The position numbers and the translations under genes were made by a program. From a virus (Duplodnaviria > Caudoviricetes): DNA of 64,000 nucleotides. Positions 1 to 64,000 of this stretch are shown piece by piece (the stretch's first letter is position 1; every line of letters begins with the position of its first letter). The DNA lies in the IMG/VR virus record IMGVR_UViG_3300037067_009690, positions 1 through 64,000 of that record. One strand, 5' to 3'. The notes under the pieces are model-generated. The model had not been told where the DNA came from, did not search any database, and saw nothing but the letters and a program-made list of their open reading frames with translations.

Positions 1-285
1 CCTGCGTGCCACCGCAGTGATGGTCGCATCAGCGATAACCGCGACCTCACGGATCAGCACGTCCAGGCGGGCAGCCACCGTGACACGGAAACGCGACAGA
101 CCCAGCGGTAGAGCAGCGATCCACGCGGCCAGAGCAGCCGCCCCCACCGGGGGTGTGAGCGCGGCAACCAGTAGCGCCAGTAGCGCCGCTATCTCCGCCT
201 GATACGCGGCCGGGATCGACCCTTCGACGGGCTCCCCGGACGTGTCGGTCGCGTACCGGTCAGTTTCCCCATTGGACACGGGCAT
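1..285 (-). CDS. Partial CDS running off the window edge (MPVSNGETDRYATD...), probable virion/head morphogenesis protein
   Basis: ATG at 285 overlaps the TGA of the upstream GT2 gene (TGATG); frame is open to position 1. Function inferred from position only. Confidence 0.5.
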   Translation of the reverse strand, partial: MPVSNGETDRYATDTSGEPVEGSIPAAYQAEIAALLALLVAALTPPVGAAALAAWIAALPLGLSRFRVTVAARLDVLIREVAVIADATITAVARR

Positions 286-1370
286 CAGCGGCAGGCGGTG
301 ACGATCTGCGCCTTAGTCATCCCATCAGTGGCGATCCCGCGGGTGGCGGCGTACGCGGACCACTCAGCCTTGGGTGCGGCGGGCCGCGGACGAAGCGCTG
401 CGGGGGCCGAGGCCTCCACCACGAGTGCAGGCCCGGGATCAGGCTCAGGCTCCGCGACAACAGTTGGGGCATCCTCAACAACGGGAGGCGCAGGAGACTG
501 ATGAGGCTGCGGCTTCACAGCCACCGTGCAATCACTCCTGTCTGGGAACTCAAGCAACTCCCAATTAGGGAGACGATCCAGGCGCGGCTTACGCTGCGAG
601 AAACACACTTCCTGGCCGGAATTGCGATTACGGTACTTCCACAGCACTGGGATCTTCCTCACAATCGGCCTCGGCGCAGTAACCTCACCGGACTCCGGGT
701 CATCACCGATCCCGGATATGAGCGCGACCATCGCAGCCCTATCGAAACGCGCATCCTTATACCGGGCATGCAACTCGCACGACTCCTGCGACCCGCGGGT
801 CCGCGTCAACCGCGGCGGCTCCGGATGCCACAGGTGCCACAGCGGAGCCTTACCGCGCACCACCTCACCGGCAATCACATGCAAGGCCATCGCCCACGCC
901 GTGTCCTCCTGGCCCCACCCGTGGAAACGCGGATCCATCGGGACACTGTCAATGACATCCCTGGCCACAACAACGATGCCGCCGCCCAGGACACCCCTGT
1001 GTGATTCGCCGACATCCCCGCCGATAGGCCCGCCCGCGAGAACCTTGATGGTCGCAGGCCTAGTGAGCCGGTACACGCGAAGATGAGGCATCGCCCACGG
1101 TGCGCCAGCCCTCACAACCTCGATGGATGGCCTCACAGCTTCGCACCACACGTCGGCGTCAGCGACAACAATGACGTCGCCTGAAGCCTCGGTGAGAGCG
1201 TTCGCTACCGCCGTGCCCTTAGACCACGGTCGACCCGGGGGACAGGATCCCTCAATGATTTCGGCGCCAGGGAACTCGCGTGCCCATTTGTGTCTGACCA
1301 GTTCCCAGGCGACATCCCGGAACGCACCGTCCGGCCGCCATGGGACCACGATGCTGATTCCGGCGGTCAC
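285..1370 (-). CDS. Glycosyltransferase family 2-like protein with C-terminal Pro-rich linker and small HeH/LEM-like domain
   Basis: N-terminal ISIVVPWR, VVADAD (DxD), RFHGWGQEDT and LWHLWH motifs; tail AAPKAEWSAYAATRGIATDGMTKAQIV. Confidence 0.8.
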   Translation of the reverse strand: MTAGISIVVPWRPDGAFRDVAWELVRHKWAREFPGAEIIEGSCPPGRPWSKGTAVANALTEASGDVIVVADADVWCEAVRPSIEVVRAGAPWAMPHLRVYRLTRPATIKVLAGGPIGGDVGESHRGVLGGGIVVVARDVIDSVPMDPRFHGWGQEDTAWAMALHVIAGEVVRGKAPLWHLWHPEPPRLTRTRGSQESCELHARYKDARFDRAAMVALISGIGDDPESGEVTAPRPIVRKIPVLWKYRNRNSGQEVCFSQRKPRLDRLPNWELLEFPDRSDCTVAVKPQPHQSPAPPVVEDAPTVVAEPEPDPGPALVVEASAPAALRPRPAAPKAEWSAYAATRGIATDGMTKAQIVTACR

Positions 1371-2011
1371 AATTCCCCCAATGCGTCAACGAGTCTCTGT
1401 TGTATCGCCTCTATGTCTGTGTCCAGTGATGTCAGGTGGTCAACCCACTTATAGTTTCCGCCGCCGACTCTCTCGTGTGGTATTCGCATCACTGGGATAC
1501 CGAATGATTGGGCGACGATCAGGCCGTGGAGCGACGACGATGCGATCACCGAGCATGACGTGATCTGCGCGATAACGTCATCGACGGGAGCGGTGACATC
1601 AATGCGCAGGTCACATTCCCGGTACGGGTTCGCGTCAACATAGTGGGGGACTACACCCATCCGGTATCGGGCGGGGGACCGGTCCCACAGTGCGGACACC
1701 AACAGCCCAGGGTCACCGGTCGGGACGTCCACGCCGAGCATCGACGCAGTGAGGTGCCCGCGGACCGCCAGGACCCGGGCCGGTGTTACACCGGGCTGGC
1801 GCTGCGGTGACATGGCCCCGGACCCCCAGATCGCTGTCCGGGGGTCAGTGAGCATGTGCAGGATCGACCCGCACGCGACGATCTCAGCGTCACCGACAGG
1901 CACGTCGCGGACGGTCCACCCGAGGCGCCGCAGAATCGCCGGGCCCAGGGCGTCACCGAAGTTTTCGCGGCCGTCCCGCATCCGCCAATGCCACGCCCCG
2001 ACAACAGTCAC
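1367..2011 (-). CDS. Polysaccharide pyruvyl transferase family protein
   Basis: NFGDALGP, GSILH, WGSG, AVRGHLT, GDPGLL, VVPHY, SSSLHGLIVAQSFGIP motifs. Confidence 0.85.
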   Translation of the reverse strand: MTVVGAWHWRMRDGRENFGDALGPAILRRLGWTVRDVPVGDAEIVACGSILHMLTDPRTAIWGSGAMSPQRQPGVTPARVLAVRGHLTASMLGVDVPTGDPGLLVSALWDRSPARYRMGVVPHYVDANPYRECDLRIDVTAPVDDVIAQITSCSVIASSSLHGLIVAQSFGIPVMRIPHERVGGGNYKWVDHLTSLDTDIEAIQQRLVDALGEL

Positions 2012-2601
2012 CGGGCGAGACGGGTTTTCGCTAGCCGCCCGGCAACGAGTTCCGGGGCGGCAATGATGCCCTGCGTTATCAGCGCGTCGATAGCGGATTT
2101 AACGCCGGTGCCATGCGTGTAGTCGTCGAACAGGATTGTTGCCCCGTCGGCGAGCCACGGCGCCCAGGACATTACGTCGGCGCGGACTGCTTTCGCGGAG
2201 TGGTCGGCGTCGATGAACAGGAGCCCAACAGGTTTACCTGACCACGTCGCGGCAGCCTCAACGGACGACTTGCGTTCCAGGTGCACAATGCTGTTCAGCC
2301 CACACCGGGCGACATTCCCGAACGCTGCGACCCTAGTGGCAGTTTCCTGCGATGCCTGCCTGGTCCGGTGACGAGCCCGGTCTGTCTCGGTGTCCCACAG
2401 GTCGAAGCCGTACACTCGGGCCCGCCTGCCGGCCATTGACCCGGCGCCGAGCCAGCACGTCGACCTGGCCATGTACACGCCCAGTTCAACGATCGCGCGT
2501 TTCCGGTGAACGACCTTAGCGTGCTCATACAATTCCATGCACGCCTCGCTCGACATGAGCCCGTTCACGGACTCAAGCAACACGAAATCAGTAACGGTCA
2601 T
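2008..2601 (-). CDS. Class I SAM-dependent methyltransferase (Methyltransf_24-like)
   Basis: IVELGVYMARST, VYGFDLW, LLFIDADH, ILFDDY motifs. Confidence 0.85.
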   Translation of the reverse strand: MTVTDFVLLESVNGLMSSEACMELYEHAKVVHRKRAIVELGVYMARSTCWLGAGSMAGRRARVYGFDLWDTETDRARHRTRQASQETATRVAAFGNVARCGLNSIVHLERKSSVEAAATWSGKPVGLLFIDADHSAKAVRADVMSWAPWLADGATILFDDYTHGTGVKSAIDALITQGIIAAPELVAGRLAKTRLAR

Positions 2602-3214
2602 GCGTCGTCCCCCACTGGTGCGATCCGTACACTATCCCGTCGTACCCGGGGCCGGGCCGACCGTTCATTCTCGTGGGCAGGAACGCCCCGGACGGCAGGA
2701 TCTCCACGTCATCCCGTGACGTCATGATCGGCGTGAGGATACCGGCCCCGGTTTTCACCCACGACGGGTGAACATCCGTGACGTCAACGTCGCCGAGGAG
2801 CCGCTGGTATTCGAGGATCCCCGGGTGACCTGGCGTGCACCCGAGGACAGCGTTCGTGACGCGAGCCGAGTTGTTCGGCGACCAGCACGCGAACATCCCC
2901 GACCGAAGGAAAGGAGCCCCCTCCAGTGGGGTCACGCACTCCATGTCTGAATCAACATAGACGCCACCGAACCGGGCGAGGATATCCACGCGGGCCACGT
3001 TCACGGCCCCACACCAGCGGCCGTCACGGCAGTACGCGTCCCACAGGCCCCGGTGCGCCAACCCCATGCCAGTGATTCTCTCGGCGTCCCACAGCGTGTA
3101 CTGCCACCCAGGGTGACGCGACTCCCAGCCGTCCATCCACTGCCGCGGGGCCGGTTTAGGGCCGATCCACACTTGGTGGATCACGCGGGGAATCACGTCA
3201 CCCTGGAATGCCAT
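2588..3214 (-). CDS. DXD glycosyltransferase (GT32/Gly_transf_sug-like)
   Basis: IPRVIHQVWIG, ARVDILARFGGVYVDSD, NAVLG and KTG motifs. Confidence 0.85.
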   Translation of the reverse strand: MAFQGDVIPRVIHQVWIGPKPAPRQWMDGWESRHPGWQYTLWDAERITGMGLAHRGLWDAYCRDGRWCGAVNVARVDILARFGGVYVDSDMECVTPLEGAPFLRSGMFACWSPNNSARVTNAVLGCTPGHPGILEYQRLLGDVDVTDVHPSWVKTGAGILTPIMTSRDDVEILPSGAFLPTRMNGRPGPGYDGIVYGSHQWGTTHDRY

Positions 3215-3221
3215 TGTTCTG

Positions 3222-4127
3222 TCAGCTTCCGTTCGTGATCAGAACCGCCCGGTTGGCGTCGAGGGTCTTCACGCCGTACAGGCAGTCAATGGAGCACACG
3301 TCCTGCTTCTTGTCGATGTCGTAGTCGAAGACGACCCGCAACCCGAATCCCTTATAGGATTCGACGGCGAACTTCGCGGCACCCATAGGCAGGGCCAGGG
3401 GCCTGGTCGCCAGGGCAACCGCGGTCCGGTGGAAAGCGACACTGATCTCCGGGTCGTCGTCGATGTTCTGCGTCTGATACGGGTCGAAACCGAAGACCCT
3501 CCGGCCCAGGGAAGCCTCACGCAGGCCGTCCGTGTCGCCGCGGGCGTCAGCACGCAGGAACAGGTCATCAGCGATCCACGACGCCTCAGTGTTCGGGCCG
3601 ACAATGACGAACCGGTCACCCGGGGGAACCTTCCTCTGGTTCAGGACCCGCTGGGCGTCAATGCACGTCCGGGGGTTCGTGTACGCGAAAGTGTTCGTCC
3701 CGGTGATACCGGTGGTGGTTCCGCCGGCGACACCGACCTGCTGCACGATGTCGTCCCGGAACGCGAGGATGTCGTTGTCGATCTTCTGGGCGATCGCTTC
3801 CATCGCCGGGTTCAGGAGCTGCCGCGCGAAGTCCTCGATCTTCAGCGTCAGGTCCTCGGCGGTGATAGCGAACGACACGTCCGCGAAGTGGTTCAGGACC
3901 ACAGGGACAGCCGTCTCAGTGGCGTTCTGCACGGTGATACCAGCGACCCGCACATACTCTTGCGCGGTGAAAGTCGCCGGGACACGCACGTTGACGGTCG
4001 TCCCGATCTTCGCCTGGAACTCGGAATCGAACTCCCGGTACACGCACTGCGCGGCGACGGTGGTCTCGTAGAGGGTGGCCAGCGCCTGCTTGGCGATGAC
4101 ACTCGGGTTAAGGAACGTGTTCGCCAT
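3222..4127 (-). CDS. Major capsid protein, P22 coat (gp5)-like
   Basis: MANTFLNPSVIA...KIGTTVNVRVP...DCLYGVKTLD; follows the scaffold gene. Confidence 0.9.
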   Translation of the reverse strand: MANTFLNPSVIAKQALATLYETTVAAQCVYREFDSEFQAKIGTTVNVRVPATFTAQEYVRVAGITVQNATETAVPVVLNHFADVSFAITAEDLTLKIEDFARQLLNPAMEAIAQKIDNDILAFRDDIVQQVGVAGGTTTGITGTNTFAYTNPRTCIDAQRVLNQRKVPPGDRFVIVGPNTEASWIADDLFLRADARGDTDGLREASLGRRVFGFDPYQTQNIDDDPEISVAFHRTAVALATRPLALPMGAAKFAVESYKGFGLRVVFDYDIDKKQDVCSIDCLYGVKTLDANRAVLITNGS

Positions 4128-4145
4128 TTCGGCGCGTCCTTTCTG

Positions 4146-4895
4146 CTAGGAGCGCCGGTGTATTTTTTCTTGCCGGAGCTCGTCAATTGTCATGTCTTCA
4201 CGGCGCTTAGGTTTCACCCCGGCGACGGTTGTCCCGCCGGAGACCTTCGCGGCACTCGACTGCTCGGGTGCCTTCAATGACGCGTCGGCTTCCACGGCCT
4301 TAGCGACCGCTTCGGCTACAGCAACCCGGTATCCGTCTCCTGCCGGGTCAATGTCCTTCACTGTCCGCATGAACGCCCTGGAATCCAGGAGCCTGTCCGC
4401 CCGCGCCGAATGCATGGTCGCTGCGTCCTGCACAGCGACCTCCAGGGAAAGGTCCCGGAACTGCCGGTCTCTTTCCTCGCGGGCGGTGCGTTCCTCATCC
4501 CGTTCCCTGGTGACCTTCTCCAGGACCTGCTCCGGGGTGAGTTCCTGTTCCTCTTCAGCGGTCAACCCGAGAGCCTTAGCGAGGCGGGCGTTGTGCGCGG
4601 CCAGCGCGTCAGCGACAGCCTTCTCGCGGGCAGCCTCAGCGCCGGCCTGAGCGGCCGCACGTGCCTCCGCTGCGGCCTTCTCCTTCGCTGCCGTACGGTC
4701 CCGGCCGTTCTCGGCGCGGAGCCGCTGGATCTGCTTCTGAGCCCACTCGGGCAGGGACGCGACGTCCTCGCTGTCAGTGGACTCGACCTCGGTACCGGTC
4801 GACTCATCGACCGTGTCCGGGGTTTCCTCGGTCACCGTCTCTTTGGGCGCCTGGCCCTCAGCGGTTTCCTCGGTCACATCGTTTTCTTCGGGCAT
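4146..4895 (-). CDS. Capsid scaffolding protein
   Basis: Acidic N-terminus, LPEWAQKQIQRLRAEN coiled coil; lies between portal and capsid genes. Confidence 0.8.
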   Translation of the reverse strand: MPEENDVTEETAEGQAPKETVTEETPDTVDESTGTEVESTDSEDVASLPEWAQKQIQRLRAENGRDRTAAKEKAAAEARAAAQAGAEAAREKAVADALAAHNARLAKALGLTAEEEQELTPEQVLEKVTRERDEERTAREERDRQFRDLSLEVAVQDAATMHSARADRLLDSRAFMRTVKDIDPAGDGYRVAVAEAVAKAVEADASLKAPEQSSAAKVSGGTTVAGVKPKRREDMTIDELRQEKIHRRS

Positions 4896-4972
4896 GCGTC
4901 TGCACTCCTGGTGCGTCGGCGGATCGCGTCACCGGGCCAGCCGGGGACGCCATGGGAATGTGCTTCCTGGTG

Positions 4973-6517
4973 CTAAACCTGCTCTTCCATTACGGGCCGA
5001 CCGTCGCCGACACCGCCGATAACAGACTCAGGGTCCGGCACGGATCGCCCGGTCTCCGAGTAGATGCGGTCGACTTCCTCGCGGACCGCCGTCTCATCCC
5101 ATTCGGGGTGAAGGATCTGTACCCGCTGCCGAATTGACGCTGCCTCGGCCTGCGCGAGCATCGAAAGGGTCTGCGCCGTGGTCGACATTGATTCGGAGAT
5201 GGAGTCACCGAACTCGACCTTGAGTCGCCCCGGTTTCGTCGCTGTGTGGAACACGGCCCGGTCGACGTCGAGGAGTTTCTCCATGGACTTGCGCAGCGCC
5301 ACCCAATGCAGGGTTTTCTTTCCGCGGGTCATGAACGACATTCCCGTGCGGGCCTGCACCTCAGTGGCGGTCACCGCGACCTCAGACACGCCCAGACCGA
5401 AGGACTGCGCCGAATACCCGCAGGACCGGATGATCTGATCCGTGAACCCAGCGCAGCCGCGGAGGTGTTCCTCGACGCGGATCAACGGCTGGATCAGTTT
5501 CACCGGATCCGACGGGCGCTCCATCGGCGACATGGGGATCGGCACGAAAATCCGGCGATCCAAGTCCACGCTCACGCCCTGACCTGGGCCACGAGGAGTC
5601 ACCGCAGGGGAATCAGCTGTGACAACGGCGCGGGCCTTACACAGGTCGAACTCGCGGGACAGCGACGACCACGTCGCATCCAACTGGTCCATGAACTGCA
5701 TCGACCCAGGCGAATAGTCGGACCGCCCGAGGTTAGACCCGCGGTGCAACCGGTTCGGCAGCATGTTCGGTACATGCTCGATCAGCATGCCATTGACGCC
5801 GGTCCTGATCTCATCCGTGAACCGCTCCGTCGCAGGATGCTCGGCGAGGTCAAGTTTCTCCCCGAGACTACGAATGTCACCCCGATACAGGCCGTGGAGG
5901 ATCAGTCCGTCCTCGTACCGCTCCAGGTGCCGCCACACCCGCGGGCCATCGGACTCCAGTTCAGTCCAGATCGTCGCCGCCGACAGGACGTCCCCGCGCC
6001 ACTCGGGGGCCACAGCATCAGCGTGGACGACCCGCAGCCACGGGTGGTCCCGGAGGTCCGTGTCCCACGCCACGACCAGGTACACGTCGCCCAGCGCAGA
6101 GCACACCTCCGCCGCACCGAGCAGCCGGGACTGCACACCGCCCTCATCCATCAGCCAGTCGACACGGTCCTGCGTCGCCTCGTCGTCGGCGGTGACCGTG
6201 GGCGGCTCAGAGAACAGAAGGTCCGCTGACATTGTCGCGATATCGGATGCTATCGGCAGGTGTAGTTTCGTGAGTTTCTCGCCGGCCGGAGGCGGTGTGC
6301 CCCAGAACCATCGCAGCTCCGACTCGGCGATACTCGACCGCAACGCGGACGCACTGTTCTTCTGGTCCAGTGGGTCAAGACCGGAAGAAGACCCGTACAG
6401 TTCAGCGAGTTTCATCGGGTCACCCGCGTACCACGTCGACAACTCGTGATACCTGGTGTAGTCGACCTGAATGTCCTTCGGTGGCCACATAGTCTTGCCG
6501 GGGGCAGGCAACGGCAT
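4973..6517 (-). CDS. Phage portal protein (SPP1/A118-like)
   Basis: 514 aa directly after TerL; LHLPIASDIATMSADLLFSEPP, GRSDYS, TATEV motifs. Confidence 0.88.
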   Translation of the reverse strand: MPLPAPGKTMWPPKDIQVDYTRYHELSTWYAGDPMKLAELYGSSSGLDPLDQKNSASALRSSIAESELRWFWGTPPPAGEKLTKLHLPIASDIATMSADLLFSEPPTVTADDEATQDRVDWLMDEGGVQSRLLGAAEVCSALGDVYLVVAWDTDLRDHPWLRVVHADAVAPEWRGDVLSAATIWTELESDGPRVWRHLERYEDGLILHGLYRGDIRSLGEKLDLAEHPATERFTDEIRTGVNGMLIEHVPNMLPNRLHRGSNLGRSDYSPGSMQFMDQLDATWSSLSREFDLCKARAVVTADSPAVTPRGPGQGVSVDLDRRIFVPIPMSPMERPSDPVKLIQPLIRVEEHLRGCAGFTDQIIRSCGYSAQSFGLGVSEVAVTATEVQARTGMSFMTRGKKTLHWVALRKSMEKLLDVDRAVFHTATKPGRLKVEFGDSISESMSTTAQTLSMLAQAEAASIRQRVQILHPEWDETAVREEVDRIYSETGRSVPDPESVIGGVGDGRPVMEEQV

Positions 6518-6537
6518 CAGACAGCGCCCCCTCCGAT

Positions 6538-7824
6538 TTACGCGGCCTCCCGGAGACCGACCTGATTACGCCAAGACCACTCAGTCGTGTAAATCCCGTA
6601 CCTAAGAGCATCGGGCCCATGGTCAGCTACCTTGATTACTTCGTCCTTGCCCTTGGCGGCAGCCTTATCATCCCAGCTGAGTGACGTCATCTCATCAATG
6701 AGCGCCCTGCAGTTACCGTTGATCCTCAGAAGATCACGTGCTATCAACGTCGACACACAACGGATACCATCCAAAACGGAGTTATCCGCCTTGGTCGGAG
6801 ACCAGCCATCATCCCACAACTGCACAATGAATGACGCCGCCGACGGGTCAACGACTATCTTCTCGGGAACCACCCCCGGATGCTTAGTCCCAGGAGCCGT
6901 ATACGAACTCAGCCACGCAGCGATAGCCGCAGAATACTGCCCATCAGTCTTCTGCCTCTTCTGAATAGCCGAATCCCACCGCCACTCATCGGCTACATGC
7001 ATCCGCCCATCAACACCGATGCCGAGAAGCTCGGCGGCGAACGGATTCTTCGTGCCATAGTCGATGCCCACACTAGGCCACCGCAGAATCAACGGCGTCT
7101 CACGCTCAACATGCCGGCCGACGTCGAACATGTCGAACACAGCGCCCTCAGCCGCAACCCACTCAGCAAGAATGTACCGCCGGTAAAACAGCCCAGTGTA
7201 ACTGGCCTTAGTCCGCTCAACATACCCGGCAGGAAGATGAGGGTTATCGTCCATGACGAACGTGATGCGGTGCAGATCAATCCCATTCGCGTTCTCATGG
7301 AACTTCCCGTCACGGTCAATCCACAGCCGAGCACGATCCAGCCACTTCGTCTTCAACCAATGAGCAGGAGACGCAGGATTCGACGTCAAAAACAGTTTCG
7401 CGCCCTCAACGGACAAGCGAGTATGCAACATCCCGAAGAACGACTCAGGGACCGTCGCACATTCATCGACATACGCGCCAGACAAGGTGAGACCCTGGAT
7501 CTTCGTCACCGACGACTCATCATTAGCGCCAACAACAAGGATCCGGCGGCCAAGCAGATACAGGACACCCTTACCAGCAACATACCTGCACCTGGACTTA
7601 CCGAGCATCTCCGTCATCGGATCAATGACATTCTGGCGGATCGTGCGCTCAGTCTTACCTACCATCAGCAACGTACCTGCCGGGCCACGCCTAGCATAGT
7701 CGATCCACTGAATCATCGACGTATGCGTCTTACCCGACCTAACGGAACCCTCATACGCGACAACCGTCGCGCCACTGTTCCTCACCGCCAACAGGGCCTT
7801 ACCAGATAGAGGCTTCGCCTCCAC
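6538..7824 (-). CDS. terL: Terminase large subunit (PBSX-like)
   Basis: Walker A EGSVRSGKT, YVDE, TSNP motif C, GIDYG, VDPSA, DHGPDALRY nuclease motif. Confidence 0.95.
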   Translation of the reverse strand: MEAKPLSGKALLAVRNSGATVVAYEGSVRSGKTHTSMIQWIDYARRGPAGTLLMVGKTERTIRQNVIDPMTEMLGKSRCRYVAGKGVLYLLGRRILVVGANDESSVTKIQGLTLSGAYVDECATVPESFFGMLHTRLSVEGAKLFLTSNPASPAHWLKTKWLDRARLWIDRDGKFHENANGIDLHRITFVMDDNPHLPAGYVERTKASYTGLFYRRYILAEWVAAEGAVFDMFDVGRHVERETPLILRWPSVGIDYGTKNPFAAELLGIGVDGRMHVADEWRWDSAIQKRQKTDGQYSAAIAAWLSSYTAPGTKHPGVVPEKIVVDPSAASFIVQLWDDGWSPTKADNSVLDGIRCVSTLIARDLLRINGNCRALIDEMTSLSWDDKAAAKGKDEVIKVADHGPDALRYGIYTTEWSWRNQVGLREAA

Positions 7825-7826
7825 CG

Positions 7827-8321
7827 CTAACCCTGCTCGCCAGCATCACGACACATCATCGCACGCAGCCACTGGTCAACCAACGGCAGCTGAGTCTCAT
7901 CAGAGTCGACCTGCTCAAGCCGCACAGCAGCCTGCGCGCCAGTACTGATCGCACCAACCAGAGCCTTACGATCCTGCGCCGGCAGACGAGCAAGGTGATA
8001 CTCGACGGCCTGCCCGGCGCTGACCTCAACCAAGTCATACCCGTCAGGCTGATTCAGATACTTGATGTCGTCCTCAGCGACGTCATATAAGGCGCCAATG
8101 ATCCTCGCGCGACGCGCCTTATTGTCCTCAACCTTCATGGCGGTCGCCTTAGCTGTCGGCCGCTGATCGAAGCTCAGCCCGAACTCCCTAGCGATAGCCT
8201 GGATGGTCCCCGCGCCCCTGCCGAGTTCCTTGGCGATCCACCGCAGCGAATGACCCTCCGCGTGGTATCGCCGGACTGATTCGCGTTCCTCGTCGGTCGG
8301 CGGGCAATTGGCTGCCATCAC
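7827..8321 (-). CDS. terS: Terminase small subunit (N-terminal HTH)
   Basis: HTH SLRWIAKELGRGAGTI; directly upstream of terL. Confidence 0.65.
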   Translation of the reverse strand: MMAANCPPTDEERESVRRYHAEGHSLRWIAKELGRGAGTIQAIAREFGLSFDQRPTAKATAMKVEDNKARRARIIGALYDVAEDDIKYLNQPDGYDLVEVSAGQAVEYHLARLPAQDRKALVGAISTGAQAAVRLEQVDSDETQLPLVDQWLRAMMCRDAGEQG

Positions 8322-8477
8322 GGCCTCGCGTGCGCGCGAATGATGGCTGTACGTGTGCTCGTGTTTCTTGGCATGTCGGTTCCTCGCCCCGTTCTGCGTC
8401 CCCGGCTCCTGGCCGGTTGGCTCCGCTCCTGGCGGTCGTCACGGTGGATGGTGTGATGCGGTGATGTTACCGGCCAG

Positions 8478-8747
8478 TCAGCCGGGGCCGATGCGTTCTC
8501 CGCGTGGGGGTTTCCCGGACTCGACGCGGTGCAGGTCCGACCCGGCCGAGTGGCCGAAGACCTCGGCGAACCATTTCGAGGTGGTCGCGTCGAGTTTCTG
8601 CGGGTCCTGGATGTATTTCGCGAGGTGCCTGCGGAGCGTCGTCCATGGATGAGGTTTTGTCCGCCACTTCGCCAGGCCCTCGCCGGCGACCCAGTACGCG
8701 TGGAGACGTGCTGCGCCCTCGGCGCCTTCCGGGGACTTGACGACCAT
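8478..8747 (-). CDS. Conserved actinophage hypothetical protein
   Basis: RLHAYWVAGEGLAKW...PWTTLRRHLAKY motif resembles sequences in actinophage head regions (recollection). Confidence 0.55.
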   Translation of the reverse strand: MVVKSPEGAEGAARLHAYWVAGEGLAKWRTKPHPWTTLRRHLAKYIQDPQKLDATTSKWFAEVFGHSAGSDLHRVESGKPPRGERIGPG

Positions 8748-8972
8748 GCCGACTCCCTGCCGCTGTGGTCACCGCTGACGCGGTCCGCTTCACCAGCCAG
8801 GTCCCAGGGTTGGGCACCTGCCGTCGTCTCCCTGGGGATGCACGTGACCCCGGGGCACTGGGGTCACGGTCTGTTGACGCGCACGCGCGGGCTCGGATGG
8901 TCCTGTCCTCGCGCGGGTGGTCACCTGTATCAGATTGTTGCGTTACCGCAGGTGAACGTCAAGCCACGTCAC

Positions 8973-10300
8973 CGAAGATGCTTCAGGATGCCCCGCCGTG
9001 AACGGCGGGGAGGAATGGAGTGCAGCGGGTGGCACGTCATGAGCATGTCCTTACGGCAGGGTGGTGTATCCTGTAAGGGTGCAGAGGGCGTTCCGGTACC
9101 GGTTCCATCCGACGCCGGCCCAGGAGCAGATGCTTGCCCGGACGTTCGGGTGCATCCGCGTGGTCTGGAACCGGACCCTCGACGCACGACACCGCGCCTA
9201 CCACACAGAAGGCCGGACGGTCGGGTACGCAGAAACCGACTCCGCGTTGACCGCGATGAAGAAGCTGCCCGAGTTCGAGTGGCTCAACGAGGTGTCGTCG
9301 GTCCCGTTGCAACAGACCCTCCGCCACCAGCACAAGGCGTTCAGCGCGTTCTTCGCCAAGCGCGCCCGGTACCCGCGGTTCAAGAACCGCAACGGGCGGC
9401 AGTCCGCGACATACACCCGGTCCGCGTTCTCCTGGCGGGACGGACAACTGAAGCTCGCGAAGATGACCGAGCCGCTGGTGATCATCTGGTCCCGGCCACT
9501 GCCCGAGGGAACCACTCCCACGACGGTGACCGTGTCGAAGGACTGCGCCGGACGCTGGCACGTCAGCATGCTGGTCGACGACCCATCGGTGCAGCCGCTT
9601 CCAGAAACAGGGTCCACGGTCGGTGTCGACCTCGGGTTGAAGGACTTCGCGGTCCTGTCGACCGGGGAACACATCCCGCACCCCAAGCACTACCAGCGCA
9701 AGGAACAACGCCTCGCCCGGTACCAGCGGCAGATGGCCCGCAAGCGCAAGGGATCAGCGAACCGGGCCAAGGCCCGGGTGAAGGTAGCCCGCGCCCACGC
9801 CCGTGTAACGGACGCGCGCCGAGACTTCCTCCACAAGACCAGCACCGACCTGATCCGCCGGTTCGATGTGATCTCCGTCGAGGACCTGAACGTGTCGTGC
9901 ATGGTCCGCAACCGGTCCCTGGCCAAGTCGATCGCCACGTCTGGGTGGGCCGAGTTCCGGTCGATGCTCGACTACAAGGCGGCCTGGTACGGGCGTCGCG
10001 TGGCCGTCGTGGACCGCTGGTACCCGAGTTCGAAGACGTGTTCGGGGTGCGGGCACTTGCTCGCTGCCCTCTCTCTTGGGACACGTCATTGGACGTGCCC
10101 CGCGTGCGGCACCCGGCACGACCGGGACCACAACGCCGCGAAGAACATCGATGCCGCTGGACGAGCGGTAGCCCGCGAGGGCGAAGCCTGCGGAGCGGGT
10201 GTCAGACGCGGTGGGCAACCACCTGTGCGACCTGCCGTGAAACAGGAACCCCTGGTCGCAAGGCCGAGAATCCCCGCCCTTTAGGACGGGGAGAAGTCAA
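8973..10300 (+). mobile_element. Non-autonomous IS200/IS605-family element (tnpB only, no tnpA)
   Basis: Left hairpin CCCCGCCG-TGAA-CGGCGGGG at 8991-9010; right hairpin GAAT-CCCCGCCCT-TT-AGGACGGGG followed by TCAA end at 10297-10300; left boundary inferred after TCAC at 8969-8972. Confidence 0.8.
9061..10284 (+). CDS. tnpB: TnpB RNA-guided endonuclease
   Basis: AFRYRFHPT HTH; RuvC-I VGVDLGLKD, RuvC-II VEDLNV, Zn finger CSGCG...CPACG, RuvC-III HDRDHNAAKNI. Confidence 0.95.
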   Translation: MVYPVRVQRAFRYRFHPTPAQEQMLARTFGCIRVVWNRTLDARHRAYHTEGRTVGYAETDSALTAMKKLPEFEWLNEVSSVPLQQTLRHQHKAFSAFFAKRARYPRFKNRNGRQSATYTRSAFSWRDGQLKLAKMTEPLVIIWSRPLPEGTTPTTVTVSKDCAGRWHVSMLVDDPSVQPLPETGSTVGVDLGLKDFAVLSTGEHIPHPKHYQRKEQRLARYQRQMARKRKGSANRAKARVKVARAHARVTDARRDFLHKTSTDLIRRFDVISVEDLNVSCMVRNRSLAKSIATSGWAEFRSMLDYKAAWYGRRVAVVDRWYPSSKTCSGCGHLLAALSLGTRHWTCPACGTRHDRDHNAAKNIDAAGRAVAREGEACGAGVRRGGQPPVRPAVKQEPLVARPRIPAL

Positions 10301-10308
10301 CCGCCCGG

Positions 10309-11184
10309 TTATCCCGTCGCCCCAAGGCCCTGCGACCGGGCCCACCTGTCAAGCGCATCCCCCAGCCGATACAACGGCTGGCCCCGGTCATTCACCGCCG
10401 TCGCCGCGAAACCGCCCGATCCACCGCGATCCACCGCGCGCCGATCAGACGCCGCCCACCCGCGGACCATCGCCGCAGTGACCTGCCGGCCCTCCACCGA
10501 CATCGCCCGCCCGATCTCCGTCGCCGTCAGCTCCCGGTCCTCCGCCGTCCGCAGCAGCCACGTCCTCACCTCGGCGACATCCCACGGCACCCCACACGAC
10601 CGGCACTGCACCACACCAGCCCCCGGAAGAGCCCACAGCTCCACGCCACACGACCGGTCACCGCCCGGGCACACGCCAGCGAACACCAACTCCGGGGGCT
10701 GGTCGATGATCTGCTCAGCCCGCGCCACCGAGTCCATCACCTCCCGGTGGCAGTCCGGGCCCCACTCCCGCAGCCGCACGGAGTCGACATGCCCAGCGAG
10801 CCACACGACCGGGTCACCGTTGATTGCCACGCTGGACTCCTCCGCCAGGATCCGTGCCCACCCGTGGACCTGCGCGCGGAGCGCCCCGAGAGCCACCGAC
10901 GCGCCCTCGTGCATCGGGGACCTCGTGACCGCGGCGGTGAGCGGCAGGTGCCCGTCAGGGTCAACCAGCGCGGGGGCCGGCCGGTGCTCGATCCTGGCGA
11001 GCCGGGCGACCGTCCACTCCAGCTCGGTGAGGATCCCGGCGCACTCGACGCGGACCCCGCGGATGTCAGTGACCGTGCGAGACACGCACGCGAGGAGAGC
11101 CTGGCGCAAGCCGCATGTGCAGCCCCAGCAGAGGAAGGCGTCGGGGGTGGGCTGGCGACACGCCCCGCAGGTGGTGGCGGACAT
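10309..11184 (-). CDS. Zn-ribbon/HTH protein, putative late-gene regulator
   Basis: CGAC, CWGC, CPGG and CRSC pairs; C-terminal LTATEI...VRGWA...LYRLGD DNA-binding-like region. Confidence 0.6.
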   Translation of the reverse strand: MSATTCGACRQPTPDAFLCWGCTCGLRQALLACVSRTVTDIRGVRVECAGILTELEWTVARLARIEHRPAPALVDPDGHLPLTAAVTRSPMHEGASVALGALRAQVHGWARILAEESSVAINGDPVVWLAGHVDSVRLREWGPDCHREVMDSVARAEQIIDQPPELVFAGVCPGGDRSCGVELWALPGAGVVQCRSCGVPWDVAEVRTWLLRTAEDRELTATEIGRAMSVEGRQVTAAMVRGWAASDRRAVDRGGSGGFAATAVNDRGQPLYRLGDALDRWARSQGLGATG

Positions 11185-11342
11185 GGAGTGGCCTCTCGAC
11201 GTGGCATGATCTGGTCACGTCTCAGCGGCGATCACACGGCCCGGTCCCTCACTGCCAGCGGGGACCGGGCCCATCGCTACCCGCGGGCCGGTACTAGTCC
11301 ATTGTGAGGCACCGGGCACCGGGGGCTGTGCGCACCGCGCCG

Positions 11343-11537
11343 TCATCCGAATGAGGCCACCCTCCACGCCCATTGGATCGCGGCCATGCATAGCAGGCCC
11401 GTCACGACAACGAGCGTCGATAGCACGGTGATTAGGATGATTAACCCAACGGCATTGGTGAAGGCGTTGGTTTTCTTGTCGCCATCCTCGGTTTCCGCCA
11501 TGATGATCTCCTCGAATTGTCGGTCGACGTCATTCAC
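11343..11537 (-). CDS. Small membrane protein
   Basis: One long hydrophobic segment; GTG start overlaps the upstream stop. Confidence 0.5.
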   Translation of the reverse strand: MNDVDRQFEEIIMAETEDGDKKTNAFTNAVGLIILITVLSTLVVVTGLLCMAAIQWAWRVASFG

Positions 11538-12273
11538 TGGCCGCCGCCGCAGGGATGAACGGACGCTGCGGCCAGGCCGTACACACGCCGTCAGTGGGTT
11601 TACCGGTGCGCCGAAGGTACGCGGCGAAGTCCGTTTGCCGCTCCCGATGCCACCCGACCTGAGCCTCATGCAGCTCCGCGAGGGACATGCCCGCGACCTG
11701 CGGGTACCGCTGGGCTATGGCCCATGCGACCCTCCCGGCAGCCACGGCGTCTGCGGCGGCATTGTGCGCGTCACCCAAGGTCACCCGGTAGTGCTCGCAC
11801 ATCGCGGTCAGGGTCCGCTTCCCGCGCCGGTATTTGTCGACCTCCCGGTCAATCACATACGGGTCAATGACCGGACCAGCGACGGGGAACCCGCAGGACA
11901 CGTCATGCCTGCGGCATTCCCGGTCCAGGACCGTCAGATCATAGGCGGCGTTGAACGCGACAACCGGGACACCAGCGGACCATGCCCGACACAGCTCCTC
12001 AGCGATCTCCCGGACCGCGTCGACCGGGCTCATGCCGTCCTCGCGGGCCCTGTCTGTGGTGATGCCGTGCACCGCAGTGGCCTCCGCTGGGATGTCGACA
12101 CCGGGGTCGACGAGCCACTCATGGACCGTGGTGTCCATGCCACCGCCTATTAGAGCGACGCACGCGGTGACGATCCTGGCCTCCTCGGGGTCCGCCGCTG
12201 TGGTCTCCAGGTCGAAGACACACATGCGCCCGGGATTCCAGGGGAGTGCAGCCACCGGATTTTCGCTGGTCAT
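11530..12273 (-). CDS. DEDDh 3'-5' exonuclease (DnaQ/epsilon-like)
   Basis: FDLETT, AFNAAYD, VIDPY, HNAAADA motifs. Confidence 0.9.
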   Translation of the reverse strand: MTSENPVAALPWNPGRMCVFDLETTAADPEEARIVTACVALIGGGMDTTVHEWLVDPGVDIPAEATAVHGITTDRAREDGMSPVDAVREIAEELCRAWSAGVPVVAFNAAYDLTVLDRECRRHDVSCGFPVAGPVIDPYVIDREVDKYRRGKRTLTAMCEHYRVTLGDAHNAAADAVAAGRVAWAIAQRYPQVAGMSLAELHEAQVGWHRERQTDFAAYLRRTGKPTDGVCTAWPQRPFIPAAAASE

Positions 12274-12412
12274 CAGAATGGAACCTCACTTCTCGTCATG
12301 TGGCACGCCGCGCAGTAGCAGGTGGTCCCGTAGGGGATTGGTGTCTCGCACTCGTCGCAGGTGGTGGCGGTGTCCTCGGAGGGTTCCGGGCGGAGAACGG
12401 CGCGACGCACCG

Positions 12413-13072
12413 TCATTGGTCGCCTCCCACGCCCCTGGTGGCGGCCCACTCGGCGAGGTCCATGCGCGCGGCAGGGCTGGCCATGCAGTCCCGGCCGTGC
12501 CTGCGTCGCATGCTGGCGATGGCGTCGGCGGGGACACCGGACGCCATGTGGCCGGGTGCGATCTCGGCGTCGAAGAATTTACCGGCCAACATTAGAAGCA
12601 CGCTCTGACTCTCCTCTGGCCGCCACAGATAGCATTCATCGCCACTATCCCACCAGTATTCGATGCGGAACGGAGAGCGGTCGACGGTGAAGCCTTCGTC
12701 GCCGTATTCGAGGAACACATCCGCGGTGTCATTGCTGGTCAGAAATAAGCGCACGTTGCATTCCTCGTGCTCCCCACCGCCCATCAGCCGACACTGCGGG
12801 ATGTCACCGGCTGGCATGTCGGCCCCGTCGAACGGGCACTCGACGGCGAGTTCCACGGCCTCGCGGCGGATGGTGACCCGGATGGTGTGCCCGTCACGGT
12901 GCACCACAGGGACTGGGGTGTCGGTGCCGTCCGGGCGATGCTCGGCGCACAGTCCACCAGTGACGTAGAGGGTCAGCTCGGCGCAGGCACAGCAGTGGCC
13001 AGGGATTGTCGCGTCGTCGCGATGCTCGTGGCACGTCGGACAGCCACCGGCGTAGGTCTCGGTCACCCGCAT
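12413..13072 (-). CDS. Hypothetical protein, Cys-rich N-terminus
   Basis: RBS AAGGGAGG before the ATG; operonic packing. Confidence 0.5.
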   Translation of the reverse strand: MRVTETYAGGCPTCHEHRDDATIPGHCCACAELTLYVTGGLCAEHRPDGTDTPVPVVHRDGHTIRVTIRREAVELAVECPFDGADMPAGDIPQCRLMGGGEHEECNVRLFLTSNDTADVFLEYGDEGFTVDRSPFRIEYWWDSGDECYLWRPEESQSVLLMLAGKFFDAEIAPGHMASGVPADAIASMRRRHGRDCMASPAARMDLAEWAATRGVGGDQ

Positions 13073-13506
13073 CCTCCCTTGCCCATGGCGGCGGAGCGTT
13101 CGGCGGCCCGGGCGTCCCGCTCCGACTTCGGGGCCGGATGCTCGATTTCCTCGACCCATGGGTTGTCACCCCATGTGATACCCGGTGCGCAGTGTTGACG
13201 GACGCTGCTCATGGGGCTGTCGACATGGTTCTCACCGCGGATGCAGCGGATGGGGTCACTGGTCTCGCGCTTGCCGCGGCCGGTGGACTGGCATTGCGGC
13301 TCGTGCGGGTTGTGCCATTCACCCTCGTCTGGCCAGTCGCGGAACTCCATGACCTCAGGGGGGATAGGCCAGCTCGCACGGCACTCATCGCACCGGTACC
13401 CGTTGCTGGACTCCCAGACATCCCCGCCGCAGATCGAGCACAGGGGTGGCCGAAAGATCAGCGGCGGTGGGTCGTCGCGCAGGCCGGTAGCGTCAGTGTC
13501 GGTCAC
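13063..13506 (-). CDS. Hypothetical Zn-finger protein
   Basis: CSICG...CDEC; GTGA overlap. Confidence 0.5.
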   Translation of the reverse strand: MTDTDATGLRDDPPPLIFRPPLCSICGGDVWESSNGYRCDECRASWPIPPEVMEFRDWPDEGEWHNPHEPQCQSTGRGKRETSDPIRCIRGENHVDSPMSSVRQHCAPGITWGDNPWVEEIEHPAPKSERDARAAERSAAMGKGGCG

Positions 13507-13862
13507 TGGTTGATCACCTTTCTGGCGATCGCCGTCGAGTAGTTGGTTAGTGACCCGAGCTTCCACGTTCCGTCCGGGTTGACCCAGCCGAGGCCCTCAG
13601 CCTCATACGAGAACGCGTGCAGCCATGCGGCAAGGTGCGGGACGATGCCTTTCTCTGCTGGCGGCTTGGATGCCCGACACCGGCACACTAGGTCTTCCCC
13701 TTCGGGGCCGTCGGTGAGCGTGTACCAGCATCCGCCTTCACTGTGCATGCTCAGGGTGTGGTCGCAGTTCACGCACCGATACATGACGCCGTCGTTGAGC
13801 CGCTCGGCGGCGGCCCGCAGCAGCGCGGGTCCAGTCAGGTCAGTCACTGCGCGGCCTTCCAT
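13503..13862 (-). CDS. Hypothetical protein
   Basis: CVNCDHTLSMH motif; operonic. Confidence 0.45.
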   Translation of the reverse strand: MEGRAVTDLTGPALLRAAAERLNDGVMYRCVNCDHTLSMHSEGGCWYTLTDGPEGEDLVCRCRASKPPAEKGIVPHLAAWLHAFSYEAEGLGWVNPDGTWKLGSLTNYSTAIARKVINQ

Positions 13863-14173
13863 AGGTTTTCCTTGGCGCAGTCCAGTAGGAATCGGTCGGT
13901 CAATGTGGACCACCTCGGGTCATGGTCGGCCTCAGTGAGTCCAGTGGCATGGTCACCCGGTGTGCCGTGCCACGGCGCGGGGGACGCCCACAGCGGGGCG
14001 TCCAGCCGGTGGCGGTCGAGGACCGTGTGCCGCCACAGGCTGAGGTTCAGCCACATCGCCGCCCGGTACGCGGCCTCCCTCGACGCGCACGGCGTCAGGT
14101 CATCCGCGCCAGCCAGGTGCACGCACCACAGACCATCGCCGGTGACATCCGGGGTGCCGTCCTGGTCAGGCAT
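13844..14173 (-). CDS. Hypothetical protein
   Basis: RBS GGAGA before the ATG; LWCVHLAGADD motif. Confidence 0.5.
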   Translation of the reverse strand: MPDQDGTPDVTGDGLWCVHLAGADDLTPCASREAAYRAAMWLNLSLWRHTVLDRHRLDAPLWASPAPWHGTPGDHATGLTEADHDPRWSTLTDRFLLDCAKENLWKAAQ

Positions 14174-14402
14174 CGCGTGTCTCCTTGGGGAATCTGTCTG
14201 CGATGTCCTGCGCTGTCGCCACACACGCCGGGCACCGGTCCTCGTGTGTGTGAGATCCATACGCCCACCCTGCGGCCCGGATGTCGGATGGGGTGCGACG
14301 CTCCTCGGTCGGGGGCATCACCGACCCGCACCCGCGGGTGCCGCACCGCATCTGCCACCGGTGGTCCGTGCTGCTAATCCACTCCTGGGTCACTGTCCCC
14401 AC
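14166..14402 (-). CDS. Hypothetical Zn-ribbon protein
   Basis: CGTRGC and CPAC; RBS AGGAG. Confidence 0.5.
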   Translation of the reverse strand: MGTVTQEWISSTDHRWQMRCGTRGCGSVMPPTEERRTPSDIRAAGWAYGSHTHEDRCPACVATAQDIADRFPKETRDA

Positions 14403-14670
14403 TCCTCTCGCCCGGGGTGTGGCTGATCTTCATCCACCGGATGCCTCCTGTTCGAGTTGCCGGTTCATTTCGGCGACGGCCCGGACGGCGTCGTCGTCGG
14501 ACAGCAGCCACTCGGCTACCAGGGCATCCAGGTATTCGACGACCGCGGTCTGGTCCTCGATGCTGACGCGGAGAACGTTCCGGCACCGGGTGAACGGGAT
14601 ACCGGGGTCGAGCATTTCCTCTGCGGCTTCGGCCTGCGCGGCCCACCTGAACACCAGCCGCACCATGCCG

Positions 14671-14874
14671 TCACCCACGGGTCTCCTCGATGGTGTCGGA
14701 GCCGATCCCGTCGAGGGAGGCCTCCGCGGTGACCGGAGTCCCGGCCCCATGGACGGTGTGGAGGAAGTCCTCGGCGAGCTGCCACGACTGGTCCTCGGCC
14801 GCTTCCTCGTCTGCCGCGTCCAGGTCGACGGTCATGTGGATGGTGGTCGCGTATGTCACCCGGTACCTGGGCAT
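14671..14874 (-). CDS. Hypothetical protein
   Basis: RBS GAGGAGG; MPRYRVTY...DEEAAED. Confidence 0.55.
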   Translation of the reverse strand: MPRYRVTYATTIHMTVDLDAADEEAAEDQSWQLAEDFLHTVHGAGTPVTAEASLDGIGSDTIEETRG

Positions 14875-14989
14875 GGTTCCTCCTCGTATCTGGTGGCTGC
14901 CTTGTGGCAGCGCTGCTTGTGCTGGTCGTCCGCGGCCCTGCCGCAGTGGGCGCACGACCCGTCCCCGGCAGGGCAACCACAGGAGTCGG

Positions 14990-15310
14990 TCACGTCGGCC
15001 CCTGGGTGTATCGCTTCTCGGCCTCGGCGCGCACGAGGCTCGGGTACTTGTGGACCGGGCAGGAGTCGTCGGCCCACAGTGCGCCATCGATGAACGCGTC
15101 CCGCCGGTCCTCCGCGAGAGTGGAGGGCCGGTCCTGGCTGTGGTCGTCGTCGGCCTGGTCGAGGGCTGCCTCGATGTCGCTGATCAAGTCCCTGAGGACA
15201 CGGCGGTCCGTGCGGGTCATGCCGGCGACCATGGCGTCCAGCTCCGCGGTGTCGTCGAACGCTGCCTTGATGACGTCCCCGTAGTCCCCGGGAGCCCGGT
15301 ACTTGGCCAC
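14990..15310 (-). CDS. Hypothetical protein
   Basis: RBS GGAAGGA; acidic helical protein. Confidence 0.5.
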   Translation of the reverse strand: MAKYRAPGDYGDVIKAAFDDTAELDAMVAGMTRTDRRVLRDLISDIEAALDQADDDHSQDRPSTLAEDRRDAFIDGALWADDSCPVHKYPSLVRAEAEKRYTQGPT

Positions 15311-15346
15311 GGTCGTTCCTTCCTGTCGGCCCGCGCGGGGGCGGGG

Positions 15347-15646
15347 TTACTTGGTTGCGATGTCGTGTCCGCAGGCGACCCACGTGATGCGGTCGGCGGT
15401 GATGGTGGCCCGGTCGGTGTCGTCCTCGTCGGTGGCGGCGCACTGGGTGATGGTCACGTCGCCGGTGCCGCGGGCGACGGGCGTGACCCGCCAGATCCCG
15501 TCGGTGTCGTAGACGACCCGGAGGGCTGTCCCGTCAGAGCATGTGACCAACGCGGGGTCGTCGCCGTAGTGGCTGAACTCGTCGCGGATCGCGCCTTCGA
15601 CCTCGATCAGGTCGTCGCTCGCGCCGTAGATCGTGACCGTGTCCAT
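15347..15646 (-). CDS. Conserved phage hypothetical protein
   Basis: IYGASDDLIEVEGAIRDEF motif; RBS AGGAG. Confidence 0.65.
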   Translation of the reverse strand: MDTVTIYGASDDLIEVEGAIRDEFSHYGDDPALVTCSDGTALRVVYDTDGIWRVTPVARGTGDVTITQCAATDEDDTDRATITADRITWVACGHDIATK

Positions 15647-15669
15647 GAAGGGCTCCTGTCAGTTGCTGG

Positions 15670-15873
15670 TCAGCTGGGGATGATCTCGATCGGCTTGCCC
15701 TTTTCGTTGACAAGGCCGGCCTTCCCGGTGGCGATGAGTGCCGCGACGCGCAGCCCGTGCCGAATGGCGGTCGACTTGGAGACCCGGAAGGTGTCTTGGA
15801 TCGCGTCGAGGTGCTCTACGTCCTGATCGTTCAGGTTCAGGTGAGCTCGCGTGTAGTTGGTCATGGCTGGCAA
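15670..15873 (-). CDS. Ribbon-helix-helix regulator
   Basis: RAHLNL...HLDAIQ...SKSTAIRHGL; RBS AAAGGAGG. Confidence 0.65.
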   Translation of the reverse strand: MPAMTNYTRAHLNLNDQDVEHLDAIQDTFRVSKSTAIRHGLRVAALIATGKAGLVNEKGKPIEIIPS

Positions 15874-15983
15874 CTTACCTCCTTTCGATGTGCATCACTA
15901 TAGCATGACGTACGCGTCGGTTGTGCATGGCGCGTGCATCGATGGTGTAGGATGTTGAACGCCGGGGAGAGAGGAGGAAGCGC

Positions 15984-16392
15984 GTGGGGGCCGGGAACGC
16001 ACAGCGCGTACTCCTGTCCTGGCAACACCTCGACGGCGCCCCAATCCGGGCACTGCTCCAAATGTCACTGACCATCCTCGATGCCGACGAGGCGCCTCGA
16101 TGGTGGGGAGGAAGGGAACCACTCGCTGGGGCCATCGGGCACCGGTACCCATCAGAGACCGACACGTCAGAGGAGGCAGACAGAGTGCGCAGGAACGCGA
16201 ATCGAGCGGTTGACCGGGCACTCAAGGCGCTCCGCGATGCCGGTGCGATCACCACCGCTGTGCGCCCTCGCGGCGGTCGCAGGGCCGAGTACGCCATCCA
16301 CTTCGACGGCCCATCGCACGACGGCGAGCGTCGCGTGACACGCGACGCTGAGCGTCGCCCACAGGGCGACGGTGAACATCGCGCGATGGGCG
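15984..16392 (+). pseudogene. 5' half of a winged-HTH (replication-initiator-like) gene interrupted by the recombinase element
   Basis: AVDRALKALRDAGAITT wHTH-like segment followed by 8-aa DxExR repeats; in-frame continuation at 19661-19914. Confidence 0.55.
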
Positions 16393-16424
16393 ACGTACTG
16401 GGAAGATCGCCTATTCGAGTGTCG

Positions 16425-17957
16425 TCAGTGCTCGTGTGGGGTCCAGCCGGATGGTGACCGTAGGCGGTGGTCTCCGGGGGCGTAGCGGCTCCAGGTGCCG
16501 CCGGCCTGGGTGGTGAGTCTGGTGGTGGTGGCCTGGTGGTAGCCCAGGGCGTCGGCGACGACGGGGGCGGGCATCTGAAGGACGTGCTGGCGGAGGGCGG
16601 CGGTCCGGGCGGCGACGGTGGGGACGCCGAGATCGTGGACCAGGGCTGCCAGGGCGTTGGGGGTCATCGGTTGTCCGGCGCGGCGTCCGGGGAACAGCCA
16701 ACGTGAGTCGTGGTTGGTCGCGGTGTTCGTGTTGCTGCGGTGAGAGGTCCACTCCAGCAGCAGATCGGCGACCTCGGTGGGGACCGGGGACGGCGGTTGT
16801 CCCAGTCGCAGGAGCACCTGGTCACCGTCGCAGGTGACGTCGTCGATGCTCAGGCGGACGATCCGGCTGACGGGCTGGGCGTAGAGCAGGACGATGGCGG
16901 CTGCGACCCGGGATCGCAGCGGCAGGTCGCGGCCGGTCAGGATGCGCCCGAGTAGCTCCACCTGTTGGTGGGGTGGCAGCGGTGCCGCCTGGCGGGTCGC
17001 TGCGGTGGGCAGCCGGAACCGGCGGGTCAGCTTGCCGGTCATGCACCACAGCAGGAAGGCCCTGACCGCGTGGCGGGCGTACTCGTGGTGCTCGACGTGC
17101 CAGGCGTCAATGTCGCCTTGGCGGCAGGTGGCCAGGGTCAGGTCGTGCTCGTCGAGCCAGTGCAGGAAGCTGGTGGCGTGTTTGACCTGGTCCCCGGCGT
17201 AGCTGCGGGCTGAGGGTTTGAGCGGTTTGGTCTCGGCGCCGGCGCGCAGCCGGGGCAGGACCTGCCAGGTCGCGAAGCGCCGGATCACCTGGACGTGCTG
17301 TGGGTCGGCGATGCCGGCGAGGTGGCCGACCAGCCATCGTTCGAACGAGCAGATCTGCTTGTCCAGGGCGGGCAGCACACCGCAGGTCATCAGCAGTTCT
17401 CGCAGGTGGGCGGCGGCCCGCCACGGCTGCAGGGTGTGGAACGCCTCGTGGGTCAGCTCGATGTCACCGTGGCCCAGGCGCCGCAGCAGATCGCCGGCGC
17501 CGGCGGTGCGGGCCTTGCGCTCATCCAGCCAGGACAGGCCGGACCGGGGGTTGTCCATCGTGAGCAGGAGCTCGGCCAGTGGGACCAGCTCGGGGCGGAT
17601 CCGCCTGGTGCCGTCGTCCAGGAGATCGGCGAGCCGATCAGCGAGGGTGCATCGGGTGCACAGCCGGCCGGCGAGCAGCGTGTCCTCGTAACCGCAGCGT
17701 GCGCAGGCGAAGGACTGGGAGAACCCGGCACAGGTGGTGCAGATCGCGGCGCCGTCGTCCGGGCGCCGGCCCGGCAGCGCCCGCTCGGCACCGCAGCCAG
17801 GGCACAGTCCCCGGGTCCGCACCGCACGGTCCAGGCAGGTCCGGCAGACGCGGCCGTCTGGCCAGCTGCCGGCCGTGTTCCGGTGCCGCCCGCACCGGGC
17901 GCAGTCGACCATGAACCAGCGTTCGTACTGCTCGTCGGTCGCATAGGGGCGGCTCAT
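16425..17957 (-). CDS. Zn-finger-rich protein with degenerate tyrosine-recombinase-like C-terminus
   Basis: Six CxxC pairs at the N-terminus; C-terminal RWLFPGRRAGQPM...ARTAAL...VADALGY lacks a clear catalytic set. Confidence 0.75.
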   Translation of the reverse strand: MSRPYATDEQYERWFMVDCARCGRHRNTAGSWPDGRVCRTCLDRAVRTRGLCPGCGAERALPGRRPDDGAAICTTCAGFSQSFACARCGYEDTLLAGRLCTRCTLADRLADLLDDGTRRIRPELVPLAELLLTMDNPRSGLSWLDERKARTAGAGDLLRRLGHGDIELTHEAFHTLQPWRAAAHLRELLMTCGVLPALDKQICSFERWLVGHLAGIADPQHVQVIRRFATWQVLPRLRAGAETKPLKPSARSYAGDQVKHATSFLHWLDEHDLTLATCRQGDIDAWHVEHHEYARHAVRAFLLWCMTGKLTRRFRLPTAATRQAAPLPPHQQVELLGRILTGRDLPLRSRVAAAIVLLYAQPVSRIVRLSIDDVTCDGDQVLLRLGQPPSPVPTEVADLLLEWTSHRSNTNTATNHDSRWLFPGRRAGQPMTPNALAALVHDLGVPTVAARTAALRQHVLQMPAPVVADALGYHQATTTRLTTQAGGTWSRYAPGDHRLRSPSGWTPHEH

Positions 17958-18292
17958 GACCCGGGCAGGATCCGCGCCGGGCGAGGCCGCAGCTTCTGCG
18001 CGGCCGGGGCCAGCGGAGCCGGCAGGTCACCGGTGGCGGTCTTGCGGACGCCGGCGTTGGCGGCGGTGGTGGACACCAGGTCGCCCGGGGTGCAGGACAG
18101 GATGTCGCACAACGCGGCCAGCACCTGCAGCGACAACCGCTCGGGGGTGCCGGAGACCAGCCGGTGGACCTGGGAGGCGGACAGGTCGATGCCACGCTCG
18201 CGCAGCAGCGGCACCAGATCGGTGGCGGTATAGACCCGCTGAGCGGCCATCATCTCCCGCAACCGCCACGTGTAACCCACCTTGCGCTTCAC
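17954..18292 (-). CDS. XRE/Cro-C1 HTH regulator (HTH_26-like)
   Basis: WRLREMMAAQ...LSASQVHRLVSG...LAALCDILSCTPGDL; GTGA and ATGA overlaps. Confidence 0.85.
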   Translation of the reverse strand: MKRKVGYTWRLREMMAAQRVYTATDLVPLLRERGIDLSASQVHRLVSGTPERLSLQVLAALCDILSCTPGDLVSTTAANAGVRKTATGDLPAPLAPAAQKLRPRPARILPGS

Positions 18293-19413
18293 GCCCCACC
18301 ACCGTTGTGGGATCCCAGGGCCGCAGCGACGGTGGCGTCCAGGTGCCGACGCAGAGTCCGGGTACGAAAGTCCGACGACACACATGTGTAGATCGAGGTA
18401 GTGGAGGCGTGATCGTGCCCGACCTGTTCCTGGACGAACCGCGGGTCCCAGCCGTCCTCGATCAGGTGCGTGACGTACGACCTGCGTAGCGAGTGGAAGT
18501 CCAGACCCTCGTCCAGACCCAGCGCCTGCCGGTAGGCCAGGAACCGGGAGTCCAGCCGCTGGCACCCGATCCGCAGCCCACGCTCCGACGGCCAGGCCGC
18601 CGGGTTGGCATCGACGCCGAACAAGGGACGGACCTCGCCGAACCACTCCGCCAGGACGTCCGCGGTCCAGTCCCACACGGTCAGCACGCTGCGATGTTTG
18701 GGTGGCGAACCCTTCTTCGCCTTGCCGAAACGGACCTGGCACCGGCCCCACTCGCCGAACTCGGGACCGTAGGGGTTGCAGCCGAAGTCGGCAGCGTCCA
18801 GCATCCGCGTCTCGTTGCGCCGCAACCCGAACGCGTAGGCGGTCTTGAACAAGGTCGCGTCCCGGAACGCCGGCAGCCACCCCTTGCGGCCGAAGGCCCG
18901 GATCCGGGCCACCTCGTCGTCGCAGTGCTCGAAGAAGGCATGCAGCTCAGCCTTGGTGAACGCCCGCTTCCTCGGGTCCGCCTCGTTGTCCTGCACGTGC
19001 ACCGCGGTGTTCCACTCGTGCACGACCTGCACCGGGTGGGTGCCGAACCGCTCCTGGCAGGTCGCCGCCCACTCATACACCGGATCGGTGACGAAACCGC
19101 AGAACGCGCCGATGGTCGCGCCGTACGAGCGGATCGTCGATCTCTTCAGGTCCCGCAACGATCGCAGGTCGCCCAGCCACTCGTCCACCATCCCCGGCGT
19201 CCACTGCCACGGGAACGCGTCCGCGTGTGCGGCGAACGCCTTCACCGTCCTCTCCCGCCCCTCCACCGTGGTCCGAGCCAGATTCCGCGCCAGCTGCTGG
19301 TTCGCGAACCCCGTCAACATCGCCGCGAACACCTGCTCCTCCGGACGCAGCAGCGCCACCCCGTCGACCACGAGCAGCTTCGCCGCCCCCGGCACCGACC
19401 CACTCGACACCAC
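18289..19413 (-). CDS. Tyrosine recombinase/integrase
   Basis: Catalytic R (GLRRNE), HxxR (HSLRR), GH and Y (TSIYT) present. Confidence 0.92.
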   Translation of the reverse strand: MVSSGSVPGAAKLLVVDGVALLRPEEQVFAAMLTGFANQQLARNLARTTVEGRERTVKAFAAHADAFPWQWTPGMVDEWLGDLRSLRDLKRSTIRSYGATIGAFCGFVTDPVYEWAATCQERFGTHPVQVVHEWNTAVHVQDNEADPRKRAFTKAELHAFFEHCDDEVARIRAFGRKGWLPAFRDATLFKTAYAFGLRRNETRMLDAADFGCNPYGPEFGEWGRCQVRFGKAKKGSPPKHRSVLTVWDWTADVLAEWFGEVRPLFGVDANPAAWPSERGLRIGCQRLDSRFLAYRQALGLDEGLDFHSLRRSYVTHLIEDGWDPRFVQEQVGHDHASTTSIYTCVSSDFRTRTLRRHLDATVAAALGSHNGGGA

Positions 19414-19660
19414 TGCACGTCACCTCTAGTCGCTCTCCGCTACTCGCATTGGGCGCGAAGATATCGCATCCAATGCGAGTCGGCCGACAACCCCCAGATC
19501 AGCGACCACGCCAAGGTCCAACGATTCGCGTTCACACCCGACCGGCCGCTTCTCTCACGGACGGACCGGCCACCCAACATCCCTGGTCAGGGGCATGATC
19601 CCCAACCCTCCGCTCAGCGCTTCGCCAACCATCACCTATTCGCATCCGATGCAATTGGCG

Positions 19661-19914
19661 GCAGAAGTGACCGTGGTCCCAAAGAGGACGCTAAGAGGAC
19701 TGAGGAACACCAGAGGAAAAAATCACCTCAGGTGACCAACTCACCTGCGTCTGTGGACAACCGCCCGACACCCCGATCCATCCCTGCCACACCAGGCCCA
19801 TGCATCAACGGCCACCGCCAGATCGGCCGACGCATCGTCGAATGCGAGGACTGCCTAGGCCGTGGATGCGACGCGATATACACGAGAGAGGAACACGACC
19901 GTGACCAGCCGTGA
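19661..19914 (+). pseudogene. 3' half of the interrupted HTH gene
   Basis: RSDRGPKEDAKRTEEHQRKKSPQVTNSPASVDNR...CEDC, in frame with 15984 after element removal. Confidence 0.5.
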
Positions 19915-20377
19915 GATCCACGTCGGTGACATCGTCACCTACGAGCCCGAGAAGACCCCGAACCTCCAACCCGAGATGTCGTACCTGGGGCGCAGGTGGA
20001 TCGTCACCCAGGTCGGCACACACCAGCACGACGACGGCCACATCCGGGCGACCGCCCTCACGCCGGCCGACAACCCGACGTCGATCGCCAGGCACGCCCG
20101 CAACTGGCGGATCCTAGAGACCGCCGCGTACACGCGGGTCCCGGAGCCGCTGCCCACCGCGGTCGGGTCCGTGATCCGCGCACGATGCGCGGCGGGGACG
20201 GGGCTCACCTCCCCGCTGATGCTCATGCGCGTCACGGATGACACGTGGGTCGCCCAGGACGGGGCCACATGGGCCGACGCATCGGTTTACGTCCCCGGCC
20301 CGGACTTCGACGTTGTCAGTCTCCCGCGCCCGGACGCCATCCGCAGCGGAACAACCAGCAAGGAGGCCGCCAGGTGA
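19901..20377 (+). CDS. Hypothetical protein
   Basis: RBS GAGAGGA; operonic. Confidence 0.55.
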   Translation: MTSREIHVGDIVTYEPEKTPNLQPEMSYLGRRWIVTQVGTHQHDDGHIRATALTPADNPTSIARHARNWRILETAAYTRVPEPLPTAVGSVIRARCAAGTGLTSPLMLMRVTDDTWVAQDGATWADASVYVPGPDFDVVSLPRPDAIRSGTTSKEAAR

Positions 20378-20685
20378 CTGAGACCCCGATGACCGCCGAG
20401 GAGTTCGGTGGCCGCGAATACAACGGGCTGCTCGTCCAGCCGCTCACCGACGACGGCGAACTGTATGTCGCACACGGACACGTCGGAATGACCCAGTTCA
20501 TTCGCGCCATCCAGGAATGCGACCTAGCCGACTGTGGTGACGGCCTGCCGGATCTCACGGTCGACGACATCGACCACAGGTGGGCGACCCGAGTTAGCGG
20601 TGATGGCGTCGAGTACGAATGGCGCATCGATTGGTGCCAGTCGAACACGCCCGGAGCGTTCCCCGTCACCACATGGCAAGCCTGA
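20374..20685 (+). CDS. Hypothetical protein
   Basis: RBS AAGGAGG; GTGA overlap; PGAFPVT tail. Confidence 0.6.
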   Translation: MTETPMTAEEFGGREYNGLLVQPLTDDGELYVAHGHVGMTQFIRAIQECDLADCGDGLPDLTVDDIDHRWATRVSGDGVEYEWRIDWCQSNTPGAFPVTTWQA

Positions 20686-20694
20686 GGAGGATTA

Positions 20695-21012
20695 GTGACC
20701 ATGTATGCGCTTACCGAGGACATCGGTACCGGGATTCGGGCGATCGTCGGCAATGGCCAGCGGCTCGAGTTCCCACCCGAGGACGGCCCGATGCTCGCGG
20801 ACCTCCTCCACGACCAGTGGCCGCAGTGCGCCGGCGGCTGCGAGGCCCGCGAGGACGTCTGTGAATGCTGCAATTTCTGCCCGGATTGCGGGTCCTGCGA
20901 GGAATGCAAGGACGAGGAATGCCCCGAGTGTGGCACCGAAGTCCCTGAGGACGACATCTGCGATGACTGCGGGCACTGTACCGACTGCTGCGCATGCGAG
21001 GAGACTGCCTGA
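20695..21012 (+). CDS. Cys-rich acidic small protein
   Basis: RBS GAGGAGG; 17 Cys in the last 61 aa. Confidence 0.65.
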   Translation: MTMYALTEDIGTGIRAIVGNGQRLEFPPEDGPMLADLLHDQWPQCAGGCEAREDVCECCNFCPDCGSCEECKDEECPECGTEVPEDDICDDCGHCTDCCACEETA

Positions 21013-21932
21013 TGCCGACGCTGATCATCACCCGAGGCCTGCCGGGGTGCGGGAAAACAACGCGGGCCGTCACGTGGGTCGCCGAGGACCCCGTTGGCAG
21101 GGCGCGTGTGAACCGGGACGACCTGCGGTCCATGGCCCACGACGGGGCGTGGATCGGCCGGGACGCTGGGACTCCAGGGACGGAGCGGGCGATCACCGGC
21201 GCGCGGGACGCGGCCATCACGGCCATGCTGTCCGCCAGCGTGGACGTGGTGTGTGATGACACGAATCTCCCGGCGCGTGTTGTCCGGGACCTCATGGCCC
21301 TGGCTGGGCGGTGTGGCGCGCAGGTCGAGGTGTGGGACATGACCGACGTGGACGTGGACGTGTGTGTCGAGCGGGACGCGACAAGGGCGGGGAGTGCCCA
21401 GGTCGGGGCCGCCGTGATCCGCGGCCTGCACAACCGGCACATCGCTGGCCGCGCCTGTCCGCTGCCCGTCCCGGAGCCCAAGCCAGGACAGGAGCCGCCA
21501 GCCCCGTATGTGCCGCCCGAGGGGAAGCCGACGGCGTGGATCGTGGATGTCGACGGGACACTCGCCCACATGTCCGGCCGGAGCCCGTTCGACTGGGCCA
21601 GGGTCGGGGAGGACACCGCCAACCCAGCGGTCCTCGATTTCGTGAATACGGTCGCTCACCGACGCACGGTGATCGTCATGTCCGGCAGGGATGGGTCGTG
21701 TCGGGATGCGACGGAGGAATGGCTCCGTGACAACTTTGTTGCATTCGATCTGCTGCTCATGCGCGCCGAAGGGGATATGCGCGACGACACGATTGTGAAA
21801 CGCGAGTTGTTCGACCAGCACATCCGCGACCGGTTCCAAGTGGTCGGCGTGCTCGACGACCGGAACAAGGTCGTCGCAATGTGGCGGGCAATGGGGATCC
21901 CCTGTTTCCAGGTCGCCGAGGGGGACTTCTGA
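21012..21932 (+). CDS. pseT: Polynucleotide kinase/3'-phosphatase (T4 PseT-like)
   Basis: P-loop GLPGCGKTT, NRDDLR, CDDTN; HAD domain VDVDGTL, MSGR, DDR. Confidence 0.9.
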   Translation: MPTLIITRGLPGCGKTTRAVTWVAEDPVGRARVNRDDLRSMAHDGAWIGRDAGTPGTERAITGARDAAITAMLSASVDVVCDDTNLPARVVRDLMALAGRCGAQVEVWDMTDVDVDVCVERDATRAGSAQVGAAVIRGLHNRHIAGRACPLPVPEPKPGQEPPAPYVPPEGKPTAWIVDVDGTLAHMSGRSPFDWARVGEDTANPAVLDFVNTVAHRRTVIVMSGRDGSCRDATEEWLRDNFVAFDLLLMRAEGDMRDDTIVKRELFDQHIRDRFQVVGVLDDRNKVVAMWRAMGIPCFQVAEGDF

Positions 21933-22065
21933 TGGCAACGATCATCATCACGTGTAACCGGTGCGGCGGGCAGGCCACTACCACGTCTGTAGCCGAAACA
22001 ATGGCATGGGATGAGTCCCACGACGCCCATTGCCCCGCACTAACCGGCAGCGAGGACAATGGATC

Positions 22066-23145
22066 GTGAGCGCCAATACCAGCATCGCGTGGACCGATGC
22101 GACATGGTCGCCGGTTTCCGGGTGCACACGATTGTCGCCCGGCTGTGAGAACTGCTACATCGACCGGACTCCGCCGCTGCGGATGGCGCGGCGCAGGTTC
22201 GACCGCCCGGGTGTCGGCGGGACCACAGGGGTCCTGCTGCACCCGGAGCGCCTCGGGCAGCCGCTCCGCTGGCGGAAGCCACGCCGGGTGTTCGTGTGCT
22301 CAATGTCGGACCTGTTCCACGACTCCGTCCCCGACGGGTTCATCGCCCAAGTCTGGGACGTGATGGGGCAGTGTCCCCAGCACACATTCCAGATCCTCAC
22401 CAAGCGCCCCGCGCGGATGAGGTCCTGGGTGACCCGCTGGGCCGACACCATCAGTGACGCCGGCATGGTTCCTGGGTTTCCGTCGGCCCGGGGCCCTGAG
22501 GCCGTCCGCGGCACCTACACGTCCGGCAGGGCGCGGCTGTTCGCCGACATGCTCGACTCGATGGGTGACCCGCCGGACGGCTGCGCGTACCCGCTGTACG
22601 ACTGGATGGAGGGGCAGCGGTTCTGGCCGGCCGTCCTCCCGAATGTGCATCTGGGTGTGACAGCGGAGGACCAGGACCGAGCGGACCAGCGGATCCCTGT
22701 CCTCTTCGACACGCCAGCGGCCGTCAGGTGGGTGTCCGTGGAGCCGATGCTCGGGCCGATCGACCTGGGCGGTGTCGCTGGCATCGACGCGCTTCACCCG
22801 GACTGGATGGGCGGCGCGGGTGGCGGCACTGGGGCGAGGCACCCGCTGCTCGACTGGGTCGTCGGCGGCGGTGAGTCGGGGCCGGGTGCGCGGCCCATGG
22901 AATTGGATTGGGCGACATCAATCCGTGACCAGTGCGTCAATGCCGGCGTCCCATTCTTTTTCAAACAATGGGGTAACTGGTGTCGGCCCGACCAGTTACC
23001 GGACGACTCATACCGTGAATGGGAACAAGCAAGCAACGACATTCACGTCATCGACCGGCCGCTCAAGTTTCGGTCAACGAAGTTCACGGGCCGACTCCTG
23101 GACGGCCAGACATGGGACCAATACCCGAAGGAGACATTGAGGTGA
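22066..23145 (+). CDS. Phage Gp37/Gp68 (DUF5131) family protein
   Basis: IAWTDATWSPVSGCTRLSPGCENCY, VFVCSMSDLFH, FQILTKRP, VSVEPML, DWVVGGGESG, PFFFKQWG. Confidence 0.92.
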   Translation: MSANTSIAWTDATWSPVSGCTRLSPGCENCYIDRTPPLRMARRRFDRPGVGGTTGVLLHPERLGQPLRWRKPRRVFVCSMSDLFHDSVPDGFIAQVWDVMGQCPQHTFQILTKRPARMRSWVTRWADTISDAGMVPGFPSARGPEAVRGTYTSGRARLFADMLDSMGDPPDGCAYPLYDWMEGQRFWPAVLPNVHLGVTAEDQDRADQRIPVLFDTPAAVRWVSVEPMLGPIDLGGVAGIDALHPDWMGGAGGGTGARHPLLDWVVGGGESGPGARPMELDWATSIRDQCVNAGVPFFFKQWGNWCRPDQLPDDSYREWEQASNDIHVIDRPLKFRSTKFTGRLLDGQTWDQYPKETLR

Positions 23146-23762
23146 CAGACGTGGGAGTGTACAAGCGGCGTGACCCGGCGGTCCGGGCCATCCAATACGA
23201 CGGGACATCGGTGTCCGCGTCGCAGGTACTGGCGTTCGTGAACCAGTCCCGCGACTACGCGGCATCCCGGGCAGTCATTCCATCCGGAGAAACCATTCTC
23301 CTGTTCTGCCGGACCGACAGGGTCACCACCACCACGGCCATCACCGACGGGGACTGGGTCGTCAACGAATTTGATGGCACCATGCGCGTATTCCCGCACG
23401 CGTCTTTCGCCCAGGAGTACCAGGCGTGCTCTGATCCCGGGTACATGGGCGCAGTGTTCGACGACCCGCTGCGCATGGAGGACGACGAAGTGGGCGAGAT
23501 GGTCCACTGGAGTCTGTCCAAGGATTGCGTCTTGGATTTCATCGATGACCGGGGTGTTGAGTCGGAGTTCGTGCCTGCCGTGGGCCCCCGGGGTGTGCAC
23601 GTCACGATCTCGACCGGCCCGGATTTCCCGGGGTCCGGGGTCCAGCATCGGGCCGTGACCGCCGACCAACTGGAGGCGTACGCGCGGAGGCTGCGCGGCC
23701 TCGCCTATGAGTGCCGGCTCCGCGATGCCGCGGCCTCGACCGAGACGGAGACCTCGCCGTGA
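23142..23762 (+). CDS. Hypothetical protein
   Basis: VRAIQYDG...GDWVV motif; GTGA overlap. Confidence 0.6.
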   Translation: MTDVGVYKRRDPAVRAIQYDGTSVSASQVLAFVNQSRDYAASRAVIPSGETILLFCRTDRVTTTTAITDGDWVVNEFDGTMRVFPHASFAQEYQACSDPGYMGAVFDDPLRMEDDEVGEMVHWSLSKDCVLDFIDDRGVESEFVPAVGPRGVHVTISTGPDFPGSGVQHRAVTADQLEAYARRLRGLAYECRLRDAAASTETETSP

Positions 23763-24265
23763 CCACTGAGCCGCCTGCCGCCCCACAGGACCCGTCCGAG
23801 CTGGTGGCCGTGTCCCTGGCCCGACTGGACGCCCTGGAGGCGCTCCACTACCACGCGGCGTCCCTGCTCCGGGACGACGGGACGTCCACCGTGTCGATCG
23901 GTGCCCTGGCCGGGGATGTCGTGGCCGTGGCCGTCACGTCGTCCATGCGGCACGCGTGCGCGTGCACGCCCCGCCTGGTCCGTACGGCCGCTGATATCCG
24001 GGCCCTAGGCCAGGCTGTCGCCGACGGAGACCCCGACGCCGCCCCCGACGGCGTGCCCATGGTGATACTGGTGGAGGACTGTGACGTGCCGCGTGTATGG
24101 ACGGTGGTCGGCGTACTGCACGGTGACCCAGGTGACCCGCCGACTGTGTATATGACGGAGTGCTGGGGTCGGAACACCCGGTGGCTCACTGACCGCGCCA
24201 CTGACGATGGGATCGCCGGCCACGGCCCGTGGCGGGTTGCGTGGAGCAGGGGAGTGCAGTGGTGA
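23759..24265 (+). CDS. Hypothetical protein
   Basis: GTGA overlap; operonic. Confidence 0.5.
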   Translation: MTTEPPAAPQDPSELVAVSLARLDALEALHYHAASLLRDDGTSTVSIGALAGDVVAVAVTSSMRHACACTPRLVRTAADIRALGQAVADGDPDAAPDGVPMVILVEDCDVPRVWTVVGVLHGDPGDPPTVYMTECWGRNTRWLTDRATDDGIAGHGPWRVAWSRGVQW

Positions 24266-24624
24266 GCGTGCGGACAGGACTCGGGGCGATGCGGGTGCAG
24301 GTGTGGTGCTGCGTGGTACCAGCGCACCGGATGGTCGAGTGGCGCGGTGACGTCGCGCACTGCGTGGAGCCCGGGTGCCAGGTGACATCGGATGTCACTG
24401 GCGAGTGGATCCGGGAGGCCGCGGACATTGGCGCCCGGGAGGCGCTGGAGGCGATGGCTGTGTTCCTGCTCGGCGTGTCCGGCGACATGCCCCCAGGCCA
24501 TCCGTGGCGCCAGAAATACATGGACGCCGCGAACCTCGTCGGCGACCCGGAGCACATCGACACCGTCATCCGACTCCTGGCTGCGCGACCGGGACGTCCC
24601 GCCGCCGAGAATGGGAGCCAGTAA
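24262..24624 (+). CDS. Hypothetical protein
   Basis: GTGA overlap; operonic. Confidence 0.5.
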   Translation: MSVRTGLGAMRVQVWCCVVPAHRMVEWRGDVAHCVEPGCQVTSDVTGEWIREAADIGAREALEAMAVFLLGVSGDMPPGHPWRQKYMDAANLVGDPEHIDTVIRLLAARPGRPAAENGSQ

Positions 24625-24887
24625 TGGGCTGGGCATCCGCAGGAGCCATTTTCAACCCCATCGCGCAGGCACTCATTAACCTGGGCGCGCCAGACGAAAT
24701 GAAACGAGAAATCCTCGGGAAACTGATCGGTGTCCTCCAAGGCGAGGACTGGGACACTGAAGAAGAGTCCCTCGACCGGTTCGCTGATGATCCTGTGATT
24801 GTGCAGGCATTCGCGGACCACGGCGTCCCCGGATGCAATGTCTGCGGCGGATACGAATGCGACTGCGAAGAGGAGGAAACCACGTGA
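24624..24887 (+). CDS. Conserved actinophage hypothetical protein
   Basis: MGWASAGAIF...EDWDTEEES; TAATG overlap. Confidence 0.65.
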   Translation: MGWASAGAIFNPIAQALINLGAPDEMKREILGKLIGVLQGEDWDTEEESLDRFADDPVIVQAFADHGVPGCNVCGGYECDCEEEETT

Positions 24888-25645
24888 TTGTCAGTGGTGA
24901 GGTGCCGCGGTGTTTCATGCTCGTCCGGGAGACCGACGTTACTGGCGTGTCGGGGACCGGAGCGGTAGCGGATGGCGTCCGGTGGCCGGACGGTTCGGTG
25001 ACCGTCAGGTGGCGCGGGGAATGGCCGACCGTCCAGCACCACGACCGCGGCCAGGATTCGGTCGACCACATCCACGGTCACGGCGGCGCGACCCGCGTCG
25101 TGTGGCTCGACCCGGACGTCCTTGACGCGGACCTCACGGAGGCCCGACGGCTGGCCGAGAACGCCGCGATGGCGGAGGCCGAGAACTGCGACGACGCGCA
25201 GCTCCTCGCCGACTACCGGGCCGCGAACAAGCACATGCTCCCGGTCATCTACGAGGCCGCACGGCTCCGGGCCGCACTCCACGCCACGCACACCACCACC
25301 CGAGGCGGAATCGAGTGGCGCCGGGAGTCCATCACGTTCCTGCGGGACCGGGACATCCCGTCGCCCGATGGGCCTGAGCGGGACAGCCTGCACCGGTGGC
25401 GGGTCCACCTCGGAGGGACCAATGAGGCGTGCGCCTGGCGGTTGGAGCGCGAGGGACGCGTCGGGTGGCCGTCGATCCGGTGCGCCCCGAGCGGACTCCA
25501 GGTGCACGTGCGTGAGGTCGACACCCCGTGCGACTGCGCCGAGAGTGGCGCTATCGCGGCCGCCACGGTGTGGTGCAGGACATGCGGGAAGGTGTCCCCG
25601 GCCGGCACCCCACACGACAACTGCGGCGCCGAGATGACGCCATGA
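24884..25645 (+). CDS. Hypothetical protein with conserved DVTGVSGTGAVADGV domain
   Basis: FMLVRETDVTGVSGTG...HGHGGATRVVW motif common in actinophages. Confidence 0.65.
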   Translation: MIVSGEVPRCFMLVRETDVTGVSGTGAVADGVRWPDGSVTVRWRGEWPTVQHHDRGQDSVDHIHGHGGATRVVWLDPDVLDADLTEARRLAENAAMAEAENCDDAQLLADYRAANKHMLPVIYEAARLRAALHATHTTTRGGIEWRRESITFLRDRDIPSPDGPERDSLHRWRVHLGGTNEACAWRLEREGRVGWPSIRCAPSGLQVHVREVDTPCDCAESGAIAAATVWCRTCGKVSPAGTPHDNCGAEMTP

Positions 25646-25980
25646 CCAGCAGGAGCGACATTCCACCCATCGACGTGACTGCCCACACGTATCGCGTGTC
25701 GCCGTTTCCCACAGACAGTGAGGCCGGCAAACTGTGGGCGGCCTGGATCAAGTCGGATAACCACGGGCGATGGCTGGTGTCGAGCGCATACAGTTCAGTC
25801 CCCGAAGAATACCTCACCCGTGACGGATGGTGGACTTTCCAGAAAGGCGACGACACCCTGTATTCATTTGAGGACGCCGAGAAACTGGCGCGCGAAGCAG
25901 TGACGAAGATAGTCGTCAACGGTATTGATATTCATGGTGCCGTGAAACGGGAGGTGCCGCGCCGTGGCCACGCCGAGTGA
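25642..25980 (+). CDS. Hypothetical protein
   Basis: ATGA overlap. Confidence 0.55.
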   Translation: MTSRSDIPPIDVTAHTYRVSPFPTDSEAGKLWAAWIKSDNHGRWLVSSAYSSVPEEYLTRDGWWTFQKGDDTLYSFEDAEKLAREAVTKIVVNGIDIHGAVKREVPRRGHAE

Positions 25981-26188
25981 CGCTGTCCGGGAGGCCGTGC
26001 ACGCCCGGATCAGCGACGCCCTGACCGACGTCGGGATCGTCGGCCGGTGGGCCCTGGTCGCCGAGGTCATCGACATGGACGGCCGCACCTCGGTGCTGAC
26101 CGTCCCTGCACCGGGACTCGCCGCATGGGAATGCATGGGCCTCCACGGGCACGCACAAGCCCTCGCGAAGGAGGCGAGCATCCAGTGA
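25964..26188 (+). CDS. Hypothetical protein
   Basis: RBS GGAGG; RWALVAEVIDMDG motif. Confidence 0.55.
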   Translation: MATPSDAVREAVHARISDALTDVGIVGRWALVAEVIDMDGRTSVLTVPAPGLAAWECMGLHGHAQALAKEASIQ

Positions 26189-26889
26189 CAATCATCCACC
26201 TGGTCGACCCCGGGGCTCCGGCCCGGCCGCCACTGACGGTCGCCGAGTCCCACGTCCTCAACGTCCCGGCCGAGACGAGCCGCGCGGCGCTCCTCGCGCA
26301 TACCCGCAGGGTCGCCCAGCTCCTCGCGGAGCTGTCGACCGCTAGGGGCATGCCGGAGGCCAGGCAGGTCCACGAGCACCACGGGTGGGCGTGGCTTCCC
26401 GCCCTGGGGGTGGCCCTTTCGCAGGCCCTGGACCTGGGCATGGAGACCGATCCGGGGCGGGTTCACGGGTGGGTCGGGGACCATGCGTTCCCGTCCGGGA
26501 GATGGTCGATGCGGGATGCGCTGCGCGTAGATGTCCCCAGGTACCAGCACGGCAGGACCGTGTCGTGGTGCCCGATCCCCGGGCCCCGAGGCGGGGCGTG
26601 CAAGCAACCCGGGAGAACGTTCACGCGGCTAGTCACCGACCCTATGACCGGTGACTGGGTGCTCGCCATGGTGTGCCCGGCGCATCGGCCCCAGGTCGAC
26701 GCCGCGCGGATCGCCGCGCCAACGCCGCCACCGAACCGCGGCGGGATCCTCGCCAGGGTGTTCCCCGAGTGGGACCTCGACGGGTTGTACGGGTGGGCTG
26801 ACGACCGGTACACAGCCACCGGCGAGGTCCTGGGGGCCAATCCGGTGAAGCGCCCGAGGCTCCGGGTTATAGACGGAGGGATATCTTGA
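26185..26889 (+). CDS. Hypothetical protein
   Basis: GTGA overlap; RPRLRVIDGG tail. Confidence 0.55.
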   Translation: MTIIHLVDPGAPARPPLTVAESHVLNVPAETSRAALLAHTRRVAQLLAELSTARGMPEARQVHEHHGWAWLPALGVALSQALDLGMETDPGRVHGWVGDHAFPSGRWSMRDALRVDVPRYQHGRTVSWCPIPGPRGGACKQPGRTFTRLVTDPMTGDWVLAMVCPAHRPQVDAARIAAPTPPPNRGGILARVFPEWDLDGLYGWADDRYTATGEVLGANPVKRPRLRVIDGGIS

Positions 26890-27329
26890 GAGGGCGCGCC
26901 AATCGGGCTGTATTCATGGTCGACGGTCCGGCCGCTGGTTGTGTCGAGCAGGTAAAAGGCAACGTATTCAACGTTGTCGAAAGCGTAGGATCCCCACTCA
27001 GTGCGTATACGCAAGACGGGTACCCTGACGTATTTTTCACGTACACGGTGCGCACGATTGCAATCCCAATGGAACCGATCAGCAAATGCCCGGAATGCTT
27101 GTCGCGGCTAGAACCAATAGCATTCCGGTATATGGCGTACCACGATATCGGGTTATGCGGGCGCGTGAACGGAAATGATCCCGCCGTAATGGCAGCGCTC
27201 ACGCCGTCTATCGCGTCCTGCGAAGAGACGCTTATCGAGAAGCGCACTCTGTACTGCAATGGGTGCCACCGCGTCAACCCAGGCCAGATATACAACCATG
27301 TCGCCAAGGAGACCACCAAAAATGGCTGA
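26886..27329 (+). CDS. Hypothetical protein (lower GC)
   Basis: CPEC and CNGC pairs; TTGA overlap. Confidence 0.5.
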   Translation: MRGRANRAVFMVDGPAAGCVEQVKGNVFNVVESVGSPLSAYTQDGYPDVFFTYTVRTIAIPMEPISKCPECLSRLEPIAFRYMAYHDIGLCGRVNGNDPAVMAALTPSIASCEETLIEKRTLYCNGCHRVNPGQIYNHVAKETTKNG

Positions 27330-27609
27330 TACGACTGTTGAAACGCTACGCCGTCAACTCATTACGGCATCAGAAATGTGGCAGAAACGATCCGACACCA
27401 CACTGTCCAACACGGGACACGACGACCCAGGCGCCACCATGGCCGCCATCTACGCATACACCCTCGCCGCAACTCTCCGGATCATCAATGACCAGTACAG
27501 CGAGGAAGTAGCACAGTGTCTCGCCACTGACATCACCGGCATCCTCACCGATGGTGACTTCGATGACGTCAACGGCGACATCCTCGTCGCAGAAGGCGGC
27601 GTCCGGTGA
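27322..27609 (+). CDS. Hypothetical protein
   Basis: RBS AAGGAG. Confidence 0.55.
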   Translation: MADTTVETLRRQLITASEMWQKRSDTTLSNTGHDDPGATMAAIYAYTLAATLRIINDQYSEEVAQCLATDITGILTDGDFDDVNGDILVAEGGVR

Positions 27610-27739
27610 TGTCGACTGACCCGGCTTGCGACATGTGTGGCGGGACTATCCACGTGCGGCCCGTGAAGGTCGACCTGGATGTACCAGTGGTGTTGCTGTG
27701 CGGCCCGTGCTGGTACGGGATGCTCGCCGGGGAGGGTGC

Positions 27740-27961
27740 GTGACCGCCCACGGCCCGGAAGAGTTGGCTCGGTGGATGGCGTGGCTGGGGACAACGGACT
27801 GCCCGTGCGACCACCGGTGGAACAACGCCAGGGCGACCCTGCACGGCATGTGGATGCGCAACGGCTGGGAACGGACAACCACGGAGGCCGGATGCCCGCA
27901 CCACGGGACCGACGCCGAGGCCGCCCGGGAACAGCGGAACAGGGAAGCGGGGATCTGGTGA
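27740..27961 (+). CDS. Hypothetical protein
   Basis: RBS GGAGG; CPC and CPHH motifs. Confidence 0.45.
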   Translation: MTAHGPEELARWMAWLGTTDCPCDHRWNNARATLHGMWMRNGWERTTTEAGCPHHGTDAEAAREQRNREAGIW

Positions 27962-28521
27962 CTCGTCGTCGCCGAGCGTCTACCGTTCGCACCAGGCTGG
28001 TTACATCCACCGATGAGGCGCCGTCTAGACCGCACGCAAGAGCGAGAACTGTCGCGCGGCAGGCAATGGATAGGACCGTGGCGGCACCATGGCGCAGCGG
28101 TGGCGACGACACCAGTAGCGCAACGGCGAAGCCGCGCCTTAAGGAAACGAAACCATCCGCAGCGAAACCTAGGGGTAAGACGAGGAGGCTCCGGCAATCG
28201 GAAGTCTGGGAGTCGAGCGACCTTAACCGCCCGCGCCCCAAGGTCGGCCCACTATCGCTTCCACGTATCCTGCATCTGCGGGCGATGCCGTACCGGGAGT
28301 ATCTGAGGACACCGGAGTGGACGGCACGCAGAATCGGGAAGATCGTTGACGCGGATGGGCGCTGCCAGGTTTGCAATTCTCCGAAGGATCTTGAGGTGCA
28401 TCACCGAACCTATGAGCGTCGCGGCGCCGAGAAGTGGAACGACTTGACGGTGCTGTGCGCCGAGTGTCACGGGCTGTTCAGTGCGCACGGGAAAATGGTC
28501 AAGGATGCGGGTGGGAAGTAG
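27958..28521 (+). CDS. HNH endonuclease
   Basis: CQVCNSPKDLEVHHRTY...LTVLCAECH. Confidence 0.85.
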   Translation: MTRRRRASTVRTRLVTSTDEAPSRPHARARTVARQAMDRTVAAPWRSGGDDTSSATAKPRLKETKPSAAKPRGKTRRLRQSEVWESSDLNRPRPKVGPLSLPRILHLRAMPYREYLRTPEWTARRIGKIVDADGRCQVCNSPKDLEVHHRTYERRGAEKWNDLTVLCAECHGLFSAHGKMVKDAGGK

Positions 28522-28630
28522 GCGAGAAGCCCCACGGTCTACTGCACCAACCGGGCCTGGGTGAGGGATAGGCGGAAACCATCCGTCGCGCGGACAGGAG
28601 TTATCCATCAGCGCGGCAGTGAAATGAAAC

Positions 28631-28660
28631 GGTCCGCCCGGGTTGCAGCCCGGGCGGACC
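28631..28660. terminator. Hairpin between convergent operons, probable bidirectional terminator
   Basis: GGTCCGCCCGGG-TTGCAG-CCCGGGCGGACC, perfect 12-bp stem. Confidence 0.7.
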
Positions 28661-28705
28661 AGGAACCAGATGACCCCCTCTAAGGAATCTCAGGTGCGCG
28701 CCAAG

Positions 28706-29239
28706 CTACCCGATGATCCTCGCGGCTAGCCCGGCGGGCCACTCCGGGGGCCACCCGGCGGACACCGACACCAGCCACGCCACCACCGGAACCAGCGCGG
28801 CACGCGCCACAGCCTCCGACAGGCCACCGACCTTGAGGCCGACGCCGACCCTGCACCACCAGGGCATCACCGGGATCCCGCCGTCCGCGCCGAACAAGAA
28901 GTCCCCGACCAGATGCGACGACCACCCGGCGACGAGGGCCACCGCCCACCACGGCCCGGACGTGACCCACAGCGCCGCGCCTGCCACCAATGGCAGCGCG
29001 AACCAGTGAGTGATCCCGCGGTGCCGCATCGGGCCGCTCTCCCCCAACCACTCGTCGGGGAGCCACCGGTCCAGGAGGCGCCACCACGCGGACTGGTCCA
29101 TGTCGGGTGACGTGTGCCCGGCGGATGTGATCATCGCCAGCGGGACGCAGAGGACCTGTTGCCACCAGGGGAGGCCAAGGACGTGCCCGGTGACGATGCC
29201 GGTTGCGGCTCCCAGGAGAGCGTGTGTCGGGCCGTTCAC
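28706..29239 (-). CDS. Metal-dependent membrane hydrolase (YdjM-like)
   Basis: GPTHALLG, PDMD, HRGITH, GWSSHLVGD motifs; hydrophobic segments. Confidence 0.85.
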   Translation of the reverse strand: MNGPTHALLGAATGIVTGHVLGLPWWQQVLCVPLAMITSAGHTSPDMDQSAWWRLLDRWLPDEWLGESGPMRHRGITHWFALPLVAGAALWVTSGPWWAVALVAGWSSHLVGDFLFGADGGIPVMPWWCRVGVGLKVGGLSEAVARAALVPVVAWLVSVSAGWPPEWPAGLAARIIG

Positions 29240-29359
29240 TGAGTACCCCCATCAGGTTAGGTTAGGCTACTTTTACTGTCGATAACTCCTGCTTATCGGC
29301 GGTAACTTTTCACAAGAAAACCTTGATCGAAAACAGTTGTGATCTTGAACCGTTGAAGA

Positions 29360-29686
29360 TCAGAAACGGTATGGGGACCGCCACACCCGCACCGCCACCA
29401 CCACGACGCCCACCACGGCCGCACCCCCCGCTACCCATGGCCACGCCATACCCAGGACACGTGACCAGTCGATGGCCATGACCACCCTGGTCGCCGCGTA
29501 CCCAATCGCGCCCAGGATGCCCAGCATGACCAGCCGGCCGCCGAACAGGGTCCGTAGCCATGACCGCTTGCCCAGCTCGATCTGAGCGAACCCCTTGGTC
29601 TGCTGGTCACCGATGAGCATGGCCAGGTGCGGGTGTCGTGTCCCGAACTCCTCGCGGGCACCCGCGCGACGCAACGGACTGGGCAT
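29360..29686 (-). CDS. Membrane protein in the transfer operon
   Basis: Two hydrophobic segments; RBS GGGGAGG. Confidence 0.55.
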   Translation of the reverse strand: MPSPLRRAGAREEFGTRHPHLAMLIGDQQTKGFAQIELGKRSWLRTLFGGRLVMLGILGAIGYAATRVVMAIDWSRVLGMAWPWVAGGAAVVGVVVVAVRVWRSPYRF

Positions 29687-29701
29687 GAGGTCCTCCCCTG
29701 G

Positions 29702-30100
29702 TTAGGCGTGCGGGTCGAAGCTGGTCAGCTTCTGCTGTGACCTGCTGAACGTGTTGTTGTACTCGATACCCATTTTCACCAGGAGTTTCGCCTCCGCCTC
29801 ACGGCAGGACGCCAACGCCCGGTACAGGCGGCGCATCTTGCGCCTCGCCACCATTTTGTCCACCCCGAACGGCCACGTCGAGGCCTCCTTGATCGCCCGG
29901 TCCAGGGCGTTCCCGGCCTCGTGGTACGCGGTGGAGTCGACCATCGCCTGGTGCCGGCAGGCGTTGCGCCACGCCCGGTGGGCCGATCCCTTACCTGTCC
30001 CTTCCCATCGCTGCACCGGCGAACTGGTCCTGGCCTGCTGCTGGCCCCCAGCCCCGTTGCGTGCGGAGCGTTCCTGAGTCTGCGTGCCCGACTCGCTCAT
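29702..30100 (-). CDS. Hypothetical protein downstream of traB
   Basis: RBS GGAGG; helical protein; position typical of plasmid transfer accessory genes. Confidence 0.6.
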   Translation of the reverse strand: MSESGTQTQERSARNGAGGQQQARTSSPVQRWEGTGKGSAHRAWRNACRHQAMVDSTAYHEAGNALDRAIKEASTWPFGVDKMVARRKMRRLYRALASCREAEAKLLVKMGIEYNNTFSRSQQKLTSFDPHA

Positions 30101-30116
30101 CGTTACCCTCCGTAAG

Positions 30117-30229
30117 TTCAGTGATCGTTTTCAGCCGGTCGTTCAGCCCACCTAAATCGCCGATTCAGCCCCACGCCAGGAGCTGAATCCCCTAAGGGGA
30201 GAGGCTCAGTTCAGTTCAGGAATTCAGCC
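30117..30229. repeat. Cluster of TTCAG(CC) repeats, candidate clt (TraB recognition locus)
   Basis: TTCAG at 30117, 30130, 30142, 30164, 30210, 30215 and 30223, plus one inverted copy near 30182; TCCCC-TAA-GGGGA palindrome at 30188-30200. Confidence 0.55.
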
Positions 30230-32377
30230 CGCCAGGGCGTCTCCGCTGTCGTCACCACCAGTAGTCGCCCCGGCATCCCACGTCGCTGGAGCGGACACGA
30301 AATGCCACCACACCGGGTCCTGCTCGTCCTGCGCCATCAGCCCGAGGTCGGCCAGGCGAGCCAGCCGCATGTACGGCCACGGCCGCCCCCCGCCACCCGG
30401 GATCGAATGCCACACCGTGGACAACTCAGTCTGCGACACGGACGACTGCCCGCCGTCGTGGCGCTCGATCAGCATCCGCCGGAACCGCTCGTTGCGTTCC
30501 GCCGTGGACAGCCGCGACGCAGTCAGGTCACCGAGATCCACGTCATCGGCTGACGTGTCCTGGTCATCACGGTCAGGGTCGACACCGGTCAGGTCGATCC
30601 CGTCGAGCATGGGCATGGGTAGGTCCTCCATGTCGTCTCCGGCCATGTCCAGGTCATCGCTGTCCTGGTCATGACCGGACTGGTCGGTGGTCACCGTGGA
30701 CACGGTGACCTGGTCACGGCGGCTGGTCACGGGGGCAGTGGCCGTGGGCATGTCCATCTGGTCATCGTCGCCGCTGGCCATGTCGGCTAGGACCTGGTCA
30801 CGGCGGCCTAGCCAGTTCTGGTAGGCCGGGCCCAGCGCCGTGACCATCACCGGGTCAAGTTGGGCACGGACATGGGCATGGGCACGGACCACCTCGGTGA
30901 GGACCGTCAGGTCCTCGGTGTCCCCGTCGCGCGTCGGCAGGTCACCGCGGATCGGCATCGCCCACCGGGACTCCGGGACGTCGGGCGCGGACATGATGTG
31001 CATCCCAGGCTTGCCCATCCACGCGTCCGGGCGTGCCCCCGCGTCGATCACGTGATCCGGGAGGCAGAACCCAGCGTCGGCGATGTCGAGCACCCAGAAG
31101 CAGGTGCGGCGGATCAGGTTCGCGCGGACGTCGGTGTCCATCCGCCCATGGGAGGCGCGCTGGAGAGACATGCAGAACTCGATGCCGGCCTTCCGTGCCT
31201 GCTCGGCGATCTTCACTAGCGCACCGTTGTCGACGAGCCATGCGGCTTCCTCGAACTGGACGAACACCTTCGGGATCCCGTGGCGCGTGAACGCCCTCGG
31301 CTCCCACTTCGTCATCCGATGCGACGCCAGGTCCGCGATCCGCGCAGGGACGGCCCGGAGGATCCCAGCGACCATCGCCTTCGCGTCCTTGTCGTCCACG
31401 GCTGGCCATGCGACGCCGTCGATGATCGGCGCGGCGGACTGTGGTCCGGCGATCGGGTCGCACCACAGGACACACACGTCCCGGCGGGTCATCATCCTGG
31501 TCGCCTTGACCAGGTCCCGGATGGACTTCCCTGATCCAGTGGTGCCCATGACCAACTCGTGACCAGCGAACACGGTCTCTGCTGGTGTCCCATCCGCGTA
31601 GGTCCCTACCCGGATCGGGTCAGCGATCGACAGGGCACCCGAGAAACCCACAGGTGGCGCCGGGGGCTCGAATGGCATTGTCGCGTCAAGGCGTGTCGTG
31701 TCCACTGGCCGAATGATTGTCTGACCGCGGTGCTTCCCGATCCGCGCAATCAACGTCCCCGGTCGCAGCTTAAACAGGGACTCCCACCGCTCAAGCTGTG
31801 ACCTGACATCCGAGACAGTCTGGCCGTCCTTGTGGTCGATCACTACTTCCTGGGAGTCTTTCCCCGCGGGGCGAACAGTTGTTCCGGCAGCGAGCCCGAG
31901 GGCCTCCGGGTCGACGCCCTTGACGACGTGCGTGTCTTCGCCTGTACCCTTGACCCTTTTTGACTCCTGGGCGTTGAAGATCACCGCCGCGGCGACACCG
32001 GAAATGAGGTAGACGATCGCCCATGCAATCTCGTCGGCGAGCAACACTGAGAGTGCCGCTCCTACACCAGCGGCAGCGAACACCCCCGTGACGTTTTCAC
32101 GTTCCACTTTCCGACGCGGACCCATGAGAACCCAGATCCGCCACGCAACGAGACTGGTAGCAGCGAGGATGCACACGACAGTGAGCACCCATTCACTGGT
32201 CGACCCATACTTTTCCAGCGTCCCGTGCGCAGCAAGACCGGCTAGGTAAATCCCGGGGAGGCACAGCCATGCGATTTCATCGCGTGTAGACCCCGACTTA
32301 TTCAGGTCGCCTTTCTTCGGCGACCTGACGGACACAGACAGGGGCCTCGGCCTCGTTGACATCCTGGATTTCGCCAT
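30224..32377 (-). CDS. traB: FtsK/SpoIIIE-family conjugative DNA translocase (Streptomyces TraB-like)
   Basis: N-terminal membrane segments, Walker A MGTTGSGKS, Walker B VQFEEA, ARKAGI..SLQRA, C-terminal winged helix. Confidence 0.85.
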   Translation of the reverse strand: MAKSRMSTRPRPLSVSVRSPKKGDLNKSGSTRDEIAWLCLPGIYLAGLAAHGTLEKYGSTSEWVLTVVCILAATSLVAWRIWVLMGPRRKVERENVTGVFAAAGVGAALSVLLADEIAWAIVYLISGVAAAVIFNAQESKRVKGTGEDTHVVKGVDPEALGLAAGTTVRPAGKDSQEVVIDHKDGQTVSDVRSQLERWESLFKLRPGTLIARIGKHRGQTIIRPVDTTRLDATMPFEPPAPPVGFSGALSIADPIRVGTYADGTPAETVFAGHELVMGTTGSGKSIRDLVKATRMMTRRDVCVLWCDPIAGPQSAAPIIDGVAWPAVDDKDAKAMVAGILRAVPARIADLASHRMTKWEPRAFTRHGIPKVFVQFEEAAWLVDNGALVKIAEQARKAGIEFCMSLQRASHGRMDTDVRANLIRRTCFWVLDIADAGFCLPDHVIDAGARPDAWMGKPGMHIMSAPDVPESRWAMPIRGDLPTRDGDTEDLTVLTEVVRAHAHVRAQLDPVMVTALGPAYQNWLGRRDQVLADMASGDDDQMDMPTATAPVTSRRDQVTVSTVTTDQSGHDQDSDDLDMAGDDMEDLPMPMLDGIDLTGVDPDRDDQDTSADDVDLGDLTASRLSTAERNERFRRMLIERHDGGQSSVSQTELSTVWHSIPGGGGRPWPYMRLARLADLGLMAQDEQDPVWWHFVSAPATWDAGATTGGDDSGDALAG

Positions 32378-33453
32378 TACCCGCTCACCTCTCTGCGCGT
32401 GTCTCGGTCGGCCCGGTACGCGGACCACAGGGCGCGAGCCTCCGGACCGGACAGTGGGTGCCCGGCAGCCCGTACGGCGGCGGGCAGGGTGTCCCTGTTC
32501 ACGCGCTCTCCCACGCCCTCCATTCGCTCTGCTATTCCGCGGGCGACGGCGAGGAGTTCTCCGGGCACATCGACGGTCGCCGACACTCTCGTCGAATGGG
32601 GATTGGGTGTGGACGGCACTGCCGTCAGCGCCCGGCGGATGGGTGACCGCGGTAACTCGTGCTCCGGCGTGTGCACCACTGGCGGCGCACCATCCAGCAC
32701 CAGATCAGCGAGACCAGCGAGGACCTCCCCCGGTGCCTGCCGGTCCACGGACCGGGTCACAGCAAGGACCTGCGCCGGATCCAGGGCACCCGTGCGCAGC
32801 CACCGGGCGACCTCACGGCGGACCCTCCGCCCGGACCGGCCACGGGCCGACAGGCGCAGCGCGGTCCGCGCCGCACCAAGGACCGCCGCGTCCCGCCTTG
32901 CGCCCACAGCAGCCGACAGCCGCGCCAGATGCAGCCACGTCCGCGCCGACTCCACCGGGGCCGTGACCCACAACCGCGCAGGGATCCGGTCGACTGCGGT
33001 CTGCTCGGCCCGCCAGTCGCCGATGGCGTCCCGCGCCGACAACTCGACCAGTACCGCCCACACGGCCGGGGCAACGACGTGCCACGGAACAGCTGCGGTC
33101 GTGTTCGCGGCGAGGGCGTTCAGGGCGATGGTCCCGGCGATCCCCGCGTGTGCGGTGACCCGCCACGCCGGCACCGGGCGACCGAGACGCGCGCCAGCCA
33201 CATACCGCAAGGAAGCGCCGAGGATCAGAGCGTCCACGAGGAGCGGGAACCCAGCCGCGAGCACCGGCGGGAAAACGTCGGCCGCCGCCCCATACAGGGA
33301 CGCGTAGGACAGGGCCGCTCCGATCCCTGCCACAGCGGCGAGGATCCCCACCGCTACCGCGCGGATACGAGCTACCCACGGCGGCGGCGGGCCGCCCGTG
33401 AGATGCCCGCACTCGGGGCACACCTCGGGTGGGCCCGGATGATCGACGGCCAT
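32377..33453 (-). CDS. DUF2637/SpdB-like membrane spread protein
   Basis: LSYASLYGAA...FPLLVDALILGAS, four membrane segments, C-terminal HTH-like tail; TAATG coupling to traB. Confidence 0.75.
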   Translation of the reverse strand: MAVDHPGPPEVCPECGHLTGGPPPPWVARIRAVAVGILAAVAGIGAALSYASLYGAAADVFPPVLAAGFPLLVDALILGASLRYVAGARLGRPVPAWRVTAHAGIAGTIALNALAANTTAAVPWHVVAPAVWAVLVELSARDAIGDWRAEQTAVDRIPARLWVTAPVESARTWLHLARLSAAVGARRDAAVLGAARTALRLSARGRSGRRVRREVARWLRTGALDPAQVLAVTRSVDRQAPGEVLAGLADLVLDGAPPVVHTPEHELPRSPIRRALTAVPSTPNPHSTRVSATVDVPGELLAVARGIAERMEGVGERVNRDTLPAAVRAAGHPLSGPEARALWSAYRADRDTRREVSG

Positions 33454-33479
33454 GGTCGCCCCCTTTAGTCGAGTTGTCG

Positions 33480-33923
33480 TCAGTGGGCGCCATCGAAGCT
33501 GACGGCCTTGATGGCGGACCACGGCCCGTGCCCACGGTGGCCGCGGAACCGGATGGTCTGCCGGCCGTACGCGCCGACCCGGTAGGTCCTGGACACGGTC
33601 GTCACGGTCCCGACCCCGCAGGTCTTGGCCACGGCGCGGCCCCAGCCATGGAATCTGGCGCGCGCGTGCAGGTACGCGCAGTGGTGATCCCACTTCGCGT
33701 CCTTCACGGAGTAGGTGACCCGGATCCGGGTCGTCCCGTCGGCGGCGACCCATGTCCCGGTGTGACTCACACACCCGGTCATCCCGGGCGCGCTGATCCG
33801 GTAGCGCCACCCGAATTCGTCGCCGCATTGCAGACGCTCGGATGCGGCGGCAGGGCCTGCTCCGGCAGTCAGTGCCGCGGCGATCAGCGCCGGCGCGGCG
33901 GCTGCGATGGTGATCCCGTGCAT
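33480..33923 (-). CDS. Putative secreted protein
   Basis: Ala-rich signal peptide ending PAAA|S; four Cys; RBS AAGGAG. Confidence 0.55.
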   Translation of the reverse strand: MHGITIAAAAPALIAAALTAGAGPAAASERLQCGDEFGWRYRISAPGMTGCVSHTGTWVAADGTTRIRVTYSVKDAKWDHHCAYLHARARFHGWGRAVAKTCGVGTVTTVSRTYRVGAYGRQTIRFRGHRGHGPWSAIKAVSFDGAH

Positions 33924-34027
33924 GTCGTGTCTCCTTGTGTCGTGTCTCCGTGCCGCCCCAGCCTGGGGGGTGGCTGGGGCGGCCGGTCCCGTCGCCGAGG
34001 GGGAGCAGCGACGGGGGTCAGTGGTGG

Positions 34028-34300
34028 TCAGGTGTCGGCTGGGAGGTCCAGTGCCGACGCCCGGATAGCGGGCTGGGCGTGCATGTCGTCGAGGTCCAGC
34101 TCGATGCGGGCCCGGTGCCGCTCGATCTCGGCGAGGGCAGCGGCCTGCCTGGCCTCGTCGAGGCGGGCAGCGACCCGGACCCGGACCGCAGTCCGGTCCC
34201 GCCACGCGTCGACGTGGATCAGGGCCACGGTCCCGGCCCACGACAGGACCAGCAGTGCGCCGGCGCCGGTCGCTGCGGTGAGGATCTCCGCGGCGGTCAC
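34028..34300 (-). CDS. Small membrane protein
   Basis: N-terminal membrane segment plus coiled coil; GTGA overlap. Confidence 0.5.
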   Translation of the reverse strand: MTAAEILTAATGAGALLVLSWAGTVALIHVDAWRDRTAVRVRVAARLDEARQAAALAEIERHRARIELDLDDMHAQPAIRASALDLPADT

Positions 34301-34611
34301 GGTCCCTCCCTGCGTGGCCACGTGGCGGCCGTCCACTGGCCCTCAGGTGGCGCGGTCAACGTCACCGTGCCCCGTGTGCCACGGATGACACGGGTGCCGG
34401 TCAGGGCCGCGACGACGGCCCCGACCCTGTCGAGGAGGTCATCGGCGATGACCTGCCGGTCGATGGCCGGAGTGTCGAGCCTGGTCCCGGCGTCTGTCAT
34501 CGCGGACACCAGCGACCACGTCGCGGCCGCGAGGGCCTGCTGGGTCTCGGCCAGCTCCCGCTGGAGCCGGTCGACCTCAGCGATGAGGACCGCCGTGTCG
34601 TCGTCGGTCAC
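34297..34611 (-). CDS. Hypothetical protein
   Basis: GTGA overlap; coiled coil. Confidence 0.5.
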   Translation of the reverse strand: MTDDDTAVLIAEVDRLQRELAETQQALAAATWSLVSAMTDAGTRLDTPAIDRQVIADDLLDRVGAVVAALTGTRVIRGTRGTVTLTAPPEGQWTAATWPRREGP

Positions 34612-35258
34612 CGGACTGCCACATCCGCGTCGCTGTGGACGTGGATACCGGTGATCTCCCCGGCGGAGATAGGGACACCGCCGACGGTGAACACGAGGTC
34701 ACCGCTGCTGGCGTCGACGTCGGTGATGGGTCCGCGGATGCACCTGCGGACCCCCTCGGGGTGCCGAGACCACGACCGGTCCGTCCACCACAGGGTCGCC
34801 GTCACCCCAGGAGAGAGCAGCCCGAATGTGGTGGTGGATGCCCCTGGTGGCATCGGGGGCAGGGTGTCGCCGCCGAGGATCAGCAGCGGGCACGGCTGGT
34901 CTGTGAGGGGCATCCGGTGCAGGGGGTGCTCGGCGATGGTGGGGATGATCCGCCCGTAGCGGGGCGCGCCGGTGATGACACAGGCCGCCCACTCGGTGGC
35001 GGATGGCCGGAAGTTGGTGATGGTCGCCCACTGGCCGACTCGGGCGCGGGCAACGGCCCGGTTCCACCGGGCGCGGGCCTCGTAGTTGCGGCAGGTGGGC
35101 GCCAGGAGCCACCACCAGACGCCCACGATGGTCGCCAGGAGCAGGACCACGGCGGTGGCCTGCCTGCCGGACGCGGCCGCGAATGGCGTCGCCAGGGCCA
35201 CAGCGACCGTGGCGGGCACGATCGCCCGCATCTGTGTGTCGGTGCTCGGTGTCCTCAT
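34608..35258 (-). CDS. Membrane protein, first gene of the transfer operon
   Basis: Two N-terminal membrane segments; RBS GAGGGG. Confidence 0.5.
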   Translation of the reverse strand: MRTPSTDTQMRAIVPATVAVALATPFAAASGRQATAVVLLLATIVGVWWWLLAPTCRNYEARARWNRAVARARVGQWATITNFRPSATEWAACVITGAPRYGRIIPTIAEHPLHRMPLTDQPCPLLILGGDTLPPMPPGASTTTFGLLSPGVTATLWWTDRSWSRHPEGVRRCIRGPITDVDASSGDLVFTVGGVPISAGEITGIHVHSDADVAVR

Positions 35259-35350
35259 CGCGTCCCCCTCGGGCGCTGGGTGTCCGTGTCGCGGCCACCA
35301 TACCCCGACGCGTCTACCGTTGTCTACCCCGATCGGATACAGTGGTGGCC

Positions 35351-35722
35351 GTGTCCACAACTGACGGCGGGATCGCCGCCCCCGCTGCCAGACTGTCCCG
35401 CGTGAGAGCCGGGACCCGATGGGCGCCGATCGCCGAGCACCTGCTCGGCGAGATCCGCGCGGGCCGGATACCGGTCGGCGGGATACTGCCGTCGATCACC
35501 GTGATCTGCGCTGAGCACCGGGTGGCGCGTCGCACCGCGTCCAAGGCTGTCGGGCACTTGCGGGACGTGGGCGTGGTGGAGATCCGGCCTGGCGCGGGGG
35601 CGTGGGTGGTAGCTGTGCCTGCCGATGGGTCGGCTGGTGTCGCGCTAGGTGTCCTGGCACGGCTGGACGGCCATGAGGCGCGGATCACCGCGCTGGAGGC
35701 CGAGGCACGCAGGCGCGGCTAG
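35351..35722 (+). CDS. GntR-family regulator (KorA-like)
   Basis: IAEHLLGEIRAGRIPVGGILPSI...VARRTASKAVGHL...RPGAGAWV; divergent from the tra operon; TACAGT -10 at 35338 implies a leaderless GTG. Confidence 0.85.
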   Translation: MSTTDGGIAAPAARLSRVRAGTRWAPIAEHLLGEIRAGRIPVGGILPSITVICAEHRVARRTASKAVGHLRDVGVVEIRPGAGAWVVAVPADGSAGVALGVLARLDGHEARITALEAEARRRG

Positions 35723-35778
35723 GCGACGCTCGCCGGACGTGCGTGTGGCCCGACCGAAGCCGGGCCACATTGTGCTGG

Positions 35779-36102
35779 TCAGTCGCTGGCAACGCCAGCC
35801 AGGGCCGTCACCATCCCTACGATGTTCTCGTGCCCGGCGGCGGACTCGGCCTCAGTGGAGTACCTGGCTGTGTACTCCTCATCCAGCTCCCCGTCCTTGA
35901 ACACCATTGTTTCAAAGATCAGCGGCGGGCCAGACCCGAAGTTGTGGTCGATGACGAGGTGGATAGTGCTGACCAGGTAACCGCCTGTTTCTGTGCGGCC
36001 AACACGGCGAGACTTGTCATTGAACATCGCGGTCAGCGTCTCGGGTGTTGGATCACTTACGGATTCACCGGCCCGGGTGTAGTACGTCATCGCGTTCCCC
36101 AT
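35779..36102 (-). CDS. Conserved phage hypothetical protein
   Basis: VSTIHLVIDH...PLIFETMVF...RYSTEAESAAGH motif. Confidence 0.7.
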   Translation of the reverse strand: MGNAMTYYTRAGESVSDPTPETLTAMFNDKSRRVGRTETGGYLVSTIHLVIDHNFGSGPPLIFETMVFKDGELDEEYTARYSTEAESAAGHENIVGMVTALAGVASD

Positions 36103-36410
36103 TCTTCATTCTTCGGATTGCCGAGGCGTTTCGTGACGCCCGGGTGGGTCATGCTGGCGACCCGCCCGATCTCCCTGAGCGACGCGCCCCGGGCGCGGGC
36201 GGCGCGCATCAGGGCCGTCTGCTGGTCCCGGTCGGCGGCAATCCGGGCCGTCACGTCGGCTAGGGCCGCGAGGACGGCGTCGGCAGTGTCCTCGTCGAGG
36301 AGGACCGTTCCCGCGGTCGTGGTCAGCCACACCGCGTCAGTGTCGCCCGAAAGCGGGCACCCCTCAGGGGAGCCCGCCACAGGCAGGTCGGTAGTCACCT
36401 CCACCACCAT
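36087..36410 (-). CDS. Protein with C-terminal HTH
   Basis: ARARGASLREIGRVASMTHPGVTKRL. Confidence 0.55.
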   Translation of the reverse strand: MVVEVTTDLPVAGSPEGCPLSGDTDAVWLTTTAGTVLLDEDTADAVLAALADVTARIAADRDQQTALMRAARARGASLREIGRVASMTHPGVTKRLGNPKNEEWGTR

Positions 36411-36868
36411 GCGGTAACCCGCTCCCGGAGCGACCATCGGCAGGGCGTCCCCTGCCCCATGTCGCATCCCCCCTGTATCCGGCCACAGGCGCAGAACATC
36501 TCTGCCCCCGGGTCGGTGTCCCCACATTCGGGGCAGGACCCGATCCCCTCGGGGTCCATGCGGTGCTGGGCGACCCCCGACCGGAGATACCGGGTGGCCC
36601 CGGCCATCGCCTTGGCCAGGGTCGGCGCGTTCGTGACGACCCCGCCGACCAGACCCAGGCGGTCAGCGGGAACCCACTGCCACCGCCACCCGTGTTCCAT
36701 GCCGTCGGCGCGGACAATCACGGCCCGACGGCCGCTGCGGACTAGGACCGCCAGCCGGTCCTGGTACTTCGTCCGGAAACCTGCGAGGCGGGCAGCTAGG
36801 CGGATATCCGCCCCGAGACTGTTTTCCGCGTCCGCAAGGAAACATGCGGATTTTGCAAGATTGAACAT
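36395..36868 (-). CDS. Hypothetical protein
   Basis: CPECG motif; operonic. Confidence 0.4.
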   Translation of the reverse strand: MFNLAKSACFLADAENSLGADIRLAARLAGFRTKYQDRLAVLVRSGRRAVIVRADGMEHGWRWQWVPADRLGLVGGVVTNAPTLAKAMAGATRYLRSGVAQHRMDPEGIGSCPECGDTDPGAEMFCACGRIQGGCDMGQGTPCRWSLRERVTAWWWR

Positions 36869-36869
36869 T

Positions 36870-37097
36870 TCAATTCTTCCTCTCCGCCGCGCGTCGCGCG
36901 GATCTCTCGGCCTTGGCGGCCTTCTTGGCGGCGGCTTTCCGCCACCGGTCTTCCCGTTCCCGACGGAGACGCGCCTCCGTCGTTTCTGGGCGGCGGAGGA
37001 CAGCCGCGTCCCGGTACCGCCGCATAGCGGTCTGCTCGGCGGTTTCCGGGGTCCACGAAAATGACTCATCCTCGCGATGAAACCCTAGATACCCCAT
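36870..37097 (-). CDS. Small basic protein
   Basis: TGATG coupling; Arg/Lys-rich helix. Confidence 0.5.
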   Translation of the reverse strand: MGYLGFHREDESFSWTPETAEQTAMRRYRDAAVLRRPETTEARLRREREDRWRKAAAKKAAKAERSARRAAERKN

Positions 37098-37303
37098 CAG
37101 CTCTGCGCTCTGCTAATAGCCGCACTCTTCCGAGTGTGATTCCAGACCTTCAGTCGAAGGCCCGTGCGCGTCCAGGACCGGATTTCCTTCGTCGATATCA
37201 CAAGCCGTGCCGTCCAGCACCACTCCGTGTGGGGCGCAGGGTCCCCCACATACCACCCCTGGGTGGCCTTATGGTTTTTCCATGACTTCCACAGAACTGG
37301 CAT
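37097..37303 (-). CDS. Hypothetical Trp-rich protein
   Basis: RBS GGAGGAAAGGA. Confidence 0.5.
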   Translation of the reverse strand: MPVLWKSWKNHKATQGWYVGDPAPHTEWCWTARLVISTKEIRSWTRTGLRLKVWNHTRKSAAISRAQS

Positions 37304-37332
37304 TTCCTTTCCTCCTGCGTCCTGGTGGGGAT

Positions 37333-37382
37333 CCTGGCTTCCACGGTCGCCCCTGGGGCACCGGGGGCGACCGAAGCAGTCA
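37333..37382 (-). repeat. Intergenic hairpin element, copy 1
   Basis: 50-nt element about 85% identical to 37668-37717; related copy at 39674-39726. Confidence 0.8.
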
Positions 37383-37637
37383 GGAATCAATGGCGTCCTC
37401 AGCGTCTCTCCGCACCCCGGATACGAGTCGCAGCCATTCGTTGACCCAGATAGTTGGGTCTTTCTGGGTTGCCGCACTGAGCCCGGTAACAATGCGGGGG
37501 CCGGCGAGGAAATCCACCTCATAGATATCGGCTGCGAGTTTGTTGACCGTGGCGATAGCCTGGGTCATCGCCACCACCGCCTCCTCGACTGGCTTGAGCG
37601 CAGCGACAAGCTCAGCGTGATTGGTTATCTTCCTCAT
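37380..37637 (-). CDS. Hypothetical protein
   Basis: RBS AGAGGGAG. Confidence 0.6.
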   Translation of the reverse strand: MRKITNHAELVAALKPVEEAVVAMTQAIATVNKLAADIYEVDFLAGPRIVTGLSAATQKDPTIWVNEWLRLVSGVRRDAEDAIDS

Positions 37638-37667
37638 GATGCTCCCTCTTTCCATTCGGCGCTGTGT

Positions 37668-37717
37668 CCTGGCTTCCACGGCCGTCCCCGGTGTCCCGGG
37701 GGCGACCGAAGCGGTCA
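37668..37717 (-). repeat. Intergenic hairpin element, copy 2
   Basis: CCTGGCTTCCACGGCCGTCCCC...GGGGCGACCGAAGCGGTCA. Confidence 0.8.
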
Positions 37718-38158
37718 GGGCCTGGGGATCTCAGTGATCCCGGCCTGGTAGCCGTCGGCCCCGAGGGCCTGCGCCTCGCCCTCCGCGTCGGCCAGGCTCC
37801 AGCACGTCCGCCCGTCGACCTCGTACAGGGCACCGTCGGTGTCGGAGAGCCGGTGGAGTCCCCGGCAGCCGATGATCCGGCCGTTGTCGTCGCGGACCTC
37901 ACCCCAGGGGGCGACGACGTCGGCCCGCGTCCCCTGGAGTGCCAGGAGGCACACCAGGGACACGATGTAGGTGGTGTCCTTGGCGGGTGACGCGAGCCCG
38001 GCCAGGCGCCCGTAGCGGACGGTGGTGACGTCCCCGGCCGTCCCGATGGCCTCGGTGGTGATCCGCGCCGCCTGGCCGGTGGCCGGGTAGGTGGCGGCGG
38101 TGGAGCCGTCGGCGTCGAGGATCGTCACGGCGTGGGGGGTGAGGTTGACGTACTGCAT
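37715..38158 (-). CDS. Conserved phage hypothetical protein
   Basis: VNLTPHAVTI...YIVS...DVVAP...GRIIGCRGL motif; RBS AAGGAG. Confidence 0.7.
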   Translation of the reverse strand: MQYVNLTPHAVTILDADGSTAATYPATGQAARITTEAIGTAGDVTTVRYGRLAGLASPAKDTTYIVSLVCLLALQGTRADVVAPWGEVRDDNGRIIGCRGLHRLSDTDGALYEVDGRTCWSLADAEGEAQALGADGYQAGITEIPRP

Positions 38159-38191
38159 CGAATGCTCCTTGGTGGGTGGTGGGCTTCCCTT

Positions 38192-38241
38192 GTGGTTACT
38201 AAGTTACCACCCTAGTGGGGTGCTGTCAACTCAGTAACCAC
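38192..38241 (-). promoter_or_regulatory. Sigma70/HrdB-type promoter flanked by inverted operators
   Basis: TTGACA (38224-38229), 17-nt spacer, TAACTT (38201-38206); GTGGTTACT at 38192 and AGTAACCAC at 38233. Confidence 0.7.
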
Positions 38242-38304
38242 ACCGGGCCGGGCCAAAACGCGGCCGGCCCCCACCAGCAGGCAGAGGCCAGCACGCAACG
38301 CAGG

Positions 38305-38643
38305 TCAGACGACCCGGGCACCCGCCAGGAACGCCAGGATCTCCCCAACCACCACCCCCAACTGCCCAGACCCCACCCGCCGGAAATCCGTCTCCGACAT
38401 CCCATCCCGGACCCGGATCCACAGCTGGCACTCCCGCGCCATCTGCTCCGCCACAGCCGCCTGCCGCCACTCCGCCGGGACCGTCAACAGCAACTCCCGC
38501 ACGTCACCCCTGTACATGCCGTCAGGGTCCGCCAACGCCCCGTCCGTCAACTCCGCCAAGACGTGTGTGTGTGTGTGCAGATCCGCGACCGGCGTGTAAT
38601 GCACGTCGCGGGCTATCTGCCATTCGCTGGTGAAACCAGACAC
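38305..38643 (-). CDS. Hypothetical protein
   Basis: RBS AGGAG. Confidence 0.5.
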   Translation of the reverse strand: MSGFTSEWQIARDVHYTPVADLHTHTHVLAELTDGALADPDGMYRGDVRELLLTVPAEWRQAAVAEQMARECQLWIRVRDGMSETDFRRVGSGQLGVVVGEILAFLAGARVV

Positions 38644-38667
38644 AGGAACTCCTCATGGTCGCAGGTG

Positions 38668-38871
38668 CTACGGGCAAGGCCAGATCAGGTCAGCGACAAT
38701 CCTCAGGATGAACGCCGCGTACAACGCTATGCCGGAAGCAACCGCCAACCGATACGCTCTTTCCGTATCCCCAGCCCGGCGGGCGTTACTTGACCGGACA
38801 GTCAATACCAGGGCAAGCACGATGCCCGGTGACGTCAGCATGTTGAGCAGGTAGCTTATCCGGTGGCTCAT
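38668..38871 (-). CDS. Small membrane protein
   Basis: Two hydrophobic segments. Confidence 0.45.
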   Translation of the reverse strand: MSHRISYLLNMLTSPGIVLALVLTVRSSNARRAGDTERAYRLAVASGIALYAAFILRIVADLIWPCP

Positions 38872-38904
38872 CTTGTACCCCCTGAATGTTTCGGCTGATA
38901 GCGG

Positions 38905-39093
38905 TCAGGCATTTCCGCTGTGACATTGGCATTCAGTGTCGACTATCTCAGCAATCACCCTGCCCTCATGCACGTCTTTCACGCATCTTCCGTACTCGCA
39001 CATTGTGCGTTCTGTCTTCATCCCTAGGCTGCGTTTCGCGGCCTCGTACGCCGCGAGGGACTCAGGTGTCACCGGTTCGTCAACGTATGGCAT
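38905..39093 (-). CDS. Hypothetical protein
   Basis: RBS GGAGG; CxxxxC and CxCH. Confidence 0.45.
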   Translation of the reverse strand: MPYVDEPVTPESLAAYEAAKRSLGMKTERTMCEYGRCVKDVHEGRVIAEIVDTECQCHSGNA

Positions 39094-39646
39094 AGCGCCG
39101 CAGCACCTCCGTGAGTTTCCCGAGGGCTAGGGCGACGCCCTCGGCCTTCGCGTGGAGCCGGGACGCCTCCGGGCCAGTCGCGGGATGCCTGCGCGCCATC
39201 GCGACCAGCGCCCCATAGTCGGCGTCCAGTCGCTGCGATAGGTCCATGAGGTCCGCGATGACCTCCCCCACGGACACCGTGGGGGTCAGCGGACGGGGGA
39301 CGGGGGTGACGCTTTCGACCGTCGCTCTCAGCCTCACCATTGGCACCTGGACGGAATGCCCGTCCATAGCACCGACGACAGCGGCCATCTCCCTGGTCAG
39401 AGCGTCCGCTTCCCGGACGAGATCGTCCGTGTTGAGGTCGGCCCCACCGAGCTGTGTGTCGATGGTGCCAATGCGGTGGCCCATCTCGTCGTCGATGGCG
39501 AGGTAGACCATGTCATCAGCCGGGGCGGCCGTCTCTCCGTAGATGATCACCCGAGGAGCGTGGCGCTCCTTGGCCGCGGAGTTGACACGGACAATCAGCG
39601 AGTCGATCAAGTTCGTGCGGAGCGACGCGTGCGTGGTGCCGGTCAT
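39080..39646 (-). CDS. Hypothetical protein
   Basis: RBS AAGGAG. Confidence 0.55.
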   Translation of the reverse strand: MTGTTHASLRTNLIDSLIVRVNSAAKERHAPRVIIYGETAAPADDMVYLAIDDEMGHRIGTIDTQLGGADLNTDDLVREADALTREMAAVVGAMDGHSVQVPMVRLRATVESVTPVPRPLTPTVSVGEVIADLMDLSQRLDADYGALVAMARRHPATGPEASRLHAKAEGVALALGKLTEVLRRYAIR

Positions 39647-39673
39647 GGTCGTGTCTCCTTCTCGGGTCTGCGG

Positions 39674-39726
39674 GTGTCCTGGTGTCCACGGCCGTCCACC
39701 CGCCGGGTGGGCGACCGAAGACATCA
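39674..39726 (-). repeat. Intergenic hairpin element, copy 3
   Basis: GTGTCCTGG..TCCACGGCCGTCC...GGGCGACCGAAG...TCA. Confidence 0.7.
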
Positions 39727-39954
39727 GATCCATTCGGCGAGATGTGCGGACCGTCGGGCGACCCACGGGGTGCCGTCTGGGCCGGACCCGACGATCTGGA
39801 GCCGGCTGTCGTCCCACTCGGGGGACGACAGGTCCAGTGGGACGCCGCCGATGGCGCCTTCCGCGCACCCGAAGGACACAACATCGGATGGCGTGGACTC
39901 GGCGGTGAGCGCGTCGAGCGCGATGAGCCACTCGGTGCGGGTAGTGATGGTCAT
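39724..39954 (-). CDS. Hypothetical protein
   Basis: RBS AGGAGG; downstream of the promoter at 40008-40036. Confidence 0.6.
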   Translation of the reverse strand: MTITTRTEWLIALDALTAESTPSDVVSFGCAEGAIGGVPLDLSSPEWDDSRLQIVGSGPDGTPWVARRSAHLAEWI

Positions 39955-40007
39955 GGCTGGCCTCCTGTGTTGCGGCGGGTGACTGGTGTGCTGTGCTGAC
40001 ACCACAG

Positions 40008-40036
40008 ACACTACATCCATCCGGATGCACTGTCAA
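40008..40036 (-). promoter_or_regulatory. Promoter TTGACA-N17-TAGTGT (leftward)
   Basis: -35 at 40031-40036, -10 at 40008-40013; near-identical to the rightward promoter at 40360. Confidence 0.8.
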
Positions 40037-40311
40037 GCTGGTGCCTGGCGGGTCCTCGCGGACCCCCGGGACCTGGACTCCCCCCGGGGCCAGTTACCCG
40101 ACCCGGGGCACGCGGCGACCCACGCCCGGAGCGTCGGCGCCAGCCAGCACGGCGACCGGCCGACATACCCATCAGGGGCGGGACGCCTACCGCGCGAACC
40201 ATACGATTTCCACGTGTGGATGGACATCGGGCGGCCCAGGTAGGTCAGGTAGTCGACGGCCTCCCCGTTGCCGAGGAGTGTGGTGTCGAGGGGCGGGGCG
40301 TAGGCGGTCAT
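40033..40311 (-). CDS. Small HTH DNA-binding protein (excisionase/AlpA-like), leaderless
   Basis: LLGNGEAVDYL...SIHTWKSY..RGRRPAPDGYVGRSPCW...TLRAW. Confidence 0.65.
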   Translation of the reverse strand: MTAYAPPLDTTLLGNGEAVDYLTYLGRPMSIHTWKSYGSRGRRPAPDGYVGRSPCWLAPTLRAWVAACPGSGNWPRGESRSRGSARTRQAPA

Positions 40312-40317
40312 GCCGAC

Positions 40318-40346
40318 ATGCTACATCCATCCGGTTGCAGGATCAA
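40318..40346 (-). promoter_or_regulatory. Promoter TTGATC-N17-TAGCAT, 6 nt before the ATG at 40311
   Basis: Exact spacing; shares CCGGATGGATGTAG with the 40008 promoter. Confidence 0.7.
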
Positions 40347-40359
40347 TCTAGCGGGTGGC

Positions 40360-40388
40360 TTGACAGTGCACCCCAACGGATGTAGTGT
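40360..40388 (+). promoter_or_regulatory. Promoter TTGACA-N17-TAGTGT (rightward)
   Basis: -35 at 40360-40365, -10 at 40383-40388. Confidence 0.8.
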
Positions 40389-40429
40389 CAGTGGTGTCAG
40401 CACAGGACACCAGGCAGAAAGGCAAGACC

Positions 40430-40897
40430 ATGCGAGGCAATCCCAGCGAGTGGAAGCACCCCCAGGTCGCCGTCGCCGGGGAGTGGCACCCCGCCACCAT
40501 CACCGCAGGACCCGGCAAAGACGGAACGTGGGGAGTCGAATACTCCCCTGGCCGCGGACGCCCCAGCCGCCGAATCCGAGTCACCTACGACCGGGTTCGC
40601 GACCAGGAGATGACGGCCCTGGAGGCCGCCCTCTACGGGCGCACCCCTGAGGACGCCTGCCGGAGATACGGGGTCACCGTCCGCGACGACCAGGTCACCG
40701 TCCGTGGCACCCACCTCCCGGAGCCCATGGCCCTCATGCGGGGCACCAACGGCGAGTGGTACGTGGTCGCCGAGCACAAGCTCGCCCACGGAGACCCGTT
40801 GTCCAGCCTCGACAATGTCGCGGGTACCGGGTACCCGGACCAGCACACAGTGGCCCTCGCCTGGGCCATGGACCACTGCGACGTCCACGTCCGCTGA
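40430..40897 (+). CDS. Hypothetical protein
   Basis: RBS GAAAGG; lies downstream of a promoter. Confidence 0.6.
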   Translation: MRGNPSEWKHPQVAVAGEWHPATITAGPGKDGTWGVEYSPGRGRPSRRIRVTYDRVRDQEMTALEAALYGRTPEDACRRYGVTVRDDQVTVRGTHLPEPMALMRGTNGEWYVVAEHKLAHGDPLSSLDNVAGTGYPDQHTVALAWAMDHCDVHVR

Positions 40898-41247
40898 CCT
40901 CCCATGGTCGCCCCGGAGTGCGACCGGTCAGGTGGACCAGCACCGAGCAGGCAAGGGCGCACATGATCGTCCGGCACACCGGCACCGCCTGATCTATGCG
41001 GGCACGCGTGTCCGCCGCATTTCTGCCCGCAGCCATCCGGCCGGTCTCCCGACGAGGGGGCCGGCCGGTGGCGCGTCCACGGCCAGGTGACACCGGCACC
41101 GGCAGCCCGTGCACACATGCCGGTCACCAGGCCGCACATGGCCCGTCACGGGCTGGGCGTCACGGCAATTCCGGGACAGGCCATCCGCCGCGAATACCGA
41201 CATACCAGCATTGTAACCGGCAATGCGTGTATCGCGCACCTTGAATG

Positions 41248-41499
41248 TTAAGGGGATGGAATGCCATTGTTAGCCTCGCTGCGGCCGTCATTGGCCCATG
41301 ATCTCCATGCGTGCGCGGACACCGTCGCGTACAACGCGGCGCCGGGAATGAATCCCCACTGGCGGGTGACGCACGCGTACACGACCCACACGGCCTCTGT
41401 GGCCATGGTCACGGCCCACCCGACGGCGAGGCGCCGGCCGGTCAGCCACAGGCCGAGGCCACCGAGCCCGGACAGGACCCACGACCACCAGACGCTCAC
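41248..41499 (-). CDS. Small multi-pass membrane protein (PnuC/PQ-loop-like)
   Basis: WSWVLSGLG.LGLWLTGRR..VGW...EAVWVVYA..TRQWGFI. Confidence 0.6.
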   Translation of the reverse strand: MSVWWSWVLSGLGGLGLWLTGRRLAVGWAVTMATEAVWVVYACVTRQWGFIPGAALYATVSAHAWRSWANDGRSEANNGIPSP

Positions 41500-41888
41500 C
41501 GGGCCCATCCGGGTAGGTCTGGTGTCGCGGGGAGGCCATGCGCGGCGGGGTCGACGGGCGTGAGGCCGCCGTCGTCGTCGAGGAGCCACCATCCGGTGCC
41601 GAGCCACGCGGGGACGTCGGCGGGCTGGCGCGGGTCACGGAGGAGGATCCACCCGAGCGAGGCGGCACCCGGCCGGTCCTGATGCGCGGCCATGTGCAGC
41701 CGGTGGCACACATGCAGGCCGTTGCTGGCGACCCACGCCCCGGAGTGACTGCGGTGGACCCGGTGCGACCAGTCCGTCGCCCGGTGCCCGCCGTGGACCT
41801 CACACACGCCACCAGACCGGGACCGGACCAGGGCACGCGCCCGCCGCTCAGCAGCCGCGACAACCGCCCGCCGGGCCACCAACGTCAC
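41496..41888 (-). CDS. HNH-like endonuclease
   Basis: RSGGVCEV...SHRVHRSHSG.W.ASNGLHVCH..H. Confidence 0.65.
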   Translation of the reverse strand: MTLVARRAVVAAAERRARALVRSRSGGVCEVHGGHRATDWSHRVHRSHSGAWVASNGLHVCHRLHMAAHQDRPGAASLGWILLRDPRQPADVPAWLGTGWWLLDDDGGLTPVDPAAHGLPATPDLPGWAR

Positions 41889-42259
41889 GGCTGGTCCCCC
41901 TGGTGGCCGCAGTGGCAGCCTTCGGCGCAGCAGGTGTCTTGGCGGTCGGTGTCGCCGTCGGTGTCGTGAAGGAAAGCTGCATGCGGGCAGCGCGGGGTGT
42001 TAGGGCATAGCCATGGAGAAGGCCACGAGGCGTCCTCCTGGTATCCGCGGGTGCGGTGGGCGGTGACGGCGTCCAGGCACGTATCCAGGGCCCCGCGGTG
42101 GTCGCCGGCGCCGCCGCTGGCTACGACCAGCGCACCGTTGCGGCACGCGTCCTGCCGGTCGGAGTCGGTGACCTCCCAGAACCACACCAGCCAGCCCGCG
42201 GCCATCTCACGCCACACGCGCCCGCGCACCGGATGCTCGGCGTTTGTTGTGTCAAGCAT
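41885..42259 (-). CDS. Hypothetical protein
   Basis: Begins just after array unit C; C-terminal Cys/His cluster; GTGA overlap. Confidence 0.5.
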   Translation of the reverse strand: MLDTTNAEHPVRGRVWREMAAGWLVWFWEVTDSDRQDACRNGALVVASGGAGDHRGALDTCLDAVTAHRTRGYQEDASWPSPWLCPNTPRCPHAAFLHDTDGDTDRQDTCCAEGCHCGHQGDQP

Positions 42260-42274
42260 CTTTTTGTCTCACGT

Positions 42275-42350
42275 CTTTCGTGTGGATCCCCTGCCCTGCC
42301 CCGCCCGGCCAAGCCATGACTAGCCGCGCAGCGCCCAGCCACGCCATGCG
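42275..42350 (-). ncRNA. GGY-NN pentamer array unit C (candidate guide RNA)
   Basis: Minus strand: cgcAT ggcGT ggcTG ggcGC tgcGC ggcTA gtcAT ggcTT ggcCG ggcGG ggcAG ggcAG then GGGATCCACACGAAAG. Confidence 0.75.
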
Positions 42351-42353
42351 ACG

Positions 42354-42929
42354 TTATTGGCCCCCGATTTCACCGGTGTTCTCGTCAACGGTTTCCCCTG
42401 CAACCGTGACACGATCAGGCACACTAATACCCTGCGACTGTAGAGCAGCGACCAGGACATCGTATTTGTCGTCGACCTGGGTGACAGTTCTCCTGAGGTC
42501 AGCGATCTGGGTTTCATGCCGGTCAAGGACGGACGCCTGAAACACTAAGGCGTCAGTGAACGCGTCGATGCTCTTGCGTTGAGCGATGGATAGTTCGTTG
42601 CGGTCGACATGCGTGGTCGTCGCTACAGCTGACCGCATGCGGCGCCGGGCGCTTTTCTGGTAACCGCGGGCCTTAACTTCATGCTCGGATGCGTGGGCGA
42701 TCTTGTATCCTACTCCGCGGACGGCTATGAGCATCCTGGATCGTTTGGTGAGGAGTTCTTGTCCGGCGCGTGCGATGGGGGTGCGTGATGCGCCTTGTTT
42801 CGCTGGGTTGTAGCCGAGGAGTTCGGTGAGGGTGTCGTAGGTGATGATGTCGCCTGGTTTAAGTTCTGCGGCGTGGTCGTATATTTCGCGCCACCTTGCG
42901 CGTGCCCCGGATGATTTAAATGGTGCCAC
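42354..42929 (-). CDS. Accessory protein between array units (wHTH-like N-terminus plus coiled coil)
   Basis: RBS GAAAGGA before the GTG; LKPGDIITYDTLTELLG; C-terminal heptad region. Confidence 0.7.
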   Translation of the reverse strand: MAPFKSSGARARWREIYDHAAELKPGDIITYDTLTELLGYNPAKQGASRTPIARAGQELLTKRSRMLIAVRGVGYKIAHASEHEVKARGYQKSARRRMRSAVATTTHVDRNELSIAQRKSIDAFTDALVFQASVLDRHETQIADLRRTVTQVDDKYDVLVAALQSQGISVPDRVTVAGETVDENTGEIGGQ

Positions 42930-42939
42930 GATGTGGTTC

Positions 42940-43032
42940 CTTTCGTGTGGATCCCCTGCCGAGCCTCGCCGTGCCATGCCATGGCGCGCCACGCCCCACC
43001 TCGCCGTGCGATGGGCCGGAGTCGAACCGGCC
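42940..43032 (-). ncRNA. GGY-NN pentamer array unit B with 5' T-arm-like hairpin (candidate guide RNA)
   Basis: Minus strand: GGCCGG-TTCGACT-CCGGCC, then cgcAC ggcGA ggtGG ggcGT ggcGC gccAT ggcAT ggcAC ggcGA ggcTC ggcAG, then GGGATCCACACGAAAG. Confidence 0.75.
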
Positions 43033-43058
43033 ATACGACCATCACCGCAACACACCCG

Positions 43059-43724
43059 TCAATCCTGATCCCAGTCTGCCGCCGAAATACCCTCGACAAC
43101 AACAGGACCCAGATCAACAACACGCGCCCAGAATCGGCCATACCCGCCGCGCCTGAAATCACCGAGCCCAACGAACCGGCCCGCCCTGTCAGCGATGTCC
43201 ACCAACTCATCGACATCAACAACAGTCTCATCGGACAGGAAATGGCACGACAACCGCCACGACCGGAATATTGGCCTTACCCTGACGTTACGCGCTTGCC
43301 CGACTTTCACGGTCTGCCGAGACACGAAGTTGCTGTCTTCACACAGGACTTCCGCAGTAGCCCCGACCGGATACCCGTCTGAGTCTTTTCTCGGCCACTT
43401 GAACCCGAGTCTACATGTGAAGTCGATGAGGGTGAGTCCCCGTTCGATTTTCATACCGGATTTCGTCATGCGCGCTCCCTCGGTGAGGGATTTCGCGACG
43501 TTCCTGCCCGGTAGGACCGGTGACCCGTTGTGGTCTACGTACAGTCCGGCCGCGTATTCCAGCCGGCCGATTTCTTCGTAGTCGCTGATAGTTTTCGTGC
43601 GTTTCCCGGATACTTTCTTGAATACCTTGGTTCGTTCGTCGAGCGGGTCGGCGAGCGTGTCGCAGTGCATGAGTAGTGGTGTCTTGCCTTTTATGTCGAC
43701 TCGTACGTTACGCAATACGCCCAT
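43059..43724 (-). CDS. Stand-alone RAMP/Cas7-like RNA-binding protein
   Basis: N-terminal strand VRVDIKGKTPLLMH, RVRPIFRSW, and C-terminal Gly-rich loop VGLGDFRRGGYGRF typical of RAMPs. Confidence 0.75.
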   Translation of the reverse strand: MGVLRNVRVDIKGKTPLLMHCDTLADPLDERTKVFKKVSGKRTKTISDYEEIGRLEYAAGLYVDHNGSPVLPGRNVAKSLTEGARMTKSGMKIERGLTLIDFTCRLGFKWPRKDSDGYPVGATAEVLCEDSNFVSRQTVKVGQARNVRVRPIFRSWRLSCHFLSDETVVDVDELVDIADRAGRFVGLGDFRRGGYGRFWARVVDLGPVVVEGISAADWDQD

Positions 43725-43729
43725 CCCGT

Positions 43730-43795
43730 CTCTCGTGTGGATCCCCTGCCCTGCCTCGCCTCGCCAAGCCATGCCTGGCCACACCCTGCCCCGCA
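43730..43795 (-). ncRNA. GGY-NN pentamer array unit A (candidate guide RNA)
   Basis: Minus strand: tgcGG ggcAG ggtGT ggcCA ggcAT ggcTT ggcGA ggcGA ggcAG ggcAG then GGGATCCACACGAGAG. Confidence 0.75.
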
Positions 43796-43800
43796 TGCAC

Positions 43801-43806
43801 ATCATA
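43801..43806 (-). promoter_or_regulatory. -10 box TATGAT upstream of unit A
   Basis: Would place the start site at about 43794, the beginning of the pentamer run; no well-spaced -35 box seen. Confidence 0.45.
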
Positions 43807-43945
43807 CGCGCGGATGCGGCTCGCCACGCGCAAGAAACGCGTGAACACCTAAATTAAGTTGCCGCCCCATGTAGCATTCTGGTCAATCAATGGCTTACCT
43901 TCGCTTATCGCGCAAACGGGTATGCCATCAGACGAAACAATCGCC

Positions 43946-44410
43946 TCACGGCGCACCGCCGAGGCAGTCGGGGCACCAGCCTGCGACACGGCCCGTCCCA
44001 GGCACCGTGACACGGACACCCGCCAGAGCCGACCTCGCCACACCCGCCCGGTCAGCGACCGCCATGGACCGGACCACACCCGCCGCGGCGCACGGCGCGA
44101 GAGCCGCATGCACCAGGTCCGTCAGCTCCCACAGGCTGTCATCGCGGTCCACGCGGTGCCGGACATGCACCGCGCCCGCTGCGGTGACCACGGCGGCGCG
44201 ATGCCGCCTGACGGCCTGCTCAGCGACAGTCACGACCTCCCGGACCAGGCCGTGGGAGTCGACGACCACACCGGCGACGCCCCCCGGGATGTCGGGCACC
44301 CACCACCAGCCCCACCCGGACACACCAAGGTCTGGGCCACGGTCCACGACCACACCGGGGCCGTGACCCGGTAGGTCCAGGACCATCCCAGGCGCCACGG
44401 CCGGCGTCAC
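43946..44410 (-). CDS. Hypothetical protein
   Basis: GTGA overlap with the XRE gene; CPDC at the end. Confidence 0.4.
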   Translation of the reverse strand: MTPAVAPGMVLDLPGHGPGVVVDRGPDLGVSGWGWWWVPDIPGGVAGVVVDSHGLVREVVTVAEQAVRRHRAAVVTAAGAVHVRHRVDRDDSLWELTDLVHAALAPCAAAGVVRSMAVADRAGVARSALAGVRVTVPGTGRVAGWCPDCLGGAP

Positions 44411-44649
44411 AGCCCGGCCCCGAGGTGCGCGTGAGCCGCCGGGCACCTGCGCCCGGATAGGGCACACACCGGGACGCCGAGGACCTCCGCCAGGTCCAGG
44501 GCCCGCAGCAGCGTTGGGTTCCTTGAGCCGGCCTCCCACGACACGACGGTGCCGGGTGCGACGTGCATCCTGGCGGCCAGCCCAGCCGTGGACATGCCGC
44601 GGGCGTGACGGGCCGCCTGGATCGCGCGTCCGACCTGCCGCGCCGACAC
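44407..44649 (-). CDS. XRE-family HTH regulator
   Basis: IQAARHARGMSTAGLAARMHVAPGTVVSWEAGSRNP...LAEVLGV. Confidence 0.85.
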   Translation of the reverse strand: MSARQVGRAIQAARHARGMSTAGLAARMHVAPGTVVSWEAGSRNPTLLRALDLAEVLGVPVCALSGRRCPAAHAHLGAGL

Positions 44650-44657
44650 CCCGGCGA

Positions 44658-45380
44658 TCACCGGGGGACACCATCCTCCGTCGCGCGCCGGGCTGGCCCG
44701 GGGCAGGGGTCGGCATGCTGCGTGGACCGGAGGCCGCCGGTGCCACACGCGGGGCACATCCCGGTCCAAGGCTGGCCGTGAGCCGACGTGCGACACAGGG
44801 TCCCGTGCGTCGCGGCGGAACCGGCCATGGCCCGGGCGACAACCTGCTCGGCGGTCTCCACAGGCACCGTGGCCCGCGCAGCCACCGCGCCCGGCGTCCC
44901 CAGCGACGACCGGCCGATCAGGTCACGGATGTCCGCGTCGGCGATGCTGCGGGACGACTCCGGGGCCGTCCCGGGGATCCGCACGGGCCAGTGCCGTCCG
45001 TCCGGGGTGGTGATCACCCAGTCGCCGGGGCACACGATGGTGCTCTCGATCCACCCGTGGTCCCGGATGACCCTCCCGCATGCGCCGCACACGTGATCCT
45101 CGTCCCGGGTGGGGTGGACTCCGGCAGTGACGGAGGGGTGGTCACCGGAGCACCACCACTGAACCGCGGTGGCCTTCCCTGGCGTGTCCACCCTCAGGAT
45201 CTCCGGTGTCCCAACACCCTCCCTGCGGCCGGTGACGATCAGGACCCTGGCACCGTCTGGACCGACCTGGGTATCCGCGAGACGACACGTCCCGGAGCAC
45301 ACGAGCACGTAATTGTCCTCGATGGTGCATGTTCCGGTCTCACCCGTGTCCTGGTCAGTGGCGGTGACAATCGTGGCCAT
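44658..45380 (-). CDS. Hypothetical protein
   Basis: HGWIE..IVCPGDWVIT motif common in phages; TGATG coupling. Confidence 0.6.
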   Translation of the reverse strand: MATIVTATDQDTGETGTCTIEDNYVLVCSGTCRLADTQVGPDGARVLIVTGRREGVGTPEILRVDTPGKATAVQWWCSGDHPSVTAGVHPTRDEDHVCGACGRVIRDHGWIESTIVCPGDWVITTPDGRHWPVRIPGTAPESSRSIADADIRDLIGRSSLGTPGAVAARATVPVETAEQVVARAMAGSAATHGTLCRTSAHGQPWTGMCPACGTGGLRSTQHADPCPGPARRATEDGVPR

Positions 45381-45976
45381 CAGTTCTCCTCAACGGTGGT
45401 GGGCGCCCGGAATATCGTGTCCCGGTACGCCTTGAGTTCAGCGATCGTGTCGAGGCAGTCCGGGATAACCCGGTGCTTCTTCTCCGGGTGCAGGCCGAAA
45501 TCCGTGCCCGGATACCAGCGTGCCGCTAATTCCCTGATAGACGACACGTCAATGATCCGATAGTGGAAGAACCCCTCAAGCTCCGGCATTCGCGCGTTGA
45601 GCCACGTCCTGTCGAACCGCACCGATGACCCGGTCAACGGCATTGTCCCTGGTGCGACACCCCACTCCCGGAGCCAGTCCAGCGCGGACCCCACTATGTC
45701 GATGCGGTCCGTGTCACCTCCCCCGGCGCAGTCGTCCCACAGCCCGGAGACGTCGTGCATGTCCCGGACACGATCGGAGCAGCACTCCCGGATCCATTCG
45801 AGCTGGCCATGGGGGTGGCCGAGGACCGCGGACCATGCACTGATCGGGGCCAGGTCCTGGCCGACGAGGACCATCCCGACCTCCAGGATCAGCCCGCCGT
45901 TGTGCAGGCCACCGGGGGCCGCGTCAGGCAGGCCGGTGGTCTCGATGTCGATGACGATCTGCCGGGTGTCGGTCAC
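45380..45976 (-). CDS. orn: Oligoribonuclease-like DEDDh exonuclease
   Basis: IDIETTGL, ILEVG, MHDVSGL, GSSVRFDR..L...MPEL..FFHYRIIDVSSIRELA.RW, HRVIPD. Confidence 0.9.
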   Translation of the reverse strand: MTDTRQIVIDIETTGLPDAAPGGLHNGGLILEVGMVLVGQDLAPISAWSAVLGHPHGQLEWIRECCSDRVRDMHDVSGLWDDCAGGGDTDRIDIVGSALDWLREWGVAPGTMPLTGSSVRFDRTWLNARMPELEGFFHYRIIDVSSIRELAARWYPGTDFGLHPEKKHRVIPDCLDTIAELKAYRDTIFRAPTTVEEN

Positions 45977-46623
45977 CGGTGCGCCTCCCTGGCCTGCATG
46001 TGCGCGTCGTTCTTCGCGGCGTCGAGGGCATCCTGTGCCCGCCTGGCTGTGGCTGCGGTCTGGGTGTGTACCCCGCCCATCAGGTCCCCGACGCCGGGGC
46101 ATCGGGCGAGGGCGACGCCGACGCAGTGCAGGGCAGCGATGAGATCCTCAGCGACATCACCGGGGTGCTTGATGTCCTCGCGTTCGATGCGCGTCGACAG
46201 CCAGTCGGCGAGCATGCGGATGACGTGCGCGTCGCCTTCGGCAGTGCCCTGCTTGAGCTGGTTGTAGACGCTGATTCTGTGCCAGTCGTCGCGGTTCTCC
46301 GGGACCATGGGGATCGCCGGGAACGTCACTCGCGGGGGCGCGTCGACCTCGCTGACGCCGTCGCTGGTCCATGGGTGCGCGACCGACACGGGGATGGTGG
46401 CGACCTTCACGCCCCACGGGTCGGTGGGCCGGACCGCGTCGTCGCCGAGGTTCGCGACCAGGTCCACGGCGAAGCACGGCCCGTAGGCGCCGGTCTCTGG
46501 GTTGCGGCGGCACGTGGGGATGCCGGTGCCGGGTTGTGGCTCGTCGGGGTGCCGGCACGTCAGGGCGTAATCCGCGGCACCAACGCTGTTGATGGTCACG
46601 GTCAGGGTGTGGTCGGCGATCAT
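45973..46623 (-). CDS. Hypothetical protein
   Basis: ATGA and GTGA overlaps. Confidence 0.5.
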   Translation of the reverse strand: MIADHTLTVTINSVGAADYALTCRHPDEPQPGTGIPTCRRNPETGAYGPCFAVDLVANLGDDAVRPTDPWGVKVATIPVSVAHPWTSDGVSEVDAPPRVTFPAIPMVPENRDDWHRISVYNQLKQGTAEGDAHVIRMLADWLSTRIEREDIKHPGDVAEDLIAALHCVGVALARCPGVGDLMGGVHTQTAATARRAQDALDAAKNDAHMQAREAHR

Positions 46624-46817
46624 CGGTGGGTGTCCTCGTCTTCGGGTGGGCGTGGCGGGTCCGGGTGCCAGTAGCCGCCCTGCATGTCGGTGACCGTCCA
46701 GCCGCGGTTCTCGGCGGATCCGGCGGACCGGCGGGCGTGGGCTTTCCGGCGGGCCCAGGAGGTGCGTGTCCGGCCCTGTGGGTCGCGGGTGGTGAGGCGC
46801 CACAATCTTTCGCGCAT
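46620..46817 (-). CDS. Small basic protein
   Basis: Operonic; Arg-rich. Confidence 0.45.
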   Translation of the reverse strand: MRERLWRLTTRDPQGRTRTSWARRKAHARRSAGSAENRGWTVTDMQGGYWHPDPPRPPEDEDTHR

Positions 46818-46864
46818 GCCGCTAGTGTATCCCACTGTGGGACGTGAGCGTCCCACAGTGGGTG

Positions 46865-47239
46865 TCACGGCGTGTCCGGCCACGCCGAGATCAGCGCCAC
46901 CAGACACCCCACCAGCCCAGCCAGCGCCGCCAGGCCACCGGCCACCGCAAAAGCCCGCGCCCACGGCGACCACGACCGGTCAGACGTCCGGCGCCGCTGA
47001 TCCTCCGCCTCAGCCAGAGCCGCAGCCGTCGCCACCGTTGTCGCCGCAGACGCATCAGCCTGATCACCGAGCCGCTGCACCGCCAACGTCAGATCGGTCA
47101 GGGCCTGGAGCAGGGACGCGAGAGACCCGTTGATCGCGGCGAAATGCCTGTCGTGGGAGTCCAGTCGCTCGGCGACACCACCCTCATACCGGCCACGGTC
47201 ATACGCCTCATCCGTCAATTGGTCACGTCCTGGCTTCAT
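46865..47239 (-). CDS. Coiled-coil protein with C-terminal membrane segment
   Basis: RLDSHDRHFAAINGS...; hydrophobic tail. Confidence 0.55.
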   Translation of the reverse strand: MKPGRDQLTDEAYDRGRYEGGVAERLDSHDRHFAAINGSLASLLQALTDLTLAVQRLGDQADASAATTVATAAALAEAEDQRRRTSDRSWSPWARAFAVAGGLAALAGLVGCLVALISAWPDTP

Positions 47240-47540
47240 TGACCATGTCAGCGATTCTGAGCGCATCATCGAAACATGGGCACCCATGGACCGCATACCT
47301 CCCGGGGGCCAGCCGGACAGGTTCCCCAGCAACCACCGTCCGCCCGCATTCCACGTGCAACCACGCCAACCCTTTCACCCTGGCCATGCCAACACATTCA
47401 CGCGTGAACCTGTCCGCCTCACCGGCCAGATAGTCGGCCGCTGACCGCAGTGCTGCCGGGACGGCGGCTGCCAGGGGCTCTGCGTCGCCGGGTGAGATGG
47501 CGTGCATCGGCTGGTCTCCTGTCGAGGGCGGATCGGTCAT
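47223..47540 (-). CDS. Hypothetical protein
   Basis: ATGA overlap. Confidence 0.45.
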   Translation of the reverse strand: MTDPPSTGDQPMHAISPGDAEPLAAAVPAALRSAADYLAGEADRFTRECVGMARVKGLAWLHVECGRTVVAGEPVRLAPGRYAVHGCPCFDDALRIADMVNEART

Positions 47541-48184
47541 GAGGCGCCTCCTGTGGCGTGGGTGTCGCGGGCGACCATGTCGGCGAGGAGGGCGAGCTGC
47601 CGGCGGCGGTGGGCCTCGGCCTGGTCGATCTCGGCGCGGGTGAGGGCCTTGACCGGGGGAGCGGGCCGGGTCCTGGGCTGTGGCTGGCCGTCCCTCGCGG
47701 GGTCGACGGCGGGGAGCCGTTGGGTGATGGCCTTCGGGTCGCGGGCGGTGGCCTGCCGCAGCAGGTCGATGACGTCGCCGGGGGCCGGGGTGGGAGCGGG
47801 CTCCCCTGAGGTGATGGCTCGGCGATGGACGCCGCCAGGGAGGGCCGCGGGGTCCACTGCGGGCGCCGGGGTCGACGCCACCAGGGCACGATGCACCCGG
47901 AGCTCCGCGAGGTACGCGGCCACATCCTCGGGGTCGGCGGTCGGAACGTAGTCGTCGGCGCCCTCCAACCTCCTGGCGCGCAGCCTCTTCGCCTCGGCGC
48001 GCAGCACCGACGGGTCGATCCACGTGTCCCGCTTCGCCACCGCCGGCAGGACGGCCCGGACATCATCGGCTGTGACGTCGTCGAGGACGACATGCCACCC
48101 AGCTGGGGTCTCGGCGTCGAACCGTTGCGCGGGCTTGATGGACGCCGCCACCCGGCACAGGCGCTGGACTTCCTCCATTGTCAT
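47537..48184 (-). CDS. Putative helicase loader/inhibitor (G39P-like)
   Basis: AGWHVVLDDVTADDVRA...WIDPSVLRAEAKRLR; directly after the initiator gene. Confidence 0.55.
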   Translation of the reverse strand: MTMEEVQRLCRVAASIKPAQRFDAETPAGWHVVLDDVTADDVRAVLPAVAKRDTWIDPSVLRAEAKRLRARRLEGADDYVPTADPEDVAAYLAELRVHRALVASTPAPAVDPAALPGGVHRRAITSGEPAPTPAPGDVIDLLRQATARDPKAITQRLPAVDPARDGQPQPRTRPAPPVKALTRAEIDQAEAHRRRQLALLADMVARDTHATGGAS

Positions 48185-48195
48185 GGGTCCTCCTC

Positions 48196-49092
48196 TCAGA
48201 TGAAGTCGACGATTGTTCTGGCGCCGCGGGAGTCGAGTAGCGCCTGGCCGTTGCGGCCCCAGTCTTCCCATTTGGCGTTGCGGGATGCGATTTCCTGGTC
48301 CCGGCGGGATTGGCGGGGTCTGGTGTGGTCATCGTGGGATGTCTTAGCCCAGTTCTTCCATACGAGGTCCCACCTGGTTTTCCGTCCGTCTTTCCCTGGC
48401 TTGGACACCCAGTAGTTGCGGAACTTTTCCACTTCGGCCCATCCGACTGTGGGGCAGTTCTGTCGGGTCCAGGCTTGGAGGGCGGCGTCTGGCTCCCAGT
48501 CTTCGGGGAGTCGGGTGCCCCGGTCTGATCGGGGCTTCGGGGGTGGGTCGTTGAGTGGGAGCGGCTGTTGTGCGGTGGGGGTGGGAGCTGGCGCAGCCTG
48601 CGACGCTTCTCTCTCTTGTACTGGCTCTTGTACTGGCTCTTGTGTTTTCTGCCGCATGGGTGCGGGTACCCCCTCCGCACGGGTGCGGCTACCCCTCCGC
48701 GCGGGTGCGGCTACCCCTGTACCTGCATCGGCGCGGATGTCCGCACGGGTGCGGCTACCTCTATCGGGCACACCGCGTTCAACGTCATGTATGGTGTATA
48801 TACTCGCTTTCAGGACGTTGCCAGTACCGTGCTGTTGCTCGACAGTAAGCACCCCGGCCATTACGAGTTCCTTCGCTGCCCGGTCGACAGTGTCTGTTGA
48901 ACGTCCCATTAATTCAGCGAGTTCTGACCGGTAGAGCTGGTAGCTACGTGTTGCTAGGTCAGCGAATGTCGCGATGATCGCGTAAAGCGTTTTCGCGTTA
49001 GGTGAAAGCGTCTGGTCGCGGATTATTTCAGTCGATAGCTGAACGAAAGGAAGGGCTCGCGCCCGTGCGACTCTAATCTCAGTGTCAGCCAT
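48196..49092 (-). CDS. Replication initiator (HTH_36-like)
   Basis: LSPNAKTLYAIIA...RSELAELMGRSTDTVDRAAKELVMAG; internal iterons; RGTRLPEDW.P...EKFRNYW...RWDLVWKNW C-terminal domain. Confidence 0.8.
   Translation of the reverse strand: MADTEIRVARARALPFVQLSTEIIRDQTLSPNAKTLYAIIATFADLATRSYQLYRSELAELMGRSTDTVDRAAKELVMAGVLTVEQQHGTGNVLKASIYTIHDVERGVPDRGSRTRADIRADAGTGVAAPARRGSRTRAEGVPAPMRQKTQEPVQEPVQEREASQAAPAPTPTAQQPLPLNDPPPKPRSDRGTRLPEDWEPDAALQAWTRQNCPTVGWAEVEKFRNYWVSKPGKDGRKTRWDLVWKNWAKTSHDDHTRPRQSRRDQEIASRNAKWEDWGRNGQALLDSRGARTIVDFI
48652..48762. repeat. Iteron-like repeats, putative replication origin
   Basis: Four copies of about 22 bp CCGCACGGGTGCGGCTACCCCT starting at 48652, 48675, 48697 and 48741. 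Confidence 0.75.
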
Positions 49093-49121
49093 TGTCGCCC
49101 CCGTCAATCTTGGGGCCGGGT

Positions 49122-49319
49122 TTACACGTGCAGGGCTTGGGTGAGATACTCACCGTGAGAGCCCCCTTTCCGAGTGTGCGGATTGGGCTGGCTGGCGGGC
49201 CCCTGGTGGTACAGGTGCCCGCCACATTTTTTGGTCCGCCCCCATCCTACCGTCACGGCGTGTACGCCCGGACACGCCACGTAATGGCCCCAGGTCACCG
49301 GGTGTCCGGCGGCCGTCAT
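49122..49319 (-). CDS. Hypothetical protein
   Basis: CPGVH...CGG; ATGA overlap. Confidence 0.4.
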   Translation of the reverse strand: MTAAGHPVTWGHYVACPGVHAVTVGWGRTKKCGGHLYHQGPASQPNPHTRKGGSHGEYLTQALHV

Positions 49320-50191
49320 GCGGCGTCCCGGGCGGGTTCACGGCGGTCCAGGCGCTCGATCAGGTCCCCACGGTCCTGGCGCTGAAGGCACCGGCGCACA
49401 GCCTCCACCGTCACCCCCAGGTCCCGGGCGATGCCCTCCCACCGCTCCAAGGCCTCCACGCGGAGCTCGATCCGGTCGACACGGTCGACGGGATCCCTGC
49501 GGTGCTCGACGCCACGGACCCCGGACGGGACGGTGTCAGGGTCGTCGATCGTGTCGTCATCCCATGCGAGGGGCGGAGGCCACCCCGCGGCCAGAGCGCG
49601 GGCCCTGGTGGCCTCAGACGGCCCCGGGGTCATAGCCAGCCGCTGGTAGACGCCGGCGATCACCGTGGCTCTGCCGGCTGTGATCCGCGGGCGCCTGAGG
49701 GTCTGACTCAGGGAGCACCTGGGGACTCCGGCGTCCCGGGCGATCGCGGACATGGACCAGCCGACCGCGTGCAGCGCCCTGAGCCTGCGCTGCGACCCGC
49801 ATGCAGGGACCATCAGCTCCGGGGCGACCCCCACGTGCGTGCAGCGGACCGCGGTGAGCCTGCGGGCGGTGGACGCGCGGACACCGACGAGGGGCCGGTG
49901 GTAGAGGATTGTCTCGATCGTCGGGTCTGGGACATGTGACACGGCGGCGATGGCCGCGATAGACATGCCCTGGTCGATGCGGTCCCGCAGGTGGGTGATG
50001 ACGGGCCTGGGGTCGGTGAGGTGGTCGGCCTGCCCGCGGGTCACGGCGAGCCGGTATCGGCCCTGGGCGACCATGGCCGCGTGTCGGCAGGCATCGCAGC
50101 GGCAGCCGTGGTGGTTGTATGCGCGGGCCGTGCCGTGCCAGGTCTCACCGGGTGAGACGGGCATATGGACGTCGGCGTGCTGAGGCATCAT
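49316..50191 (-). CDS. Actinophage multi-HTH protein
   Basis: HGTARAY..HGCRCDAC; two HTH blocks; RRLRALHAVGWS; GWPPPLAWDDDTIDDP. Confidence 0.7.
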   Translation of the reverse strand: MMPQHADVHMPVSPGETWHGTARAYNHHGCRCDACRHAAMVAQGRYRLAVTRGQADHLTDPRPVITHLRDRIDQGMSIAAIAAVSHVPDPTIETILYHRPLVGVRASTARRLTAVRCTHVGVAPELMVPACGSQRRLRALHAVGWSMSAIARDAGVPRCSLSQTLRRPRITAGRATVIAGVYQRLAMTPGPSEATRARALAAGWPPPLAWDDDTIDDPDTVPSGVRGVEHRRDPVDRVDRIELRVEALERWEGIARDLGVTVEAVRRCLQRQDRGDLIERLDRREPARDAA

Positions 50192-50390
50192 GGTGGTGAT
50201 GCCACTCCTTCCGGTTGTGTCGGATGAGCGTGGAAGTCGTGGCGCCCCTGTTTCCGCAGGGGCGTCGCGCGTTTCGCGCGGCGCGGCTTCCGGGTGTGGA
50301 GTTGTCCCGCCGATCCTACCGTCAGGGTGATCGGCTGGCCCCTGTCTGTGACGGGTGTCCGGGCTGGCCACGGCCGGCCCCGGCCACTTG

Positions 50391-50948
50391 TCACCGTCGC
50401 GTGGGATCATCAGACGCTCCCTCGTTGATCTCGCGGGACACTGCGGCCGGCGTCTGGGCTCCATCCCCGGTGCCGGCCGTCGCCCGTCTCGGGCGCCCCC
50501 CGCGGGCCAGCTGATCCCGGGCAGCGTGGACGGCGTGCCGCACCTGCGCGCGGGACACCCGCCGGCCGATCTCATCCGACCTGGCCAGGGCGATCTCCTC
50601 ATAGGACAGGCCCTGGTCGTGCATGGCCAGGCACTCCCACTGGGGGGCCATCACGGGCCGCTGGGGGATCACGTGCGCGTGCCGCTTGCGCCACGTGGCG
50701 GCCGTCGTCTTCGACACGCCGAGCTCGGCGCAGATCCCGTCCATCGTCGCGCCCGCGGCGAGCATCGGCACGGCCAGGGCCTCACGCTCCGACATGTCCT
50801 CCGGTGTCGGCGGTGGCTCCGGGTCTGACTCGGGTGGGATGGCGCGTGGTGACAGCCATGGCCTCGACGGCTGCCCGTGGACCCGCATCCACGCGGCCCG
50901 GTCGCCTGGTTTCCACCGGTGCCAGTCCGACGGCGGGCGCCCGGTCAC
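50391..50948 (-). CDS. Multi-HTH protein
   Basis: ATMDGICAELGVSKTTA; GLSYEEIA. Confidence 0.55.
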   Translation of the reverse strand: MTGRPPSDWHRWKPGDRAAWMRVHGQPSRPWLSPRAIPPESDPEPPPTPEDMSEREALAVPMLAAGATMDGICAELGVSKTTAATWRKRHAHVIPQRPVMAPQWECLAMHDQGLSYEEIALARSDEIGRRVSRAQVRHAVHAARDQLARGGRPRRATAGTGDGAQTPAAVSREINEGASDDPTRR

Positions 50949-51379
50949 GACGCCCTCCGTGCGGCTCGGGCGACCGTCGAGTGGGCGCGTCCCATGGCGT
51001 GCGCCGCGGCCCGCAGCGACATCGATGACAGCAGGGCCTTCGCCTCACCGGGGTCCACAGACGCCGGCTTGCGTCGCCTCGACGCAGCGACCCGCGCCGC
51101 ACGCTCCTCGTCGTCGATCGACGGATCCGCGCACCACCGCTCATACCGGTCCATGCCGCCCCATATGCCCCACATGGAGCTGATGGCGGCGCCCGCCTCG
51201 TACGTGGCAGCCAGGTCCATGCACTCCATCCGGACTGGGCACAACCCGCATTCTTTCTTGGCCTTTTTTTCCATCCGCCGATTATCGGATTCACCGATAA
51301 CAGTGGAATCCAGGCCGTGCCACAGGTCAGGGTCGGTGGTCCGGCACCGGGCCTGCTCCAGCCATTCCATGTCACTCAC
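50945..51379 (-). CDS. whiB: WhiB-family transcription factor
   Basis: WLEQARC...DPDLW...AKKECGLCPVRMEC...GIWGG; extra C-terminal HTH. Confidence 0.9.
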   Translation of the reverse strand: MSDMEWLEQARCRTTDPDLWHGLDSTVIGESDNRRMEKKAKKECGLCPVRMECMDLAATYEAGAAISSMWGIWGGMDRYERWCADPSIDDEERAARVAASRRRKPASVDPGEAKALLSSMSLRAAAHAMGRAHSTVARAARRAS

Positions 51380-51579
51380 CGGGTCACCCGCTTTCCCCGG
51401 TCACTGGACACCACGTCCTGCATCCCGTGACCAGCGAAGCACATGGCGCGCACGCTCGGCGGCGGAACAGTGGGCCCCCCGGCGGCGGTAGTACCGCCGC
51501 CCTCCCGGACACACCCGCAGGCCAGGACACGCACCCACATACGCCCGGCCTTCGTCTTAGCTTTCGCGTCAATACCCAC
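51376..51579 (-). CDS. Hypothetical protein
   Basis: RBS AGGAG; LACG and C..HG motifs. Confidence 0.45.
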   Translation of the reverse strand: MGIDAKAKTKAGRMWVRVLACGCVREGGGTTAAGGPTVPPPSVRAMCFAGHGMQDVVSSDRGKRVTR

Positions 51580-51928
51580 GCCGCGCTCCTATCCTCGCCA
51601 ACTCTCCAGCGATAACACCATTGTCCAGGTCACACGGCCGCCACACGCCGGCGTCCATTCCCGCCGACCTGAGCATCCCCAGCACGAGTTGCTGCGCCGG
51701 GGACACGACACCTCGCGCAGACTTCAACTCCCGGAACAGCGCCTGGCCCGTCCCGTCTGGGTTAGTGCGCATCAACACCAGGTCAGGCCACCCGCCGGCA
51801 GACCGCCGCGAATCGTATGGGTGATAAACCCACCATCCGAGGGCCTTCGCTAATTCCAGGACCTTATCCTGGAACAATTCCTCGGGGCCTTTCTTGCGGG
51901 TCTTCACCGCCGAGGCCACCGCGGTCAT
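51569..51928 (-). CDS. VRR-NUC-like nuclease
   Basis: EELFQDKV...GWPDLVL...FRELK...SPAQ. Confidence 0.8.
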   Translation of the reverse strand: MTAVASAVKTRKKGPEELFQDKVLELAKALGWWVYHPYDSRRSAGGWPDLVLMRTNPDGTGQALFRELKSARGVVSPAQQLVLGMLRSAGMDAGVWRPCDLDNGVIAGELARIGARRGY

Positions 51929-52113
51929 GGCAGGCACCTCCCTGCGGGCGGGCCGGCCACGCACACGGGGATCGGGTCGGTCACCCCGTCGTGCCACGCG
52001 ATCCACAAGGCGACCACGACCACCGTGAGGGCCAAGGCCGCAGCGAGGATCCACCGGTCGACGAGGGCCACGTGGCGGCCCATGCGGGCAGTCCGGTGCT
52101 GGCCGCGGGTCAC
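51925..52113 (-). CDS. Small membrane protein
   Basis: One membrane segment; GTGA overlap. Confidence 0.45.
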   Translation of the reverse strand: MTRGQHRTARMGRHVALVDRWILAAALALTVVVVALWIAWHDGVTDPIPVCVAGPPAGRCLP

Positions 52114-52472
52114 GTGCCGGGGCCCATCGGCACCGACCCCGGCGTGACCTGCGGGGCCATGTCCGACTCTGCCGGCAGGACCGGCAGCAGCGGCCCCGGG
52201 ACCGGGACATCCGGGGCCGACTCAACCGGACCACGCGGCACCGCCAACGTTTCCCCCGGCAGAACCGGGAAAGACACGCGGATACCATGCGCCTCCAATG
52301 TTTCCGCCAACTGCCGGTTCCGGGCGATCGTGTACCTCTGCAATTGACAGTCCGCGCACGGCGGGATAGGCGACGGGACCGACAGTCGTTTAACGACAGG
52401 CCGCATATTGATGCCGATACCCCACCCGACGCCTGCCGCGAACGCGACCAATATGATTCCCTCAACAATCAC
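52110..52472 (-). CDS. Membrane-anchored hypothetical protein
   Basis: N-terminal membrane segment; CADC. Confidence 0.45.
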   Translation of the reverse strand: MIVEGIILVAFAAGVGWGIGINMRPVVKRLSVPSPIPPCADCQLQRYTIARNRQLAETLEAHGIRVSFPVLPGETLAVPRGPVESAPDVPVPGPLLPVLPAESDMAPQVTPGSVPMGPGT

Positions 52473-52981
52473 TGCCGTCCCCTATTCCGCCCCGGGACAC
52501 GCGCCCCAGAGGTCTTGAGGACCTGCGCGAGCAAGGCCGTTACCGCGCGGGCCTGCAACTCCGACAGGAGCTCGTTTTCCTTCCGATGCACGAGCCTCTC
52601 CGGAGTCACCACGGCATGCACAGCCATATCGCGCAGGACCGTCCACGTGTAACCTCCGGGCAACCGGATACCGGGCCTTGACGCCTCCACCAGTGCCCGC
52701 TGGACCTCAGGGTCAGTGAGAGTGATACCGCGGTGCCTATTGTGGACCCGCGTTATCCATCCCCCGGCCTCCAAGGCATCCAGGTGAGGGCGGACCGCGG
52801 AAAGGTTCCTAAACCCGACCGCGTCGCACAGCTCCCGGTGCGTGGGTGGCCGCATTCCCTGCCGGTCCCGGTGGATGAGGAGGCATAGGACGGCGCGGCG
52901 GTCGGCGTCCATCGCCTCGGGTGTCTCGTCGATGAGCTGGAGGTGGGGGCCGGACATCGGCACGTGATTGGGCATGGTCAC
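52469..52981 (-). CDS. LexA-type DNA-binding domain protein lacking the peptidase domain
   Basis: GMRPPTHRELCDAVGFRNLSAVRPHLDALEAGGWITRVHNRHRGITL. Confidence 0.8.
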   Translation of the reverse strand: MTMPNHVPMSGPHLQLIDETPEAMDADRRAVLCLLIHRDRQGMRPPTHRELCDAVGFRNLSAVRPHLDALEAGGWITRVHNRHRGITLTDPEVQRALVEASRPGIRLPGGYTWTVLRDMAVHAVVTPERLVHRKENELLSELQARAVTALLAQVLKTSGARVPGRNRGRQ

Positions 52982-53114
52982 TACCCTCCCCGATGCTGAT
53001 CATGACGGTGGGGGAGGCTGGCCCGGCGGTCTGACACCACCCACCATGCGATCAGCGCCAGCAGCGCCGCCACCCCCGCTGCGGAGATGGCGACGCCGGC
53101 GGCGACGAGGACGG

Positions 53115-53333
53115 TCACGGCGGATCCGCCTCGCCCCGGAGGACCCTGGCCGCGGCCTCGACGCGTCTCCTGCCGTCACTGTGGGGCATCCACTCCGTGG
53201 CCTCCGTGAGGCCGTCGGCGCGGCCATTGAGACGACACTCGGCCAGTAGCCCGGCCAGCATCGCCCGCCAGACGATTGACGTAGCGACCGCGCTGATGAC
53301 TGCGCCCACAGTGAAGGCGTCCAGGACGCTCAC
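53115..53333 (-). CDS. Small membrane protein
   Basis: GTGA overlap; one membrane segment. Confidence 0.45.
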   Translation of the reverse strand: MSVLDAFTVGAVISAVATSIVWRAMLAGLLAECRLNGRADGLTEATEWMPHSDGRRRVEAAARVLRGEADPP

Positions 53334-53539
53334 TCCCCGGCCGCCTGGTGTCCCTCGTCCCAGGCGAAGTCGAGGACCGGCAGGACCGCGGCGACCACAG
53401 CGGCGGCACGGTCCCGCGGGTCGGGGCCCCGGGCGACGAGTGCCTCCAGGACCACGCGGGACAGGTCCGCGCGCAGCCCGGGCGACACCCGGTGGACGGC
53501 TGGCGGGTCCTGCCCACCGTCAGTCAGGTCGATGGTCAC
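53330..53539 (-). CDS. Hypothetical protein
   Basis: GTGA overlap; AWDEG motif. Confidence 0.45.
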   Translation of the reverse strand: MTIDLTDGGQDPPAVHRVSPGLRADLSRVVLEALVARGPDPRDRAAAVVAAVLPVLDFAWDEGHQAAGE

Positions 53540-53796
53540 AGGGTCTCCTCAGGTCGGGTGATGTCGGTGGGGTGGCCCCAGTCGACGTCGATGTCTGAGA
53601 TGCCGCGGTACCGGCGCCAGGACCGGGCGTACGGCGCTGTCAGGTACGGGGCGGTGGCCGCCCACGTGTCGCACGCGGCCACCGCTTCAGCCTCAGACAC
53701 GGGCCACAGGCGGCGGATCAGCCGCACAGCCCGTTCCGGGTCGCCGATCACGTCTTCCATGACCCCGGCGACCTGCTCAGGCAGCAGGACGATCAC
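53536..53796 (-). CDS. Hypothetical protein
   Basis: GTGA overlap. Confidence 0.45.
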   Translation of the reverse strand: MIVLLPEQVAGVMEDVIGDPERAVRLIRRLWPVSEAEAVAACDTWAATAPYLTAPYARSWRRYRGISDIDVDWGHPTDITRPEETL

Positions 53797-55097
53797 GAGG
53801 CGACCTGCCCGTCCTCGATCACGATCCCGACACCCTCAGCGCCAGCGTCACGGACCATCTCGCACCACACCTGGTAGCCGTTCTCCGCGGCCATCTCCTC
53901 GATCATCCGCAGGCTTTCGGTGTCCAGCAGCGACCCGTCCTGCACGCGGATCACCCTGACCGTCGGGTTGAGGCGCATCGCGATCGCCACGGACACCCGC
54001 AGCTGCTCCGACGATGAGCACTGCCTCAACGGCACCCCACCGAAGGTGACGCCGTCGCCAGCGAAACCCAGGCCCGGAAGGGGCATGTCGGCCTCTTCGA
54101 GGATCGTCCGCTTCGTCTCGTCCACGTCGTCGATGTCGCGGGTCAGGCGCTCCGACTCGGCCCGGGCGGCGGCGAGTTCGTCGGCGACACGCTGCCGGTC
54201 TCGTGCTTCCCGGACGGCCCGGTTCACGACGTCGACCTCGGCGAGCCGGCCCGCGAACCCGTCCATGTCCGGGCGGGTCATCCCCTCGGCGGCGGCCCGG
54301 TCCCGGGCTGCGGTGGACGTGGCGTCCTCGGCCGCCGCACGCCGGGCGTCGCGGGCCACGGTGAGCCGCTGGATCTCGGCGTCCAGCCGGTCGGCCTCAG
54401 CCCGGTGCTGCTCGGCCTCCCGCTGCGCGCGGTCCACATCGGCGCGGGCCTGGTCGATGCGCTGGCACTCGGCCTGCGCGGCGGTCATCTCCGCGACGAT
54501 CGAGGCGGCGGACACCTCGACGGCGGGGGTGGATGGGTCAGCGGCGGGCATCCCCGCGAGCTGGCCTTCCAGGGCCTTCACCGTCCGGTTCACGCCCGTC
54601 CGGGCCATGTACAGCTCGTTGCGGCGGGCGTCCAGGACACGGGGGTCCTCGGGGAGGTCGATCAGGTCCAGGAGGGTCTTGACCTGGTCAGATTCGCGTT
54701 GCTGCACGAAACCGAGAGGGTCGAAAGACAGGGATCCGATGAGCCGGTCGAGCATCGCTTGAGGCCGGGAGAAACTCGCGCCCTCGCCGTTCTCGACCTT
54801 CAGGGTCGTGCCCTTCTCCGTCCACCTTCTGGTCACGACGATGTCGCCGAGATCGAGGCGGACCGTGGCGGTTTCCCTGTCGTTGTTGATCGGACACGGA
54901 ATGCCCCTCGCGGCGGCGGCATTCGACAGGGCCGCCCAGATCGCGTGCAGAACACTAGACTTTCCCTGGCCGTTCCGGCCCGCGATGACAACCAGCGACC
55001 CGTCCGGGTCCGGCGTGATATCCACGGCCGTCAGCCGCATGAATCCCTCGGCGCGCAGGCTCACAACACGCAGGCGACGATCCGGTTCAGTATTCAC
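53793..55097 (-). CDS. SMC/RecN-like AAA ATPase
   Basis: Walker A GRNGQGKSS, long coiled coil, SSSEQ signature, IRVQDGSLLD. Confidence 0.85.
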   Translation of the reverse strand: MNTEPDRRLRVVSLRAEGFMRLTAVDITPDPDGSLVVIAGRNGQGKSSVLHAIWAALSNAAAARGIPCPINNDRETATVRLDLGDIVVTRRWTEKGTTLKVENGEGASFSRPQAMLDRLIGSLSFDPLGFVQQRESDQVKTLLDLIDLPEDPRVLDARRNELYMARTGVNRTVKALEGQLAGMPAADPSTPAVEVSAASIVAEMTAAQAECQRIDQARADVDRAQREAEQHRAEADRLDAEIQRLTVARDARRAAAEDATSTAARDRAAAEGMTRPDMDGFAGRLAEVDVVNRAVREARDRQRVADELAAARAESERLTRDIDDVDETKRTILEEADMPLPGLGFAGDGVTFGGVPLRQCSSSEQLRVSVAIAMRLNPTVRVIRVQDGSLLDTESLRMIEEMAAENGYQVWCEMVRDAGAEGVGIVIEDGQVAS

Positions 55098-55957
55098 AGT
55101 CGCTTCCCCTCAGTAGCGGCGGTTCCAGCAGTCGAAACAGCAGGAGCCTTCTGCGGCAGAATGTCGTCAGCGCTAACACGCTCCGAAGGGAACTCGTCCT
55201 CGATGCGAATCTCTCCGCGCTGCAACGACTTGAAAATCACAGTCAACTGGGCAATGTCGTGCTCAGTCCACTTCTCGCGTTTCCGATCCAGCCTCACCTC
55301 AAGCTGGTCAGCTGAGACCCCGATCATCCCGTACGCCTTGATCGCGTCGGCGACACGGACATCGAGGGGCTTCCCTCCGCCGTCCGTCAACGTCTTCGAG
55401 CACAGATCCTTAGCCTCCTCCGTGAACCACGGAGGGAGAATCGAGAAGATCGCCTCCCGGAGACGCCGTGCCCCGTTGTTCGCGTTGTTCTCGTACACGT
55501 CGCGCATATCGACAAGCTTCTTCGTGCCATTCTTCGTGTCCCTCTTGTGGGGAACAACGAACGTCTGAGACGAACGCGTGTTGGTCTGCACATCCCACGC
55601 CCACGCCTGCATCTCCGAATATCCGTCGACATCGTCGCGACGCAACTCGGAGATCCCGTACTGAACATTCCCCCAGCACCTGGCCAATTCTCGGGCCAGG
55701 TGCACCGATGATCCCGTCACCGGCGACCCGCCGCGCGAGAACCGGTAGAACGCCCGGTCGGCGAGACCAGGCTGCGCGCACGACGCCCGCATCTGCTCCA
55801 TGGCCGCAGGGATAGACCTCGGCACCTGCTGGGCCACGACGATCGCGGCCTGCACCTCGGCGACGGCCCTGGACTGCTCCACTACTGTCGCCTGACCGAC
55901 ATGCCTCGGTGACGGGGCGGCCTGCACCCCCATGATTTCCTGCGCCGTGACAGTCAT
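55094..55957 (-). CDS. Putative single-strand annealing/recombination protein
   Basis: VEQSRAVAEVQAAIVVA...FYRFSRGG..VTGSSVHLARELARCWGN; adjacent to a RecE-like nuclease. Confidence 0.6.
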   Translation of the reverse strand: MTVTAQEIMGVQAAPSPRHVGQATVVEQSRAVAEVQAAIVVAQQVPRSIPAAMEQMRASCAQPGLADRAFYRFSRGGSPVTGSSVHLARELARCWGNVQYGISELRRDDVDGYSEMQAWAWDVQTNTRSSQTFVVPHKRDTKNGTKKLVDMRDVYENNANNGARRLREAIFSILPPWFTEEAKDLCSKTLTDGGGKPLDVRVADAIKAYGMIGVSADQLEVRLDRKREKWTEHDIAQLTVIFKSLQRGEIRIEDEFPSERVSADDILPQKAPAVSTAGTAATEGKRL

Positions 55958-56814
55958 GCTGCGACCTCAATCTCAGCTAGTTTCCTGCTCTCATACCAGT
56001 ACGGAAGAGAGATGTGCTCTACGTCATCGGAATATCCTGGCCACTGGTCTGTCTCTCGGCATTCCGCGTAAACCCTGAGTGCCCTGCGGTTCAGGGCCCG
56101 GCCGATTTTCATTGCCGTCGAGTCGAGTTCGATGACGTTCACGAGATACGGCGCGGTCTTCTCTTGGACGATGAACACGAACGCAGCGTCATAGGAGATG
56201 TCGAGGCATTCGACGCCGTCGAGATACCACGCGCCTTGTTGGTGGTACCCATACTCTGCTGCGGCGCGCTGGAACGCGTCGTTAGAGGCGCACCTTGCCG
56301 TCTTGTAGTCTGGGACGATCATTCTTCGTCCGCTGACCGGGTCGGGCATGAAGTCGATGAGGGCACGCCGCCACACTCCGGTTTCGGGGTCAGGCCAGAA
56401 CAGTGCCTGTTCTGGTTTCCCTGCGGCGTGGTTCAGTAGGGCCGCTGCGATCGGGTGCCGGAGTAGTGCCGATGCCATCGCCGTGACGCACTGGTATTCG
56501 TCTGGGAGGACTGGGATGAGGCCTTCGGCGTACGCGTTGTCGCGCGCCTCTCTGGTGGCTTTCCGCCGGTAGTCGTCGGCGTCCAATTGGATGATGTCGG
56601 CGCCTGCGGAAAGGACCAGTCGGTGCGCGGCGTGCCCTAGGTCGAATACGGCTTTGTGTGGCTGGCCGTGGAGTTGCTCGTGTCGGAATAGGGCCGGGCA
56701 GGATGGTGGGAGGAGCTTCCTGGCTCCAGATGACGAGAGGGATCCGCCCGGTATGGGGTCGGCGTGGTATTCGTCGGCGGTCATCGGGTGGATGCCAGCG
56801 TGGGTGACGGTCAT
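55954..56814 (-). CDS. RecE-like PD-(D/E)XK exonuclease (DUF3799)
   Basis: YHADP...LSSSGARKLL, FDLGHAAH, EQALFW, DF...VPDYKTA, YHQQGAWY, QEKTAPY. Confidence 0.9.
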   Translation of the reverse strand: MTVTHAGIHPMTADEYHADPIPGGSLSSSGARKLLPPSCPALFRHEQLHGQPHKAVFDLGHAAHRLVLSAGADIIQLDADDYRRKATREARDNAYAEGLIPVLPDEYQCVTAMASALLRHPIAAALLNHAAGKPEQALFWPDPETGVWRRALIDFMPDPVSGRRMIVPDYKTARCASNDAFQRAAAEYGYHQQGAWYLDGVECLDISYDAAFVFIVQEKTAPYLVNVIELDSTAMKIGRALNRRALRVYAECRETDQWPGYSDDVEHISLPYWYESRKLAEIEVAA

Positions 56815-57050
56815 GCGGTCACCTCGGCGGTGCCTGCTCGGACTGCGGCGCGGCACCAGCAGCACATGCCGTCGTCGCTGTCGGCGATCGAGTCGCAGGG
56901 CTCCAGTCGGGTTAGGTCGATTCCGTGGCAGGTCTCGACGTCCTCGTCGAGGAGGTCGTCGAGGATGTCGTCGGCGGTGCGGATCGACGCGATGAGGCGG
57001 GCGACGTCCTCGGGGTGGACGGTGGGCCGGGCCAGGGTCGGGGCGGTCAT
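56811..57050 (-). CDS. Hypothetical protein
   Basis: ATGA overlap. Confidence 0.45.
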   Translation of the reverse strand: MTAPTLARPTVHPEDVARLIASIRTADDILDDLLDEDVETCHGIDLTRLEPCDSIADSDDGMCCWCRAAVRAGTAEVTA

Positions 57051-57751
57051 CACGCGACCTCGGTCCGCGCGCATCGGGCGGTGATCCGCAGGTCGGTGAG
57101 GTCGATGTCGACGAGCTGGTCGTCGTCCTCGTCGTGGCAGTGGGCGTAGGGGGTCTCCTCGTGCGGGTGCACGGTCAGGACGACGATGACGTGCCGGTCG
57201 TCGGCGCGGGTCCGCCACGCCAGGGTGAGCCCTGTGGGGTCCTGCGGGTCGTAGACGGCGACGTCCCCGGGCTCGATCCTGCTGGTGACGGTGACGGGCC
57301 CGGTGGGGGTGCGGATCACGACCCGGTCAGGCTCGCGGTCGATGATCTGGTCGCGCCAGGGTCGGTCGGTGATGGCGTCGAGGGCCGTGGTGATGTCGCC
57401 CAGGGTTCCGACGGTGACGGTGATGCGGGCGCCGTCCACGTGGACGGCGGCGGGGATGTTCGCGTGCTGGAGGTCGGCGCGGTATTGGCCGGCGGTGATG
57501 CCGGGGAGGACCCCGGCCGCGGCGTACCTACGTGTCGCCCGACCGGCGTGTCCCGATTGGGCGACAGTGACGTCCGTCGCCCTGGATAGCCTGTCCTGAG
57601 GCGAATAACCCCCGTGACCGGGTTGTGCATCTGGTGCCGCGTACGGCACCATGGCGACAGCGGACATGCAGGTGTCCCTCTCTGCACCCGTGGCGAGCTG
57701 GCAGCTGTGGCCGTGGGTGCGTGCTGGAGTGAGCGGTAGGTTGGAGGGCAC
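57050..57751 (-). CDS. Hypothetical protein (start uncertain)
   Basis: TGATG coupling; VVLTVHPHEETPYAHC. Confidence 0.45.
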   Translation of the reverse strand: MPSNLPLTPARTHGHSCQLATGAERDTCMSAVAMVPYAAPDAQPGHGGYSPQDRLSRATDVTVAQSGHAGRATRRYAAAGVLPGITAGQYRADLQHANIPAAVHVDGARITVTVGTLGDITTALDAITDRPWRDQIIDREPDRVVIRTPTGPVTVTSRIEPGDVAVYDPQDPTGLTLAWRTRADDRHVIVVLTVHPHEETPYAHCHDEDDDQLVDIDLTDLRITARCARTEVA

Positions 57752-57892
57752 CCCCGCACGGAGCTGGAAGAGTCACGTGCGGGGGTTGCCCAGTCTCTGG
57801 GGGGACTTAGACGATCAGGTGCCCGACGGCGCCAAAGATGATTGCCGCGACGGCGCACATGATGACCGTGATCATCACGTATTCAGGGGTCC

Positions 57893-58123
57893 TCACGCCG
57901 CACCGGCCAGCGCGCCGCGCCGGCTAGGGTCCGGCGACTCCTGGGAGTCCGGGTCATCGATCCACGCGTACCGTCTGCCGCGTCTCGGTGCTGGGGCTTC
58001 GTAGATGTGCCTCGACATCACCGGGTCGCGCCGGTAGTCGTGGAATGTCTTTACGTGCACGCCGAGCTGGGCGGCTATCTCCTCAGCCGTTCTCAGCTCG
58101 GAGCGGTCATGGGTTCTTGCCAT
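57893..58123 (-). CDS. Cro/excisionase-like HTH protein, leaderless
   Basis: LRTAEEIAAQLGVHVKTFHDYRR. Confidence 0.7.
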   Translation of the reverse strand: MARTHDRSELRTAEEIAAQLGVHVKTFHDYRRDPVMSRHIYEAPAPRRGRRYAWIDDPDSQESPDPSRRGALAGAA

Positions 58124-58129
58124 GCCTGA

Positions 58130-58158
58130 ACCCTAGACCCCTTAGACTCCCTTGTCAA
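58130..58158 (-). promoter_or_regulatory. Promoter TTGACA-N17-TAGGGT, 6 nt before the ATG at 58123
   Basis: Exact spacing. Confidence 0.75.
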
Positions 58159-58691
58159 CCCTTACTCTCCGCTACCCGCCCGAGGATGGACTCATCCAGG
58201 CCGAGCGGAGAGTAGCCGCCGACACTGCCTCCCGCCCTGGCCTGCGCGCTACTCAGAGGGTGGTCACAGTGACCACCCTCCCCAGGGGAAAAGAGAGGCC
58301 CCCGCGGCTGGTCTGCGGGGGCCCTCGTGCCACCCGGGACGTGAGCCGGGCGGCGAAGCACTCGGCCAGGTAACCAGCCTGGCGTCATGGTGCGTCGGCA
58401 TAATAACCCACATCGGGCGTAGATCGCACGATCGCATCCGGCGCGCAACCGTGCTACGTTCGCCCACGGCGTCATAGTGGCGCTGGCTCCCCCTAACCAG
58501 GGGATGGCCCCCAACCGCAAGGCGGGGCGGCGTGAAGACTGGACACGGATACCTCAGTGCCGACGGGTGAGCACCCCATGGGGCCAGAGACAACCGGCCG
58601 GGCAGCCTCCTGATCCACCCGGTGACTCTGTCGATCACTGTGGGGGGTAAGGGGGGCGATTCCCTAGAGCCGTTGTCCTCGAAGCCTCCGG

Positions 58692-59279
58692 GTGGGCACT
58701 GAAAGGTCCAGGAACGAAGCCCCTGTATCTGACTTGGACTTAACCACAGACAGGGGCTTCCTGGTGACATCGGTTAGGCGACGCAGCAAGACAATCTCTA
58801 AGACCAGCGGGAAAAAGTTCAGCGCGAATAGGAGCAACAAGCGCGGCGACAAATCAATAAGCCCAGAGGTACGGAAACGCAACAGGGACGCGTACGCCGC
58901 GTGGCTGGAGGCGCAGCCGATAGATCCAAGAAAGCCATCCAGGCCAAGATGGACCAGCAGTGAGTACGTATCGGAAGTAACGGTTACCGTCGGTGCCGAA
59001 ACCTCCCGTACTGAACCTTCCTACACCCCGGAGCAGTTGCGCAGGATAACAAAGGAGCGCGGGAGAATAAGCGAAAGAATGCGGTCACGGATAAAGCTGC
59101 GCGACAGGGGGACGTGCCGGTACTGTGGTGATATTCACGGGCCGTTCGAGATAGACCATGTGATCCCCGTGTCCCTGGGTGGGGATACTGCCATGCGCAA
59201 TCTGGTCCTGGCGTGCCGGCAGTGTAACCAACGCAAGGGAAACCATGTCTGGAAACCTAAACCAGTCGGGCACTTCTAG
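58692..59279 (+). CDS. HNH endonuclease (start uncertain)
   Basis: RDRGTCRYCG...EIDHVIPVSLGG...NLVLACRQCNQRKG. Confidence 0.88.
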   Translation: MGTERSRNEAPVSDLDLTTDRGFLVTSVRRRSKTISKTSGKKFSANRSNKRGDKSISPEVRKRNRDAYAAWLEAQPIDPRKPSRPRWTSSEYVSEVTVTVGAETSRTEPSYTPEQLRRITKERGRISERMRSRIKLRDRGTCRYCGDIHGPFEIDHVIPVSLGGDTAMRNLVLACRQCNQRKGNHVWKPKPVGHF

Positions 59280-59380
59280 TGCGTGCGCGTGGTAGGGGTA
59301 CGGGCTCCCTCCGCAACTCCCTCCGGAACACGGGGAAAACACGCCATGGTTCAGGTTGAGGGTGGTCACCGTGACCACCC

Positions 59381-59614
59381 TCAAGGTCTGAACCCATTGG
59401 CTGCTCGTGCGGCGTCCCGGAGTCCCGCGTCCATGCCGGCCAGCCCGCGGACACCGGTCCGGTCGGCCTCGGCGAGGACCGCTATCGCCGCGTCATACGC
59501 GGCCTGCGCCAGGTTGGATCCCTGGTCCCGGCGGAGCTCCGCGACCATCACCGCGGACAGGGCCCGGATGGCGGACTCCACCAGGACGGCTGTGGCGTCC
59601 AGCGACGGGCCCAT
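59381..59614 (-). CDS. Hypothetical protein
   Basis: TGATG coupling. Confidence 0.4.
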   Translation of the reverse strand: MGPSLDATAVLVESAIRALSAVMVAELRRDQGSNLAQAAYDAAIAVLAEADRTGVRGLAGMDAGLRDAARAANGFRP

Positions 59615-59886
59615 CACGCCGGCACCCCCGCCGACAGTGCCGCGCACATAGCGTCCACGCCGTCGAGGATCAGCACCGGGTCCCCGTCGTCCCCGATCTC
59701 CGGGGTGATCAGCGCGATCCGGCGCACGCCGCGGTGCAGGTACCCGGGGAGCAGCCACCAGTCGGCCTGCCCCTCGTCCTCCGTGAAAGATGGGAGTAGG
59801 GCGACGTCCCCGTCGTCCGTGACCAGCGGAAACAGGCCGGCCTTCACGGCGACGTTGGCGACACGCTGCGCATCGGTGGTCAACAC
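59614..59886 (-). CDS. Hypothetical protein
   Basis: RBS GAGGAGG. Confidence 0.5.
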   Translation of the reverse strand: MLTTDAQRVANVAVKAGLFPLVTDDGDVALLPSFTEDEGQADWWLLPGYLHRGVRRIALITPEIGDDGDPVLILDGVDAMCAALSAGVPA

Positions 59887-59941
59887 GGATCCTCCTCGGG
59901 TGGATGGTGGCGGCCCCCGGATGAGGCCGCCGCCGGGGTGG

Positions 59942-60439
59942 TCAGGCGGTGGGTTGCCCGTTGTCGAGGACGAGCACTTCGCCGTCCCTGTCGGAGCGGA
60001 ACACGACGGGGGCCATGTTGACGCCGTTACCGCTGTTCGTGGCCCATGCCGGTGCACTGATCCGCCCGACGAAGTAGCCCTTCCTCCGGTCGGTGGCGAT
60101 CTTGCGTGCCGGGTCCTGCGCGCAGGAAGGACTGAACCAGGCGGTTCCACCATCGGCGGTGGTGATGGCCCATGCCCAGCCGTAGCGGGTCTGGACCTCG
60201 CGGGCGTCGAGCATGGTCCCGTCGAGGTCGAAGAGCGCGGGGAACTCGGCGGTCCCGCCGTTCTCCAGGATCTCGGCCTGGACGTCGTAGAGGCGGGCCA
60301 TGGAGTCGGCGGCCCATTGGGAGAGGAATCCGTCGGTGTCGCAGCTGTCGAACGATGCGGCGGAGCGGCGACGGGCTGCGGTGGCCTCGGCCCGGAGTTC
60401 AGCCGCGCGTGCGAGCTGGACTGGGGTGGCGGTGGTCAT
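59942..60439 (-). CDS. Conserved phage hypothetical protein
   Basis: SFDSCDTDGFLSQWA...FPALFDLDG...TRYGWAW; RBS GAGGAG. Confidence 0.7.
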   Translation of the reverse strand: MTTATPVQLARAAELRAEATAARRRSAASFDSCDTDGFLSQWAADSMARLYDVQAEILENGGTAEFPALFDLDGTMLDAREVQTRYGWAWAITTADGGTAWFSPSCAQDPARKIATDRRKGYFVGRISAPAWATNSGNGVNMAPVVFRSDRDGEVLVLDNGQPTA

Positions 60440-60494
60440 CGGATGCTCCTCTCGGGTGGTGGCCCCCACCGGGCGGGCGGGGACCAGGCGGGGG

Positions 60495-60812
60495 TCAGGC
60501 CAGGTGCTTGAGGCACGGCATGACCCGGGCGTCGTGGCGGAAGCAGTACTCGACCTCGGCGGCCCACTCGGGGGTGCCTGGGCCGGCGTTGTCCGTGGCG
60601 ATGTCACCCCAGATGTCCTCGGCGAGTTTGCGGAGGGTGTCCATGTCGGCGGGGTGGGTCTCCACCTCCCAGGCCTTGGCCCCCTTCAGGTCACGGCATC
60701 CGGGGGAGTGGAACTCGGTGGTCCCATTGCCGGGGGTGCGGGTGGTGGCCTGGGTGGCCAGCGGCCGGTCCAGGTCGGGTGCGGTGCGGCTGATGGCTGC
60801 GGTTGCTGGCAT
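60495..60812 (-). CDS. Hypothetical protein, leaderless
   Basis: FHSPGCRDL...CLKH; TTGACT-N17-CACACT upstream. Confidence 0.6.
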   Translation of the reverse strand: MPATAAISRTAPDLDRPLATQATTRTPGNGTTEFHSPGCRDLKGAKAWEVETHPADMDTLRKLAEDIWGDIATDNAGPGTPEWAAEVEYCFRHDARVMPCLKHLA

Positions 60813-60818
60813 GTCTCC

Positions 60819-60899
60819 AGTGTGCACCCCGGGTGGGAGGAAGTCAACTACACACAAGCACAAGCTGTAGTTGACTCATGGGGAGATGTAGTGCATGCT
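60819..60899. promoter_or_regulatory. Back-to-back divergent promoters with a 10-bp inverted repeat
   Basis: AGTCAACTAC (60842-60851) and GTAGTTGACT (60867-60876) each contain a TTGACT -35; -10 boxes CACACT and CATGCT at 17-nt spacing. Confidence 0.65.
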
Positions 60900-60941
60900 G
60901 GTCACATCAGCAAGGGACACCACCTGAGGGGAGAACCAGCA

Positions 60942-61202
60942 GTGGCCGCCATCGACATCAGCGACGAGACCCGCGACTTCGTCGAGTTCCCCGCGCAGGT
61001 CCGGTACCGCGCCGCCCTCGCCGCCACCGGTCAGGCCGTGCGCCTCACCCAGCAATGGACCCGCGGCGGCGGACAGCACGTCTGGACCATCACCTCCGAC
61101 GGCACCCAAACCTGGGCCACCTCCGACGCCGACACCATCTGCCTCGACACCTACCGGGGCATGGGCCGGTTCCTGTACACCTACGGACCCTTCAACGCCT
61201 GA
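60942..61202 (+). CDS. Hypothetical protein
   Basis: RBS GGGGAG. Confidence 0.55.
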   Translation: MAAIDISDETRDFVEFPAQVRYRAALAATGQAVRLTQQWTRGGGQHVWTITSDGTQTWATSDADTICLDTYRGMGRFLYTYGPFNA

Positions 61203-61253
61203 CCGACCCGGGGCCCGGGAAACCGGGCCCACCACCACAACAAGGAGGACACC

Positions 61254-61877
61254 GTGCCCATCACCGACGCGCTCATCACCGTCACACCCGGCCGGTTGGC
61301 ATTCATCGCCCGGATCACCGACGCCGACGGCCGCCCGATCCCCGACGACGAGCACCCCTCGGATGAGCACAAGGGGATCCGCGGTGGACAGTTCATCGTC
61401 GAACTCGACGGCAATGGGACACCGTGGGTCGACCTCGTCGGTGACAAGGCCATGGAATATGGATGGGACATCGGGACGTACAGCTGGGCCGTTGGCGACG
61501 ACGCAGAGACGTGGACGGCCAGAGCCAGAGACATGGGCGCTCGACCACAGCGATCCGAGGATCTAGCCGCACTTGCCCAGCCCCACGAGACCCGAGGCCA
61601 GGAGCCACCCGTCCTCGTGTGGACCGACGCCGACACCCGCTCCGTCACAACCGGCACCATCGACGACTTCACCAGGTCACTCGCCCGATGCCCGGCCGAC
61701 GAACAGCCGTTCGACCGGGTGTACGTCCTCGACGATGACGGAGGCCTGGCTGATGTCCACGTCGAGGAGGCGACCGGGAAGTTCGACGACGGTGACCGCG
61801 CGACGGTGACGGTCACCGTCATCAGCGACGGCCAGCGTGTCGCCACCGGGCACTACACGATCGATGGTCGCGCATGA
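61254..61877 (+). CDS. Hypothetical protein
   Basis: RBS AAGGAGG. Confidence 0.6.
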   Translation: MPITDALITVTPGRLAFIARITDADGRPIPDDEHPSDEHKGIRGGQFIVELDGNGTPWVDLVGDKAMEYGWDIGTYSWAVGDDAETWTARARDMGARPQRSEDLAALAQPHETRGQEPPVLVWTDADTRSVTTGTIDDFTRSLARCPADEQPFDRVYVLDDDGGLADVHVEEATGKFDDGDRATVTVTVISDGQRVATGHYTIDGRA

Positions 61878-62089
61878 CCCGGACCGGGGGCCGCGCCCAG
61901 ATCGGCACCACCGTCCAATCGGTGCGCCTCACCGACGCCATGCTCGCCCGCGTCGACGAGGTCGCTGCCGCCCACGGCATCACCCGGTCCAGGGCGATCC
62001 GGGCCCTCGTCGCCTGCGGCCTCACAGCCGACCCACTCAAGCTCGCCGCCGCCATCCACCAGCCGGCACCCGCCGAGGAGGACCAGTGA
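61874..62089 (+). CDS. Ribbon-helix-helix (CopG-like) regulator
   Basis: VQSVRLTDAMLARVDEVAAAHGITRSRAIRALV. Confidence 0.75.
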   Translation: MTRTGGRAQIGTTVQSVRLTDAMLARVDEVAAAHGITRSRAIRALVACGLTADPLKLAAAIHQPAPAEEDQ

Positions 62090-62556
62090 GGGCTTTGACG
62101 GTCCGGCAGCCATGGGCCTGGGCCATCGCACACGCGCACAAGGACATCGAGAACCGCACCCGGAACATCATCGGTGGGTACCACGGGACGGTCGCTATCC
62201 ACGCGGCCCTGGCGTGGAGCGCAGACGGCGCCAGCGACAAGAACATTCTCGCGGCGTTCCAGAAATACCGCTGGCTCCACGAAGAACCAACACACCCTAT
62301 TGACCCGGCGATGTACCAGGAGCGATTCACGCCGGGCGCAGTGATCGCCACCGCCGAGATCCTCGGTGCCCACCGTCACGAGCCCGGGTGCTGCGAGTCG
62401 CCGTGGGCCATGCCCGGCCAGTGGCACATCAACCTCGGGTGCCCCATCGCCATACCTGAGCCAGTGCCGTGCCGGGGAGCCCTCGGACTGTGGCGCCTCG
62501 ACAACACCGCATGGGCCGCCGTTGTCCGGCAGATCCAGACTGCCGCACCGTTCTGA
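62086..62556 (+). CDS. ASCH domain protein
   Basis: ALTVRQPWAWAI...KDIENRT...VAIHAA...PVPCRGALGLW. Confidence 0.88.
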   Translation: MRALTVRQPWAWAIAHAHKDIENRTRNIIGGYHGTVAIHAALAWSADGASDKNILAAFQKYRWLHEEPTHPIDPAMYQERFTPGAVIATAEILGAHRHEPGCCESPWAMPGQWHINLGCPIAIPEPVPCRGALGLWRLDNTAWAAVVRQIQTAAPF

Positions 62557-62630
62557 TCATGAGGAGACCAACCGCAGGCCGCCGCCGAGGAGGATGCCAG
62601 GGCGTAGGATCCTGGCGCTTGGATTTCACA

Positions 62631-62670
62631 GTGGTGGCCACCCCCGGCCGGGGGTGGCCACCACACTTTT
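62631..62670 (+). terminator. Perfect 34-bp palindrome followed by a T-tract
   Basis: GTGGTGGCCACCCCCGG|CCGGGGGTGGCCACCAC (62631-62664) then ACTTTT. Confidence 0.6.
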
Positions 62671-62788
62671 GTGGCTGGACCCATGTTTCGTTTCCGTATT
62701 CCGTCACCCGCGAAATACGGATCCTCCGCCCGGGTGAATCCCGCAGTCCCGGCTCAACCCCGCCACACCCCGGCCCGATACACCACCC

Positions 62789-63187
62789 ATGACCAGCGCA
62801 CACATCGTCACCGGGACCACCCCATCCACTCGTGTCGGCGGCGAAACACTCGACACCGTCCTCCACTGGACCCCCGAGGACCCCCTGCGCGTCCACGTCA
62901 CGTGGCGGCACCCGGACGGCGTGTACACCCGGTGGGCGATCTCCCGGGAGCTCCTGCGTGACGGGATGATGGCCCGCGCCGGGCGCGGCGACCTGGTCGT
63001 CACCCCCGCGGGGGACCGGCTGCACCTGACCCTGCGCGCCCGGTCCGCCGAGTCGGAGACCGTGTCCATGGACATGGGCAGGGTGAGGCGGATGCTGATC
63101 CGCACCCACCTCATGGTGCCGATCGGCATGGAGGACATCGACGTGCAGGTCGCCGTGGACGGGGCCGTCACCGGGACCGCCCGTTGA
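62789..63187 (+). CDS. ssgA: SsgA-family sporulation/cell-division protein
   Basis: LHWTPEDPLRVHV...WAISRELLRDG...GRGDLVV.P...LTL...FL.RT..MVPIG-like pattern. Confidence 0.75.
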   Translation: MTSAHIVTGTTPSTRVGGETLDTVLHWTPEDPLRVHVTWRHPDGVYTRWAISRELLRDGMMARAGRGDLVVTPAGDRLHLTLRARSAESETVSMDMGRVRRMLIRTHLMVPIGMEDIDVQVAVDGAVTGTAR

Positions 63188-63381
63188 CCCGGCGGATGAC
63201 CCTCGCCGAGTGGGTGCAGGTGCAGCCGGCGACGAGTGACGCGGACTGGGGTGTGGAGGTCGAGGTCATCGAGGCCAGGGACCGGCAGGCGGAGGCGAGG
63301 GCGGAGGCCGCGGCGAGGGAGACGGACCGCATGGGGTCCCTGGCCGGTCGCCGCGCGACGCGGGTGTGGCCCCGCCGATGA
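63184..63381 (+). CDS. Hypothetical protein
   Basis: TTGA overlap. Confidence 0.35.
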   Translation: MTRRMTLAEWVQVQPATSDADWGVEVEVIEARDRQAEARAEAAARETDRMGSLAGRRATRVWPRR

Positions 63382-63501
63382 GACGACGAGGCCACAAGAT
63401 CCGGGTCAACAGATCGCGTCGAGGATAGTCCGGGCCCGCCGTGACGGGGGTGGCAGGGCGGGCCCGGTCGCAGGCGTCTCGGGACACCCGCGACACCCAC
63501 G

Positions 63502-63699
63502 CTACCGGCCCGTGGCCGCTGGCAGGTCGAACTCCCCGGCCTTGACGCCCGCGAGGAACGCCGCCCACTCGGCGGCGGTGAACGCCAGGACCGGGCCCCT
63601 CGGGTCCTTCGAGTCGCGGACCAGGGTCATGTCGCCGTCGCGGGCGACCTCGACGCAGTCCCCGGACATCGACGTAGTGGATTTCCGCCACACGATCAT
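63502..63699 (-). CDS. DUF397 domain protein
   Basis: WRKSTTSMSGDCVEVA...VRDSKDPRGPVLAFTAAEWAAFLAGVKAGEFD. Confidence 0.92.
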   Translation of the reverse strand: MIVWRKSTTSMSGDCVEVARDGDMTLVRDSKDPRGPVLAFTAAEWAAFLAGVKAGEFDLPAATGR

Positions 63700-63725
63700 A
63701 GGTTGTCCATTTCCGCCCCTTTGTT

Positions 63726-63766
63726 GGGTGGCCTCGCTGGCACGGCGCGGGCCAGCGAGGCCACCC
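63726..63766. other. 16-bp stem-loop directly upstream of the DUF397 gene
   Basis: GGGTGGCCTCGCTGGC-N9-GCCAGCGAGGCCACCC. Confidence 0.6.
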
Positions 63767-63903
63767 GCAATCATGCCATCAGAAAGTCCCGAGGGGATGC
63801 GGATGGTGCTGGAGTCGGTGCGCGAGGAGATTGAGGGGTATCGGGCGGATATTCCGGCGGGTGGCGCGCTGTATCCAATGTCCCCGGCTCGGGCTGGTTG
63901 ACC

Positions 63904-63932
63904 GTTCGGGTGAGACAGCATCTCACCCGAAC
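63904..63932. terminator. 12-bp stem-loop, possible terminator
   Basis: GTTCGGGTGAGA-CAGCA-TCTCACCCGAAC. Confidence 0.5.
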
Positions 63933-64000
63933 AGGTAACCACGGGGAATGCGGCAATGTGTTTTGACTTTCCGCCGCCCATTGGATAGGAATGCACTATC

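Follow-up and report, generated by a model that had tools for sequence, protein, structure and literature searches.

What is a lone RAMP/Cas7-like gene doing in a phage genome, interleaved with three arrays of phased GGY-NN pentamers? We address this question for one window, a 64,000-nt stretch of viral DNA (positions 1 to 64,000 of IMG/VR record IMGVR_UViG_3300037067_009690), in which an earlier note had proposed an RNA-guided system and had pointed to a likeness with VIPR. That likeness is confirmed: the Vipr protein, the arrays, their tail and a Vap1-like gene all match, and from its sequence the locus most resembles type II (SUSP1-like) VIPR, with Vipr paired with a Vap1-like partner. The novelty that the note implied does not stand, since VIPR (Viral Interference Programmable Repeat), a form of RNA-guided DNA silencing, has already been published in preprints (10.64898/2026.04.26.720920, 10.64898/2026.04.26.720927, 10.64898/2026.10.15.759431). 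An additional feature here is a tRNA-like element, which probably assists in releasing a guide RNA.

Layout of the Locus and Its Carrier

Read along the minus strand, the hexamer TATGAT is followed by unit A, vipr, the minihelix, unit B, vap, unit C and a 124-aa ORF:

43801-43806, minus strand: -10-like hexamer TATGAT, separated by 5 nt from the partial unit that opens guide A
43730-43795, minus strand: vrRNA-A; partial unit TGCGG, nine GGYNN repeats (43746-43790) and a 16-nt tail, GGGATCCACACGAGAG (43730-43745)
43059-43724, minus strand: vipr, encoding the 221-aa Vipr protein, a single-RRM RAMP
43007-43048, minus strand: tRNA-like minihelix, 42 nt
42940-43005, minus strand: vrRNA-B; ten GGYNN repeats (42956-43005) and the tail GGGATCCACACGAAAG (42940-42955)
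42354-42929, minus strand: vap, encoding a 191-aa Vap1-like accessory protein, with a GTG start
42275-42345, minus strand: vrRNA-C; eleven GGYNN repeats (42291-42345) and the tail GGGATCCACACGAAAG (42275-42290)
41885-42259, minus strand: 124-aa ORF, directly after guide C

Every minus-strand element that the earlier note had listed is present where it had been placed. One correction applies: the pentamers do occupy the intergenic gaps, but the gap before unit B also contains the 42-nt minihelix (43007-43048). The -10 box of the note exists as the sequence TATGAT at 43801-43806, read directly from the DNA, but a promoter is unsupported by a consensus scan, which gave no full sigma-70 site in 41800-44500; because of this, the possibility that TATGAT is a promoter setting the 5′ end of guide A stays a guess. 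The locus is indeed more AT-rich than its surroundings, with a GC content of 0.57-0.61 over 42250-43999 compared with 0.68-0.76 in the flanks.

The record is a phage of about 84 kb recovered from a metagenome. Its capsid gene is about 70% identical to Hiyaavirus capsid genes and, judged by sequence, the carrier is a tailed phage akin to the Streptomyces Hiyaavirus phages; no cultured Hiyaavirus-like member appears among the Vipr matches. A blastn comparison of the locus with 50,697 phage records gave no match, and relatives surface only in protein-level searches. The identical gene order recurs on a second contig (run SRR18595300). As had been claimed, cas1, cas6 and a CRISPR array are missing: throughout the 84-kb record there is no match to the Cas1 or Cas6 families and no CRISPR-like repeat-spacer array.

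Three Phased Guide Arrays with a Common Tail

The description of three strictly phased GGY-NN units with a common ending was accurate; they have 9, 10 and 11 repeats, plus the partial 5′ unit in A. A scan for phased GGY (at least 7 of 9) returned three arrays on the minus strand, none on the plus strand and none in 60 dinucleotide-preserving shuffles, and these three are the sole such arrays in the 84-kb phage. A fourth pseudo-array (60753-60792, plus strand) emerges only at a relaxed threshold; we judge it to be due to chance because long ORFs enclose it, its phasing is unclean and it lacks a tail. Across the 30 repeats, positions 1-3 are nearly invariant (entropy 0.21-0.42 bits) and positions 4-5 are highly variable (1.75-1.94 bits); three of the repeats (GCCAT, TGCGC and GTCAT) are degenerate. 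The variable dinucleotides read AG GT CA AT TT GA GA AG AG in vrRNA-A, GA GG GT GC AT AT AC GA TC AG in vrRNA-B, and GT TG GC GC TA AT TT CG GG AG AG in vrRNA-C.

All three units end in GGCAG followed by GGGATCCACACGA(G/A)AG. The tails are identical over 18 nt, and the conserved part spans about 16-21 nt. Within it, the 14-mer GGGGATCCACACGA has exactly three copies, all of them on the minus strand; when up to two mismatches are allowed, it has 7 matches against 1.39 expected, a number reached in none of 100 shuffles. Minimum-free-energy folds of the three units, by a method that is not pseudoknot-aware, gave no common tail structure or consistent fold. A search with the tail GGCAGGGGATCCACACGA(RAG) found no match in IMG/VR or the JGI metagenomes, and hence no close relatives or solo guides by that route.

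The arrays are packed tightly against the genes. The vipr start codon lies 5 nt past the vrRNA-A tail, the GTG start of vap lies 10 nt past the vrRNA-B tail, and vrRNA-C begins 8 nt downstream of the vap stop codon. Each tail overlaps the ribosome-binding region of the gene behind it (vipr, vap or the third ORF); therefore, filament assembly or guide maturation could feed back on the translation of the system's own proteins.

The earlier note had also called for a check of whether homologues are flanked by pentamer arrays. They are: in 66 of 80 IMG/VR loci that encode Vipr relatives, arrays lie on the strand of vipr, and in 2 they lie on the opposite strand. The query for this search was an alignment of 12 sequences.

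A Full-Length Homologue of SUSP1 Vipr and Its Partner

The protein that had been described as a lone RAMP/Cas7-like gene product proved to be a full-length homologue of SUSP1 Vipr with a fold of the Cas7/Csm3 type. It matches the solved SUSP1 structure (PDB 36pp_D) over nearly its full length, with an E value of 1.9e-27, and is 32% identical to a Felixounavirus Vipr (BLASTP, E 2e-35). In SUSP1, residues H17, R138, D177, W178, R179 and K33 hold G1, G2, Y3 and the target backbone (10.64898/2026.04.26.720927). Five of these are identical here, with H17, K33, R138, D177 and R179 corresponding to H20, K36, R150, D189 and R191, and W178 is replaced by another aromatic residue, F190; E71/M72 of SUSP1 are not conserved. 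The motifs that the note had taken for the first strand and glycine-rich loop of a RAMP contain H20, the conserved first-strand histidine, together with the G-loop residues D189-F190-R191. Its further proposal, that one protomer sits on each pentamer and displays NN, agrees with the arrangement seen by cryo-EM for SUSP1 Vipr (10.64898/2026.04.26.720927) and, by analogy, would apply here. Pfam gave no match for Vipr, for Vap or for either of the two small ORFs that flank them, and a single-sequence AlphaFold2 model of Vipr was uninformative (pLDDT 33.5).

Vap is winged-helix-like in its N-terminal part and a coiled coil in its C-terminal part; it has a weak match to the OmpR winged helix (E 0.11). 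It is 62% identical to P0060, 51% identical to the gene after the vrRNA array in L008, and 24% identical (E 4e-9) to gp77 of MakoManhole, annotated as a 'DNA binding protein'. Its profile also aligns with that of the gene in the vap1 position of Felixounavirus (hhalign 94.8%, E 5e-8). The gene adjoins vipr in L008, L089, MakoManhole, LittleE and prophiBWHA-1. The 124-aa ORF, which keeps its place in the gene order of the second contig, is probably cotranscribed with guide C and can be considered a candidate member of the system only. It has no Pfam or PHROG match, and the Atlas offers no function for either Vap or this ORF.

A tRNA-like Minihelix Precedes Guide B

The minihelix sits directly 5′ of guide B, between that guide and the vipr coding region. 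It comprises an acceptor-like stem (GCGGTG/CATCGC), a 10-nt linker (10-11 nt) with a conserved GG, and a T-arm with a 6-bp stem (GGCCGG/CCGGCC) and the loop TTCGACT. A discriminator-like A lies at 43007, and the first GGC of guide B begins 2 nt further on. Folded alone, the element has a free energy of -19.5 kcal/mol. This copy could also pair in a 7-bp acceptor register, GTGATGG/CCATCGC; the register of the family is GCGGTG/CATCGC with the 6-bp T-stem.

The element belongs to a family. A covariance model (R1) scores this copy, the sole one in the window, at 55.3 bits (E 6e-10), and has 58 matches in related loci, all on the vipr strand; about 27 related loci besides this one contain it. Covariation across 31 copies is 0.649, compared with 0.175 in shuffles, and none of 500 shuffles was as high. 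The closing helix has at least 5 bp in 53 of 57 copies and in 12% of controls, and a combined stack of 11-12 bp is present in 51 of the 57. The 7-nt TTCGAnT loop and the linker GG are also family features. Most copies lie just after an array (46/57) or just before one (38/57); in this window and 7 other cases an array is found downstream only, with none upstream.

This is not a full tRNA gene, as there is no cloverleaf with an anticodon arm but only the acceptor-like stem, linker and T-arm. ARAGORN did not call it and found no tRNA in the window, and Rfam gave no match at E values up to 1 in 41800-44200. The 11-12-bp stack, 7-nt TTCGAnT loop and linker GG fit what RNase P and RNase Z recognize in their substrates, and the linker GG may imitate a D-loop. 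There are precedents for such a module: in engineered polycistronic tRNA-guide RNA arrays, a tRNA-shaped unit recruits RNase P and RNase Z and frees the guide RNA, and mascRNA is a natural tRNA-like processing signal.

Search for Targets

The targets predicted by a 1-nt-skip code are GAnGGnGTnGCnATnATnACnGAnTCnAG for guide B and GTnTGnGCnGCnTAnATnTTnCGnGGnAGnAG for guide C. The guides have no self-targets above shuffle level in their own genome. In IMG/VR, exact 1-nt-skip patterns of guides A (9 NN), B (10 NN) and C (11 NN) found no target, nor did 3′- and 5′-anchored 9-NN subpatterns of guides B and C. Guide C found none in the JGI metagenomes, none at up to three mismatches in four Vipr-bearing actinobacterial genomes, and no match at up to two mismatches in 401 Streptomycetaceae genomes. 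Finally, five related phages (Keanu, Galactica, Hiyaa, Cafasso and MakoManhole) contain no target for guides B and C at up to three mismatches or for guide A at up to two. These scans mostly required exact matches, with a pattern orientation that had no positive control, and the published criterion is 80% NN identity; targets at 80%-90% NN identity would therefore be missed.

Proposed Mechanism and Alternatives

Taking the steps from the SUSP1 homologue, we infer how this locus would be transcribed, bind RNA, process it and silence, and what kind of target it would have. Transcription of the minus strand would run through all three guide units and through the genes that alternate with them (vipr, vap and the third ORF). 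Each guide (vrRNA), with its 9-11 GGYNN repeats, would be bound by one Vipr protomer per repeat, whose residues H20, R150, D189, F190 and R191 would sequester GGY and leave the NN dinucleotides presented. The filament would then bind double-stranded DNA, reading it as NN-x-NN-x, and block transcription there, with Vap probably assisting at the DNA. The likeliest targets would be competing elements that share the host, whether phage, prophage or satellite. As to the guide ends, guide A would begin at or near a promoter, and the 5′ end of guide B would be freed by host RNase Z or RNase P at the minihelix. That the locus is a VIPR system acting by such a SUSP1-like guide filament, with guide ends as proposed, is in our view very probable.

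Other explanations have to be set against this one. We find it scarcely credible that the pentamer arrays work at the DNA level, for example as iterons or binding sites recognized by Vap or some different protein, instead of as guide RNAs. Vap does resemble a DNA-binding protein and a period of 5 bp corresponds to half a turn of the helix, but the arrays are co-oriented with vipr (66 loci against 2), an orientation that symmetric DNA sites do not need, and the GGY-contacting residues are conserved. Moreover, the homologous SUSP1 units are transcribed and copurify with Vipr, and by that homology the units here would be transcribed and protein bound as well. An inactive remnant of VIPR might be suspected from the low-GC island, which suggests recent acquisition, and from the absence of targets in our searches; nevertheless, the vipr and vap ORFs are intact with their functional residues conserved, the three tails have kept their 18-nt identity, and the second contig has the same gene order, all of which makes decay very improbable. 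A functional system could also be aimed at the host chromosome, for takeover or decoy binding, instead of at a competing mobile element. This would fit the lack of a target in any viral collection searched, and vrRNAs do direct VIPR to host REP elements (10.64898/2026.10.15.759431). However, satellites and prophages make up most of the natural targets published for type II, and the 401 Streptomycetaceae genomes held no match at up to two mismatches to guide C, the one guide compared with them; we consider a host-directed role improbable.

The minihelix, too, can be read in another way: as a structural 3′ guide cap equivalent to the SUSP1 pseudoknot or, at this locus, as a 3′ stabilizer or terminator of the vipr message, and not as a cleavage signal. 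In relatives, the 46 of 57 copies directly after an array lie where the tail would sit, and SUSP1 tails are structured caps. Such a role is harder to reconcile with the array lying solely downstream in this window and the 7 other cases, with the complete tails that three guides here possess without a minihelix, and with the stack, loop and linker GG, which fit recognition by enzymes of tRNA processing; we think it rather unlikely. The reading we tentatively put forward, as a possibility still open to doubt, is that a reduced tRNA mimic punctuates the VIPR loci of actinobacterial phages, that host RNase P and RNase Z excise the guides, and that the tails could feed back. If so, the transcript from which guides are excised would also encode vipr and vap.

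Implications and Comparison with Known Systems

This locus leaves the understanding of VIPR action unchanged. It widens the range of VIPR to a Streptomyces-type (Hiyaavirus-like) phage lineage, and it has a compact layout, with every guide RNA serving as a gene leader. In addition, vipr, vap and guide arrays can be recognized behind gene products annotated as hypothetical, and behind some overlapping gene calls, in the records of Gordonia and Mycobacterium phages. The recurring minihelix provides a testable hypothesis of guide excision in actinobacterial phages, a matter on which the VIPR preprint texts are silent: the word tRNA is absent from all three (10.64898/2026.04.26.720920,.720927, 10.64898/2026.10.15.759431).

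The closest known system is type II VIPR of Escherichia phage SUSP1 and of the Pseudomonas fulva prophage (10.64898/2026.04.26.720920,.720927). It shares with the present locus full-length Vipr homology with the GGY-binding residues kept, a Vap1-like gene adjoining vipr, and guides of 9-16 GGYNN repeats whose NN varies, ending in a conserved 3′ tail that starts with GGG; both are phage-borne, lack cas genes or a CRISPR array, and have no self-targets. The carrier here differs in being an actinobacterial phage of high GC content, each of three genes has a guide in front of it, and there is a tRNA-like minihelix. Whereas the SUSP1 tail is a pseudoknot of 40-60 nt, the tail here has 16-21 nt, shows no evident pseudoknot and overlaps the ribosome-binding region of the next gene. 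The Vipr protein differs in having F for W178, a 10-residue insertion and a C-terminal extension. The repeats are mostly of the GGC form (28/30), in contrast to a coliphage relative that has mostly GGT, and the placement of a guide before each of three genes differs from the separate upstream and downstream arrays of the Felixounavirus relative.

Compared with the Cas7 backbone of class 1 CRISPR effectors, the period here is 5 nt, not 6, and the guide is read noncontiguously; a CRISPR array, adaptation genes and other Cas subunits are lacking, and sequence identity of Vipr to Csm3, Cmr4 and Cas7-11 is only 10%-15%. Type I and type V VIPR have vrRNA arrays interspersed with hammerhead ribozymes, according to the legend of fig. 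S19 (10.64898/2026.04.26.720920 /.720927). As far as that legend describes them, they resemble the present family in placing a structured RNA between guides, presumed to define guide ends, but those hammerheads are self-cleaving, whereas the minihelix would depend on host enzymes. If the excision reading is true, the minihelix would do in nature what tRNA-guide arrays have been engineered to do. Set beside these and mascRNA, it is natural and phage-encoded, retains no more than acceptor stem, T-arm and a short linker, and has a cleavage that is predicted.

The Locus Is a VIPR System

An earlier note had proposed that this phage carries an RNA-guided system in which a Cas7-like gene is interleaved with three arrays of GGY-NN pentamers, and the claimed elements and their layout are present in every particular when the sequence is read. 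[quoted passage not shown] The possible novelty of the system is not, because VIPR was described in 2026 (bioRxiv 10.64898/2026.04.26.720920, 10.64898/2026.04.26.720927, 10.64898/2026.10.15.759431) and recovered independently (10.64898/2026.10.21.760802). As these preprints define it, a VIPR system is built around Vipr, a minimal RAMP with a single RRM, and in most cases has one accessory gene, vap. It lacks cas genes and a CRISPR array, and its guide RNAs (vrRNAs) consist of 9-16 YNNGG repeats with an invariable tail at the 3' end. One Vipr protomer binds each repeat and sequesters GGY, the vrRNA NN bases pair with DNA reading NN-x (a 1-nt-skip rule), and transcription of competing phages, prophages and satellites is thereby silenced (VIPR preprints). 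Every sequence-level feature of this definition is found here, and the locus is a VIPR system, most like type II, whose expression, processing, function and targets we infer. The earlier note saw no cas1, cas6 or CRISPR array in the window, and the whole 84,249-bp record yielded neither a repeat-spacer array nor a match to the Cas1 or Cas6 families.

Features of the locus, in minus-strand order
43801-43806, minus: TATGAT hexamer, read from sequence
43730-43795, minus: unit A, 9 GGYNN repeats, read from sequence, preceding vipr
43059-43724, minus: vipr ORF, 221 aa
43007-43048, minus: tRNA-like structured element, 42 nt, in the gap from vipr to guide B
42940-43005, minus: unit B, 10 GGYNN repeats, read from sequence, preceding vap
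42354-42929, minus: vap ORF, 191 aa, GTG start
42275-42345, minus: unit C, 11 GGYNN repeats, read from sequence, preceding the 124-aa ORF
41885-42259, minus: 124-aa ORF, last in the locus

The pentamers are strictly phased in all three units, each of which is closed by GGCAG and then GGGATCCACACGA(G/A)AG. Exactly three copies of the 14-mer GGGGATCCACACGA are present, whether one counts the window or the full record, and all are on the minus strand. A scan of the window for phased GGY (at least 7 of 9) found three minus-strand arrays and no plus-strand ones, and none appeared in 60 dinucleotide-preserving shuffles. Over the 30 repeats, entropy is 0.21-0.42 bits at positions 1-3 versus 1.75-1.94 bits at positions 4-5. 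The units do lie in the intergenic gaps that they were said to fill, but the gap before unit B also holds the tRNA-like element. A G-rich stretch considered as a further array (60753-60792, plus strand) passes a relaxed scan (6 of 8); it is probably chance, because it sits within long ORFs, lacks clean phasing and is not followed by a tail.

The locus had also been called AT-rich, and the cassette (42250-43999) is indeed a low-GC island (0.57-0.61 versus 0.68-0.76 in the flanks). This low GC content relative to the flanks suggests acquisition as a mobile module.

Upstream on the same strand, in a stretch of GC 0.75-0.76, lies an XRE-type HTH_3 regulator gene (44407-44796, minus; E 3.9e-10) that may control the VIPR operon. 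Two genes farther upstream, an ORF of 240 aa (45380-46102, minus) contains an exonuclease domain of the RNase_T type (E 1.3e-5). At 48652-48718 a 22-nt unit, CCGCACGGGTGCGGCTACCCCT, is present in three tandem copies (91% matches), each with a short inverted repeat; it could be an operator or iteron.

Vipr and Its Accessory Protein

The 221-aa protein has no Pfam match and falls in phrog_4652, a family without an assigned function (E 1.9e-44). Searched by sequence against the Protein Data Bank, it gave one clear match, 36pp_D, 'SUSP1 Vipr protein' (E 1.9e-27; residues 7-207 against 4-194 of 202), and identity to the Vipr of Felixounavirus VpaE1 is 32% (E 2e-35). Cas7-family RAMPs were the only fold class recovered by Foldseek and VIA-align for an AlphaFold2 model built from 57 aligned homologs (pLDDT 95.5). 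The RAMP/Cas7 assignment is thus upheld by both sequence and predicted structure.

In SUSP1 Vipr, the GGY bases and the backbone of the target are held in place by H17, R138, D177, W178, R179 and K33 (10.64898/2026.04.26.720927). The 36pp_D alignment places H20, R150, D189, F190, R191 and K36 at these positions, identical except for the W-to-F change and mostly invariant in close relatives. The idea that one protomer would occupy each pentamer, gripping GGY and displaying NN, matches the published mechanism, and the retention of the contact residues is consistent with it. We judge the 221-aa reading of vipr to be right, and the 203-aa database form (P0001) to start 18 codons too late (43671-43724, minus), because SUSP1 Vipr homology begins at residue 7; the 221-aa call is also present on a second contig.

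Few relatives of the 191-aa protein are detectable, and its gene is conserved directly beside vipr. Identity is 51% in the closest IMG/VR locus (L008), 62% in the MAG contig GCA_033813855.1 (L089) and 24% to Gordonia phage MakoManhole gp77, annotated 'DNA binding protein' (E 4e-9); the counterpart genes of mycobacteriophage LittleE and prophage prophiBWHA-1 are also alignable. A profile of six Vap sequences matched the gene after vipr in SUSP1-family Felixounavirus (hhalign 94.8%, E 5e-8, 99 columns) and, weakly, OmpR-type winged-helix domains (E 0.11), and the C-terminal part has a coiled-coil look. We read it as a predicted Vap1-like DNA-binding accessory protein.

Phage, Host and Related Loci

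The IMG/VR record is a phage, 91% complete, whose major capsid gene has about 70% DNA identity to Streptomyces phages Keanu, Galactica and Hiyaa (genus Hiyaavirus). Vipr tblastn matched 130 phage records, most of them Felixounavirus-like coliphages; other bearers include Gordonia phages MakoManhole and Trine, Mycobacterium LittleE and prophiBWHA-1, and Pseudomonas Medea1, and no Streptomyces phage is named among the matched organisms. Because the nearest cellular vipr copies are in Nocardioides, Mycobacterium and Streptomyces assemblies, we take the host to be an actinobacterium. A check that the earlier note had advised, for arrays beside homologs, came out as expected: GGYNN arrays lie on the vipr strand in 66 of 80 IMG/VR loci encoding relatives and on the opposite strand in only 2.

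In Trine (MH271318.1), a GGYNN array of 12 repeats (3131-3190) and three tRNA-like elements (3079-3126, 3200-3247, 3309-3356) overlap the CDS annotated as gp40 (3088-3891), the 5' part of which is probably guide RNA and not protein-coding. In LittleE (NC_042322.1, 2178-3959) a VIPR cassette separates the tape measure gene from the tail genes and runs on the strand opposite to theirs; it carries vipr (gp34), a vap-like gene (gp33) and four guide arrays accompanied by tRNA-like elements. In prophiBWHA-1, a Mycobacterium abscessus prophage (OQ417975.1, 2373-3648), vipr (gp43), vap-like gp42 and a tRNA-like element lie a few genes from the immunity repressor. The L089 guides (3190-3260, 3910-3985) are degenerate, many units reading xGCNN (for example GCAAC GCGAC GCTGT), which may be a non-canonical variant of the repeat.

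Guides and Target Search

NN strings of the three guides
Guide A: AG GT CA AT TT GA GA AG AG
Guide B: GA GG GT GC AT AT AC GA TC AG
Guide C: GT TG GC GC TA AT TT CG GG AG AG

Within the phage's own genome no self-target exceeded shuffle level under any skip rule, bar trivial 3-nt-skip self-hits at the arrays, in agreement with the absence of self-targeting from published systems (VIPR paper). No target was found in IMG/VR with exact full-length and 9-NN guide patterns, or in five related phages with all three guides. Guide C gave none in JGI metagenomes, in 401 Streptomycetaceae genomes (up to 2 mismatches) or in four Vipr-bearing genomes (up to 3 mismatches). These negatives say little: a search at 80% NN identity, the criterion used in the published work, would be far more sensitive than these scans.

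A tRNA-like Element beside the Guides

The RNA of 43007-43048 can fold into an acceptor-like stem of 6 bp (GCGGTG/CATCGC, including one G-U pair), a linker of 10 nt and a second 6-bp stem (GGCCGG/CCGGCC) capped by the loop TTCGACT; the element ends in an unpaired A, and the first GGC of guide B begins 2 nt later. Similar elements flank guides in MakoManhole, Trine, LittleE and L008. Across 31 aligned copies every cell of the T-stem is paired (100%), compensatory changes affect 4 of its 6 pairs, and the covariation score is 0.649 versus 0.175 in shuffles (0 of 500 as high), dropping when partners are slid. A covariance model (E up to 0.01; 520 kb, window plus loci) found 58 copies, all on the vipr strand and one in the window, with no match in a coliphage locus.

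Among 57 copies, an array lies just before the element in 46, just after it in 38 and on both sides in 30; it is solely downstream in 8, including the window's copy. The closing helix is at least 5 bp in 53 of 57, versus 12% of controls with shuffled flanks. The combined stack is 11-12 bp in 51 of 57, the length of the tRNA acceptor/T-arm stack, and the linker, with a nearly invariant GG, is 10-11 nt in 51 of 57. Neither ARAGORN nor Rfam gave a call for the element.

By analogy with the substrates of RNase P and RNase Z, we infer that the elements would act as punctuation recognised by host tRNA-processing enzymes; the main alternative is that they are a purely structural 3' cap. Such tRNA-like punctuation, common to many actinobacterial-phage VIPR loci, is worth following. 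The word 'tRNA' is absent from the text of 10.64898/2026.04.26.720920, 10.64898/2026.04.26.720927 and 10.64898/2026.10.15.759431, as is 'tRNA-like' from that of 10.64898/2026.10.21.760802, although figures or supplements of these four could still show the element.

Comparison with Known VIPR Systems

Compared with SUSP1, the guides here are interleaved, one before each of vipr, vap and the 124-aa ORF, unlike a Felixounavirus relative with three arrays upstream and two downstream; the order vrRNA-vipr-vrRNA-vap also occurs in L089. The conserved tail, again in contrast to SUSP1, is just 16-21 nt with no common fold. Because it ends 5-15 nt ahead of the next start codon, its purine-rich end (GAGAG, GAAAGG) extends into what is likely the ribosome-binding region, and guide maturation or filament assembly could therefore, speculatively, influence translation of the downstream gene. 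This guide-as-leader layout also merits following. Two further differences from SUSP1 are that 28 of the 30 repeats in units A-C carry GGC and that a tRNA-like element separates the end of vipr from guide B. The role proposed for such elements would parallel that of hammerhead ribozymes, which the VIPR paper reports between guides in types I and V.

What the first reader, a model, noticed from the sequence alone, without database searches (positions are those of the whole stretch)
42291..43795. Variable NN dinucleotides may spell a gapped (non-contiguous) target code
Seen: the triplet is nearly constant while NN differs between units. A = GG,AG,GT,CA,AT,TT,GA,GA,AG,AG. B = AC,GA,GG,GT,GC,AT,AT,AC,GA,TC,AG. 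C = AT,GT,TG,GC,GC,TA,AT,TT,CG,GG,AG,AG. The last pentamer is always ggcAG. Plain tandem duplication would homogenise NN, so this variation suggests NN carries the information. Inference: concatenated NN, possibly with one skipped base between pairs (for example B: ACnGAnGGnGTnGCnATnATnACnGAnTCnAG), defines a DNA target. If the skipped base falls on codon position 3, targeting would tolerate synonymous escape. I found no match by eye in this window, but my search was not exhaustive.
Basis: inference. Interest (0 to 1): 0.9.

Follow-up and report, generated by a model that had tools for sequence, protein, structure and literature searches.

The report
Phage VIPR guide RNAs, gapped code

Summary
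The 84-kb phage record has exactly three period-5 GGC-NN tracts of 9-11 units. All lie on the minus strand, at 43746-43795, 42956-43005 and 42291-42345. Each ends in GGCAG plus a shared 16-nt tail, GGGATCCACACGA[A/G]AG.

They belong to a VIPR system (bioRxiv 10.64898/2026.04.26.720920 and .720927).
- The gene at 43059-43724(-) matches the solved SUSP1 Vipr protein over its full length (E 1.9e-27). It keeps the GGY-binding residues and folds as a Cas7-like RAMP.
- The gene at 42354-42932(-) is a homologue of the partner gene vap.
- Nine of 12 related viral loci carry same-strand GGY-NN tracts with different NN.
- Over 456 units, GGY holds 0.3-0.5 bits of entropy and NN holds 1.9-2.0 bits.

I found no target. 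No exact NNx match turned up in IMG/VR or the metagenomes, and there was no excess over controls in actinomycete genomes. The best self-match is 16/20.

A conserved tRNA-like minihelix at 43007-43049 precedes guide 2. This scan had already noted VIPR loci in at least 246 other genomes. Verdict: a new member of a known kind.

The parts
43801..43806 (-). Candidate -10 promoter hexamer TATGAT, about 6-8 nt upstream of the first repeat units of guide 1
   Evidence: Read from the sequence. The consensus promoter scan found no full sigma-70 site, so this is inference only.
43746..43795 (-). vrRNA1 repeat tract: a degenerate TGC-GG unit, then 9 GGY-NN units (NN = AG GT CA AT TT GA GA AG AG)
43730..43745 (-). 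Shared 16-nt tail of vrRNA1 (GGGATCCACACGAGAG). Its 3' end serves as the ribosome-binding region 5 nt before the vipr ATG.
43059..43724 (-). vipr gene (221 aa): a RAMP/Cas7-like protein that would polymerise on the GGY units
   Evidence: PDB 36pp 'SUSP1 Vipr protein' E 1.9e-27 over residues 7-207. AF2 model pLDDT 94.5. Foldseek top hits are Csm3/Cas7. phrog_4652 E 1.9e-44. 58 homologues.
43007..43049 (-). tRNA-like minihelix (acceptor stem plus T-arm with GGTTCGA loop, discriminator A) between the vipr stop codon and vrRNA2
   Evidence: 14 copies from this and 5 related loci align without gaps. 94% of cells are paired, 8 of 11 pairs carry compensatory changes, and 0/500 shuffles reach this. 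ARAGORN and Rfam do not call it.
42956..43005 (-). vrRNA2 repeat tract: 10 units (NN = GA GG GT GC AT AT AC GA TC AG)
42940..42955 (-). Shared tail of vrRNA2 (GGGATCCACACGAAAG), running into the ribosome-binding site of vap
42354..42932 (-). vap gene (192 aa): N-terminal winged-helix-like domain plus a long coiled coil
   Evidence: 51% identical to the gene after the guide array in L004. Homologues follow vipr in 9 of 12 related viral loci. hhalign prob 96.4%, E 1.3e-9 to the gene after vipr in a Felixounavirus. AF2 pLDDT 82.6. Weak wHTH fold hits, E about 1e-2.
42291..42345 (-). vrRNA3 repeat tract: 11 units (NN = GT TG GC GC TA AT TT CG GG AG AG), two of them degenerate (TGC, GTC)
42275..42290 (-). 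Shared tail of vrRNA3 (GGGATCCACACGAAAG)
41496..42259 (-). Two downstream genes (a 124-aa ORF and an overlapping HNH endonuclease gene). They are probably co-transcribed but are not conserved with the system.
   Evidence: No homologue in any related locus. HNH assignment: phrog_740 E 7e-23.

Best explanation
This is a type II-like VIPR (Viral Interference Programmable Repeat) locus of an uncultured actinomycete phage.

Layout: one minus-strand transcription unit reads vrRNA1 - vipr - tRNA-like minihelix - vrRNA2 - vap - vrRNA3 - two unrelated genes.

Shown for the homologous SUSP1 system and inferred here: Vipr protomers bind one per GGY unit and form a helical filament. Each GGY is flipped into protein pockets and each NN dinucleotide is presented for pairing. 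The filament binds double-stranded DNA whose sequence is complementary to NN-x-NN-x..., with one skipped base per unit, and silences transcription there. The three guides would read 9-11 dinucleotides (18-22 bases). The skipped base would usually fall on the codon wobble position of a gene in a competing phage, plasmid or satellite.

Inferred from sequence: the winged-helix/coiled-coil Vap assists. The guides in front of vipr and vap double as 5' leaders, because their tails contain the ribosome-binding region. The minihelix probably recruits host tRNA-processing enzymes to free the 5' end of vrRNA2.
For: - Protein: full-length match to the solved SUSP1 Vipr (E 1.9e-27). The residues that paper .720927 shows binding GGY or DNA (SUSP1 H17, K33, R39, R138, D177, W178, R179) align to H20, K36, R42, R150, D189, F190 and R191 here. 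All but F190 are invariant in 9-29 homologues.
- Fold: the model is confident (pLDDT 94.5) and its top fold hits are Cas7/Csm3 RAMPs.
- RNA: only three period-5 GGC tracts occur in 84 kb, and each flanks vipr or vap on the coding strand, with a shared tail.
- Relatives: same-strand GGY-NN tracts with unrelated NN occur in 9 of 12 related IMG/VR loci. They also occur in one of three genome loci (L018; L016 and L017 showed none) and in the cultured phages LittleE and MakoManhole.
- Variability: entropy is 0.32/0.45/0.49 bits for GGY against 1.92/1.99 bits for NN over 456 units.
- Partner gene: vap is syntenic in 9 of 12 loci and is homologous to the Felixounavirus gene that follows vipr.
- Self-targeting: none above 80% NN match, as the paper reports for its systems.
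Against: - No natural target was found for any of the three guides.
- The three guides share more NN than chance.
- Several units depart from GGY (TGC, GTC, GCC).
- The tail is only 16 nt and none of the three own guides has a structured 3' cap, unlike the SUSP1 pseudoknot.
- Expression, Vipr binding and the 1-nt skip were not tested for this locus, and the type assignment could not be checked against the authors' tree.
Confidence: 0.9

Rival explanations
1. The locus is a VIPR system, but these three guides are decaying or idle. They would be diverged duplicates with degenerate GGY units that no longer have (or never had) a matching target, kept mainly as leaders for vipr and vap.
For: - No target was found in any collection.
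- The guides are related to each other.
- Three units break GGY.
- The tails are fused to ribosome-binding sites.
Against: - The published work also left many guides without a target: 21 of 41 SUSP1 guides and 19 of 63 type III guides.
- The GGY frame and the tail are kept at 89-100% while NN drifts, which indicates selection on the scaffold.
- vipr and vap are intact.
Confidence: 0.07
2. The tracts are repeated translational leaders bound by a ring or filament RNA-binding protein, in the manner of TRAP on (G/U)AG-NN repeats. GGC would be the only recognised element and NN a free spacer with no targeting role.
For: - Each tract sits directly in front of a gene, and its tail carries the ribosome-binding region.
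- Period 5 with 9-11 triplets resembles a TRAP site (my own knowledge).
- No target was found.
Against: - The adjacent protein is a Vipr homologue, not TRAP.
- In relatives most tracts lie in arrays that do not precede any gene.
- NN composition is near uniform (47% G+C) in genomes of 62-71% G+C.
- For the homologous system, NN reprogramming changes the target.
Confidence: 0.02
3. The tracts are structural DNA or RNA features (G-rich quadruplex-forming repeats, or cassette recombination sites) unrelated to guidance.
For: GG runs spaced by 3 nt could form two-tetrad quadruplexes. The two cassette genes have lower G+C than their flanks.
Against: The strand-specific association with vipr across distant phages and the direct structural evidence for GGY-Vipr contacts in the homologue explain the pattern fully. 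No recombinase is associated.
Confidence: 0.01

Closest known systems
Type II VIPR system of Escherichia phage SUSP1 / Felixounavirus (bioRxiv 10.64898/2026.04.26.720920, .720927, 2026.10.15.759431; PDB 36pp)
   Same: - Homologous Vipr (31% identity, E 1.9e-27) with conserved GGY-binding residues.
- Homologous vap gene directly downstream.
- Guides of 9-12 GGY-NN units followed by a constant tail.
- One guide upstream of vipr.
- Phage-borne, with no self-target.
   Different: - Y is almost always C here (T in SUSP1).
- The guides are interleaved with the genes: one before vipr, one before vap, one after vap.
- The tail is 16 nt and merges with the next gene's ribosome-binding site instead of forming a roughly 40-nt pseudoknot.
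- A tRNA-like minihelix is present.
- The host is a high-G+C actinomycete.
- No target is identified.
Actinophage VIPR loci in cultured phages (Mycobacterium phage LittleE gp34/gp33, Gordonia phages MakoManhole gp78/gp77 and Trine), annotated only as hypothetical or DNA-binding proteins
   Same: - Vipr 37-44% identical.
- The LittleE and MakoManhole loci, which I fetched, carry GGC-NN tracts on the same strand and tRNA-like T-arm elements after the tails; the Trine locus was not fetched.
- vap follows vipr.
   Different: LittleE carries five tracts, each with a structured 3' element. The window's locus has only three tracts, and none of them has its own minihelix cap.
Class 1 CRISPR backbone (Cas7/Csm3 filament on crRNA)
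   Same: The RAMP fold is shared (Foldseek E about 1e-7 to Csm3). One protomer binds per repeat of the guide, and a thumb breaks the guide-target duplex periodically (papers).
   Different: There is no CRISPR array, no Cas5/Cas6/Cas10 or adaptation genes in the locus, and no spacer-repeat structure. The guide is 2 paired bases per 5 nt rather than 5 per 6.
TRAP-RNA recognition in Bacillus (11 (G/U)AG triplets with 2-3 nt spacers); my own knowledge, considered first
   Same: Period-5 triplet repeats in an mRNA leader next to a ribosome-binding site, bound by a protein oligomer with one subunit per triplet.
   Different: No TRAP homologue is present. In TRAP sites the spacers carry no information, whereas in VIPR they are the information.

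Membership tests
VIPR system | Vipr protein: a stand-alone RAMP (RRM core, G-loop, thumb) of about 20 kDa, homologous to SUSP1 Vipr | tested here: met
   phmmer E 1.9e-27 to PDB 36pp_D over residues 7-207. AF2 pLDDT 94.5. Foldseek best hits are Csm3/Cas7. The protein is 221 aa.
VIPR system | Residues that hold GGY and DNA in the SUSP1 structure (H17, R138, D177, W178, R179; K33, R39) | tested here: met
   They align to H20, R150, D189, F190 (aromatic kept), R191, K36 and R42. H20, K36, R42, R150, D189 and R191 are invariant in alignment A3, and all but K36 and R150 (nearly invariant) are invariant in A2.
VIPR system | vrRNA: 9-16 tandem YNNGG units with conserved GGY and hypervariable NN, on the vipr strand in flanking non-coding DNA | tested here: met
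   Three tracts of 9-11 units. Family-wide entropy is 0.3-0.5 bits for GGY and 1.9-2.0 bits for NN.
VIPR system | Invariable 3' tail after the repeat tract, structured (pseudoknot) in the SUSP1 clade | tested here: inconclusive
   A constant 16-nt tail is present on all three tracts. It is short, unstructured and runs into the next gene. Relatives carry a tRNA-like minihelix after the tail.
VIPR system | Accessory vap gene next to vipr | tested here: met
   P0002 homologues follow vipr in 9 of 12 related loci. hhalign prob 96.4% to the Felixounavirus gene after vipr. The model shows a winged-helix-like N-terminus.
VIPR system | Carried by a virus or provirus | tested here: met
   IMG/VR record of 84,249 bp, 91% complete. 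Portal 40% identical to Streptomyces phage portals.
VIPR system | Guides have natural targets at >=80% NN match under the 1-nt skip rule, and none in their own genome | tested here: inconclusive
   Own genome: best match 16/20 for one guide, others <=68%. Exact NNx scans of IMG/VR and the metagenomes gave 0 hits. In 401 and 21 actinomycete genomes there was no excess of independent hits over the reversed-pattern control.
VIPR system | vrRNAs are expressed as roughly 100-nt RNAs, co-purify with Vipr, and repress a reporter in an NN-dependent way | not testable with these tools
   This needs small-RNA sequencing, pull-down and reporter assays.
TRAP-type triplet-repeat leader | A TRAP (MtrB) homologue encoded in the genome | not tested
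   No Pfam hit above threshold for the three locus proteins, and the adjacent protein is Vipr. The rest of the genome was not searched for MtrB.

The most novel reading that the evidence does not exclude
In this actinophage clade, VIPR guides are matured by the host's tRNA-processing enzymes at conserved tRNA-like minihelices. That would be a natural counterpart of engineered tRNA-guide arrays. The guides placed directly in front of vipr and vap would also act as leaders, so that Vipr loading on its own mRNA feeds back on translation. The text of the three VIPR preprints does not mention tRNA-like elements.
Probability: 0.3. Interest if true: 0.5.

Novelty: new member of a known kind. Interest (0 to 1): 0.3.

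Why it matters
The locus shows that the newly described VIPR guide code extends to high-G+C actinomycete phages, in a compact layout where guides are fused to the leaders of the system's own genes. It also adds a covariation-supported tRNA-like element as a likely processing signal. That gives a simple three-guide system to test in Streptomyces-type hosts. It does not change the concept, which has been in print since 2026 and which this scan has already met in hundreds of genomes.

Tried and rejected
- **First working idea (before).** I read the tracts as a repeated regulatory leader, promoter or TRAP-like site with NN as free spacers, or as G-quadruplex repeats. I dropped this once the adjacent protein matched Vipr.
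- **DNA similarity.** blastn of the locus against cultured phages gave no match. The tail motif and single-protein searches of IMG/VR gave nothing.
- **RNA callers.** Rfam and ARAGORN do not recognise the tracts or the minihelix.
- **Cross-targeting.** 36 guides tested against this genome and all fetched loci showed no excess at skip 1 over skips 0, 2 and 3.
- **Host identification.** An SsgA-like protein and 20 kb of phage DNA searched against about 400 actinomycete genomes gave only short Lsr2-like matches, and no names are given for those genomes.
- **Best near-target.** Guide 2 matches 17/20, in frame, antisense to an alpha/beta-hydrolase gene next to tsaE in 16 of 21 genomes of one genus. 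I reject it as evidence because it is one orthologous site. The count is then four independent forward hits against four control hits.
- **Peptide decoding.** Reading the guides as codon first-two-letters gives strings such as L-D/E-S-V-I-I-A-T-P-S. I did not pursue resemblances recalled from memory, because the exact pattern is absent from both large collections.

Full report
**Observation**

The window is the first 64 kb of an 84,249-bp IMG/VR phage record that is 91% complete. On the minus strand, three stretches upstream of three consecutive genes consist of GGC-NN pentamers followed by an identical motif. A scan of the whole record for period-5 GGC runs finds only these three: 43746-43790, 42956-43005 and 42291-42345, with 9, 10 and 11 units. 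The only correction concerns the first entry of two lists, which is not preceded by GGY. In list B, 'AC' is the end of a tRNA-like element. After the last GGCAG, all three tracts share GGGATCCACACGA[A/G]AG. The 3' end of this tail is the ribosome-binding region of the next gene: vipr starts 5 nt later at 43724 and vap at 42932.

**How my reading changed**

My first reading was a repeated leader with GGC as the recognised unit and NN as spacer. A note from this scan named VIPR, and I then found and read the papers. VIPR systems consist of three parts:
- a stand-alone RAMP protein, Vipr;
- guide RNAs (vrRNAs) of 9-16 YNNGG units plus a constant 3' tail;
- usually one accessory gene, vap.

Vipr protomers bind one per unit and sequester GGY. 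The NN dinucleotides pair with DNA that has one skipped base per unit. In natural targets the skipped base usually falls on the codon wobble position. There is no PAM, either strand can be targeted, and no self-targets were seen.

**Membership, protein side**

The 221-aa product of 43059-43724(-) matches PDB 36pp, 'SUSP1 Vipr protein', at E 1.9e-27 over residues 7-207 against 4-194 of the chain. The SUSP1 residues shown to read G1, G2 and Y3 and to hold the DNA are H17, R138, D177, W178, R179, K33 and R39. They align here to H20, R150, D189, F190, R191, K36 and R42. All except the aromatic F190 are invariant in my alignments of 9 and 29 homologues. The AlphaFold model is confident (pLDDT 94.5), and its best structural matches are Csm3/Cas7 subunits of type III and VII CRISPR complexes.

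The database gene call for this protein is 203 aa, starting at an internal Met. The homology to SUSP1 residues 4-17 supports the upstream ATG instead.

The next gene, 42354-42932(-), has no Pfam family. Several results identify it as vap:
- It is 51% identical to the gene that follows the guide array in the closest viral relative.
- It has homologues directly after vipr in 9 of 12 related loci.
- It aligns by profile to the gene after vipr in a Felixounavirus of the SUSP1 group (prob 96.4%, E 1.3e-9).
- Its model has a winged-helix-like N-terminal domain and a long coiled coil. This fits the 'predicted DNA-binding' Vap of type II systems.

The 124-aa ORF and the HNH gene downstream have no counterpart in any related locus. 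I do not count them as part of the system.

**Membership, RNA side**

Twelve IMG/VR loci and three genome loci encode relatives of this Vipr. Nine of the twelve IMG/VR loci carry same-strand GGY-NN tracts around vipr. So do one of the three genome loci (L018) and the cultured phages Mycobacterium phage LittleE and Gordonia phage MakoManhole. NN differs from tract to tract.

Over 456 units, the entropy is 0.32, 0.45 and 0.49 bits at G, G and Y, and 1.92 and 1.99 bits at the two N positions. The GGY values are partly circular, because tracts were selected on GGY; the NN values are not. NN is 47% G+C in genomes of 62-71% G+C.

Within the window, the three tracts keep GGY at 89-90% but NN at only 40-61%. 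Guide 1 is nevertheless more like guides 2 and 3 than chance (p 0.012 and 0.003), so the guides arose by duplication and then diverged in NN. Duplicated guide segments are also visible in the closest relative.

**Layout**

The closest relative, L004 (Vipr 53% identical), reads: guide - vipr - (guide - tRNA-like element) three times - guide - vap. The window has a reduced form: guide 1 - vipr - tRNA-like element - guide 2 - vap - guide 3.

The tRNA-like element is a minihelix of an acceptor stem and a T-arm with a GGTTCRA loop and a discriminator A.
- Fourteen copies from six loci align without gaps.
- On the structure I specified, 94% of cells pair, and 8 of 11 pairs show changes on both sides. 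No shuffle of 500 reaches this, and slid controls fall to 29-58% paired.
- The window's copy at 43007-43049(-) is almost identical to one in L004, although the two Vipr proteins are only 53% identical.
- ARAGORN and Rfam do not call these elements.
- The text of the three VIPR preprints has no mention of tRNA. Other reports of this scan have described the same separators in other phages.

That the minihelix serves as a cutting signal for RNase P/Z, or as a protective 3' cap, is inference.

A possible -10 hexamer, TATGAT, lies at 43801-43806(-). The consensus promoter scan found nothing.

**Targets**

- **Own genome.** At skip 1 the best match is 16/20 for guide 1, in the intergenic stretch 37103-37131 (1 of 100 order-shuffled controls reach it). 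Guides 2 and 3 reach at most 68%. Skips 0 and 2 are at control level, and skip 3 only finds the guides themselves.
- **Exact NNx scans of IMG/VR.** Guide 1 with 18 specified bases, guide 2 with 20 and 18, and guide 3 with 20 and 18 all returned no match.
- **Exact NNx scans of the metagenome collection.** Guides 2 and 3, each with 20 specified bases, returned no match.
- **Mismatch-tolerant searches.** Guide 3 (22 bases, up to 3 mismatches) had 0 hits against 3 for the reversed control in 401 actinomycete genomes. It had 0 in a 21-genome genus chosen because its members hold the best matches to the phage's Lsr2-like gene. In that genus guide 1 had 1 hit against 8 control hits.
- **Guide 2 in the same genus.** It had 19 hits against 4 control hits. 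Sixteen of the 19 are the same orthologous site, a 17/20 in-frame match antisense to an alpha/beta-hydrolase gene beside tsaE. Counted as independent events, that is four against four, so I treat it as chance.

The large scans could only find perfect matches, and the published studies themselves left a third to a half of guides without a target. The negative result therefore does not weigh much against the family assignment.

**Verdict**

The feature is real. It is applied here by strong homology but is not demonstrated for these three guides. It is a new member of a known kind. This scan has already recorded such loci in at least 246 genomes.

Genomes flagged as unpublished by the tool (G008, G016, G031, G044, G374) support no claim made here.

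Noticed in passing
window 43007-43049 (-); L004 2339-2658; L006, L010, L011, L012; L019, L020: A conserved tRNA-like minihelix (acceptor stem plus T-arm, GGTTCRA loop) separates VIPR guides in actinophage loci and is strongly supported by covariation. In the window it sits between the vipr stop codon and guide 2. The text of the VIPR preprints does not mention it.
   Followed up: yes
window 43670-43724 (-): The database gene call for vipr (203 aa) starts at an internal Met. Homology to SUSP1 Vipr residues 4-17, which include the GGY-contacting His, supports the ATG at 43724 (221 aa).
   Followed up: partly
window 43059-43724 (-), residues about 113-122 and 207-221: This Vipr has a 10-residue insertion (KDSDGYPVGA) and a C-terminal extension of about 15 residues that its closest relatives lack. 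The insertion is modelled with high confidence; the extension is not (pLDDT falls to 64-76 over the last ~20 residues).
   Followed up: no
L020 (Mycobacterium phage LittleE gp34/gp33), L019 (Gordonia phage MakoManhole gp78/gp77), Gordonia phage Trine gp41: Cultured, publicly annotated actinophages carry vipr (and, in the two fetched loci, vap) genes annotated only as hypothetical or DNA-binding proteins. The two loci I fetched, LittleE and MakoManhole, have unannotated GGC-NN guide tracts around them.
   Followed up: partly
window 63502-63996 (-): The Lsr2-like gene is the only part of 20 kb of phage DNA with nucleotide-level matches (75-84%) in actinomycete genomes, nearly all of 7-10 Mb. The best three belong to one 21-species genus, which is a clue to the host.
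   Followed up: partly
L023 1501-1529 and orthologous sites in 16 of 21 genomes of one genus: Guide 2 matches 17/20 NN positions, in frame with the wobble base skipped, antisense to an alpha/beta-hydrolase gene next to tsaE. It is one orthologous site and is at the level of the reversed-pattern control.
   Followed up: yes
window 41496-42259 (-): A 124-aa ORF with no homologues overlaps by 4 nt the start of an HNH endonuclease gene directly after guide 3. Neither gene is conserved with the VIPR module.
   Followed up: partly
all GGY-NN tracts (own, L004-L020): NN dinucleotides are 47% G+C and close to uniform in base use, although the surrounding genomes are 62-71% G+C. The last unit before the tail is biased to AG, GA, AA or AT.
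   Followed up: partly
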